A stretch of 42,914 nucleotides of DNA from NCBI GenBank assembly GCA_041691695.1, contig JBEPUG010000005.1:1-42914 (forward strand). Reading direction: 5' to 3'. The notes under the pieces are model-generated. The model was not told the origin of the DNA. It saw only the letters and a list, made by a program, of their open reading frames with translations, and ran no database searches. The translations under genes were made by a program, and so were the position numbers. This DNA is from Flavobacteriales bacterium (GTDB lineage Bacteria > Bacteroidota > Bacteroidia > Flavobacteriales_F > PHOS-HE28). Positions 1 to 42,914 of the stretch are shown here, in pieces; position 1 is the stretch's first letter, and every line of letters starts with the position of its first letter.

Positions 1-128
1 ACAAAGTGAAAATCAACTACTGAAAACCTGTCAACGCTATTCAGGCGAGGTCATCGGGACAACTGAGAACCGACAACGAAGAACGCTGTTACTTTTCCCG
101 GAGTTCCACGTCCTATGAAAAACCACGT

Positions 129-2624
129 ATGCGGATATTCCTACTCTGTATCGCCTTCCTTGGGGTATTGAATGTTTCCGCACAGCATGTGGTCACGGGA
201 CGGGTGCTGGATTCGGCCACACACGATCCACTCGCGTTCGTTCCCTTCGCCATTGAGGGCACGCGCATCGGCACCACATCGGATATCGACGGCAGGTTCA
301 CGATCACCGTTCCGCAGTTGCCGGTGACGCTTCGCGTGAGCTACGTTGGTTACGACCCCGCCACGGTGACCATCAGCGATGGATCGCCAGTTACAGTGAT
401 GCTCGCCGCGAGCAACACCGAACTGCACGCTGTGGAGATCGCGCCCACGGAGAATCCAGCGCACCGTATCATCCGCAGGGTCTATGCCGATCGCAAGGAG
501 AACGACGGCATGCGCTACCGCAGCTATCGCTACACCAGTTACAGCAAGACCGTTTTCGATGCCGCACCGGATAGTGCGAGGATCGCATCGCGAGATACCA
601 CGAGCGCGGCCGAACCGGACACCACCATGGCCAGTAGCGCGGCAGTCTCGAGCGATACCAGTCTGGCGGACACGGCTCACGTCGATAGTACGAAAGAGCT
701 TCTCGACCTGCTCAAACACCAGCACCTTTTCCTCATCGAAAGCGCTACCAAGAAGAGTTTTATTCCGCCAGCTGCGGAGAAGGAGACCGTGCTCGCCATG
801 CGCGTGAGCGGCCTGAAGGACCCTTCGTTCTTGGCACTGGTGGCGCAGACCAAGACCTTCAGCATCTATTCGGCGCAGATCGATATCGGCCAGAAGAGCT
901 ACCTCGGCCCCATCGGTCCGTCCAGCACAAGCAAGTACTATTTCCAGTTGGAGGATACGCTTTACCAAGGAAAGGACAGCGTCTTCGTGATCAGCTACCG
1001 GCCGCGCAGAAAGACCAAGTTCGATGGGCTGAAAGGGCTGCTTTACATCAACACGAACGGATACGCAGTGCAGAACGTTACTGCCGAGCCGATCGATCGG
1101 AAAGGCACCAGCATCCGCTTTCAGCAGCAGCACCAGCGGCTCCCGGCGGCGGACGGTGATTCGGCCTGGTTCCCTGTGCAGCTCAACACCTTCATCTACC
1201 TCGGCAATGTGAGCATCAATGGTCTGTCCGTCTACGGCGAAGGGAAGACCTACCTGAAGAACATCGAACTGGACGTGGACGTCGCGCGGAAGGAAGTGCG
1301 CGGACCGGAGTTGGTGATGGACAAGCTGAGTATGCGCAAGGACGATGCCTACTGGGAAGGTCTGCGTGCGGATTCTCTCGGCGTCAAGGATCTCCGCACC
1401 TATGTGATGATGGACAGCCTCGGCGAGAAGGAACACTTTGACCGCAAGCTGAAGTTCTTCTCCGCACTCACCACGGGTAAGCTGCCCATTGGCCCGGTGG
1501 ACCTGTTGCTGGAGCGCATCATCGCCTTCAACGACTATGAGGGCTTCCGACTTGGTGCCGGGCTTGCCACCAATGATAAGGTGACGAAATACGCTTCGGT
1601 CGGCGGATACTTCGCCTATGGCTTCGAGGACAAGAACTGGAAGTACGGCGGCGACCTGTTGATCAAGCCGTTCTATGGTCGTGACATCGATCTGGATCTC
1701 AGTTATCAGAACGATGTGAGCGAGACCGGCGGCGTGTCCTTTCAAGGGACCGGCAAGACCTTCGGTTCGGACAGCTACCGCTTGTTCTTCATGGACCGCA
1801 TGGATCGCATCGAGCGTTATGCGGCGACGCTGATGTTCCGCGTTGGCAGTTCCCTCAAGTTCTGGGTCGGTACTGAACGCGCCTTGCGTGTCAATGACAT
1901 CGGCTACGAATATGTGGAACCGGAGAGTGATGGCGTCACGCTTCTGCGCAATGATTTCCTCACCGGCGCTGTGACGTTGGACATGCGCTGGGCCTTCCAC
2001 GAGCGACTGGCGCGTCTTCCGGACCGCGAGATCTCGCTGGGCACTAAATTCCCGGTGGTGTATGTGCATGCGATGCACGCAGTAAAAGGCCTTTGGGGTG
2101 GCGAGTGGGACACGTGGCGCGTGGACGCCATGGTGGAGAAGACGTTCAAGATCCGACTGCTCGGCGACCTTTTCTTACAGTTGATGGGCGGCGTGGCCGA
2201 TGCGGAGTCGCCCATGCCGTTCCTCTATAACATGCGCGGGATCTATAGTAGGCGCTTCCCCGTCGCAGGCAGCAATGCATTCGAGACCATGTATCCGGAC
2301 GAATTCCTTGCGGACCGCTACGTCAGTTTCCACCTGAAGCACAGCTTTGGCGCGCTGCTCGTTCGCACCAAGCATTTCCGGCCTCGGCCGGCCATAGTGA
2401 CCAGTGTGGCCTTCGGCGACCTCTCGCATCCTGAGAACCACGAGGGCCTGGCCTTCACCCCCTTGCGGAAAGGGTTCTATGAGAGTGGCGTGATGGTGGA
2501 CAATCTGCTGAAGTTCGGCTTCTCCAGCTTCGGCGTGGGACTCTATTACCGCTACGGCCCGTATGCTTTCCCCGATCAGGGAGAAAACTTTGTTGCGAAG
2601 CTGACGGCGGGGTATGCGTTCTGA
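129..2624 (+). CDS. Outer-membrane protein with an N-terminal carboxypeptidase-regulatory-like domain and a DUF5686-type beta-barrel
   Basis: Signal peptide (MRIFLLCIAFLGVLNVSA/Q); CarbopepD_reg_2-like motif GRVLDSAT..PL.F...GTTSDIDGRF..VSYVGY; DUF5686-like motifs Y.FQLEDT and FNDYEGFRLG; amphipathic strands ending in Phe (AGYAF). Confidence 0.85.
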   Translation: MRIFLLCIAFLGVLNVSAQHVVTGRVLDSATHDPLAFVPFAIEGTRIGTTSDIDGRFTITVPQLPVTLRVSYVGYDPATVTISDGSPVTVMLAASNTELHAVEIAPTENPAHRIIRRVYADRKENDGMRYRSYRYTSYSKTVFDAAPDSARIASRDTTSAAEPDTTMASSAAVSSDTSLADTAHVDSTKELLDLLKHQHLFLIESATKKSFIPPAAEKETVLAMRVSGLKDPSFLALVAQTKTFSIYSAQIDIGQKSYLGPIGPSSTSKYYFQLEDTLYQGKDSVFVISYRPRRKTKFDGLKGLLYINTNGYAVQNVTAEPIDRKGTSIRFQQQHQRLPAADGDSAWFPVQLNTFIYLGNVSINGLSVYGEGKTYLKNIELDVDVARKEVRGPELVMDKLSMRKDDAYWEGLRADSLGVKDLRTYVMMDSLGEKEHFDRKLKFFSALTTGKLPIGPVDLLLERIIAFNDYEGFRLGAGLATNDKVTKYASVGGYFAYGFEDKNWKYGGDLLIKPFYGRDIDLDLSYQNDVSETGGVSFQGTGKTFGSDSYRLFFMDRMDRIERYAATLMFRVGSSLKFWVGTERALRVNDIGYEYVEPESDGVTLLRNDFLTGAVTLDMRWAFHERLARLPDREISLGTKFPVVYVHAMHAVKGLWGGEWDTWRVDAMVEKTFKIRLLGDLFLQLMGGVADAESPMPFLYNMRGIYSRRFPVAGSNAFETMYPDEFLADRYVSFHLKHSFGALLVRTKHFRPRPAIVTSVAFGDLSHPENHEGLAFTPLRKGFYESGVMVDNLLKFGFSSFGVGLYYRYGPYAFPDQGENFVAKLTAGYAF

Positions 2625-2635
2625 GAAGGAAGAAC

Positions 2636-2716
2636 ACCACGAACGACACTAAGGGCGCAAAGAACGGTGGTCGGATCAGGCGGTGGTCCTATTTGATCCT
2701 TCGCGTTCTTCGTGGT
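2636..2716. repeat. REP-like imperfect inverted repeat built from 9-nt units
   Basis: Arm 2636-2654 ACCACGAACGACACTAAGG matches the reverse complement of 2698-2716 (ACCACGAAGAACGCGAAGG) at 15/19; intergenic. Confidence 0.55.
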
Positions 2717-2739
2717 ACAATTTGCCTCCCTCTTTTTAC

Positions 2740-2747
2740 CACCTTTG
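2740..2747 (+). promoter_or_regulatory. Bacteroidota -7 promoter box variant (CACCTTTG)
   Basis: One mismatch to TAnnTTTG, ~43 nt upstream of ATG 2790. Confidence 0.45.
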
Positions 2748-2789
2748 CCCGCCTCTGCCCGGCACCAGTCGTGGCTTCAGGGAACGTGG

Positions 2790-5210
2790 ATGTGGGCTTG
2801 GTTGGCTGGTCGTGTATTGCGCAATCGTATTGGCATCCTGGTGGTGATCGGCCTCCTCACGGCCTTCATGGGCTTCGAGGCCACCAAGGTGCAGATGAAC
2901 TACCAGCACGGCGGACTGTTGCCCAAGTCCGATCCGGCATACGGAGAGTACGAGCATTTCCTATCGACATTCAGCGCTGATGGTAACGTGATCGTGATCG
3001 CGACGCAGGGCAGCGACCTCTATACGCCTGCCAAGTTCAAGCAGTGGTACGAGTTGGGGATGGACCTCCACGCGATTACTGGCATCGACAGCGTGTTCAG
3101 CGAGGCGAACCTGTTCAACTTGGTGCGCAACGACAGTTTGCAGAAATTCGACCTGCGCCCGGTGATGACCGCGCTGCCGGAGACACAACCCCAGATGGAT
3201 TCGCTGAAGAAGCGCATCGAAGACCTTCCCTTCTATAAAGGCCTGCTCTATAACGACAGCACGAAGACCAGCCTGATGATGGTCTTCGTCAATGCGAAGC
3301 TCTTCGACACCGATGCCCGGGTGAAAGTGATCGATGACCTCGAGAAGCGGGTCAACGAATTTGCCGCCAACACCGGACTGCCGGTGCATGAGAGCGGACT
3401 ACCATGGGTGCGCGTAAGGGTCACGCAACTCATTAAAGGCGACATGCCGCGCTTCATGCTGATGAGCCTCGCCATCTGCGCGCTGCTTCTGCTGCTTTTC
3501 TTCAAGTCGTGGCGTGTGATGTTGATCTGCCTCGGCGTAGTGCTGATGAGTGTGGTGTGGGCCTTCGGTTGCATGGCCCTGCTGGGCTTCGGCGTCACGG
3601 TACTACAATCCGTGATCGCCCCGCTCGTGATCGTGGTGGGCGTGCCCAATTGCGTGTTCTTGGTGAACGCGTACCACCACGAATATGTCCACCACGGCAA
3701 CAAGGCGAAGGCATTGCAGCGGATGATCAGCAGGGTGGGGGCGGCCAGCTTCATGACCAATGCCACTACCGCTGCGGGCTTCGCCACTTTCTGTGTCACC
3801 TACAGCGATGCACTGAAGCAATTCGGGCTTATCGCGACCATTGGCATCATGGTGCTCTGGGTATTCGGACTTCTGCTGGTGCCGATCATCTTCAGCTACA
3901 TGCCTGTGCCCAAGAAGCGGCATCTCAGCCACCTCGATCGCCATTGGTTGGACCGCGCGGTGGAGACCATCGTGATGTTATCCAAGGACCATCGCACCGC
4001 CATCTACATCATCACCTTCTGCGTTACCGTGGTCGCCTGCTTTGGCATGACCAAACTGAAGGATGAAAGCCGCATCGTCGACGACCTTCCGGCGGACAAC
4101 CCGGTGATCACCGACCTGCACTTCTTCGAGCGGAACTTCCACGGTGTGATGCCGCTGGAGATCATTGTCGATACCAAGAAGAAGGGTGGTGTGCTCACCA
4201 GTGCCACGATGAAGCGCATCGATAAGCTCACGGATACCCTCGCCACCTATCCCGAATTCAGCCGGGCCCTGAGTGTGGTGGATGCGGTGAAATTCACGAG
4301 GCAGGCCTTTTACGGTGGGGATCCCGATCGCTACGGATTACTCAGCGGTACCGATCAACGCTTCATGCTTCCCTATCTGGAGCACATCGGCGCGAACAAC
4401 GGGAAGGGCAATGCCACCATGGGCAAGGCCTTTATCGACAGCACACGCAGGACCACGCGGATCACGGTGCAGATGGCCGATGTGGGCACTTCGCGCATGG
4501 ATAAGATCCTCACCAAGCTGCGCGCACAGACCGACAGTATCTTCCCTGTTGACCGATATAATGTCGTCTTCACCGGCACCAGCGTGGTCTTTCTCAAGGG
4601 TAGCAGCTATCTCGTCAGCAATCTGATCACCAGTCTCTTCTGGGCCATCATGATCATCGTCGTACTGATGGCATTACTCTTCAACTCGCTCCGCATCCTC
4701 ATCGTGGCGCTGATCCCCAACTTGATCCCGCTGCTCGTCACCGCAGGCATCATGGGATACTTGAAGATCGATATCAAGCCAAGTACCATGCTGGTATTCG
4801 GTATCGCCTTGGGCATTGCGGTGGACAATGCGATCCATTTCTTGGCCCGCTACCGCTTGGAGGTGAAACTTACAGGAGGCGACCTGGCAAAGGCCGTGGA
4901 CAATTCCGTGCGCGAAGTGAGCGTGGGTATCATCTATACCAGCATCATCCTGTTCGCGGGCTTCAGCATGTTCGCCTTTTCCCGCTTCGGAGGTATCCAG
5001 GCATTGGGCCTCCTCACCACTGCGACCCTGCTCACGGCCATGCTCACCAATTTGCTGGTGTTGCCATCACTGGTGCTCTCCCTGAACAGGCGCATCATGT
5101 CCAAGGCCTTCGAGGAACCCTTGCTCGTAACCTTGGACGAGGAGGACGATATCGATATGGGCTTCCTGAAGATGGAGGACGTGTATGATAAAGACGCGGA
5201 ACGCGAATGA
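2790..5210 (+). CDS. MMPL/RND-superfamily transporter (806 aa)
   Basis: Two repeats of one TM, a large periplasmic loop and a TM cluster; [10 protein letters not shown] and S..T.AAGF motifs. Start moved from 2712 to ATG 2790 (MWAWLA), downstream of the promoter box. Confidence 0.9.
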
Positions 5211-6070
5211 AGGGCATCATCCTCGCCGGCGGAAGTGGCACTCGCTTGCACCCACTCACCCTCGCCGTGAGCAAGCAGCTGATGCCGGTGTATGACAAGC
5301 CGATGGTCTACTACCCGCTGAGTACGTTGATGGCAGCCGGGATCCGGGAAGTGCTGGTCATCAGCACCCCTCACGACCTGCCGCATTTCAAGAAACTGCT
5401 TGGTGACGGGAAGAACCTCGGCTGTGAATTCTCCTATGCGGAACAGGCGGTGCCGAATGGATTGGCACAAGCGTTCGTCATCGGTCGGGATTTCATCGGG
5501 AAGGACTCCGTCGCCTTGGTCCTTGGCGACAACATCTTCTATGGTGCTGGCCTTGGGCGGAAGCTGGGTGCGAACACCGAACTGGATGGCGGCCTCGTCT
5601 TCGCCTACCACGTCAGTGACCCGGAGCGCTACGGTGTGGTGGAGTTCGACGCGGATAATGTCGCGATCAGCATCGAGGAGAAACCCACCAAGCCGCGCAG
5701 CAATTTCGCGGTGCCGGGCCTCTACTTCTACGACAATAGCGTGGTGGAAGTGGCAGCGATGTTGAAGCCCAGTGCACGCGGCGAATACGAGATCACCGAT
5801 GTGAACAAGGAATACCTGAAGCGCGGAAAACTGAAGGTCGAGATCCTGGATCGTGGCACCGCGTGGCTCGACACCGGCACCTTCGCATCGTTGATGCAGG
5901 CCGGTCAATTCGTGCAGGTGATCGAGGAAAGGCAAGGACTGCGCATCGGTTGCATTGAAGAAGTGGCCTACAAGAAAGGCTGGATCGATGCGACGCAATT
6001 GAAGGCTGTGGCGACTCCCTTGGTGAAGAGCGGCTATGGCGAATACCTGTTGAAGTTGTTGGCGTCGTGA
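5207..6070 (+). CDS. rfbA: Glucose-1-phosphate thymidylyltransferase
   Basis: [53 protein letters not shown]; ATGA overlap with the upstream gene. Confidence 0.97.
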
Positions 6071-7017
6071 AAATGGAACGTCTGCGTTCTTTGCTCGATG
6101 CGCATTTGGCGCAATGGACCACATCGCTGCCGCCGGGTGGCCTCTATGCGCCGATGGCCTACCTCATGGAGCTGCCTGCAAAGCGCGTCCGCCCGGCCAT
6201 GGTGCTTATGGCCTGCGAACTCTTCGGCGGTCGTGCGGAGGATGCGCTGGACGAAGCGTTGGGCATCGAGCTCTTCCACAACTTCACGCTGATGCACGAC
6301 GACATCATGGACGCCGCGCCCTTGCGAAGAGGCCAGACCACCGTGCATGAAAAGTGGAATGTGAACACCGCGATCCTCAGTGGTGACGCCATGTTCGTAA
6401 AGGCATATCAACTGATGGCGAAGCGGCCGGATGTAGCCGCGATCTTCAATCGCTACGCACTTGAAGTGTGCGAAGGCCAGCAGCTCGACATGGACTTCGA
6501 GCAACGTGATAACGTGACCACCGATGAATACCGGTCCATGATCCGGTTGAAGACCGCTGTGCTGCTGGCCTGTTCCCTGCGCATTGGAGCGACCATCGCC
6601 GGTGCATCAGTTGAGGACAGTGATCGCATCGGCGCGTTCGGCGAGCACATCGGGCTTGCCTTCCAATTGCGCGACGATCTGCTGGATGCTTTCGGCGATC
6701 CCAACCAGACCGGCAAGAAACAGGGCGGCGATCTGCGGGCAGGGAAGAAGACCTTCTTGTTGATCCGTGGGATCGAACTCAGCGCGGCCAATAAGCGCAA
6801 TGAGCTTCAGGAGGAATTGAGCAAGCCATCCGAAGAACGCGATGTGCCCCGCATGTTGAAGGTGCTGGAGGAATTGGGTCTTCGCAAAGAAGCGGAACGA
6901 GCGGTGCGTGATGAAGAGATGAAAGCAGCGCAGGCCTTGGAGGCCATCGATGCCCCGGAGGAAGGAAAGGAGGCGCTGCGTGGGTTGTCTGCGCAGTTGA
7001 TGGCGCGGAGCTATTGA
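6067..7017 (+). CDS. Polyprenyl diphosphate synthase, probably short-chain (FPP/GGPP type)
   Basis: [39 protein letters not shown]. Phe at -5 before the FARM favours a short product. GTGA overlap with rfbA (alternative ATG 6073). Confidence 0.92.
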
Positions 7018-7913
7018 AGAAGTCCGCTCAACGAGGATGACAAATTCGAATGCCGGAATTCAAAACCGGTCTTCATCAACTGGTCATTCGATGCGCGAGA
7101 TCCTTCCAAGAGTATCACACTGATCTCGCCCAACAGGATGCGCAGCATAAAGCGTGGGACGGCAGGAAGGAAGAACGGCCGGTGCAGTGCACGCGCCACC
7201 TCGTGCATGAAGTCGTGGTTTTGCACGGCCTGCGGCGCAGCAATGTTGTAGGCGCCTTGCATGTCCGTGTGTTGGATAACATGGAGGTAAGCGTGTGCGA
7301 GGTCCTCGATATGTACCCAAGGCATCCATTGCCTGCCGGAACCGAGTGGAGAAGCCAGACCCCAGCGTGCAGGCGCTGCAAGCTTTGGCAAAGCGCCTCC
7401 TTCGCGTGCCAGCACGATCGCTGTGCGCAATTTCACAACGCGGCAACGAGGCGACCAGGCGTCCGCGGCTGCTTCCCAAGCTTGCGTCAATTTGCCGATC
7501 GTATCGTTCGCAGGCGGATCGTATTCCGTGAAGATGTGATCGGTGGTGACCGCGCCGTAGTAGTTGATCCCGCTAGCGCTGATGAATGACCGCGGGAACG
7601 CTCCGCTGTCCGCTACTGCTTTTCGCAGGACATCCGCCGCGCCGGATCGACTGCTGTACAATTCGCGCATCCGCTCCGGCGTCCACGGCTTGTCCGCGAT
7701 GCCGGCGCCGCTGAGATGCACAATGTGGTCGACCTGCTCCAACGCGCGTGGGTCCACGGTGCCCTTGGCGATGTCCCATGTGAAGGTGGGCACGGGAGCA
7801 TCCGGCTTCGCGCTGCGACTGAGATGGCGCACAGTATGGCCTTCCTTCAACAAGAGCTGCGTGAGGTGGTTGCCGACAAGGCCACTACCGCCAGTGATGA
7901 GTACAGTTGTCAT
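7011..7913 (-). CDS. TIGR01777 family NAD-dependent epimerase/oxidoreductase
   Basis: ITGGSGLVG Rossmann motif, HLSGAGI, SASGINYYG, GSGRQWMPWVHIED; its stop overlaps the convergent stop of the upstream gene. Confidence 0.92.
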   Translation of the reverse strand: MTTVLITGGSGLVGNHLTQLLLKEGHTVRHLSRSAKPDAPVPTFTWDIAKGTVDPRALEQVDHIVHLSGAGIADKPWTPERMRELYSSRSGAADVLRKAVADSGAFPRSFISASGINYYGAVTTDHIFTEYDPPANDTIGKLTQAWEAAADAWSPRCRVVKLRTAIVLAREGGALPKLAAPARWGLASPLGSGRQWMPWVHIEDLAHAYLHVIQHTDMQGAYNIAAPQAVQNHDFMHEVARALHRPFFLPAVPRFMLRILLGEISVILLEGSRASNDQLMKTGFEFRHSNLSSSLSGLLQ

Positions 7914-8024
7914 GGAATGAGTTCTTTACCTCAGATGGTCCAAACAAGAATAGCTGCTTCAGGTTCATCCAAGAGATGGATTATCTGCGTTTATCGGCGA
8001 AATCGGCGATTTTCTTCCCACGCA

Positions 8025-9902
8025 TCAATGCTGGCATTCCTCGCACCACGTCTTCTTCAGATAAGGATCGTCCAATAGTTGAAAGGTGATCCCCTTCCCG
8101 AAAGGTTCAAAGAGGTCGCAGAAGCGATGGCGATCGCTGTTGATCGCGTTCAGCATCACCTTGCGATACGCAGGCTGCGCCGTGAGCGAGGCATCGGTCA
8201 GCGTGAGATTCAGATAGTAGAAGAGCAGGTCCTCGGAGACGTTGATGTGCGTGAGCCGCGACTGGATCAGCGCGCGGGCCTTTGCATAATCACCATAGGA
8301 CGAGAAGTATTGGGCCAGGCTCAACAGGTCCTTGTCGGTGAGTGCGAGCCGCGGATAGTTCGATTCCACGAACGCGAGGTCCTCATCCTTTTGCGCGTAG
8401 CAACCTGCACGCATGTGCTGATCCGCTAGGATGATGTGGTAATTCAACAGCATGCGCCGCCCTAGCGGTTCCGGTATGCCGAGGTGATCCAACGCATTGA
8501 TCTCACGCAGGAAGTTGTCCGCATTAACGGGAACAGAACCATCCTTCCACACACGGAATTTCAAAGCGACCAAGTTGTAGCGCAGATGAGGATCATTCGG
8601 GAATGCGGTGTTCAAGGCCTCCAATTCGTGATAGCTGACGAGCGCCGTCGTGGGATCGAGGAAGTAGTGGAGACTGGCATGTTGATCCAGCAAGAGCAGG
8701 AATTCCTTTTTGCGAGGGATCTCCACGCGGTCGAGTAAGCTGGGAGGTGCGGTGTGATCCGCGATACGGCGGAACATCGCACGCTGCACCTCTGCGGCTC
8801 GCTCCGCATTTCCATCCTCCAACGCCTTCCGGAGATCAATGACCAGCTCGGTCGTGTCCGTATTGTAGAAGATACTGTTCTTCCGCAGGTATACGGTGAC
8901 CAAGGCCTTTCGCTGTTTCGCAAGCATCGGTTCCAAGCGCTGTCGCACCGCAGGGTCACGCAGTCGGGCCTTCACATCTTCCTTGGAAAGCGCCGCCAGA
9001 TCAGGATACGGTGAGCTCCCGATGTCGTTCAGGAATTCCACCCAGTTCTCATTCGCCTCCACGGTGGTGGCGATCCCAGGGCTCTGATAACTCTGCATGG
9101 CACGGAGGATGCTGGCCGCGCGTTGCTTCTGCAATTCGATGTTGTGCGCCTCGGTGCCTTCCACGCTGGAGTAGGCTTGTATGTCGATGGCGGTAATAGT
9201 GAAATCAGTGAGCCGCAAGGAATCACGCAACGGCGCAAGGTCCTTCGCGGAGTACTCCGATCTGTTCTTGGAAAAGGGGATCGTGAAGCGCATCACCTTG
9301 TCGCTGCGCAAGATGTTCACCGCCGTGTCCGAAGGATCGTGGTAGGTAAGCGAGTCGAGGTACAGCCCCATGTCCAAAAGGTCCCAGCGATAGCTCCTCA
9401 GGTTGTAGAAGGAATTGTAGAAGCAGAAATACTTGTCCTTCAAGATCACCAAGGCGAGCTCGAAGGACTGGTTGCGCAAGTCATCCGGAACGTGCCCGGC
9501 CCTGATCACCACTGAACCGTCATCAAGGATGCGCATGGACTTTTTCAGCTCGGCCAGATACACGGGTTCCAAGGCTGTGCCCTTGAAATAAGGGGCGTTC
9601 ACGGGTGGCTTCATGCAAGCATAAAGCGAACGCGGGATCACATCCACGGAAATGCCGTCGCCCGGACCCGTGAAGAGCTTATTGAAGAAGTCCTTGTTGG
9701 TGATCACGAACCAGACATCGCCATTCGCATCCGCGTTCAGCCCGAACTGCACCTCCTTCGGCCTGTTCTGCATCGCGGAAATGCAGGCACTGCAGAGGTT
9801 GTTGTAGCGATCACCCGCCACGCGCATATCATAGGGCAACTGCTGCGCGTTGGCCTGCAGCGCAAAAAACAGAAGGATGGCGATAGTGGTCCGCAGGCGC
9901 AT
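8025..9902 (-). CDS. Secreted protein with a divergent OmpA-like domain and a helical/TPR-like C-terminus
   Basis: Signal peptide MRLRTTIAILLFFALQANA/Q (ATG 9902); F..N.SE...IDIQAYSSVEG...NIELQKQRA..I...ENW resembles Bacteroidota OmpA-like domains. Confidence 0.65.
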   Translation of the reverse strand: MRLRTTIAILLFFALQANAQQLPYDMRVAGDRYNNLCSACISAMQNRPKEVQFGLNADANGDVWFVITNKDFFNKLFTGPGDGISVDVIPRSLYACMKPPVNAPYFKGTALEPVYLAELKKSMRILDDGSVVIRAGHVPDDLRNQSFELALVILKDKYFCFYNSFYNLRSYRWDLLDMGLYLDSLTYHDPSDTAVNILRSDKVMRFTIPFSKNRSEYSAKDLAPLRDSLRLTDFTITAIDIQAYSSVEGTEAHNIELQKQRAASILRAMQSYQSPGIATTVEANENWVEFLNDIGSSPYPDLAALSKEDVKARLRDPAVRQRLEPMLAKQRKALVTVYLRKNSIFYNTDTTELVIDLRKALEDGNAERAAEVQRAMFRRIADHTAPPSLLDRVEIPRKKEFLLLLDQHASLHYFLDPTTALVSYHELEALNTAFPNDPHLRYNLVALKFRVWKDGSVPVNADNFLREINALDHLGIPEPLGRRMLLNYHIILADQHMRAGCYAQKDEDLAFVESNYPRLALTDKDLLSLAQYFSSYGDYAKARALIQSRLTHINVSEDLLFYYLNLTLTDASLTAQPAYRKVMLNAINSDRHRFCDLFEPFGKGITFQLLDDPYLKKTWCEECQH

Positions 9903-10045
9903 GTATGGGAAACGGGGATGGACCACGAATATGGTCCATCCTTTTTATAGGCCTCGACCATGCGATAGCGCCGCGGCAATTAACGCTGCACGGTATAAGT
10001 CCAGTCCACCCTATCCTTGTTCGGGTCCTTTGCCAACCACGTTCT

Positions 10046-10070
10046 TCGGTCGACCAGAGTGGTCGACCGA
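10046..10070. other. Perfect 11-bp stem-loop just downstream of the 10080-10955 gene
   Basis: TCGGTCGACCA-GAG-TGGTCGACCGA; no clear U-tract. Confidence 0.5.
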
Positions 10071-10079
10071 CACGGCCGA

Positions 10080-10955
10080 CTAACGGGACTGCTCCAAGAT
10101 CCGGAAGTCATCCTTGATGAAGCCCATCTTCTTGTCGAAAAGTGCGGCCTCATCGCGCTGGTACATCAGTTCACCCGTTGCTGCGTTGAAGACGCGACGG
10201 AAGCACCACTTCGTTTTGTAGTCCCCGGTGATCACCACGTCGGCGATGGCCACGTTCGTCTGGCCTTTCGTTGCGGCCGCCATTTCTCCCGCGTAGTCCA
10301 TCAGCTTCACCTCATGCGTGTACGTCTCCTTGATGGATGCGAGGTTCGGCAGGCTCTTGTCCAACTGCTCCTTCGCCACCCAGAGTTCCATATCCTTCAC
10401 CAAGCGGTTGCGGCTGGCATAGAGCCGATCCGCCGTGGCCTTGTCCTTGATCGTGCCTGCATCCACCTGTTTCAGATAATCCTGCAGGGTCTTCACATAG
10501 ATGTTCAGCATTGCGCCACCATCTCCGGAAAGCATCTTGGGATCGATCATGATGGAGGCCAACTCCTGTTCCGAAGGCACGTTCGTCACCGCGTTATCCT
10601 CCACTTTCAGCGTCTCTCCTTTCTTCATTTTCCAGCCCTGGACCAGCGCAAGGAATGTAGCATCGTGCTTCTCCGGATCGCTCTTGCGCAGCTTCATCAG
10701 GTAGGTCTTCGTGGGATCGAGCGGCGTTTTGGCCAGATCGGTGATGACCATGCTGAAGTCCGGGTCCGAAGTGAATTTCCAGTTGGCCTTCGCGGCGTTC
10801 AGCATCGCCCTGTTGTAGGTCGGGTTACCGTCGTCCTGCACGATCATCGTGGTGCTGGCCTTGGCGGCGGTTACGGCCTTTTTATCGAATGTGCCATACT
10901 GGGCGCTAGCGGCGGAAGCAATAGCGACGGCGGCAAGAAGGAGGGTGTTGCGCAT
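10080..10955 (-). CDS. Hypothetical secreted Lys-rich protein (291 aa)
   Basis: SPI signal peptide MRNTLLLAAVAIASAASA/Q; strong host-type codon usage; TAATTTCG box on the - strand at 11021-11028. Confidence 0.8.
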   Translation of the reverse strand: MRNTLLLAAVAIASAASAQYGTFDKKAVTAAKASTTMIVQDDGNPTYNRAMLNAAKANWKFTSDPDFSMVITDLAKTPLDPTKTYLMKLRKSDPEKHDATFLALVQGWKMKKGETLKVEDNAVTNVPSEQELASIMIDPKMLSGDGGAMLNIYVKTLQDYLKQVDAGTIKDKATADRLYASRNRLVKDMELWVAKEQLDKSLPNLASIKETYTHEVKLMDYAGEMAAATKGQTNVAIADVVITGDYKTKWCFRRVFNAATGELMYQRDEAALFDKKMGFIKDDFRILEQSR

Positions 10956-11068
10956 GAGCTAGTGTAGTGTCAACCATCGGGTTGACATATGAGAGGGTTC
11001 AATGATCGGACCGGCGACGGCGAAATTAGTGCCAACCTCTTCGCACCTTTGTTGAATGGGCTGTCGGG

Positions 11069-11443
11069 ATGAACGGTGAATTGTCAAAAAAGGGTGCAGG
11101 GGATCCAGGCGCATGGGGTCTGCGTAAGCGGTTGGATGAGGCCATTGTACTGCTCGAGACCGTGCAGCAATTGCGTAAGGACCTGCGCGAGGAGGATCTG
11201 CATATTCCGAAGACCGGCCCCGATGCCTTTGAGGAATTGCGTGCTCAGGTGTTGATCACGATCGAGGAAAGGGAGCGACAAGGCGCGCATGCGTTCGGAC
11301 TTGTGGTGAATCGCGTGGACCTCACTGAGCATCAAATGCGTTCGGCCACGGCGGCTGGCGGCATGCACGGATTGGCAGGGGCTATTGTATTGCGTTGCCT
11401 GCAGAAGGTGCTCAGCCGGAAGCGCTTCGCTGGGCTGGGCTGA
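11069..11443 (+). CDS. Conserved hypothetical protein (124 aa)
   Basis: QQL.KD...NRVDL.E...VLR.LQKV..RK.F resembles a small Bacteroidota protein family; CACCTTTG box at 11044-11051. Confidence 0.7.
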   Translation: MNGELSKKGAGDPGAWGLRKRLDEAIVLLETVQQLRKDLREEDLHIPKTGPDAFEELRAQVLITIEERERQGAHAFGLVVNRVDLTEHQMRSATAAGGMHGLAGAIVLRCLQKVLSRKRFAGLG

Positions 11444-11510
11444 CCATCTGAAGGAGATCCTTGTCTGAACCCGGGCGACGATCCATCGTATCGAGGCGGG
11501 GAACCGTGTC

Positions 11511-11518
11511 TACCTTTG
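11511..11518 (+). promoter_or_regulatory. Consensus Bacteroidota -7 promoter box (TACCTTTG) for sucAB
   Basis: Exact TAnnTTTG, 39 nt upstream of ATG 11557. Confidence 0.7.
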
Positions 11519-11556
11519 CAGCACGCCCCGATAGCACCGGGGCCTTTCGCCCAGTA

Positions 11557-14370
11557 ATGGACAAAAACACCTACCTCAGCAACGTCGATCCAGCGGCACT
11601 GGATGGCATCTATCAGCAGTACAAAAAGGACCCCTCCTCCGTTTCTTCGGACTGGGCGCGTTTCTTCGAGGGCTTTGACCTTGCTCGTACCAGCTACTCC
11701 GAACTGCCCGGAGTGTCCCCCGCGAATTCGGATTGCGGTCCGAGCAATGAGGTGGTGGCGAAGGAGTTCAAGGTGATCTCCTTGATCAATGCCTATCGCG
11801 AACGGGGCCATCTTTTTACGCGCACCAATCCTGTACGCGAGCGGCGCACCTACACGCCCACGCTGGACCTGTCGAACTTCGGGCTTTCCGATGCTGATCT
11901 GGGCACATCCTTCGATGCGGGTTCCGAACTGGGGATCGGCAAGGCCACATTGGCAACGATCCTCGACCACTTGAAGACCACCTATTGCCAGAGCATCGGC
12001 GTGGAGTACAAGCACATCCGACGGGTCGACCGCGTGCAGTGGCTGCAGGAACGGATGGAGAAGGACCAGAACACGCCGTCGTTCTCCTTGGATGAGAAGA
12101 AGGAGATCCTGCGCAAATTGGATCAGGCTGTGGTCTTCGAACGCTTCCTCGGCAAGAAGTTTATCGGCCAGAAGCGCTTTAGTCTGGAAGGGGGTGAAAC
12201 GCTGATCCCCGCGCTGGACATGGTGATCGAACATGGCTCCGAAGCGCATGGCATTAAGGAAGTGGTGATCGGCATGGCCCACCGCGGCCGCCTGAACGTA
12301 TTGGCCAACACCTTCAATAAGACCTACGATTCCATCTTCGCGGACTTTGAAGGACGCGACTTCGCCGACAGTTTCGTGGAAGGCGACGTGAAGTACCACA
12401 TGGGCTTCAACAGTGCGATCGTCACCAACGCAGGCAAAGGTGTCAACTTGATCCTTTCGCCCAATCCGAGCCACTTGGAAAGTGTGGGGCCGGTGATGCA
12501 AGGCATCTCACGGGCGCTGATCGAGAAGGACCACGACTTCAAGCCCGACACCTTGTGCCCGGTCATCATTCACGGCGATGCCGCCATCGCCGGCCAAGGT
12601 GTTGTGTATGAATTGATCCAGATGGCGCGGCTGAAGCCGTACAGCACCGGCGGAACGATGCATATCGTGGTGAACAATCAAGTGGGTTTCACCACCAACT
12701 ACATTGATGGGCGCAGTAGCACGTACTGCACGGACGTGGCCAAGGTCACGCAATGCCCGGTATTTCACGTGAACGACGATGACGCGGAGGCGGTCTGCCA
12801 TGTGATGAAGCTTGCGCTCGATTTCCGACAGGAGTTCCATAGCGATGTCTTTATCGACCTGTTGGGCTACCGCAGGCATGGGCACAACGAGGGTGACGAG
12901 CCGAAATTCACCCAGCCGATCCTATACAAGGCCATCGCCGCGCACAAGGACCCGCGCACCATTTACAGTGAAAAACTACAGGCCAGTGGCGCCATTGAGG
13001 CCAGCTTGGCGGAGGAGATGGAAGAGCGCTTCAACACCATGCTACAAGAGCGCCTTACCGAATCGAAGGAGTTGTCCAAAGCGGTCGTCACCTCCTTTCT
13101 CGCTGGTCGGTGGATGGGCTACCAACGCGCCTCCGATGCGGACCTTGAACGTTCCCCGGAGACCGGCGTGAAGAAGGAATTGCTGCTGGTTATCGCAGCC
13201 AAGCTGGCGGAGGTTCCCGCCGGGAAGAAGTTCTTCAACAAGTTGGAACGCATCCTGCACGAACGGGCCACGATGGTGAAGGAGGACCGGCTTGACTGGA
13301 GCATGGGTGAACTGCTCGCATACGGTTCCTTGCTCTGCGAAGGGCACAGTGTGCGACTCACCGGGCAGGACGTGGAACGCGGCACGTTCAGCCATCGCCA
13401 CGCTGTGGTGAAGGTGGAGGACAGCGAGGAGGAATACATCCACCTGAAGCACCTGCAGGAAGGCCAAGCATTGCTGCAGATCTACAATTCGCCACTGAAC
13501 GAATACGCGGTCCTGGGCTATGAATACGGCTATGGCTTCGCGACACCTGCGGGTCTTACACTATGGGAAGCGCAGTTCGGCGATTTCGTGAACGGCGCCC
13601 AGATCATCATCGACCAATACATCAGCGCGGCCGAGGAGAAGTGGAACGCGATGAACGGCCTTGTGATGCTTTTGCCACACGGCTATGAAGGTCAAGGTGC
13701 GGAACATAGCAGCGCGCGAATGGAGCGTTTTCTGCAACAGTGCGCGGACGCGAACATGATCCTTGCGAATCCAACGACACCGGCGAACTTCTTCCATTTG
13801 CTGCGGCGCCAACTCGCTTGGAAATTCCGCAAGCCGTTGGTGGTCTTCACGCCAAAGAGCCTGCTTCGCCATCCGAAGTGTGTGAGCACAATGGATGAGT
13901 TGGCCAATGGCAGCTTCCAAGAGGTGTATGACGATGCCGTCGCGGATCCGAAGAAGGTGAAGACCTTGATCCTCTGCCAAGGCAAGCTATACTATGAGCT
14001 TCTGGAGCGGAAGGAGGAATTGGCCGTAGAGGACGTGGCGATCGTGCGCATCGAGCAGCTGAATCCGTTGCCCGTGCCCCAGTTGACGAAGATCTTTGCG
14101 CGTTACGCCCATGCGGAGCAAGTGCGTTGGGTGCAGGAAGAACCAGAGAACATGGGCGCGTGGCCCTATATGTTCCGGCATTTGCCTTCAGTTCCTGGCG
14201 CTCCGTCGGTCGAAGCGCTGCATCACATCTCCCGCCCGGCCAGCGGAGCCCCAGCAACTGGCAGCGGCGTGCGGAGCGCAGTGCAGCAGAAGCGGATCAT
14301 TGAAGAAGCTTTTACCGCTCGTTCCACTGCGCAGCCATCGAAAAAGAAAACGGCCAAAGTGCGTTCGTGA
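11557..14370 (+). CDS. sucA: 2-oxoglutarate dehydrogenase E1 component
   Basis: KRFSLEGGE, GMAHRGRLN, GDVKYH, HGDAA..GQG TPP motif, WEAQFGDF.NGAQ, QEEPENMG. Start placed at MDKNTYLSN, after the promoter box. Confidence 0.97.
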   Translation: MDKNTYLSNVDPAALDGIYQQYKKDPSSVSSDWARFFEGFDLARTSYSELPGVSPANSDCGPSNEVVAKEFKVISLINAYRERGHLFTRTNPVRERRTYTPTLDLSNFGLSDADLGTSFDAGSELGIGKATLATILDHLKTTYCQSIGVEYKHIRRVDRVQWLQERMEKDQNTPSFSLDEKKEILRKLDQAVVFERFLGKKFIGQKRFSLEGGETLIPALDMVIEHGSEAHGIKEVVIGMAHRGRLNVLANTFNKTYDSIFADFEGRDFADSFVEGDVKYHMGFNSAIVTNAGKGVNLILSPNPSHLESVGPVMQGISRALIEKDHDFKPDTLCPVIIHGDAAIAGQGVVYELIQMARLKPYSTGGTMHIVVNNQVGFTTNYIDGRSSTYCTDVAKVTQCPVFHVNDDDAEAVCHVMKLALDFRQEFHSDVFIDLLGYRRHGHNEGDEPKFTQPILYKAIAAHKDPRTIYSEKLQASGAIEASLAEEMEERFNTMLQERLTESKELSKAVVTSFLAGRWMGYQRASDADLERSPETGVKKELLLVIAAKLAEVPAGKKFFNKLERILHERATMVKEDRLDWSMGELLAYGSLLCEGHSVRLTGQDVERGTFSHRHAVVKVEDSEEEYIHLKHLQEGQALLQIYNSPLNEYAVLGYEYGYGFATPAGLTLWEAQFGDFVNGAQIIIDQYISAAEEKWNAMNGLVMLLPHGYEGQGAEHSSARMERFLQQCADANMILANPTTPANFFHLLRRQLAWKFRKPLVVFTPKSLLRHPKCVSTMDELANGSFQEVYDDAVADPKKVKTLILCQGKLYYELLERKEELAVEDVAIVRIEQLNPLPVPQLTKIFARYAHAEQVRWVQEEPENMGAWPYMFRHLPSVPGAPSVEALHHISRPASGAPATGSGVRSAVQQKRIIEEAFTARSTAQPSKKKTAKVRS

Positions 14371-14474
14371 TGTGGACCAGTTGTCCGTTCAGTAGTGTCA
14401 GTTGTTAGGCGTTGCGCGCCATAGGCGAATCACGAATCACAGTCACAGTCACCAGCTACCGATCATCAGCATTC

Positions 14475-15737
14475 ATGGCAAACATCGAAGTCAAGGTCCC
14501 CAGTCCCGGCGAAAGCATCAGTGAGGTACGCATAGCCCAGTGGTTGGTGGCTGATGGCGATGTGGTGAAGAAGGACCAGGTGATAGCGGAGATCGACAGC
14601 GACAAGGCGACCTTGGAGCTGAGTGCGGAGGAAGGCGGCAAGATCAGTCTACTCGCCAAGGCCGACGAAACGGTGAACGTGGGCGATGTGGTAGCGAAGA
14701 TCGATACGAGCGTGAAACCTGCCAAGGAGGAGATGAAGGAGGAGAAGGAGGAGAAAAAGGAGGTAAATGAAGAAAAGGTGCCGACGAAGGATGCCGGAAC
14801 CCGTAGCGTCGACCCATCTGGTCCAGCTGCTACAGAGACCGCCGCCCACGCTACGCCGGTCGCTAAGGCCGTTATGGCGGAAAAAGGCATCGCGAGTGAC
14901 AAGGTGAAAGGCACCGGGCCCAACGGACGCATCACACGTGGTGATGTCGACGCCTATATCGCCGGAGGCATATCCGCGCCTACGTTGATGAACGGCTGGG
15001 GTGGAGGTCGCGAAAGCAACCGTGCCAAGATGAGCACGCTACGCAAGAAGGTGGGCGAACGCTTGGTCAGCGTGAAGAACGAGACGGCCATGCTCACCAC
15101 ATTCAATGAGGTGGATATGAGCGCGGTGATGGCCGTGCGGAATCAGTATAAGGACAAGTTCAAGGAGAAGTACGGCGTAGGCCTCGGCTTCATGTCGTTC
15201 TTCACGAAGGCCGTCACTGAGGCACTGCGGCTTTTCCCCAATGTGAATGCACAGTTGGATGGCGAGGAGATCGTAAGTTTCAACTACGCGGACATAGGCG
15301 TCGCGGTGAGCTCGCCCAAGGGACTGATGGTACCTGTTATCCGGAACGCCGAGCAAATGAGCTTGGCCGAGATCGAAGCAGCGATCAAAGAACTTGCGAT
15401 CAAGGCACGCGATGGCAAGTTGAGCCTTGCGGAGATGACAGGCGGCACCTTCACCATCACCAACGGCGGTGTCTTCGGCAGCATGCTCAGCACGCCGATC
15501 ATCAATCCACCGCAGAGTGCCATCCTCGGCATGCACAACATTGTGGAGCGCCCTGTTGCCGTGAATGGCCAAGTGGTGATCCGCCCGGTGATGTATGTGG
15601 CGCTGAGCTACGACCACCGCGTGATCGACGGAAAGGAGAGCGTGAGCTTTCTCTTCAAGGTGAAGGAGATGCTGGAAGATCCCGCCAAGATGGTGCTGGG
15701 CGGAAAGGATCCCGGGGCTGTGCTGGCTGGGCTTTAG
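14475..15737 (+). CDS. sucB: Dihydrolipoyllysine-residue succinyltransferase (E2)
   Basis: Lipoyl domain PSPGESISE...EIDSDKAT; E3-binding [13 protein letters not shown]; catalytic [10 protein letters not shown]. Confidence 0.97.
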
Positions 15738-15806
15738 AGTCAGCTTATTGAATAGCTTGATCCAAGTTGGGGTCGGCTGATCCTTCCCGACAAGTAACTT
15801 GGATCC

Positions 15807-16151
15807 ATGCTACGCACTTGCTCCCTCGTATTCCTACTATTTGTTTTGACCCCTGCAGCGGTGCGTGCTCAAAACACCACCCACATTTCCGGCTGGGAAG
15901 TGGTGCCTGACAGCCTCTTCCTCATCTGGCATATCGATCAGGACCAGGTCAAGCGGCTTCATGTGATCGAGGAGGATTATGATACCGAACGCCAACACGT
16001 TGCTGCGAGTGCAAGAACGGATGCTGAAAAAGAGGCGCGCTTGCAGAAGCTGTGTGCATCCCGACTCAATGAGATAAAAGGAGTATTGGGCGCGGACCAC
16101 TTTTCTGACTGGCAACGACGGATCGAGTTGGCTGGGTCGAACGGCCACTGA
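15807..16151 (+). CDS. Hypothetical small secreted helical protein
   Basis: SPI signal peptide (..PAAVRA/Q); charged helical body ending IKGVLGADHF.DW. Confidence 0.65.
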   Translation: MLRTCSLVFLLFVLTPAAVRAQNTTHISGWEVVPDSLFLIWHIDQDQVKRLHVIEEDYDTERQHVAASARTDAEKEARLQKLCASRLNEIKGVLGADHFSDWQRRIELAGSNGH

Positions 16152-16236
16152 CCTGAGAAAGGACCGTCGAAGAGTATCGCCTATGGGTCCAATACTGGAG
16201 GAGGGGTTTTCGTCGGCACAAGCCCGGTGTCGGGCA

Positions 16237-16303
16237 AACAAATATTTGTTAACAAGTACGGTACTACTTGGCCCTCACGAAGGAATAGTGGCGGCTATGT
16301 TTG
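16237..16303 (+). promoter_or_regulatory. Adhesin operon promoter (TATGTTTG at 16296-16303) with upstream palindromes
   Basis: Exact TAnnTTTG; overlapping palindromes AACAAATATTTGTT (16237-16250) and TTGTTAACAA (16246-16255). Confidence 0.55.
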
Positions 16304-16451
16304 ACCGGTAGCTGCAGAAGATCGCCGTGTTGGAGTGTTCGGGAATGGTCGCCAACAACGGCTCCATTCCGCACACGATGACCCACCTAGGTCCGCAGCA
16401 ATGGTGCTACAGATATTACTGGCATCAGGCTACGGAACAACACGGAGGCCC

Positions 16452-19400
16452 ATGACAGGACATCGACGCGACCTCGGCATTATCGCACTGAAATGGAACA
16501 GTGCAAAACGCCCCCTTCTCGCGCTGCTGCGCAATCTTGCCGTGGCCATGGCTGCTGTGTTGTGCTTCCAAGGGGAGGCACATGCGACGCACGCCTTGGG
16601 CGGAGACCTGAGTTATAGTTGCCTCGGGAACCATCGCTACTTGGTGACCCTCAACTTCTATCGTGATTGCAATGGGGTGGCGGCGCCCACGAATTGCAAC
16701 AATGGGTTGGAATTCACGGTGCGCTCCAATTCGTGCAATGCGAATTTCACCCAATGCTTCGGAAGCAGCCCCACCGTGCAGATCATAACCCCGATCTGCG
16801 CCTCCGAGATCGACAGGTGTGTAAGCGCTACTGGGACCTACGGTGTGGAACGCTATACCTATACGAAGATCATCGACCTATCAGCCTACGCTGCTTGCGG
16901 GGGCACGGATTGGGAGATCTATTGGACGCTCTGCTGCCGCAACAACGCGATCACCTCCTTGCAGAACCCGGGGAACCAGAACCTTTATCTGAACGCGAAG
17001 CTGAACGACGCGCCGGGCATCTGCAATAGCACACCCACCTTCACGAATTCACCTTCCGCTTTCTTCTGCTTGGGCGAGCCCATTAGTTACAACCCTGGCG
17101 CTGTGGACCCCGATGGAGATTCGCTGGTCTATGCACTGATCCCTGCGCGCACCTATCCCGGTACGGCCATCCCTTATCAGCCCGGCTACTCTGCCACACA
17201 ACCGATCAAGAACAGCGGCGGGGCGAATGCGGTCATCTTGAATGCGCAGACGGGAACGATCACGGTGACGCCCAGTGTACTGCAAGTGGCCGTGGTCTGC
17301 TATCAGGTCACCGAATACCGGAACGGCGTGATGGTCGGCCAGACATCACGCGATGTCCAAGTGGTGGTACGCCCGTGCTTGGGCAACTCCGCGCCTACGG
17401 CATCGGGCATCAACGGAACAGGCACATACACCCTGCAGGTCTGCGCGGGAACACCGGTGTCCTTCAACGTGAATTCCAATGATGTGAATGCTGGGCAGAC
17501 GGTGACGATGAGTTGGAACGCGGGCATTCCGACCGCCAACTTCAACATTTCAGGTTCACCTTTTCCCACGGGCACGTTCACTTGGACCCCGACGGATGCG
17601 AACATCGGGAACAACACCTTCACGGTGCATGTGCAGGACAATGGCTGCCCCTTGGTCGGAGCCAACGATTTCGGGTTCTCCATCCAAGTGACGCCACCGT
17701 TGACCGCTGCCGATGCGGGGCCTGACCAATCTGTGTGTAGCACCAGCGCAACGTTGGCAGGCGTGCTTCCCTATCCGGGCTTGCAAGGCACGTGGACCGT
17801 GGTGAGTGGAAGCGGCAGCTTCGCCAACCTTCACTCCGCGAACTCCACGGTGTCCGGGCTTTCCATCGGGCCGAACGTATTCCAATGGACCGTCGACTAC
17901 CAGACCTGTGGTACGCAGACGGACCAGGTGACGGTGACGCGTTTCAATTCCGCACAAGCAGCGGCAGCAGCAGGACCCGATCAGGAATTCTGCCAACCTT
18001 CAAATTCAGCGACACTTGCGGGAAACCCTGCTGTATCGCCAGCAGTGGGGACATGGACCTTGGTGAACGGAGCGGGGTCGATCACCGCACTGAATTCGCC
18101 CACAACCTCGGTCACTGGATTGGCAGTGGGCTTGAACCGGTTCCGCTGGACCATCAATAACGGTCCGTGCGGGACACCTACCCAGGATGAGGTGGTGATT
18201 ACGATCTATAGCAATACGCAGCCTGTGGCCAACGCAGGTCCGGATATTTCCATCTGCTCGCCGACCTCATCGGTGACCATGAACGGGAATGTCGTTACCG
18301 CACCTGCCACCGGCACATGGTCCGTGATAAGCGGCACGGGAACGATCACTTCGCCGAACAGCCGTAACACCACCATTACTGGGCTTCCTGTCGGCGTAAA
18401 CGTGTTCCGGTGGTCCATCAATAATGGGCCCTGCACCCCGGCGATCACCACGGATGATGTGACCGTGACCGTCTATTCCGGAAGTAGTTTGAATGCCAAC
18501 GCTGGCGCGGACCAAGAGGTCTGCACACCGGGTAACGTGACCTTGGTCGGGAGCACACCGACCTTTCCAGCAACGGGTGCGTGGACCGTTGTGAGCGGAT
18601 CGGGCACCATCACCACGCCGACCGCTGCCACCACCACGATCAGCGGCCTGAGCATCGGGACGAACGTGTTTCAATGGACGGTGAACAACGGCCCCTGTTC
18701 GAACGGTGTCACTTCGGACCAAGTAACCGTGACGGCTTACGATCATACGGTCGCGGGATCCAATGCAGGCCCGGATCAATCCCTTTGCACGCCTGGCACC
18801 ACAACGACGATGGCCGCCAATGCACCGGCCACTCCCGCACAAGGAACCTGGTCACTGATCAGCGGCAGCGGTGCCATCACCGATATCCACAGCGCCACCA
18901 GCACGATCACTGGATTGGCCATCGGCGAGAACGTCTTCCGTTGGGATGTGAGCAATGGACCATGCCCGGTGAATCCACCGAACGACCTGGTGTCGATCTT
19001 CCTCTATGACGTGAATGCGCCTGTCGCACAAGCAGGACCGGACCAGCAACTCTGTACGCCCGCACTTTCCACGAACCTTGCGGGCAACGCGGCGACGGCG
19101 CCCGGTATCGGAACGTGGACGGTGCTTGCCGGAACAGGAATTTTTGCGAATTCGCATAACCCAACTACGGTCGTAAGTGGACTCAGCGTTGGAACGAACA
19201 CCTTACGCTGGACCCTCACCAACGGTCCTTGCGCGAATCCCGTGACACAGGATGATGTGACGATCATCGTGTTCAACGTCGCGAACGCTGTGGCGAACGC
19301 AGGACCCGATCAGGCGTTGTGTCGCCCCACCACTTCGACAACCTTATCGGGTAGTGCGCTCAGTGCGCCGGCCACTGGCCAGTGGACCCTGGTGAGCGGC

Positions 19401-22400
19401 GCTGGCACCATCGTTACGCCGAACAGTCCGAGCACTCAGGTAACGGGCTTGGCAACGGGTGACAACGTATTCCGCTGGACGGTGAGCAACGGTCCTTGTG
19501 CCAACGGCCTCACAATGGATGATGTGCTGATCCGCATCTATGATAATACCAATCCGGCCGCCAACGCTGGGCCTGATCAGCAACTGTGCTCGAATGCCAA
19601 CACAACGATCATGGCGGGCAGCAGCCTGATATATCCGGCTACCGGACAGTGGACGGTGGTGAGCGGATCGGGTACTATCGTTACCCCTTCCAGCCCGACC
19701 ACAGCGATCAACGGTCTGGGTGTTGGCACGAATGTTTTCCAGTGGAGCGTGTCCAATGGACCTTGCGCGGGCAGCGCTAGCAGTGACCAGGTCGCACTCA
19801 TCGTATTCTCCAGTTCGCACCCGGCGATCTCCGTTTCTGCGAACCAGAGTATCTGCGTTCCCACTTCGGTGAACCAGGTCACGGTTTCCGGCACCATTCC
19901 CGTAGCGCCTGCGACAGGCACTTGGACCTTGGTGAGCGGTAGTGGTACGATAGGCTCGCCCAACTCGCCCAGCACGGTGATCACGGACATGGGCGTTGGC
20001 GTGAACTTGTTCCAATGGACAGTGAACAACGGACCGTGCACGTTCCCGAGCAACAGTGCGCAGGTGGCCATTAGTGTCTACAATGCCGCTACGCCTACGG
20101 CCGATGCCGGGCCTGATCAAAGCCTTTGCACCCCTATAACCAATACCACCCTTGCTGGTAGCGTCTTGGTCGGTCCGGCCACCGGGGTGTGGACGGTGAT
20201 CTCCGGTACCGGTGTTTTCGCCGATGCGACAAACCCGGCCACTGCGGTCTCCGGTCTGTCATTGGGAGGGAATGTGTTCCGATGGAGCGTGAGCAACGGC
20301 CCTTGTGCAGCCCCTACGAACGACCAGGTGACGATCTCGCTTTTCAACGGCAGCGCGCAGCAAGCGAATGCTGGTCCTGACCAGCAGCTCTGCGACAATC
20401 TTCCCACCACCGTGCTTGCGGCCAACACTGCCGTGTCCCCTGCTACGGGCTCGTGGAGCGTGGTGCAAGGCACGGCCAATTTCACCAGCATCACGGATCC
20501 CCATACCGTGGTGAACGGACTATCCGTTGGGGTGAATATCCTTGCGTGGTCTCTGGATAACGGCGGTTGCGGAACCAGCACGGATCAAGTGTCGATCACT
20601 GTGTTCGATGATGCGAACCTCGTTGCAGCGGCGGGACCGGACCAGCAGCTTTGTACTCCTGCTACTTCAACTACACTTACCGGAAGCACGCTCACCGCAC
20701 CGGCCACCGGCCTTTGGACGGTTGTTGGTGGAACAGGAAACATCGTTTCACCTACTAGCTCAACTACGCAGGTCAACGGACTTGGAGCAGGAGTGAACAC
20801 GTTCCGATGGACGGTGAGCAATGGACCCTGCCCCAATGCGAACACGTTTGATCAAGTGGTGATCAATGTGTTCACCAGCACGGCAGCAGCTGCGAACGCC
20901 GGATCGGATCAAGCGATCTGCTCTCCCATTGCATCCGTGACGTTGACCGCCAACGCCCCCGTGCTTCCCGCTATCGGCACATGGTCGGTGCTGAACGGCA
21001 CTGCCTCCTTCGTGGATCTTCACGATCCGAACACGAACGCCACCGGTCTTCAGGTGGGCACTACGACCTTGGAGTGGTCCATCGACAACGGTACCTGCGG
21101 TTCTACTTCGGATCAAATGACGGTCCTGGTGTTCGACGTGAACAACGCGGTCGCCAATGCAGGTCCGGATCAGCAATTCTGTCTCCCTACCAATTCGGCG
21201 ACCATGGGTGGAAGCGGCCTCACTGCCCCAGCCTCCGGTGCATGGACCTTGGTGAGCGGCACCGGCACCATTACCGATCCCACTTCGCCAACCACTGCGA
21301 TCACCGGAATGTCCATTGGAGAGAATGTATTCCGTTGGACAGTGAGCAATGGCCCCTGCGCGGGATCCACGACGCAGGATGACGTGAGCGTCACCATTTT
21401 TGACAACACGGTCAGCGGTTCCGATGCAGGACCTGACCAATCGCTCTGCACTCCGGTGACCTCGACCACCATGGCCGCAAGCGCTGCGCCTTCGCCCGCT
21501 CAAGGAACGTGGACCCTGGTGAGCGGAAGCGGCATCATCGCGAATGTGAACAACCCGCTGACCAGCATCACTGGGCTGGCGATAGGGGAGAATGTATTCC
21601 GCTGGTCGGTCAGTAATGGGGCCTGTCCGGTGAATCCCCCGAACGACCTCGTCTCCATCTTCGTCTATGACGCGAATAACCCGGCGGCCAATGCTGGTGC
21701 GGACCAGCAGCTCTGCACGCCGAACACTTCGGCCAATCTCTCAGGCAGCATCGTGACCTTCCCGGCGCAAGGAACTTGGACATTGGTGAGCGGTAGCGGC
21801 GTGATCACTGCACCCAACAATCCTGCTACCGCGGTGACCGGTCTGGCGATCGGTGCGAACGTCTTCCAGTGGAGCGTGACCAACGGTCCTTGCGCCCAGC
21901 CCTTGACCACGGACCAAGTGACCATCTTCGTTTATGATGCGACCAACGCCAATGCGAATGCAGGTCCGGATCAGTCCTTCTGTACACCGCAGGAAAGCAC
22001 GACACTCGCCGGGAACACGCTGACTTTCCCATCCACCGGCGCATGGACACTTATACAAGGCACGGCAAACATCACTGACGCGAGCAGTCCCACCACCACG
22101 GTGACCGGCTTGGGCGTGGGAGAGAACATCTTGGCTTGGACGGTGAACAATGGTCCTTGCGCCAACGGCCTCACCACGGATCAGGTCAGCATTTTCGTCT
22201 TCGATGCGAATACGCCGAATGCGTCCGCAGGGGATGATCAGGAACTCTGCACGCCTGTGAGTTCCACCACCTTCGACGGCAGCGCGGTGACCTTCCCCGC
22301 AGTCGGCACTTGGACGCTTGTCTCAGGCACCGGAAGCATCGCGAACATCCACGGTCCGAGCAGCGCTGTGAGTGGGCTAAGTGTCGGTGCGAATACCTTC

Positions 22401-25400
22401 CAATGGTCAGTTTCAAATGGCCTTTGCGGCAGCACCGATGACCAAGTAACGATCTTCGTATTTGCCGGTAATAATGCCCTGGCCAATGCCGGTCCTGATC
22501 AGGAATTCTGCGATCCGGCGGGGGTTGCGGTGATGGCAGGGAGCGCGGTGACCTATCCGGCCACAGGCCTTTGGACGCTGGTGAGTGGCTCCGGCACGAT
22601 CACCGATCCCGCGTTGCCCAACACCACCATCAGCGATCTGCAGATCGGGCAGAACATCTTCGTGTGGACGGTTACCAATGGACCGTGTGCAAACCCGGTT
22701 ACCAGCGACACGGTATCCATCCGCGTGTTCGATCACCTGAACTTCCCTGCTGCGGCGGGCCCCGATCAGGAGATGTGTACACCGATGACCAGCACCACCC
22801 TGGCCGGCAGCCCTGTGACCTTACCTGCGGAAGGCACCTGGTCGGTAACGCAAGGCAGTGCGGTGTTCGCCAACATCCATTCGCCGATCAGCGCGGTCTC
22901 AGGCTTAGGCATAGGCGAGAACATCCTGCGGTGGTCGGTCACGAATGGACCTTGCGAGAACGGCATCAGTTTCGATCAGTTGACGATCACCGTATTCGAT
23001 TCCGGCAACTTGATCGCGAACGCGGGACCGGACCAGAACCTTTGCCAGCCCGACACATTCACCACCATGGCTGGCAGCGCCATCACATTCCCGGCGACAG
23101 GTACGTGGACCTTGGTGACAGGAACAGGAGACATCACCGATCCCACGTTAGGCAACACGACGATCACCGGGCTTTCTGTCGGCGAGAATGTGTTCCAATG
23201 GTCCGTGCTGAATGGTCCATGTTCAAACTCCAGTACATCGGACTTCGTGAGCATTTTCATCTACGACATTGGCAACCCTGTGGCCAATGCGGGCAACGAT
23301 CAACAGGTCTGCACGCCACTGACAGGGACCAACTTCGCGGGTAGTCAAGTAATATTCCCTGCCATGGGTCAATGGAGCTTGGTCAGCGGGCAAGGCGACA
23401 TCACAGATCCTGCGGACCCCTCATCGGGTGTGGAGAATCTGGGTGTAGGAGAGAACGTCTTCTTGTGGACGGTGGATAACGGACCCTGCGGAGGCATCAC
23501 CACGGACCAGGTCAGCATCTTCCTTTTCAACCTCGACGCACCGCCCGCTGCAGCAGGCGCGGACCAATCGTTCTGTTCGCCAACGAGCACCACGACACTC
23601 GGCGCGAACACGCCTACGGCACCGGCCATTGGAGTATGGACCTTGGCGCAAGGCACCGCTACGTTCGCGGATGTGAATGACCCAGCGACCAGCGTTTCGG
23701 ACCTCTCCATCGGCGAGAACATCCTCACTTGGAAGATCGATAACGGGGTCTGCGGGATCACCATCGATAGCGTGAGCATCTTCATCTATGATGTGGACGC
23801 ACCCCCTGCGACCGCCGGTTTGGACCAAGCGTATTGCACCCCGCAGGACAGTACGCTGCTCACCGGCAACATGCCCATCTTCCCAGCGCAAGGCACATGG
23901 AGTGTGATCGATGGGGCGGGACTATTTGCGGATGCGAATGATCCGCAGACCAAGGTGGTAGGCCTTGCCATCGGAGCGAACATCTTCGTTTGGACGCTGG
24001 ACAACGGCCCCTGCGCCAACGCCATCTCCAGCGACACCATGACGGTGACCATCTTCAGCGATAGCACTGCCGCTGCGAATGCAGGGGAAGACATCTCGAT
24101 CTGCCTGCCTGCGAATAGCCTGCAACTGGACGCGGATATCCCGCAATTGCCGGCCACGGGTATGTGGACGATCCTCAGTGGCACTGGAAGTCTCACTGAC
24201 CCCAGCGACCCACATACGGAGATCACAGCACTTGGTGTGGGCCAGACCATCCTGTTGTGGACCTTGGACAACGGACCGTGCCCCAACAACGGGATATTGA
24301 CGGACACACTCACCATCACCATCTATGACCCCTTCGGTCCTGTGGCCAATGCGGGTCCGGATATCTCAAACTGCACACCGGAAGACAGCACGGTGTTAGC
24401 AGGCAACACGCCGCTCTTCCCGGCCGAGGGAACTTGGCAATTGGTGAGTGGAACAGGCACCATCGCCGACATTCATGATCCGACCACAGCGATCACTGGC
24501 TTGTCCGTTGGCACCAACGTCTTCACGTGGAGCATCTTCAATGGGGACTGTGGCTTCGGCCCGCCAACATTGGACACGGTGAAGGTCTTCCTCTTCGATG
24601 CCAATGCGCCCGGTGCATTTGCCGGTAATGATTTTGAACTCTGCCTACCGGTGACCTCAGTGCAGTTGTTCGCGGACATCCCCGAAGCACCGGGAAGTGG
24701 CACATGGGAGATCCTCAGCGGTGCGGGCACCTTGACCGATCCTACTGATCCACATACCGAGATCACCGGGTTGGCGGTCGGTATCACCACTGTTGTATGG
24801 ACGGTGTACAATGGCCCTTGTCCTACCACAGTGTCGCTCATCGACACGCTGAATATCTCGATCTTCGATCCATTCGGCCCGGTCGCCAATGCGGGTCCGG
24901 ACCTCTCCAGCTGTACGCCGAACGACAGTGTCAGTTTGGCGGGGAATACTCCGTTGTTCCCTGCGCAGGGCACGTGGAGCTTGGAGAGCGGCACCGGGTC
25001 CATCACGGATGTACATGATCCCAGCACCACGATCAATGGCCTCTCCATCGGCGACAATGTGTTCACGTGGACCATTTATAACGGCAGCTGCGGATTCGGT
25101 CCGCCCACGGTGGATACCGTGCATGTACAGCTCTTCGATGGTGGCGTGCCCGCTGCGAATGCTGGTCCCGACTTGAGTTTCTGTTCGCCCGTGCCTCACT
25201 TCCAATTGTCGGCAAGTGCTGTGGCGGCACCCGGTATAGGCTTCTGGTCGGTGGTGTCCGGAGCAGCGACACTGGTCGACTCCGCCGACCCGAATACGCT
25301 GGTGACCAGTGCGGACTTAGGAGACAACGTTCTGGTATGGACGGTGGATAATGGCCCTTGCGGGATCACCACGGACACCATGCATGTGGTGGTATTCGAT

Positions 25401-26741
25401 AGCAGTACCGCCAGCGCGAATGCGGGACCGGACCAAGACCTCTGCACACCTGCTGATAGTGCTACCATGTCGGCGACTCCGGTCGACTTCCCCGGCATCG
25501 GCACATGGACGGTGACCGCAGGCAGCGGAAACTTTGCTGATGTGAACGACCCGAATACGATGGTAACAGGCATCGCACCGGGGATCAATAGTTATACGTG
25601 GACAGTGGACAATGGACCCTGCGGAACCATATCCGACCAGATGAGCATTCAGGTCTTCGACAACACCCTCACAAGTGTTTCCGCAGGACCCGATCAGCAA
25701 CTCTGCAGCCCGGTGACGACCGTGGCCTTGGTCGGGACCGCCGTGGCATTGCCAGCACAAGGAATTTGGACGATCCTCAGCGGCACGGGGACACTAAGCG
25801 ATCCGACGGACCCGAATACAACGCTGACCGGTGTGGATGTCGGGCAGACCGTGATCATCTGGTCAGTGGATAACGGCCCGTGCAGTGTTGGCCCTATCAT
25901 AGACACGGTAGTGGTGACCATTTTTGATGGACAAGCGCAACCCGCTGCCGATGCTGGTCCCGATCAACAGTTCTGCGAACCGGGGCCGGTGGATGTCGAT
26001 ATGTTCGGCAACGCCGTCGTATTCCCGGCGGTAGGCACCTGGACCACGGAATCGGATACCGCCATCATTACCGATCCGGCAGACCATAACACCACCATCA
26101 CAGGGGTCGGTTTCGGCAGCACCAGTTTCACGTGGTCGATTGATAACGGTGTTTGTGGAAGCAGCTCCGATGAGGTGATCGTTCAGGTGTTCGATAGCTC
26201 CGTACCTCCTGCATCAGCGGGCCCCGATCAGCGTATCTGCCAAGACACCACTGACGCACAGCTGGCGGCGACACCGGTCTTCAGCACAGCGATCGGACAT
26301 TGGGAATTGGTGATGGGTCACGGTGATCTTACAGATCCCACATTGGCGACCACGGCAGTCACCGGATTGCAGTCGGGCACCAACGTGTTCGTCTGGGTGG
26401 TGGATAATGGCGCTTGTGGATCTTCCTCCGACAGTATCTCGATCGTCCTTCACGATTGCAGCACCCTCGTGGTACCGGACGCCTTCTCGCCCAATGGGGA
26501 CGGCGTGAACGACATCTTCGTGGTGCAAGGCTTGGAGTATTATCCGAACAACTCCTTCCAGGTCTTCAACCGTTGGGGAAACAAAGTGTATGAGCGAAGT
26601 CCGTACACCAATACCTGGACCGGAGCGAGCGAAGGGAAATTGAACTGGGGCAAGGACCTACCGGAGAGCACGTACTACTTCATCCTGGATCCAGGTGATG
26701 GCAAGGAGGTCATCACAGGCTACATCTATCTCCGCCGATGA
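16452..26741 (+). CDS. Giant T9SS type-B-CTD (gliding-motility-associated CTD) surface adhesin with 33 PKD/Ig-like repeats
   Basis: Signal cleavage ..GEAHA/THALGGDLSY; Cys-rich N-terminal domain (YRDC, CCRN); 33 repeats; C-terminal PDAFSPNGDGVND..FNRWG..W.G..LP..TYY..GYIYLRR. Start uncertain (16335, 16401 or 16452). Confidence 0.92.
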   Translation: MTGHRRDLGIIALKWNSAKRPLLALLRNLAVAMAAVLCFQGEAHATHALGGDLSYSCLGNHRYLVTLNFYRDCNGVAAPTNCNNGLEFTVRSNSCNANFTQCFGSSPTVQIITPICASEIDRCVSATGTYGVERYTYTKIIDLSAYAACGGTDWEIYWTLCCRNNAITSLQNPGNQNLYLNAKLNDAPGICNSTPTFTNSPSAFFCLGEPISYNPGAVDPDGDSLVYALIPARTYPGTAIPYQPGYSATQPIKNSGGANAVILNAQTGTITVTPSVLQVAVVCYQVTEYRNGVMVGQTSRDVQVVVRPCLGNSAPTASGINGTGTYTLQVCAGTPVSFNVNSNDVNAGQTVTMSWNAGIPTANFNISGSPFPTGTFTWTPTDANIGNNTFTVHVQDNGCPLVGANDFGFSIQVTPPLTAADAGPDQSVCSTSATLAGVLPYPGLQGTWTVVSGSGSFANLHSANSTVSGLSIGPNVFQWTVDYQTCGTQTDQVTVTRFNSAQAAAAAGPDQEFCQPSNSATLAGNPAVSPAVGTWTLVNGAGSITALNSPTTSVTGLAVGLNRFRWTINNGPCGTPTQDEVVITIYSNTQPVANAGPDISICSPTSSVTMNGNVVTAPATGTWSVISGTGTITSPNSRNTTITGLPVGVNVFRWSINNGPCTPAITTDDVTVTVYSGSSLNANAGADQEVCTPGNVTLVGSTPTFPATGAWTVVSGSGTITTPTAATTTISGLSIGTNVFQWTVNNGPCSNGVTSDQVTVTAYDHTVAGSNAGPDQSLCTPGTTTTMAANAPATPAQGTWSLISGSGAITDIHSATSTITGLAIGENVFRWDVSNGPCPVNPPNDLVSIFLYDVNAPVAQAGPDQQLCTPALSTNLAGNAATAPGIGTWTVLAGTGIFANSHNPTTVVSGLSVGTNTLRWTLTNGPCANPVTQDDVTIIVFNVANAVANAGPDQALCRPTTSTTLSGSALSAPATGQWTLVSGAGTIVTPNSPSTQVTGLATGDNVFRWTVSNGPCANGLTMDDVLIRIYDNTNPAANAGPDQQLCSNANTTIMAGSSLIYPATGQWTVVSGSGTIVTPSSPTTAINGLGVGTNVFQWSVSNGPCAGSASSDQVALIVFSSSHPAISVSANQSICVPTSVNQVTVSGTIPVAPATGTWTLVSGSGTIGSPNSPSTVITDMGVGVNLFQWTVNNGPCTFPSNSAQVAISVYNAATPTADAGPDQSLCTPITNTTLAGSVLVGPATGVWTVISGTGVFADATNPATAVSGLSLGGNVFRWSVSNGPCAAPTNDQVTISLFNGSAQQANAGPDQQLCDNLPTTVLAANTAVSPATGSWSVVQGTANFTSITDPHTVVNGLSVGVNILAWSLDNGGCGTSTDQVSITVFDDANLVAAAGPDQQLCTPATSTTLTGSTLTAPATGLWTVVGGTGNIVSPTSSTTQVNGLGAGVNTFRWTVSNGPCPNANTFDQVVINVFTSTAAAANAGSDQAICSPIASVTLTANAPVLPAIGTWSVLNGTASFVDLHDPNTNATGLQVGTTTLEWSIDNGTCGSTSDQMTVLVFDVNNAVANAGPDQQFCLPTNSATMGGSGLTAPASGAWTLVSGTGTITDPTSPTTAITGMSIGENVFRWTVSNGPCAGSTTQDDVSVTIFDNTVSGSDAGPDQSLCTPVTSTTMAASAAPSPAQGTWTLVSGSGIIANVNNPLTSITGLAIGENVFRWSVSNGACPVNPPNDLVSIFVYDANNPAANAGADQQLCTPNTSANLSGSIVTFPAQGTWTLVSGSGVITAPNNPATAVTGLAIGANVFQWSVTNGPCAQPLTTDQVTIFVYDATNANANAGPDQSFCTPQESTTLAGNTLTFPSTGAWTLIQGTANITDASSPTTTVTGLGVGENILAWTVNNGPCANGLTTDQVSIFVFDANTPNASAGDDQELCTPVSSTTFDGSAVTFPAVGTWTLVSGTGSIANIHGPSSAVSGLSVGANTFQWSVSNGLCGSTDDQVTIFVFAGNNALANAGPDQEFCDPAGVAVMAGSAVTYPATGLWTLVSGSGTITDPALPNTTISDLQIGQNIFVWTVTNGPCANPVTSDTVSIRVFDHLNFPAAAGPDQEMCTPMTSTTLAGSPVTLPAEGTWSVTQGSAVFANIHSPISAVSGLGIGENILRWSVTNGPCENGISFDQLTITVFDSGNLIANAGPDQNLCQPDTFTTMAGSAITFPATGTWTLVTGTGDITDPTLGNTTITGLSVGENVFQWSVLNGPCSNSSTSDFVSIFIYDIGNPVANAGNDQQVCTPLTGTNFAGSQVIFPAMGQWSLVSGQGDITDPADPSSGVENLGVGENVFLWTVDNGPCGGITTDQVSIFLFNLDAPPAAAGADQSFCSPTSTTTLGANTPTAPAIGVWTLAQGTATFADVNDPATSVSDLSIGENILTWKIDNGVCGITIDSVSIFIYDVDAPPATAGLDQAYCTPQDSTLLTGNMPIFPAQGTWSVIDGAGLFADANDPQTKVVGLAIGANIFVWTLDNGPCANAISSDTMTVTIFSDSTAAANAGEDISICLPANSLQLDADIPQLPATGMWTILSGTGSLTDPSDPHTEITALGVGQTILLWTLDNGPCPNNGILTDTLTITIYDPFGPVANAGPDISNCTPEDSTVLAGNTPLFPAEGTWQLVSGTGTIADIHDPTTAITGLSVGTNVFTWSIFNGDCGFGPPTLDTVKVFLFDANAPGAFAGNDFELCLPVTSVQLFADIPEAPGSGTWEILSGAGTLTDPTDPHTEITGLAVGITTVVWTVYNGPCPTTVSLIDTLNISIFDPFGPVANAGPDLSSCTPNDSVSLAGNTPLFPAQGTWSLESGTGSITDVHDPSTTINGLSIGDNVFTWTIYNGSCGFGPPTVDTVHVQLFDGGVPAANAGPDLSFCSPVPHFQLSASAVAAPGIGFWSVVSGAATLVDSADPNTLVTSADLGDNVLVWTVDNGPCGITTDTMHVVVFDSSTASANAGPDQDLCTPADSATMSATPVDFPGIGTWTVTAGSGNFADVNDPNTMVTGIAPGINSYTWTVDNGPCGTISDQMSIQVFDNTLTSVSAGPDQQLCSPVTTVALVGTAVALPAQGIWTILSGTGTLSDPTDPNTTLTGVDVGQTVIIWSVDNGPCSVGPIIDTVVVTIFDGQAQPAADAGPDQQFCEPGPVDVDMFGNAVVFPAVGTWTTESDTAIITDPADHNTTITGVGFGSTSFTWSIDNGVCGSSSDEVIVQVFDSSVPPASAGPDQRICQDTTDAQLAATPVFSTAIGHWELVMGHGDLTDPTLATTAVTGLQSGTNVFVWVVDNGACGSSSDSISIVLHDCSTLVVPDAFSPNGDGVNDIFVVQGLEYYPNNSFQVFNRWGNKVYERSPYTNTWTGASEGKLNWGKDLPESTYYFILDPGDGKEVITGYIYLRR
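17706..26459 (+). repeat. 33 tandem ~88-aa coding repeats (A.AGPDQ..C.P...L.G....PA.G.W....G.G.......T...GL..G.N.F.W...NGPC....D.V....)
   Basis: Counted by hand in the translation; ~2,917 aa / 33 = ~88 aa; diverged at the DNA level. Confidence 0.9.
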
Positions 26742-27727
26742 CCATGAACGCACCCTTCAACATTCCTATGTCGATGGTGACCAAGGCCCTTCCACGGAAA
26801 CTGCTGATACTCGGGGCGATCCTGACGCTCGGCGTAATGTTGCCCCGACAGGCACACGCCCAGCAGGACCCGCAGTTCTCCCAGTACATGTTCAACTTGC
26901 TGGCGATCAATCCCGCGTATGCCGGCAGCGCCGAACGCATGAGCATCAAGGCTCTCAGCCGCCAGCAATGGGTGGGCTTCGCCGGTGCTCCGACCACACA
27001 GACACTCACCGCGCACAGCCCCTTCCTCGTGCAGAGTCTCGGACTTGGTGGCACATTGATGCGCGATGAGTATGGACCAGTAACGCAGTATGATATCGTC
27101 ATGGACCTCTCTTACCGCATATTTCTCGGCGGTGGACAGAAGCTGGCCTTTGGATTGAAGGGGGGCGTGAATTTCTTCCAAGGAAAATTCGCGGAGCTCC
27201 ATCCACTGGAATCCGGTGACCAGGTGTTCCAACAAGACGTTACATCCAAGACCGATCCGCAATTCGGTTTCGGCGTGATGTGGTATAGCGACCGCTTCTA
27301 TTTGGGATTGAGTTCGCCCAAGATGCTGCGCACGGATTTCTTCCAAACGGACTCCCTGCAGTTCGTGAGCCAGCCGGGCCAGCGTGCGAACTACTACCTC
27401 ACAGGCGGCTACGTCTTCGACATGGGCGACTTCACCAAGTTCAAGCCCACCTTCATGCTGCAAGCCGTGAATGGAGCCCCGCTGAGCCTTGACCTCAGCG
27501 CAAACTTCCTGTTCTATGAAAAGCTGTGGCTCGGTGCATTCTACCGATATACGGACGCGGTGGGAGCCCTTGTGCAGTATAACATTTCCGACGCGTTGTC
27601 GGTGGGCTACTCCTACGATTATCCCTTGTCCGCGTTGAACGGCTATACCGGTGGCTCGCACGAGTTCATGCTCGGCGTCGAGTTCGGGAAGAAGCTCAGT
27701 GGCATCCGTTCACCGCGTTATTTCTGA
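26738..27727 (+). CDS. T9SS PorP/SprF family membrane protein
   Basis: AQQDPQFSQYMFN.LAINPAYAG, R.QWVG..GAP.T, GYSYD, GSHE; ends SPRYF; ATGA overlap with the adhesin. Confidence 0.95.
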   Translation: MTMNAPFNIPMSMVTKALPRKLLILGAILTLGVMLPRQAHAQQDPQFSQYMFNLLAINPAYAGSAERMSIKALSRQQWVGFAGAPTTQTLTAHSPFLVQSLGLGGTLMRDEYGPVTQYDIVMDLSYRIFLGGGQKLAFGLKGGVNFFQGKFAELHPLESGDQVFQQDVTSKTDPQFGFGVMWYSDRFYLGLSSPKMLRTDFFQTDSLQFVSQPGQRANYYLTGGYVFDMGDFTKFKPTFMLQAVNGAPLSLDLSANFLFYEKLWLGAFYRYTDAVGALVQYNISDALSVGYSYDYPLSALNGYTGGSHEFMLGVEFGKKLSGIRSPRYF

Positions 27728-27730
27728 CCC

Positions 27731-29926
27731 ATGCACAGGACCTTGATCATGCGGCCCCATCACTTCCTCATCGCTCTGATGCTGCTGCTTTTCGCGGTGC
27801 CAGCGGCGCAGGGCCAGACCTTAAAGCGGCGCATGGCCGAGCACGATGCCGCCGTATTCGATTACCCGCATATGGCGAAGATCTATGAGAATATCATCGC
27901 CAAGGGGAAGGCCGTGCCGGATGATTACCGGCAGTTGGCATTCGCATATGGCCGCATGGAACAATACGGAAAGGCCGCCGACACGTACAAGAAACTCATT
28001 GACCTGGGGAGCGCAACACCGGACGACATCCATTCCTATGCGAACCTGCTGCGTTCGAAAGGGGATTACAACGGCGCACTCACTTGGTACGCCACCTATG
28101 CCTTGCAGGCACCGGACGACCAATGGGCAAAAGCGTATACGGAGAATGGCGACTTCTTCAAGAAACTGATGGTCGACAGCACACGCAACGCCGTGCGAAC
28201 CTTGACCATCAACTCCGCAGAAGCGGATCTGGCACCGGCGCTGATGCCGGGACTTCTCATTTTCAGCAGCGCACGCGGCGAAGGCGTCGGTGGGCGCACC
28301 CGCTACAAATGGGACCAAGAACCCTTCCTCAATCTGTTCTCGGCACTGCTGGACAGCGGTGGTATCGCTACCGATCCTGTGGTGTTGCGGCGCGGCCTCA
28401 ACAGCCGCTTCCATGATGGCACCGCAACATTCGATCCTACCCGCCAGCGGCTCTATTTCACCCGTGACAACTTCGTGAACGGAAAGATCAAAAAGGCCAA
28501 GAACGGCGAATTGAAGTTGGGCATCTACTTCGCCGACATCCACAAAGGTGAATTCGGCCAGCCGGAATGGGGCGATGTGCAGCCATTCGCTTTCAATGAC
28601 CCCGAGTACAACTTCGGCCAGCCCAGCATATCACCCGATGGCAAGCGCCTCTATTTCGTGAGCGACATGACGGGCGGCTCCGGTGGCACGGACATTTGGT
28701 ACTGCAACGATCAAGGCGGTCTTTGGAGCACGCCCAAGAATATCGGTCCGGAGGTGAACACGCCGGGTGATGAGATGTATCCCTTCATCACGGCTGACAG
28801 CACCTTGTACTTCAGCAGTAACGGTCAAGCCGGACTGGGTGGGTACGACATCTTTACGGTGCAGCTGAAACCGACGGGCACAGGTCATGTCTTCAACATG
28901 GGTTATCCCATCAATACCTCCAGCAACGACCGCGGAATGATCCTTCTGGCTGACGATAGCACGGGCTTCTTCTTCAGCGACCGACCGGGCGGCATGGGCA
29001 GCGACGACATATACGGATGCACCGTGCATCCGCCCGTCACCCGGATCGCCGGCGTAGTGCTCGACAAGCTGGCACAAACGCCGCTCAGCGGCTACAAATT
29101 GGAAGTGAAGGATGCCAAAGGGAGCGTGATCGAGGGCGCGAAGGTCACCTACTTGGAGGATGGCGAGTTCAGCATCGCCGTTCCATATAGTCCCAGCTAT
29201 TCGGTTGTCGCCACCAAGGCCGGTTACCGACAGGCCTTGGCCACCTTGGATCCGACCAAGGACGACCTCAGTAACGTGGCACTCCAGCTGGAGCGTTACG
29301 ATTACGGGGCGGAAGGGGTGGTCCAACAAGGAGATACCAAAGCTCCGCTGGACAGTGCAGTGGTCCAACTCTGCAATGCGAATGATTCGGTCGTCGAGCA
29401 GCTGGCCACGGGTCCTGATGGGAAATACCAATTCGCTCTGCAGCCCGAGGCCGGCTACCGCATCAAGGTCTCCAAGGACGGATTCTTCAAGCAGAGCGCA
29501 CGCATCACCACCAAGGGCAAGTCGAACACGGTGATCCACACGGACTTCAACCTCTTCCCGCTGAAAGTGGACCAAGTGGTGCGCTTGGACAACATCTACT
29601 ACGACGTTGCCAAGTGGAACATACGTCCGGACGCTGGCGTGGAGTTGGACAAGCTCGTGCAAACCCTGATCGACAACCCGACCGTGAAGATCGAACTGAG
29701 CTCACACACCGATTGCCGCGGCAAGGACGCCTACAACATGACGCTTTCCGAGAAGCGGGCTCAGAGCGCTGTGGATTATGTGGTGAAGCAAGGCATCGAC
29801 AAGGATAGGTTGGTGGCGAAGGGCTACGGCGAAACACGCCCCGTGGAGCCTTGCGAATGCGGCAAATGCACCGATCAGGAAAATCAAGCAAACCGCCGGA
29901 CCGAATTCAAGGTGCTCTCCAAGTAG
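27731..29926 (+). CDS. PorE-like OmpA-family protein (TPR, PD40 propeller, two carboxypeptidase-regulatory-like domains, OmpA_C)
   Basis: PD40 motifs (PSISPDGKRLYFVSD.GG.GGTDIW; LYFSSNG..GLGGYDIF); OmpA_C NIYYD..K..IR, SHTDCRG, N..LS..RA, GYGE, NRRTEF. Confidence 0.92.
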   Translation: MHRTLIMRPHHFLIALMLLLFAVPAAQGQTLKRRMAEHDAAVFDYPHMAKIYENIIAKGKAVPDDYRQLAFAYGRMEQYGKAADTYKKLIDLGSATPDDIHSYANLLRSKGDYNGALTWYATYALQAPDDQWAKAYTENGDFFKKLMVDSTRNAVRTLTINSAEADLAPALMPGLLIFSSARGEGVGGRTRYKWDQEPFLNLFSALLDSGGIATDPVVLRRGLNSRFHDGTATFDPTRQRLYFTRDNFVNGKIKKAKNGELKLGIYFADIHKGEFGQPEWGDVQPFAFNDPEYNFGQPSISPDGKRLYFVSDMTGGSGGTDIWYCNDQGGLWSTPKNIGPEVNTPGDEMYPFITADSTLYFSSNGQAGLGGYDIFTVQLKPTGTGHVFNMGYPINTSSNDRGMILLADDSTGFFFSDRPGGMGSDDIYGCTVHPPVTRIAGVVLDKLAQTPLSGYKLEVKDAKGSVIEGAKVTYLEDGEFSIAVPYSPSYSVVATKAGYRQALATLDPTKDDLSNVALQLERYDYGAEGVVQQGDTKAPLDSAVVQLCNANDSVVEQLATGPDGKYQFALQPEAGYRIKVSKDGFFKQSARITTKGKSNTVIHTDFNLFPLKVDQVVRLDNIYYDVAKWNIRPDAGVELDKLVQTLIDNPTVKIELSSHTDCRGKDAYNMTLSEKRAQSAVDYVVKQGIDKDRLVAKGYGETRPVEPCECGKCTDQENQANRRTEFKVLSK

Positions 29927-29944
29927 GCCTAGAATACGAAGCAT

Positions 29945-29981
29945 GGAACGCCCCTGGAATTCCAGGGGCGTTTCCCATTTT
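29945..29981 (+). terminator. Intrinsic terminator of the T9SS cargo operon
   Basis: 26-bp perfect palindrome AACGCCCCTGGAATTCCAGGGGCGTT (29947-29972) followed by TCCCATTTT. Confidence 0.75.
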
Positions 29982-30030
29982 CTACAAAGACTGACATTCC
30001 TCAATATGGTCTCCTGATGATCGCGGTACC

Positions 30031-30055
30031 CTTGTTTGGAATTATTCCAAATAAG
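30031..30055. promoter_or_regulatory. 12-1-12 AT-rich palindromic operator (candidate iron/metal repressor box)
   Basis: CTTGTTTGGAAT-T-ATTCCAAATAAG, arms match at 11/12; 6 nt upstream of ATG 30062. Confidence 0.65.
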
Positions 30056-30061
30056 AAGGAC

Positions 30062-30910
30062 ATGCTCGAACAGGAAGTGATGGAAGCCCCCAAGTTGGAG
30101 GGGGAAGGAGTCGTAGATCCGGCCCACCGGTCAACAGCGAACCAGACGTTGAACGCCGACCAAGGCCATTGGCTGTTGGCCAAGATGGGTAAGAAGGTCC
30201 TGCGGCCCGGAGGCAAGGAACTCACCATGCAATTGATGAGCGAGTTGGATGTAAAGCCTACCGACGACCTCGTGGAATTCGCGCCCGGCCTAGGTTTCAC
30301 CGCGCAGATCGCGTTGGCGCGACATCCAAAGAGCTACAAAGGCGTGGAGTTGAATGAGGAGGCGGCGGCTATCCTCCGAAAGAAGTTGACGGGCCCCGAT
30401 CGGGAGATCGTCATCGGCAACGCCTGCTGCAGCCCATTGAAGGATGAATCCGCCGACAAGGTCTACGGAGAGGCCATGCTCACCATGCAGGCGGACCACC
30501 GGAAGGCTGAGATCATTCGCGAAGCGCATCGACTACTGCGGCCCGGTGGACTTTATGGGATCCACGAGATCGCGCTTACCCCGGATGCGATCCCTGCAGC
30601 GGATAAGAAGCAGATCCAGCGCGACCTGGCCGAAACGCTCAAGGTGAATGCCCGTCCGCTGACACAAGCGGAATGGACCGCGATGTTGGAGGCGGAAGGT
30701 TTTACCGTTACCCGCGTAATGACCAATCCGATGCACCTGCTGGAACCGTCGCGGATCATCGATGACGAAGGCGTCTTCCGCACGTTGCGCATCATCTTCA
30801 ACATCCTCACGCAGCCCAAGGCCCGCACCCGCATCCTCGCGATGCGCAGGGTTTTTCGGAAGTATGAGCAACACATGAGTGCCATCGCGATAGTGGCCCG
30901 GAAGCGTTGA
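30062..30910 (+). CDS. Class I SAM-dependent methyltransferase
   Basis: VEFAPGLG motif I, GVEL, GNA...PL.DES.D.V.GEAML, RLLRPGG; N-terminal GHWLLAKMGKKVLRPGG. Confidence 0.88.
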   Translation: MLEQEVMEAPKLEGEGVVDPAHRSTANQTLNADQGHWLLAKMGKKVLRPGGKELTMQLMSELDVKPTDDLVEFAPGLGFTAQIALARHPKSYKGVELNEEAAAILRKKLTGPDREIVIGNACCSPLKDESADKVYGEAMLTMQADHRKAEIIREAHRLLRPGGLYGIHEIALTPDAIPAADKKQIQRDLAETLKVNARPLTQAEWTAMLEAEGFTVTRVMTNPMHLLEPSRIIDDEGVFRTLRIIFNILTQPKARTRILAMRRVFRKYEQHMSAIAIVARKR

Positions 30911-30998
30911 TCGCGCTGGCTTGGAGGCAGTGATCCCAACGCTTCATTGGCCTTGTCTGCTTCGCCGAGCCCTTAACAACCGGGGAACGCCACTGCGG

Positions 30999-31826
30999 TC
31001 AATGATCCACTGACCTTTGACCGGTGTGCACCTGCATCTGCGGGAAGGGAATGCTGATGTTCTTGGCGTCGAAGCTCTTCTTCACCTGCTCCTGCATGTC
31101 GAAGAACACCTCCCAATAGTCGGCGGCCATTACCCAGACCCGCACCTTGAAGTTGACTGAGTTGTCTGCCAGCTCAGCCACTACGATCTGCGGCGCGGGT
31201 TCCCTCAACATACGGGTGTCCCTTCGGATGAGTTCCTCCAGCGCGGACCTCGCTGTATCGATATCATCCGCGTAGCCGATACCGAATACCATGTCCACGC
31301 GGCGTTGTGCCTCTGTGCTGTAATTCACAACGGCGCCCGTGCTGATCGGTGAATTCGGCAAGATCACGGTCTTATTGTCGGGCGTTTTCAATACGGTGTT
31401 GAATATCTGGATGCTGTGCACTGTTCCGCTCTGTCCTTGTGCCTCTATGAAGTCGCCCACCTTGAATGGTTTGAAGAGCAGGATGATCACACCGCCTGCG
31501 AAGTTTTGAAGCGTTCCACTCAGCGCCAAGCCGATCGCCAATCCTGCAGCGCCCAGCACGGCGACGAAGCTCGTGGTCTCGATGCCGATCATCTGGATCA
31601 CGCTGATGATCAATCCTACACGTAGCACTGCGCCTACTACCCCGCTCAGAAAGGGGATCAAGCCGGGGTCCACATCGCGTTTCTCCAGCACCCGTTTCAT
31701 CATGTTCACCAGCACACGCACCACCCACAGCCCCACGATGAGAACTACGATGGCACCGATCACCTTCGGGCCATAGGTAAGAGCGAGGTCCTTGGCACGG
31801 TGGATCACCATTTCAGTATTGCTCAT
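30999..31826 (-). CDS. mscS: Small-conductance mechanosensitive channel
   Basis: LGAAGLAIGLAL.G.L.NFAGG, PFKVGDFIE, T.DNK.V..PN, GIGY..DI, IPFPQ. Confidence 0.93.
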   Translation of the reverse strand: MSNTEMVIHRAKDLALTYGPKVIGAIVVLIVGLWVVRVLVNMMKRVLEKRDVDPGLIPFLSGVVGAVLRVGLIISVIQMIGIETTSFVAVLGAAGLAIGLALSGTLQNFAGGVIILLFKPFKVGDFIEAQGQSGTVHSIQIFNTVLKTPDNKTVILPNSPISTGAVVNYSTEAQRRVDMVFGIGYADDIDTARSALEELIRRDTRMLREPAPQIVVAELADNSVNFKVRVWVMAADYWEVFFDMQEQVKKSFDAKNISIPFPQMQVHTGQRSVDH

Positions 31827-32093
31827 GCTGGTTCTGATATTGACAGGCATAGTAAAGAAGATCGTCTTATTCAATGGGCCAACGATCTCAGCTGGTCATT
31901 GTTCGGCAGTAGTGGTCCTCCCGCATGGGAAGGGCGTAGATCCCAGGGCAAATATGTTCGCTAAGAGAAGGGCCGCCACATTGAGGCGGCTCTCAGGCAC
32001 AGTGGTGCGACCGATCGCGATATGGAATCTTTTATCTGCTGGCTACTGTGCGCTTTCTCCTTTTCTTTTTCCCGCACCTTTGCGGCCCCAAGC

Positions 32094-32828
32094 ATGCCGG
32101 ACCGCCTCGTCATCATTCCCACTTACAACGAGAAGGAGAACATCCGCGACATTCTCGCACATGTGCTTCGTTTGGAGCCGCCCTTTCATGTGCTTGTGGT
32201 GGATGATGGATCCCCCGACGGTACCGCTGACATCGTCCGGGAACTGCAGCAGAGTGAGCCCGAGCGCGTGCATCTGCTGGAACGGAAAGGGAAGCTGGGC
32301 CTAGGGACCGCCTACATCGCAGGATTCAGGTGGGCCTTGGAACGGGACTACCAGTTCATCTTCGAGATGGACGCCGACTTCAGCCATGCACCCGACGACC
32401 TGCTTCGGCTTTACGATGCGTGCGACTCTGGTGGAGCGGATATGAGCGTGGGCTCGCGATACGTAACGGGAGGTCGTGTGAGCGATTGGGCCTGGAACCG
32501 CATCCTGCTGAGCTGGTGCGCCTCACTCTATGTGCGCTTGATCCTCTGGCTCAATGTGCGCGACACCACGGCGGGCTTCGTCTGCTACCGCGCCAGCACC
32601 TTGCGTGCATTGCCCTTGGACGAGATCCATTTCGTCGGCTACGCCTTCCAGATCGAGATGAAGTACCGTGTGAAACTCGCAGGCCTGCGCATCCAGGAAG
32701 TGCCCATCACCTTCATCGACCGTGTGAAGGGCAAGAGCAAGATGAGTGCGAACATTTTCCACGAGGCTTTTCTTGGCGTGTTGAAGATGCGATACATGAT
32801 CCGCCAAAGTGAGGCGGCCAAGACATGA
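32094..32828 (+). CDS. Polyprenol monophosphomannose synthase (GT2, DPM1-like)
   Basis: IIPTYNEKENI, VVDDGSPDGT, GKLGLGTAY, EMDADFSH, D.TAGF, GYAFQIE; CACCTTTG box at 32075-32082. Confidence 0.92.
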   Translation: MPDRLVIIPTYNEKENIRDILAHVLRLEPPFHVLVVDDGSPDGTADIVRELQQSEPERVHLLERKGKLGLGTAYIAGFRWALERDYQFIFEMDADFSHAPDDLLRLYDACDSGGADMSVGSRYVTGGRVSDWAWNRILLSWCASLYVRLILWLNVRDTTAGFVCYRASTLRALPLDEIHFVGYAFQIEMKYRVKLAGLRIQEVPITFIDRVKGKSKMSANIFHEAFLGVLKMRYMIRQSEAAKT

Positions 32829-34162
32829 ATAGCTGGTTGCTCCGTGACGTCCGCGTGGTGAACGAGGGCCTTGTCACGCCCGCGGATGTGCTGGTGCGCG
32901 ATGGTTTCGTCGAGCACGTCGCAACGGAGGGCATTGGCAACGCGAAGAGTGTGAAGGAACACGACGCGAAAGGCAAGCATCTGCTGCCGGGCGCCATCGA
33001 TGATCAGGTGCATTTCCGTGAGCCGGGCCTCACGTACAAGGAGGACATCGCGCATGGTTCCGCAGCAGCTGTGGCGGGCGGTATCACCACCTTCATGGAG
33101 ATGCCCAACACGATCCCACAAACGCTGACACAGGAATTGCTCACGCTGAAATACGCCATGGGCGCGGCCTCCAGCGTGGCGAACTATTCCTTCTACATGG
33201 GGGCCAGCAACACCAACATCGATGAGGTGTTGCGCACCGACCCCACGACCGTTTGCGGATTGAAGGCTTTCCTTGGAAGCAGCACCGGCAACATGCTGGT
33301 GGACAATGAAGAGGCGCTGGACAAGCTCTTCAAAGAAGCGCAAATGCTTCTCGCGGTGCATGCGGAGGATGAGCCGACCATACGCAAGAACATGGCCGAG
33401 GCCCAGGCGCGCTTTGGCGACGACATCCCCATCGAGCAGCATCCGTTGATCCGCAGTGCGGAGGCGTGCTGGCTATCCTCTAGCAATGCCGTGGCCTCGG
33501 CGAAGAGGCATGGTACCCGGCTACACGTACTGCATATCAGTACCGCCCGCGAGTTGGAGCTGTTCGTGCCGGGGCCGCTGGAAGGCAAGCGGATCACCGC
33601 GGAAGCTTGTGTGCATCACCTCTGGTTCACGGATGCCGACTATGCGTCCAAGGGTTCGTTCATCAAATGGAATCCTGCGGTAAAGACCGCTGAAGACCGC
33701 GAGGCGATCCGCAATGCAGTGAAGGATGGGCGGATCGATGTGGTCGCCACCGACCATTCTCCGCACACGCTGGAAGAGAAGGAGCAGCCTTACACGCATT
33801 GTCCAAGCGGTGGGCCTTTGGTGCAGCACGCCCTTCCGGCAATGCTCGAATTGATGCATCAAGGTGTGTTCACGTTGGAAGAGGTGGTGGAGAAGATGTG
33901 CCACGCACCGGCGCGGATGTTCCAAGTAAAGGATCGCGGCTTTATTCGCGAAGGCCAGCAGGCGGACCTCGTCCTTGTGGACCTCGACGCGCCGTGGACT
34001 GTCACAAAAGCGAACCTGCTCTACAAATGTGGCTGGTCACCTTTCGAAGGGCAACGCTTTCGCTCCCGTGTTTTGCGCACTTGGGTGAATGGACAACTGG
34101 CATACGCGGACGGCGAAGTGGACCGATCCGTCCGTGGCATGCGTGCACTGTTCGACAGATGA
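32825..34162 (+). CDS. pyrC: Dihydroorotase
   Basis: PG.IDDQVHFREPG, AGG.T...EMPNT, GSSTG, HAEDE, KWNP, ATDHSPH; ATGA overlap. Confidence 0.9.
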   Translation: MNSWLLRDVRVVNEGLVTPADVLVRDGFVEHVATEGIGNAKSVKEHDAKGKHLLPGAIDDQVHFREPGLTYKEDIAHGSAAAVAGGITTFMEMPNTIPQTLTQELLTLKYAMGAASSVANYSFYMGASNTNIDEVLRTDPTTVCGLKAFLGSSTGNMLVDNEEALDKLFKEAQMLLAVHAEDEPTIRKNMAEAQARFGDDIPIEQHPLIRSAEACWLSSSNAVASAKRHGTRLHVLHISTARELELFVPGPLEGKRITAEACVHHLWFTDADYASKGSFIKWNPAVKTAEDREAIRNAVKDGRIDVVATDHSPHTLEEKEQPYTHCPSGGPLVQHALPAMLELMHQGVFTLEEVVEKMCHAPARMFQVKDRGFIREGQQADLVLVDLDAPWTVTKANLLYKCGWSPFEGQRFRSRVLRTWVNGQLAYADGEVDRSVRGMRALFDR

Positions 34163-34494
34163 GGATCGTCATCGTCCTGCTGTTGGTGTTCCTCGTTGCC
34201 TGCGGAGGTTCCCAGAAGCCGCCGCAAGGGCCATTGGACCGCAAGAAGTTCGAGCAGGTTCTGATGGGCTCGCTACTGATAGAAGCCCGGGTGGATCAGG
34301 AGATGACGCTGGATAAACGTGATGACAGCCCTGCAGCGCACTACTACGAGGAGTTGTTCAAGAAGGAAGGAGTCACCAAAGCGGATTTCAAGGCGACCTA
34401 TGATGCGTACGTGAAGCAGCCGGACCAACTGAAGTCAGTGTATCAGGATGTCCTGAACGACCTGCAGCAGCGAGCGGACAGCACGAGCCATTGA
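34159..34494 (+). CDS. DUF4296-like lipoprotein (111 aa)
   Basis: ATGA overlap with pyrC; lipobox LVAC; Y..LF.K.GV...F...Y..Y...P......Y..V pattern. Confidence 0.8.
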   Translation: MRIVIVLLLVFLVACGGSQKPPQGPLDRKKFEQVLMGSLLIEARVDQEMTLDKRDDSPAAHYYEELFKKEGVTKADFKATYDAYVKQPDQLKSVYQDVLNDLQQRADSTSH

Positions 34495-34555
34495 GCTTCT
34501 GCCTGCCGAAGCTTACCTGCTTTCATATGCGAGAATTGCGGAAATGGACCGCGGA

Positions 34556-35557
34556 TCATCCCCGATCCAGGAACGCTGCCACATTCGCGATCGCTTCCTT
34601 CGCGGAACGGAAGCGGATCCCCAAAAGCCGCTCGACCTTGGAACCATCGTAGTGCCTCGTGCGTGATGCCGTTTGCGCCGTGTTCCGTGTGACCAGCGGG
34701 CGCCCGCCGAAGAGAGTGCGCAGGGATTCCGCGCGCCAAGCCCATCCCAACGCCCACGAAGGCAGCAGGAGCGAAGGCGCAGGTCTTCCGGAACTTGCAG
34801 CGATCAGCGTGAACAGCTTCTTGTAGGAAAGTCCTTCACCGATCAGGAGGTATCGTTCTCCGATCTTGCCCTCTGTGATCAAACGCGTCATGGCGGTCGC
34901 GACATCGCGTGCATCGACGATCGCGTTGCTTCCTCCGGGAAAGAAGCGCGATCCTTTGCGAATACGCTCGATCATCGTCATGCTGCTTCGCGCGGCCATA
35001 CCGGGTCCGATGATCACACAGGGGTTCACCATCACCGCATCCAGGCCTTCCGCGATGCCGCGATGCACCTCCAGCTCCGCATCCGCCTTGCTGATAGAAT
35101 AGGCGGAGGATTGTTTATCCTGTACAAAGGGTTTGGTCTCGTCTCCCGTGCCTCCATCAAGACCGCCGCCGATCGTGGCTGTGGAACTTACGTGGCAGAG
35201 CCGCTTCACGCCGGTATCGAGCGCGGCATTCACCACATTGGCCGTGCCACGCACGTTGGTTCGCTGGAGTTGCTCCATGTCGCGCGGATCGAACGAGACC
35301 AGCGCAGCGCAGTGGTAGACATGTTCCACATCGGTCATAGCCTCGCGCAATGCGCAGACATCGAACAGATCTCCCTCCACCCACTGGATCCGTTGGAAGC
35401 GCTCGGCCCCATCCGCGTGATAGTGCACAAGGATCCGTTGCACGATGGATGGCTCTGAGCCTTTGCGAAGTATTGCACGCACGGCGCGGCCCTCTGTCAG
35501 CAGTGCATCCAGCACATGCGCGCCCACGATACCTGTTCCACCGGTCACCAAGTCCAT
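34556..35557 (-). CDS. NAD-dependent epimerase/dehydratase (extended SDR)
   Basis: MDLVTGGTGIVG, YHCAA.VSF, NV.GT.N, HVSS, YSISK, VNP..I.G. Start trimmed to ATG 35557. Confidence 0.9.
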   Translation of the reverse strand: MDLVTGGTGIVGAHVLDALLTEGRAVRAILRKGSEPSIVQRILVHYHADGAERFQRIQWVEGDLFDVCALREAMTDVEHVYHCAALVSFDPRDMEQLQRTNVRGTANVVNAALDTGVKRLCHVSSTATIGGGLDGGTGDETKPFVQDKQSSAYSISKADAELEVHRGIAEGLDAVMVNPCVIIGPGMAARSSMTMIERIRKGSRFFPGGSNAIVDARDVATAMTRLITEGKIGERYLLIGEGLSYKKLFTLIAASSGRPAPSLLLPSWALGWAWRAESLRTLFGGRPLVTRNTAQTASRTRHYDGSKVERLLGIRFRSAKEAIANVAAFLDRG

Positions 35558-35558
35558 C

Positions 35559-35725
35559 CTCGTGTATTGATCGCTACGTTCCTTAACCGCTTCACCCCTC
35601 TTTCTCCTTTCTGCTGCGTTGGAATACTTCGCCGTAGCCCACGCTATGCTGCGCGTGTTCCGCCTTGCATCGAGAAGAAATAGAGGCAAAGCATTGGTCC
35701 ACGAACGTAGCGTGCAACACACGGG
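35559..35725. mobile_element. MITE-like ~165-nt foldback element
   Basis: Terminal inverted repeats CGTGTATTGATCGCTACGTTC (35561-35581) and GAACGTAGCGTGCAACACACG (35703-35723), 18/21; nested inner hairpins; no transposase and no clear target-site duplication. Confidence 0.5.
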
Positions 35726-35862
35726 CGCCCAATGGCGCGGGTGCAAGTTATCTCCACGCCGCTTCGGGATAAGCCTCGATGATGATTGGTCAGAGCAAGG
35801 ATGGGCTCGCCTTTCTTTGCGTCCGGTAAGTATCGGACCTTTGCGCACTTCGCGTTAAAAAA

Positions 35863-37146
35863 ATGGCAGTGATCAATTTTGTAGAGGAGCTCCGCTGGCG
35901 CGGATTGTTGCAGGACAGCACGCCTGGCGCGGAGGAGCATTTGATGAAAGGCCCGGCGAGCGGTTACATCGGCTTCGACCCCACGGCGGATTCGCTCCAT
36001 GTGGGTAATCTGGTGCAGATCATGATCCTCGTGCATTTCCAACGCTGCGGCCACAAGCCGGTGGCGTTGGTAGGCGGGGCCACGGGCATGGTGGGCGATC
36101 CCAGCGGGAAGAAGAGCGAGCGCAACCTGCTCGACGAAGATGCACTTCGCCACAATCAAGCATGCGTGCAGAAGCAACTGGAGCGCTTCCTTGATTTCAA
36201 CAGCGGTAGCAACGCCGCGCGCATGGTGAACAACTACGACTGGTTCAAGGACATGGGCTTCCTGCGCTTCATCCGCGACGTGGGCAAGCACATCACGGTG
36301 AACTACATGATGGCGAAGGACAGCGTGAAGAGCCGCTTGGAGTCCGGGCTCTCGTTCACCGAGTTCAGTTACCAGCTCGTGCAGGGTTATGACTATTGGT
36401 GGCTCAATCAGCACGAGGAATGCACGGTGCAGATGGGTGGCAGCGACCAATGGGGCAACATCACCACCGGCACGGAACTGATCCGGCGCATGGGTGGCAA
36501 CGAGGCTTACGCGATCACAACGCCGCTACTCACCAAGGCGGATGGCAGCAAGTTCGGCAAGAGCGAAAGCGGCAACGTGTGGCTCGACGCCGAGCGCACC
36601 TCACCCTACAAGTTCTATCAATTCTGGTTGAACGCGAGCGATACGGACGCGGCGAAATTCGCGGCCATTTTCACGCCGTGGTCACAGTCGGAGGTGAAGG
36701 CCTTGATTGCGGATCACTCCAAGGCACCGCATGAGCGGAAACTGCAGAAGGTTGTCGCGGGCCACATCACTAGGCTGGTGCATGGCGCGGAGGAATTGGG
36801 GGGCGCGATCCAAGCCTCAGAGGGGCTGTTCTCGGTAAGCACAAAGGAGGAAATGCAGGGTCTCCCAAAGAAAGTCTGGAATCAGATTTTCGATGAAACG
36901 CCGAACACGACGATTACTTTGGAAGACCTTCAGAAAGGTATTCCCGTCGTGCAGTTTCTTTCGGGGTCAATCGGTTTTCTACCATCGGGAAGCGAGGCGA
37001 GGCGAGCAATCAAAGAAGGATCCGTCCATATCAGTGGCTCCTCCGTTTCGGACACGTACGTCGTCAAAGAGGATGCATTGGTGCATGGTCAATACATCCC
37101 TGTCAAACGGGGAAAGAGGAATTACTTCTTGGTGAAGGTGGTGTGA
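35863..37146 (+). CDS. tyrS: Tyrosine--tRNA ligase
   Basis: YIGFDPTADSLHVGN (HIGH), QGYD, QMGGSDQWGNI, KFGKSE (KMSKS), S4-like C-terminus. Confidence 0.97.
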   Translation: MAVINFVEELRWRGLLQDSTPGAEEHLMKGPASGYIGFDPTADSLHVGNLVQIMILVHFQRCGHKPVALVGGATGMVGDPSGKKSERNLLDEDALRHNQACVQKQLERFLDFNSGSNAARMVNNYDWFKDMGFLRFIRDVGKHITVNYMMAKDSVKSRLESGLSFTEFSYQLVQGYDYWWLNQHEECTVQMGGSDQWGNITTGTELIRRMGGNEAYAITTPLLTKADGSKFGKSESGNVWLDAERTSPYKFYQFWLNASDTDAAKFAAIFTPWSQSEVKALIADHSKAPHERKLQKVVAGHITRLVHGAEELGGAIQASEGLFSVSTKEEMQGLPKKVWNQIFDETPNTTITLEDLQKGIPVVQFLSGSIGFLPSGSEARRAIKEGSVHISGSSVSDTYVVKEDALVHGQYIPVKRGKRNYFLVKVV

Positions 37147-37149
37147 GTC

Positions 37150-37446
37150 ATGTTCCGCAGACCATTTTCATTTACGGGCCGAAGCGGGAGGTTTGAGTTT
37201 GCGATTGCCTCTTTGCTCTTTGTGGGCTGTCCAATTTCGATAGACCTTATCTACGCTAGTCTATCTCCACCTTGGTATTGGGGGTTAATAGAGATTCCTC
37301 TTGTTTGGCTGTTCATTGCTCAAGGACTCAAGCGATGCCATGATATAGGAAAGCCTTGGCGGTGGCTAATCCATCCGTTCGGCTTGTTTTGGTTGCTCTT
37401 CACCAAGAGCGAGGCTCAAGCGAACGAATTTGGTCCAGCGCGCTAG
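37150..37446 (+). CDS. DUF805-family membrane protein (98 aa), low GC
   Basis: FSFTGR.GR.EF, KRCHDIG, terminal N.FGP; hydrophobic segments; AT-richer codons. Confidence 0.8.
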   Translation: MFRRPFSFTGRSGRFEFAIASLLFVGCPISIDLIYASLSPPWYWGLIEIPLVWLFIAQGLKRCHDIGKPWRWLIHPFGLFWLLFTKSEAQANEFGPAR

Positions 37447-37456
37447 TTCTGTTCAG

Positions 37457-37498
37457 CAACGCGACAAGAAGAACTACTTCTTGGTGAAGGTGGTCTGA
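37457..37498 (+). pseudogene. Orphan duplicate of the tyrS 3' end (QRDKKNYFLVKVV*)
   Basis: 37466-37498 matches 37114-37146 at 30/33 nt, including a 20-nt identical core TACTTCTTGGTGAAGGTGGT and the stop codon. Confidence 0.8.
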
Positions 37499-37572
37499 TC
37501 TCCTCCTCGGATCCGCGCTGCGCCGCTTGCGTTTAAGGCGTTGCGTTCCCGTTGCGTCGTTGCAGTTGGCTT

Positions 37573-38610
37573 TCACTCCACCAACAAATTGCATCCCCTC
37601 AGGTCGCTGTTGTCGAAGCGCCCCAACACTTCGAAGGATCCATCGGAATGAATGCGCCCGAGGTCTTGCGTGGAGATGAACGGGCAGCTGGCGATGTTGC
37701 ACAGGTCGATCACATCGATGCCGCCGGTGCGCCCCGCCGGAACACGTGAGAAGGGATCATTCACATCCCGCGTCAGTACCCGCATCCATGGCGGACAGCG
37801 ATAGCGCCCTACGCCCTGCGACCACGCTTGTGATAGCAGTTCCGTCATGCCGTACTCGCTGTGGATATGCTCCACGGAGAATGCCTGCTTCAGGATGCGG
37901 TGCAATTCATCGCGCACCATTTCCGGTCGTCGTCCTTTCATCCCGCCGGTCTCCATGATCACCGTATGCTGCAATGGCATCGGATGTTTTTCCGCAAGGT
38001 CAAGCAACGCGAACGGTACGCCCAGAAGCAGGGTTTGCACGCCGTCGTCCTCACTTGAGCGCAGAAGATCAGCCAAGCCGTCGAGGTCGTGCAGCCATGT
38101 GCCGCTTTGGCTGTCGCCGCTGCGGGCGATGAGCTTCTCCGCCATGTAGACCAAGGAACTTCCGGGTCGCTCCAAGTAAGCGGGTAGAAGCGCCAGCACG
38201 CGCCATCGCTCCGGCAGCCCATATTCCGCACTGAAAGAGGTGAGGAATGAGCGCTCGTACAATTCGGGCCATGGCACCTGGTGCGTGCTGGTGACCGGAC
38301 CGGTGGTGCCGCTGCTGGTGAATTGCAAGTGTTTCGTCCCGATCTTCTCGGGAGACGCATCCAGTCCATCCAAGAGCACGCGTCGGTTGCGGAAAAGCCC
38401 TATTGGGAGATAAGGAATGCGTTCCACAGAGGTGATGCTGGCGGGGTCGATCCCCAAGGCTTGCAGGTATTCGCGATATACAGGGTTATGGGCGGCGTGC
38501 AATGCGAACAGTTCCAGTGCCAACTTCGAAAAGGCTTCTGAGCCATCGACTCGGAACGGCTTTTCAAGAAGCGCGGGGGCCACAATGGGGGAGGGCGCTG
38601 CGCCGTTCAT
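37573..38610 (-). CDS. LuxE-like acyl-protein synthetase / acyl transferase
   Basis: N.VY..Y, IPYLPI..F, FTSSGTTG P-loop, SSL.YM, ETGGMKGRR, SEYGMTELLSQA, T.DLG, GRFD.SDLRGC. The first ~170 aa of the 516-aa ORF are antisense to the next gene. Confidence 0.85.
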   Translation of the reverse strand: MNGAAPSPIVAPALLEKPFRVDGSEAFSKLALELFALHAAHNPVYREYLQALGIDPASITSVERIPYLPIGLFRNRRVLLDGLDASPEKIGTKHLQFTSSGTTGPVTSTHQVPWPELYERSFLTSFSAEYGLPERWRVLALLPAYLERPGSSLVYMAEKLIARSGDSQSGTWLHDLDGLADLLRSSEDDGVQTLLLGVPFALLDLAEKHPMPLQHTVIMETGGMKGRRPEMVRDELHRILKQAFSVEHIHSEYGMTELLSQAWSQGVGRYRCPPWMRVLTRDVNDPFSRVPAGRTGGIDVIDLCNIASCPFISTQDLGRIHSDGSFEVLGRFDNSDLRGCNLLVE

Positions 38611-38658
38611 ACTTTTGTGGGAGCGATGAAGAAAGACCGTTCGGCCGTTGCAAAAGTA
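38610..38658. promoter_or_regulatory. Face-to-face pair of TACTTTTG -7 boxes
   Basis: + strand TACTTTTG at 38610-38617 and - strand TACTTTTG (CAAAAGTA) at 38651-38658. Confidence 0.6.
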
Positions 38659-39126
38659 TCCGGGGCGTTGCTGCTCACGGTCGTGGTATTGTCTTCCTGC
38701 CTCAAGACGGAGCAATTCCCCATCGAGCCGCATATCGAGTACAAGTCCTATGTCCAGCGACCGGACTCCTCCGAGCTCACCATCACCTTTACCGATGGCG
38801 ACGGGGACATCGGACTCGGCCAAGGAGATACGCTTGCTCCCTACAATCCCGGAAGTGAGTGGTACCATAATTTCTTCGTGGACTACTACCGCATGGTGGA
38901 TGGCGCATGGGTGATCCAGAACTTCACCCTTCCGCTCTATTATCGCATCCCCGTGATCACGCCGACCGGACAGAACAAGGCGCTGCAAGGCGATATCACG
39001 GTGGAGATCAGTCCGCTGGTCCTTCCGCAAGCCCCCGGCGACACTGTTCGCTTTAGCGTGCGCATCGCGGACCGCGCACTTCATGTCAGCAATACGGTCT
39101 ATACGCCTGCGATAATTGTTCAATAG
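38626..39126 (+). CDS. Hypothetical lipoprotein (166 aa)
   Basis: Basic N-terminus, hydrophobic core, lipobox LSSC; FTDGDGDIG and DRA...SN motifs of a common Bacteroidota lipoprotein type. Confidence 0.8.
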   Translation: MKKDRSAVAKVSGALLLTVVVLSSCLKTEQFPIEPHIEYKSYVQRPDSSELTITFTDGDGDIGLGQGDTLAPYNPGSEWYHNFFVDYYRMVDGAWVIQNFTLPLYYRIPVITPTGQNKALQGDITVEISPLVLPQAPGDTVRFSVRIADRALHVSNTVYTPAIIVQ

Positions 39127-39203
39127 CCTTGTCTGACTTTCGGCACGTCGTGTGCATCGCGGCGCGATCCGCGGGATACTTTCGTGAAAACCATATAATT
39201 CCT

Positions 39204-40826
39204 ATGCGCAATCCAATAGCCCTTTCACTTCTTCTTGCTGCGTCGATCCCATTCTCATCTCGCGCCGCCGATGATGAGAAGCCTGTGGCCAGCACGGTCA
39301 CGGCTGCCAAGGTCTTCTTGAGTGGCGCACAGGTTACGCGCAACGCGAAGGTCACGATAAGCGCTGGTGGCGCCACCTTGATCTTCACCGGCTTGGAGCA
39401 GGACATGGACCCGCAGAGCATCCAGGTGACGGGAAAAGGTGGTTATTCGATCTTGTCCGTGGCGCAACGGATGAACTACCTCACCGAAAGCCCAAATACC
39501 AAGGAGATCACAGACTTGCAAGCGCGGGTCAAGGCGAAGGAGCACGACTACAATACCGAGAATGGCGCCAAAGCGGTGTGGGACCAAGAAGAGCAATTGC
39601 TTCTCAAGAATATCGCGATCGGTGGGCAACAGAGCGGTGTGTCCGCGAGCCAGTTGCAGGCGGTGAATGATTATGTGCGGGACCGGATGAAGGCCATCAA
39701 GGCCGGGCAATTGGCACAGACCGAGAAGCTCGCCACATTGAACGACGACCTCACGAAGCTGCGCCAACAAGTGCAACAGTTGCAGGCCCAAGCACCGCGT
39801 CCCACCAGCGAGGTGGTGCTGGAGATCAGCGCGCCATCTGAGGCGAATGCCACCTTCACGCTCACCTACTTCGTGCCCAGCGCTTCGTGGACGCCAGCCT
39901 ACGACCTGCGCGCCACTGGAACCGATAAGCCCATTGAACTCGCCATGAAGGCGCAGGTGGTGAACAACACGGGTGTGGACTGGAACAAGGTGGCACTTTC
40001 GCTCAGCAGCGGCGATCCCACGTTGGGCGGCATCATGCCTGAGCTCTATCCGTGGACGTTATCCCAGCAATACCCGAATCCTGTCGTTTACGAGAGCATG
40101 GACAAGGCGACTTCCGATGCTCCAATTGCGATACGTGGCTCTCGTTCAGAAAATACCTACAACTACATTGACGGGGTGAAGGTCAATGCCCAAGTGGCGA
40201 ACACCATTTCCCAACACACTACCACCTTGGAGTTCAGCATTGATGCCCCCTTCAGCGTACCTGCCGATGGGTTGGGGCACACGGTCGGTGTGAACACGCA
40301 TATGATCCCTGCCACATACACCTGGTACTGCACACCGAAGCTGGACAAGGACGCATTCCTCTATGCGCGCACCACCGGCTGGGAGGATCTGAACCTGTTA
40401 GCGGGCGAGGCGAACATCTTCTTCGAAGGAACCTATGTCGGGAAGAGCTTCCTGCAACTGGACCAGCCTAAGGACACGCTGGACATCTCGCTGGGTGGCG
40501 ACAAAGGCATAACCGTTGAACGTGTGAAGCGCAAGACCACGAATGACAAAGCGACGATCGGCAGCAAGCGCACAGTGTCAGTAGGTTGGGACATCACCGT
40601 GCGCAACACCAAGGCTGTGCCTGTATCACTGGAACTACGAGACCAATATCCGCTAAGCCCGAAAAGCGAGGTGGAGGTGAAGCTGGGCGATACCGGTGGC
40701 GCGGAGGTGGATGAACAGAAGGGCTTCCTTACTTGGAAGCTCGCCTTGGATCCGAAGGCGACCAAGAAGGCCGGCTTTAGCTACACTGTGAAGTATCCCA
40801 AGGACATGCCGATGGTGGTGGAGTAG
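39204..40826 (+). CDS. DUF4139/DUF4140 domain protein (MuiA-like)
   Basis: Signal peptide; V.VF..GAQV.R, DP.SIQV.G, coiled coil, ASW.P.YDLR, N.TG.DW..V.L.LS.G.P, PKLD..AFL, RDQ.P.S, Y.VKYP. Confidence 0.88.
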   Translation: MRNPIALSLLLAASIPFSSRAADDEKPVASTVTAAKVFLSGAQVTRNAKVTISAGGATLIFTGLEQDMDPQSIQVTGKGGYSILSVAQRMNYLTESPNTKEITDLQARVKAKEHDYNTENGAKAVWDQEEQLLLKNIAIGGQQSGVSASQLQAVNDYVRDRMKAIKAGQLAQTEKLATLNDDLTKLRQQVQQLQAQAPRPTSEVVLEISAPSEANATFTLTYFVPSASWTPAYDLRATGTDKPIELAMKAQVVNNTGVDWNKVALSLSSGDPTLGGIMPELYPWTLSQQYPNPVVYESMDKATSDAPIAIRGSRSENTYNYIDGVKVNAQVANTISQHTTTLEFSIDAPFSVPADGLGHTVGVNTHMIPATYTWYCTPKLDKDAFLYARTTGWEDLNLLAGEANIFFEGTYVGKSFLQLDQPKDTLDISLGGDKGITVERVKRKTTNDKATIGSKRTVSVGWDITVRNTKAVPVSLELRDQYPLSPKSEVEVKLGDTGGAEVDEQKGFLTWKLALDPKATKKAGFSYTVKYPKDMPMVVE

Positions 40827-40890
40827 CCTTGGCAGGGTGAGGATCGCTCGATCCGCGATCGGCACTTCCAGACGGACTCCTTGCCGACGC

Positions 40891-40961
40891 GAGAATGCTG
40901 CTACCTGCCGTGGGATGAATATCCTGTATGTTGATCCCACGACGAAGGCCGCGGCATTCTC
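40891..40961. other. ~70-nt multi-stem hairpin between convergent genes
   Basis: GAGAATGCTGC/GCGGCATTCTC outer stem and CGTGGGAT/ATCCCACG inner stem. Confidence 0.5.
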
Positions 40962-40994
40962 TACCTTAAGACCTGAACACTGAGCCACGCTGGT

Positions 40995-42068
40995 TCAAGC
41001 GATGCCCACGCGATGCAAATAGACCAGGTGTGACCAGAGCGCGCTGCGCAACGTCGGAAATTCCCGATACTGAACATTGAACTCCGCGCAAACTTGTTTC
41101 AGGCGCTTGTTCAATGCGGGGTAATGCACGTGGCTGATCTTGGGGAACAAATGGTGTTCCACTTGAAAATTCAGACCGCCAAAGAGCCAGTTCCACATCT
41201 TGTTGCGCGTAGCGAAATTGGCTGTGGTGGCCACCTGATGGATGGCCCATTCACTCTCGATGTTTCCACCATCCACCTCCGGACGAACGAACTCCGTATG
41301 CTCCACGACATGCGCCAATTGGAACACCACCGCGATGAACACGCCCGTGACGAATACCATCACCCCATAGCCTACCAGCGTGGGAGCCACTCCGGCGAAA
41401 TACATGGGAAGCAATAGGAAGACCGAGACGTAGGTCACTTTCGTCACCCAAAAAATGATGTGCTCCTTCACGTTCATCGGCTTCATCCGTGTGTTGTCGG
41501 CGATCTTGCCGGTGAAGTATTTCTTCAGGTCGTTGTAGGAGATCCAAAAGAGATAGGTGAGCCCATAGAGCAATAGACCGTAGATGTGCTGAAAACGGTG
41601 GAACCAATGCTTGGGCTGGCCTTCATGTACGCGCACCCAAGGCTTGATGTCGATATCGTCGTCCAAGCCTTCCACATTGGTGAAGGTGTGGTGGTTCACA
41701 TTGTGCTTGAGTTTCCAGAAGTGGACGCTGCCGCCCAGAAGATTCAGCGAATGGCCCATCATCTCATTCACCCATTTACGCCGGCTGTAGCTTCCGTGCG
41801 CACCGTCATGCATCACATTGAAGCCAATGCTGGCGACCACCACTCCAAGCACCATGCAAAGCCCTATCGAGATCAGATCGGAGGAAGGGGTGAAGAAGAC
41901 CAGCAGCACATACAGGCCCACCAAGGCCGAGAGCAGGATCGCGGTCTTTCGATAAAGGCGTCCGTCGCCGGTCTTGCGCAGGTTGTTCTCCTTGAAATAC
42001 TCCTCGGTGACCTCGCGCAGGCGTTGAAAGAAAACAGGCGGGGTCTTGGCGAAGGTCGTTTGGGGCAT
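40995..42068 (-). CDS. Membrane fatty-acid (acyl-CoA/acyl-lipid) desaturase
   Basis: His boxes HDGAH, HNVNHH and QVEHH (front-end-type third box); TM segments; TACCTTTG box on the - strand at 42094-42101 supports start MPQTTF. Confidence 0.92.
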   Translation of the reverse strand: MPQTTFAKTPPVFFQRLREVTEEYFKENNLRKTGDGRLYRKTAILLSALVGLYVLLVFFTPSSDLISIGLCMVLGVVVASIGFNVMHDGAHGSYSRRKWVNEMMGHSLNLLGGSVHFWKLKHNVNHHTFTNVEGLDDDIDIKPWVRVHEGQPKHWFHRFQHIYGLLLYGLTYLFWISYNDLKKYFTGKIADNTRMKPMNVKEHIIFWVTKVTYVSVFLLLPMYFAGVAPTLVGYGVMVFVTGVFIAVVFQLAHVVEHTEFVRPEVDGGNIESEWAIHQVATTANFATRNKMWNWLFGGLNFQVEHHLFPKISHVHYPALNKRLKQVCAEFNVQYREFPTLRSALWSHLVYLHRVGIA

Positions 42069-42225
42069 GGAGAGTTGCGGTCTGAAAAGCGTGCAAAGGT
42101 AAGGTCGATGCAAGAGGTGACCTCTGATGGTTGTCAACCGCCTGGTGCTTCTTTGACTTCCCTATGTACCAGCCACTTGTGTTTTCCGTAGCGCTGTCCT
42201 TGATACTGGAAAATTTCCGGGACGC

Positions 42226-42255
42226 TTGCAAATACGCTGGATCCGCCTAATTTCG
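42226..42255 (+). promoter_or_regulatory. Bacteroidota promoter TTG-N19-TAATTTCG for the RRM gene
   Basis: TTG at 42226-42228, 19-nt spacer, TAATTTCG at 42248-42255. Confidence 0.6.
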
Positions 42256-42340
42256 CCCCGCTTTGGGCCATTGTTTCTTTGGCGAGAACCGGTGGACCGC
42301 GCGCACAAACCTCAAAACACTCACTCAGTCAGTCGAACTC

Positions 42341-42778
42341 ATGAACATTTACGTCGCCAACATTGCGTACTCCGCACAGGACCAGGATCTCCGCGAGCTT
42401 TTTGAAGCTTTCGGCGAGGTGACCTCGGCCAAGATCATCATGGACAAGGCCACTAACCGCAGCCGTGGCTTCGGTTTCGTGGAAATGGCCGACGACGATA
42501 GCGGCCGTGCCGGTATCGAAGGTACCAACGGTAAAGGCTTTCACGGCCGTGACCTCGTTGTGAACGAAGCACGTCCCCGTACTGAAGGTGCAGGCGGCGG
42601 TGGAGACCGTGGCGGATACCGCGGTGGCAACGGCGGTGGTAGCGGCGGCGGTGGTGGATACCGCGGTGGCAACAGCGGCGGTGGCGGCGGTGGAGACCGT
42701 GGCGGCTATCGCGGCGGCAGCGGCGGTGGCGGCAATGACCGTGGAGACCGTGGCGGATATCGCCGCGACGAGTACTAA
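42341..42778 (+). CDS. RRM RNA-binding protein with a Gly-rich RGG/GGYR tail
   Basis: RNP2 IYVANI, RNP1 RGFGFVEM, VNEARPR; low-complexity tail. Confidence 0.95.
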   Translation: MNIYVANIAYSAQDQDLRELFEAFGEVTSAKIIMDKATNRSRGFGFVEMADDDSGRAGIEGTNGKGFHGRDLVVNEARPRTEGAGGGGDRGGYRGGNGGGSGGGGGYRGGNSGGGGGGDRGGYRGGSGGGGNDRGDRGGYRRDEY

Positions 42779-42800
42779 GCACAGCAACTTCTTCGCATCG

Positions 42801-42830
42801 AAAGCCCTCCGGGAGACCGGGGGGCTTTTT
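42801..42830 (+). terminator. Intrinsic terminator
   Basis: AAAGCCCTCCGG-GAGA-CCGGGGGGCTTTTT, a GNRA-capped stem followed by a U-tract. Confidence 0.88.
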
Positions 42831-42914
42831 CGTGGGCGACGGTGAAGGAAGACCGGCTGTTAAGGATCCCAAATTCCGATCTGAATATGCAGGTATTGGC
42901 TCCTCTGTATAGCC

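What the first reader, a model, noticed from the sequence alone, without database searches (positions are those of the whole stretch)
36780..37498. Apparent 3'-end cassette swap in the essential gene tyrS, carrying a DUF805 cargo gene
Seen: the tyrS end (KRGKRNYFLVKVV*, to 37146) recurs 352 nt later as QRDKKNYFLVKVV* (30/33 nt identical). The orphan copy uses host-type C-ending codons (CGC, AAC, GTC) and is one base from QRGKKNY, the ending I recall as typical for Bacteroidota TyrRS. The expressed last ~120 codons (S4-like tRNA-binding region) and the DUF805 gene between the two copies are visibly AT-richer than the tyrS 5' part. No integrase or transposase is present. Inference: a foreign [variant C-terminal domain + cargo gene] unit recombined in and displaced the native end. 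Housekeeping-gene termini could thus act as integrase-free capture sites that diversify an essential enzyme, for example against phage or toxin targeting, while placing the cargo under its promoter. The direct repeat would also allow the cargo to loop out.
Basis: partly seen in the sequence, partly recalled or inferred. Interest (0 to 1): 0.7.

Follow-up and report, generated by a model that had tools for sequence, protein, structure and literature searches.

The report
Swapped tyrS tail with displaced end
In this uncultured Flavobacteriales bacterium the last quarter of the essential tyrosyl-tRNA synthetase gene was replaced by a very distant version that came with a small membrane-protein gene, leaving the old gene tip behind as a stub; it is a clear scar of gene swapping of a kind already known.

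Summary
tyrS (35863-37146) is a chimera. Up to about 36815 it is 84-88% identical in DNA to its four closest relatives. From there to 37455 lies a 640-nt AT-richer block where those relatives have 285 nt. Native sequence resumes exactly at 37456 with the last 43 nt of a genus-type tyrS.

The block encodes a complete but very divergent tRNA-binding domain. It is 38% identical to the closest relative, against 94% in the catalytic part. No relative above 46% was found anywhere searched. A DUF805 gene follows 3 nt after the stop.

The same footprint recurs:
- DUF805 sits right after tyrS in 6 of 130 other genus genomes, some with orphan tyrS ends, and one holds an array of them.
- C-terminal domain swaps without cargo are common in the genus (18 of 73 close pairs).
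- Other genes of this genome also carry orphan ends.

No recombinase was found in the 25 window ORFs scanned.

The best reading is import by the host's own recombination from an unsampled relative. A decayed site-specific island is the main rival. The adaptive story (escape from phage or toxin) is untested.

Earlier notes of this scan describe the same footprint on other DNA (thrS, ilvE, rplA, primase). It is a new variant of a known kind.

The parts
35863..37146 (+). Chimeric tyrS (427 aa), the only TyrRS match in the genome
   Evidence: PF00579 E 1.2e-77 and PF22421 (SYY C-terminal domain) E 1.3e-11. One match in G000, which is 98% complete.
35863..36815 (+). Native part of tyrS: catalytic domain and linker
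   Evidence: Residues 1-310 are 94% identical to G014. blastn homology to G055, G065 and G043 ends at 36815, and to G014 at 36799, at 84-88%. At identical residues 201/272 codons are the same as in G014.
36816..37146 (+). Foreign C-terminal (S4-like, tRNA-binding) domain, here called CTD', with its own stop codon. The left joint lies between 36789 and 36816.
   Evidence: Residues 321-427 are 38% identical to G014, while G014 is 68-82% identical to 14 of 17 other genus members there. Nucleotide identity is 30-50% over codons 311-420. GC3 is 0.596. Only 8/30 codons are the same at identical residues. It keeps 21 of 32 highly conserved columns.
37106..37146 (+). Expressed copy of the tyrS end repeat
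   Evidence: The last 7 codons are 95-100% identical in DNA to relatives.
37150..37446 (+). Cargo gene: DUF805 small membrane protein (98 aa), starting 3 nt after the tyrS stop
   Evidence: PF05656 E 3e-9. It is 43-52% identical to the tyrS-linked DUF805 genes of six genus genomes. GC is 0.493.
37447..37455 (+). 9-nt spacer; the right joint of the foreign block is 37455|37456
   Evidence: Four relatives and a contig of a related organism in run X2 match from 37456 onward. The X2 contig continues upstream into a native-type domain.
37456..37498 (+). Orphan: the displaced native last 13 codons of tyrS plus stop, in the native position before the convergent gene
   Evidence: 86-92% identical to the tyrS ends of G055, G014 and G043. 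One mismatch to the genus pattern. The same left boundary is seen in G127 and G112.
37573..38640 (-). Convergent LuxE-like acyl-protein synthetase gene, the conserved right-hand neighbour of tyrS in the genus
   Evidence: PF04443 E 3.5e-10. It was found within the roughly 1.3-3.6 kb held downstream of tyrS in 41 of 49 genus loci examined, at gaps from -235 to 1261 nt, 16 of them overlapping tyrS.

Best explanation
A piece of DNA from an unsampled, fairly distant relative was recombined into the chromosome by the host's own recombination machinery, with no dedicated recombinase. The piece carried the 3' third of that relative's tyrS (a long-diverged tRNA-binding domain with its own stop codon) and the DUF805 gene that follows it.

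The left crossover used homology inside tyrS, at codons about 310-318. The right end was joined 43 nt before the native stop. Two routes are possible:
- an illegitimate join (homology-facilitated illegitimate recombination), or
- a homologous crossover in an orphan end that the donor locus already carried.

The result is that 285 nt of native domain were replaced by 640 nt, the incoming domain became the working end of the only TyrRS, DUF805 came to lie 3 nt behind it, and the last 13 native codons stayed behind as a dead stub.

Shown: the chimera, both joints, the displaced end, recurrence in the genus and at other genes, and the absence of a recombinase hit in the 25 window ORFs scanned.

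Inferred: the recombination route, the donor, that the chimeric enzyme works (it is the only copy), and co-transcription of DUF805.
For: 1. Sharp joints. Homology to the four nearest relatives ends at 36799-36815 and resumes at 37456; they have 285 nt where the window has 640. A related organism's contig in run X2 reads native domain sequence straight into 37456.

2. The block is long-diverged, not locally accelerated. Synonymous sites are saturated (8/30 same codons against 201/272 in the catalytic part). GC3 falls from 0.81 to 0.60 and 0.51.

3. A second tyrS end exists, so a tyrS end was brought in.

4. Repeat lengths and boundaries vary between events: 41-43, 59, 112 and 206 nt. No recombinase family was hit in 25 window ORFs or in the 10 cargo ORFs among the 15 ORFs; a RAYT-like ORF flanking the C67 locus has a sub-threshold Y1 transposase hit.

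5. Domain swaps without cargo or orphan are common in the genus. Among 73 pairs with at least 88% identical catalytic parts, domain identity is 69-96% in 55 pairs and 37-54% in 18. This includes near-complete assemblies G048 (1 contig), G062 (2) and G016 (4), and variant domains there are also AT-richer.

6. At the carboxyltransferase gene on contig C67 the orphan is closer to relatives (89-97%) than the expressed end (81-84%), as displacement predicts.

7. Homology-facilitated illegitimate recombination is an established route (PMC3240628, abstract seen in a search listing).
Against: - The donor was not found. The foreign domain has no relative above 46% in 130 genus genomes, none in word-based searches of 5.8 billion proteins, at most 43% among the top full-length hits in 1.84 billion representatives (50% over one 68-residue partial hit), none in viral contigs and at most 41% in metagenome contigs.
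- The microhomology expected at an illegitimate joint cannot be checked without the donor.
- The orphan's left boundary (GCAACGCG) is the same in the window and in G127 and G112, which lie in another clade. This fits a defined site, or common descent of the block, better than random illegitimate joins.
- An AU test on the domain tree does not reject placing this domain with its catalytic-part clade (p 0.456), so tree topology alone proves nothing.
- Competence or conjugation in this lineage was not examined.
- All genomes but a few are MAGs.
Confidence: 0.6

Rival explanations
1. It is the remnant of a site-specific integrative element of the icd/e14 kind. Such an element carried a surrogate tyrS 3' part in its attachment site and integrated at about codon 315, so that its own domain completed tyrS and the native 3' part moved to the far end. 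A later deletion removed the integrase, the rest of the element and all but 43 nt of the native 3' part.
For: - The architecture is the same as icd-e14-icdC: the gene extends into the element and a C-terminal pseudogene lies at the other end (PMC13626634, passages read).
- The orphan boundary is identical in two separate clades.
- G140 holds a tandem array of cargo units, each followed by a tyrS end, as seen with repeated integration at one site.
- The cargo is lower in GC.
Against: - No integrase or other recombinase family was hit in the 25 window ORFs scanned or in the cargo ORFs of G140 and G075.
- Cargo units are as small as 0.3-0.4 kb.
- Repeat lengths differ (41-43, 59, 112, 206 nt), and in G075 the repeat runs 40 nt past the stop codon.
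- The surrogate is 38% identical to the native domain, whereas the icd and icdC proteins differ by only two substitutions.
- Many domain swaps in the genus have neither cargo nor orphan.
Confidence: 0.2
2. There were two unrelated events. An old insertion of a DUF805 cassette, made by single-crossover (Campbell-type) recombination of a circular intermediate at the conserved tyrS tip, created the 41-nt duplication as in G127 and G112. Separately, a homologous allelic replacement changed the C-terminal domain alone.
For: - G127 and G112 show a clean insertion of about 388 nt with a 41-43-nt duplication and a native-type domain.
- Domain swaps occur without cargo.
- The last 13 codons of the expressed gene keep native-like codons (7/11), as if a crossover or gene conversion had occurred there.
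- Jackson et al. proposed circular intermediates for tip displacement in rhs genes (PMC2935791, passages read).
Against: - The foreign domain and DUF805 form one contiguous low-GC block with no native-type stretch between them apart from the conserved tip.
- Two events at one place are less economical than one.
- The window's DUF805 is the most divergent of the seven (43-52%), matching the great divergence of the domain.
Confidence: 0.12
3. It is an artefact: a metagenome misassembly that spliced another organism's tyrS 3' end and DUF805 gene into this contig.
For: - The genome is a MAG of 274 contigs.
- tyrS is a conserved gene.
- The only run that holds the stretch in full may be the source sample.
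Against: - Logan's separate assembly of run X1 gives one contig across 36300-37267 and one across 37242-38000. Both have 0 differences and an even depth of 7.7 and 7.2.
- A misassembly would need two chimeric joints, the second returning exactly to the native tyrS tip.
- The exact shared run between the two ends is only 20 nt.
- Comparable arrangements occur in six other genomes, including large contigs.
Confidence: 0.03
4. The C-terminal domain diverged in place through local acceleration or relaxed selection, and only DUF805 plus a short end repeat was inserted.
For: - The domain sits on a long branch that attaches nowhere in particular.
- The AU test does not reject its native clade (p 0.456).
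- No donor was found.
Against: - Synonymous sites are saturated in the domain but not in the adjoining catalytic part.
- Nucleotide identity steps from about 85-90% to 30-50% between the 10-codon windows starting at codons 301 and 321.
- GC3 steps by 0.21.
- The same low-GC variant domain type is shared by G048, G062 and G066, which belong to different catalytic-part clades. That shows transfer.
Confidence: 0.05

Closest known systems
C-terminal displacement at rhs loci (Jackson et al. 2009, BMC Genomics 10:584, PMC2935791; passages read)
   Same: - A conserved core and a variable C-terminal part evolve independently.
- The incoming tip has its own GC signature and is followed by a small gene.
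- The former tip is pushed downstream as a silent fragment.
- Arrays of displaced tips build up (seen here in G140).
- Host homologous recombination was proposed, not a dedicated recombinase.
   Different: - The gene here is an essential housekeeping enzyme, not a polymorphic toxin.
- The small downstream gene is DUF805, with no evidence of an immunity role.
- The window's displaced tip is only 43 nt and has no core fragment in front of it.
Integration of prophage e14 into icd of E. coli K-12, with the icdC pseudogene (Hill et al. 1989 as cited in PMC13626634; passages of the latter read)
   Same: An essential or central protein-coding gene ends in element-supplied sequence. Its displaced native 3' part lies beyond the inserted DNA as a direct repeat.
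   Different: - e14 is a 15-kb prophage that excises site-specifically; no recombinase hit was found here.
- The icd and icdC proteins differ by two substitutions, whereas here the swapped domain is 38% identical.
- The displaced part here is truncated.
Homology-facilitated illegitimate recombination (PMC3240628; only the abstract in a search listing was seen)
   Same: One end of incoming linear DNA recombines by homology and the other illegitimately. A stretch of recipient DNA is thereby replaced by a foreign stretch of another length, as here (285 nt by 640 nt).
   Different: It is known from laboratory transformation and conjugation. Here it is only inferred, and the donor and the microhomology at the joint are unknown.
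Earlier notes of this scan on displaced gene ends in other genomes (thrS, ilvE, rplA, primase, an SPFH gene)
   Same: The footprint is the same: surrogate end, cargo, orphan end, no integrase. The proposed cause, one-sided host recombination, is also the same.
   Different: Those are unchecked AI notes on other phyla. Here a whole functional domain of 109 or more codons was exchanged for a 38%-identical one, and domain exchange is shown to recur across a genus.

Membership tests
Bacterial TyrRS with S4-like C-terminal domain | Class I catalytic domain (PF00579) plus the SYY C-terminal domain (PF22421) | tested here: met
   E 1.2e-77 and 1.3e-11 (44.7 bits against a cut-off of 27). 21 of 32 highly conserved columns of the C-terminal domain are kept, including the SxxEARRA and GK.NYFL motifs.
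DUF805 (PF05656) | Pfam score above the gathering threshold | tested here: met
   37.8 bits against 25.7, profile positions 2-111 of 111.
rhs-type C-terminal displacement | Core and C-terminal part are evolutionarily decoupled | tested here: met
   94% against 38% identity to G014. Of 73 close genus pairs, 18 have 37-54% identical C-terminal domains.
rhs-type C-terminal displacement | The incoming tip has a distinct GC signature | tested here: met
   GC3 is 0.81 in the core against 0.60 in the swapped domain.
rhs-type C-terminal displacement | The displaced tip is kept downstream, preceded by a fragment of the conserved core | tested here: not met
   Only the last 43 nt remain in the window and no core fragment precedes them. 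Longer fragments (59 and 206 nt; a further 198-204 nt by tblastn) occur in the G140 array.
rhs-type C-terminal displacement | A toxin tip with a cognate immunity gene | not tested
   TyrRS is not a toxin. The function of DUF805 is unknown and no binding or immunity test was run.
Site-specific integrative element with a surrogate 3' end (icd/e14 type) | An integrase or recombinase gene in or beside the insert | tested here: not met
   No recombinase family was hit in 25 window ORFs or in the 10 cargo ORFs scanned. A RAYT-like ORF flanking the C67 locus scored below the Y1_Tnp threshold.
Site-specific integrative element with a surrogate 3' end (icd/e14 type) | Direct repeats bound the insert, and the gene is completed by element sequence | tested here: met
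Site-specific integrative element with a surrogate 3' end (icd/e14 type) | A constant core or crossover point in independent insertions | tested here: inconclusive
   The boundary is the same in the window and in G127 and G112. The repeats are 59 and 206 nt in G140 and 112 nt in G075.
Site-specific integrative element with a surrogate 3' end (icd/e14 type) | Excised circular form and an empty site in the population | not testable with these tools
   Only contigs of the runs were available.
Homology-facilitated illegitimate recombination | Recipient DNA is replaced by foreign DNA of another length next to a homologous anchor | tested here: met
   285 nt were replaced by 640 nt; the anchor side is 84-88% identical to relatives up to 36815.
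Homology-facilitated illegitimate recombination | Microhomology between donor and recipient at the illegitimate joint | not testable with these tools
   The donor sequence was not found.

The most novel reading that the evidence does not exclude
In this Flavobacteriales genus the tRNA-binding domain of the essential TyrRS may exist as several old allelic types that are 50% identical or less. These types would be passed between species and kept by diversifying or frequency-dependent selection, for example because something (a phage protein, a toxin, a competitor's effector) acts on that domain. The tyrS end would then serve as a standing cassette slot without an integrase, in which a domain allele can travel together with a small membrane-protein gene such as DUF805.
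Probability: 0.12. Interest if true: 0.8.

Novelty: new variant of a known kind. Interest (0 to 1): 0.5.

Why it matters
The finding shows that an essential translation enzyme can have a whole functional domain exchanged for a 38%-identical one and still be the cell's only copy. In this genus such exchanges are frequent.

It also adds a well-documented case to a footprint that this scan keeps meeting: surrogate gene end, cargo, orphan end, no integrase. That footprint may be a general way in which bacteria and archaea gain accessory genes next to conserved genes without mobile-element machinery.

Practical consequences:
- tyrS is unsafe as a single-gene phylogenetic marker in this group.
- Orphan gene ends are useful markers of past recombination.

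If the several domain types are kept by selection, that would point to an unknown pressure on the tRNA-binding domain.

Tried and rejected
- **Search for the donor.** A word-based search of the domain region found only the window's own protein among 153 candidates. The domain alone against proteins of 63-203 aa scored nothing. HMMER over 1.84 billion representatives gave at most 43% among the top full-length hits and no hit at E 1e-30 or below. Viral contigs gave none. Metagenome contigs gave two loci at 38-41%. All 130 other genus genomes gave at most 46%.
- **DUF805 outside the genus.** All 31 loci lack tyrS within 2.5 kb, so they give no donor.
- **Tree test.** The AU test does not reject the native clade for the swapped domain (p 0.456), so the tree is uninformative for a single long branch.
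- **Co-change of tRNA-Tyr.** Rejected for this genome: its tRNA-Tyr is 100% identical to that of 18 other genus genomes, among them G014, G043 and G065, which carry the ordinary domain.
- **Promoter and terminator scan and RNA fold around the orphan.** No + strand promoter-like site between tyrS and DUF805 and no terminator. The fold z-score is -0.66. The scan does not model Bacteroidota promoters, so this says little.
- **Runs X2 and X3.** They hold only small shares of the stretch. Their contigs come from relatives and cover conserved parts, so no habitat or excision claim is made from them. No contig shows an excised form, but contigs cannot show absence.
- **sucD on contig C147.** No step in identity along the gene, and the orphan is not clearly more native than the expressed end.
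- **Literature.** Three searches found no report: tyrosyl-tRNA synthetase + C-terminal domain + recombination + mosaic; tyrS + integrase + attB + genomic island (0 papers); aminoacyl-tRNA synthetase + intragenic recombination + domain + horizontal gene transfer + chimeric (1 irrelevant paper). These show only that nothing was found with these terms in the library searched.
Full report
**What is there**

The window is the whole of contig C5 of a MAG: 274 contigs, 3.47 Mb, 98% complete, 2% contamination. Record titles of its genus relatives call them Flavobacteriales bacteria.

The features around the finding are:
- tyrS runs from 35863 to 37146 on the + strand (PF00579 and PF22421). It is the only TyrRS match in the genome.
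- Three bases after its stop, a 98-codon DUF805 gene starts (37150-37446; PF05656 above threshold).
- Nine bases after that gene, at 37456-37498, lies an orphan copy of the last 13 codons and stop of tyrS.
- The convergent LuxE-like gene ends at 37573.

No other direct repeat in 4 kb comes close; the next best is 27 nt at 74%.

**The orphan is the native end, in its native place**

In the genus, TyrRS ends ...LLQRGKKNYFLVKVV(G)*. A LuxE-like gene was found downstream of tyrS in 41 of the 49 genus loci examined, and in 16 of them it overlaps tyrS.

A degenerate 34-nt pattern of that end occurs, with at most 3 mismatches, in 117 of 131 genus genomes. Its reversed control occurs in none. The orphan has 1 mismatch and the expressed end 2.

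blastn against the four nearest relatives (G055, G065, G043, G014) shows homology from the gene start to 36815 (36799 for G014) at 84-88%. Then nothing matches until homology resumes at exactly 37456. The relatives have 285 nt where the window has 640.

A contig of a related organism in run X2 matches from 37456 onward (41 differences in 545 nt). Upstream it continues into a native-type domain sequence.

**The block is a long-diverged homologue**

- The window's TyrRS is 94% identical to G014 over residues 1-310 but 38% over residues 321-427. G014 is 68-82% identical there to 14 of the 17 other genus proteins compared; the exceptions are G016 (31%), G020 (48%) and G019 (51%).
- Nucleotide identity falls from about 85-90% to 30-50% at codons 309-320. 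It rises to 95-100% only in the last 7 codons.
- At residues identical to G014, 201/272 codons are the same in the catalytic part, 8/30 in the body of the domain and 7/11 in the last 13 codons.
- GC3 is 0.81, 0.60 and 0.51 for the native part, the new domain and DUF805. The neighbouring LuxE-like gene has 0.71.
- The new domain keeps 21 of 32 columns that are at least 85% conserved in 60 other TyrRS. These include the SxxEARRA and GK.NYFL motifs, but it departs at positions such as Q415K.
- Because this is the only TyrRS in the genome, it presumably works. That is an inference.

An AU test does not reject grouping this domain with its catalytic-part clade (p 0.456). A lone long branch fits anywhere, so the case for replacement does not rest on the tree. 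It rests on the joints, the synonymous sites, the composition and the second gene end.

**Assembly**

Logan's separate assembly of run X1, which may be the source sample, gives two contigs. One covers 36300-37267 and the other 37242-38000. Neither has a difference from the window, and their depths are 7.7 and 7.2. Both joints are thus bridged.

This is not fully independent evidence, since it may use the same reads. A misassembly would also need two joints, the second returning to the native tip. I rate it unlikely.

**The donor was not found**

The new domain has no relative above 46% identity in the 130 other genus genomes. Other searches gave:
- two word-based searches of 5.8 billion proteins: none;
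- 1.84 billion representatives: at most 43% among the top full-length hits, 50% over one 68-residue partial hit, and no hit at E 1e-30 or below;
- viral contigs: none;
- metagenome contigs: at most 41%.

**The pattern recurs in the genus**

*DUF805 behind tyrS.* DUF805 homologues at 44-52% identity occur in 6 of 130 other genus genomes (G064, G068, G112, G119, G127, G140). In all six the gene starts 3-5 nt after the tyrS stop. Outside the genus, 31 of 31 DUF805 loci lack tyrS within 2.5 kb.

On the tree of the catalytic part, five of these genomes (G119's tyrS is cut by a contig end and is not on the tree) and the window fall in at least three places. Close relatives without the gene include G018 beside G127, G044 beside G068, and G014, G043, G055 and G065 beside the window.

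*Orphan ends in relatives.* Against its sister G018, G127 shows a clean insertion of about 388 nt with a 41-43-nt duplication, and G112 one of about 396 nt. The left boundary of that duplication, GCAACGCG, is the same as in the window.

G140 holds an array that continues on a second contig:
- tyrS
- DUF805
- a 59-nt tyrS end
- a low-GC ORF
- a 206-nt tyrS end
- more low-GC ORFs
- a further tyrS domain fragment
- more low-GC ORFs
- native DNA

G075 has a 112-nt repeat that runs 40 nt past the stop codon. It brackets a ParE-type toxin-antitoxin pair.

*The slot is variable.* The gap between tyrS and the LuxE-like gene ranges from overlap to more than 1.2 kb.

*Domain swaps without cargo.* The C-terminal domain is exchanged often. 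Among 73 genus pairs whose catalytic parts are at least 88% identical, domain identity is 69-96% in 55 pairs and 37-54% in 18. G020 and G060, for example, are 99% and 47% identical in the two parts.

Variant domains are AT-richer in G016, G048, G058 and G062. Three of these (G048, G062, G016) are assemblies of 1-4 contigs, and in three (G048, G058, G062) tyrS overlaps the LuxE-like gene, leaving no room for cargo or orphan.

**The pattern recurs in this genome**

I took the 3' ends of 3,847 ORFs of at least 150 codons and looked for downstream copies on the same strand. Several orphan copies turned up:
- A carboxyltransferase gene on C67 is followed by a 121-codon low-GC ORF and a 63-nt orphan. 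Relatives lack the insertion. The orphan is nearer to relatives (89-97%) than the expressed end (81-84%).
- sucD on C147 has an orphan 3.6 kb downstream.
- A 223-codon gene on C157 has an orphan 2 kb downstream.
- A 35-nt perfect repeat on C48 lies 8.4 kb from its partner.

**Mechanism**

No recombinase family was hit in the 25 window ORFs scanned (4, 21) or in the cargo ORFs among the 15 scanned. The repeat lengths differ between events.

I therefore favour import by the host's own recombination. The left side is a homologous crossover in tyrS. The right side is either an illegitimate join or a crossover in an orphan that the donor already carried.

The shared GCAACGCG boundary in two clades fits the second variant, that is, common descent of a DUF805-plus-orphan block that spreads by homologous recombination. 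It also fits a defined recombination site. This keeps the decayed integrative element as the main rival.

The nearest published pictures are:
- C-terminal displacement at rhs loci (PMC2935791, passages read);
- icd-e14-icdC (PMC13626634, passages read);
- homology-facilitated illegitimate recombination (PMC3240628, abstract in a search listing).

Earlier notes of this scan describe the same footprint at thrS, ilvE, rplA, a primase gene and an SPFH gene in other phyla, with the same reading. They are unchecked AI notes and I do not count them as support.

**What remains open**

- Why several domain types that are 50% identical or less persist in one genus, although tRNA-Tyr is 100% identical between the window's genome and relatives with the ordinary domain.
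- Whether DUF805 has anything to do with TyrRS.
- Whether the repeat still mediates loss of the cargo.

**Verdict**

The mechanism is most likely ordinary recombination. This is a clear and unusually large example, a whole domain of an essential enzyme, of a known kind of scar.

Noticed in passing
L118:3153-3218 and L118:3626-3688 (G000 contig C67, 16652-16717 and 17125-17187): A carboxyltransferase gene (PF01039) is followed 7 nt later by a 121-codon low-GC ORF with no Pfam match, then by a 63-nt orphan copy of the gene's end. A RAYT-like ORF lies just beyond (Y1_Tnp E 5e-4, below threshold). Relatives lack the insertion.
   Followed up: partly
L119:810-887 and L119:4420-4498 (G000 contig C147): The sucD end recurs about 3.6 kb downstream, beyond a DUF2007-like ORF and an 817-aa T9SS-tagged protein gene.
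   Followed up: partly
L120:1739-1783 and L120:3821-3864 (G000 contig C157); L121:2100-2134 and L121:10547-10581 (G000 contig C48): Two more gene-end repeats occur in this genome. One is about 42 nt around a 656-aa TPR/PMT_2 gene. The other is a perfect 35-nt repeat 8.4 kb from its partner, with the second copy about 190 nt before tRNA-Ser.
   Followed up: no
L074:2019-4115 and L075:1-3600 (G140): Downstream of tyrS lies an array of at least three cargo units (GC 0.34-0.45, ORFs with no Pfam match), each followed by a tyrS-end fragment. The assembly breaks inside the repeat.
   Followed up: partly
L073:2348-3317 (G075): A 112-nt repeat (92% identical), made of the tyrS end plus 40 nt of REP-like downstream sequence, brackets a 3' fragment of the LuxE-like gene and a ParE-type toxin-antitoxin pair. 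No full LuxE-like gene was found in the 3.6 kb held downstream of tyrS.
   Followed up: partly
L010 / L078 (G016) and L019 (G003): G016's TyrRS has an even more aberrant C-terminal domain (24-33% identical to all others, GC3 0.59 against 0.88) with an 8-residue tail and no cargo. In G003 the tyrS stop codon is missing and the frame runs on for about 80 codons over the antisense strand of the LuxE-like gene.
   Followed up: no
L058 (G055) and L011 (G024), between tyrS and the LuxE-like gene: ORFs of about 150 aa here look like IS200/RAYT-type Y1 transposases. This is judged by eye from their sequence and was not scanned. REP-like palindromic repeats follow tyrS in G014 and G012.
   Followed up: no
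L076 and L077 (G120): Two different tyrS copies lie on two contigs of one 5-Mb MAG. This may be a mix of two strains.
   Followed up: no
window:16335-26738: A 3,468-aa protein with PKD-like repeats and a CHU_C type IX secretion signal is followed by a PorP/SprF gene and an OmpA-family gene.
   Followed up: no
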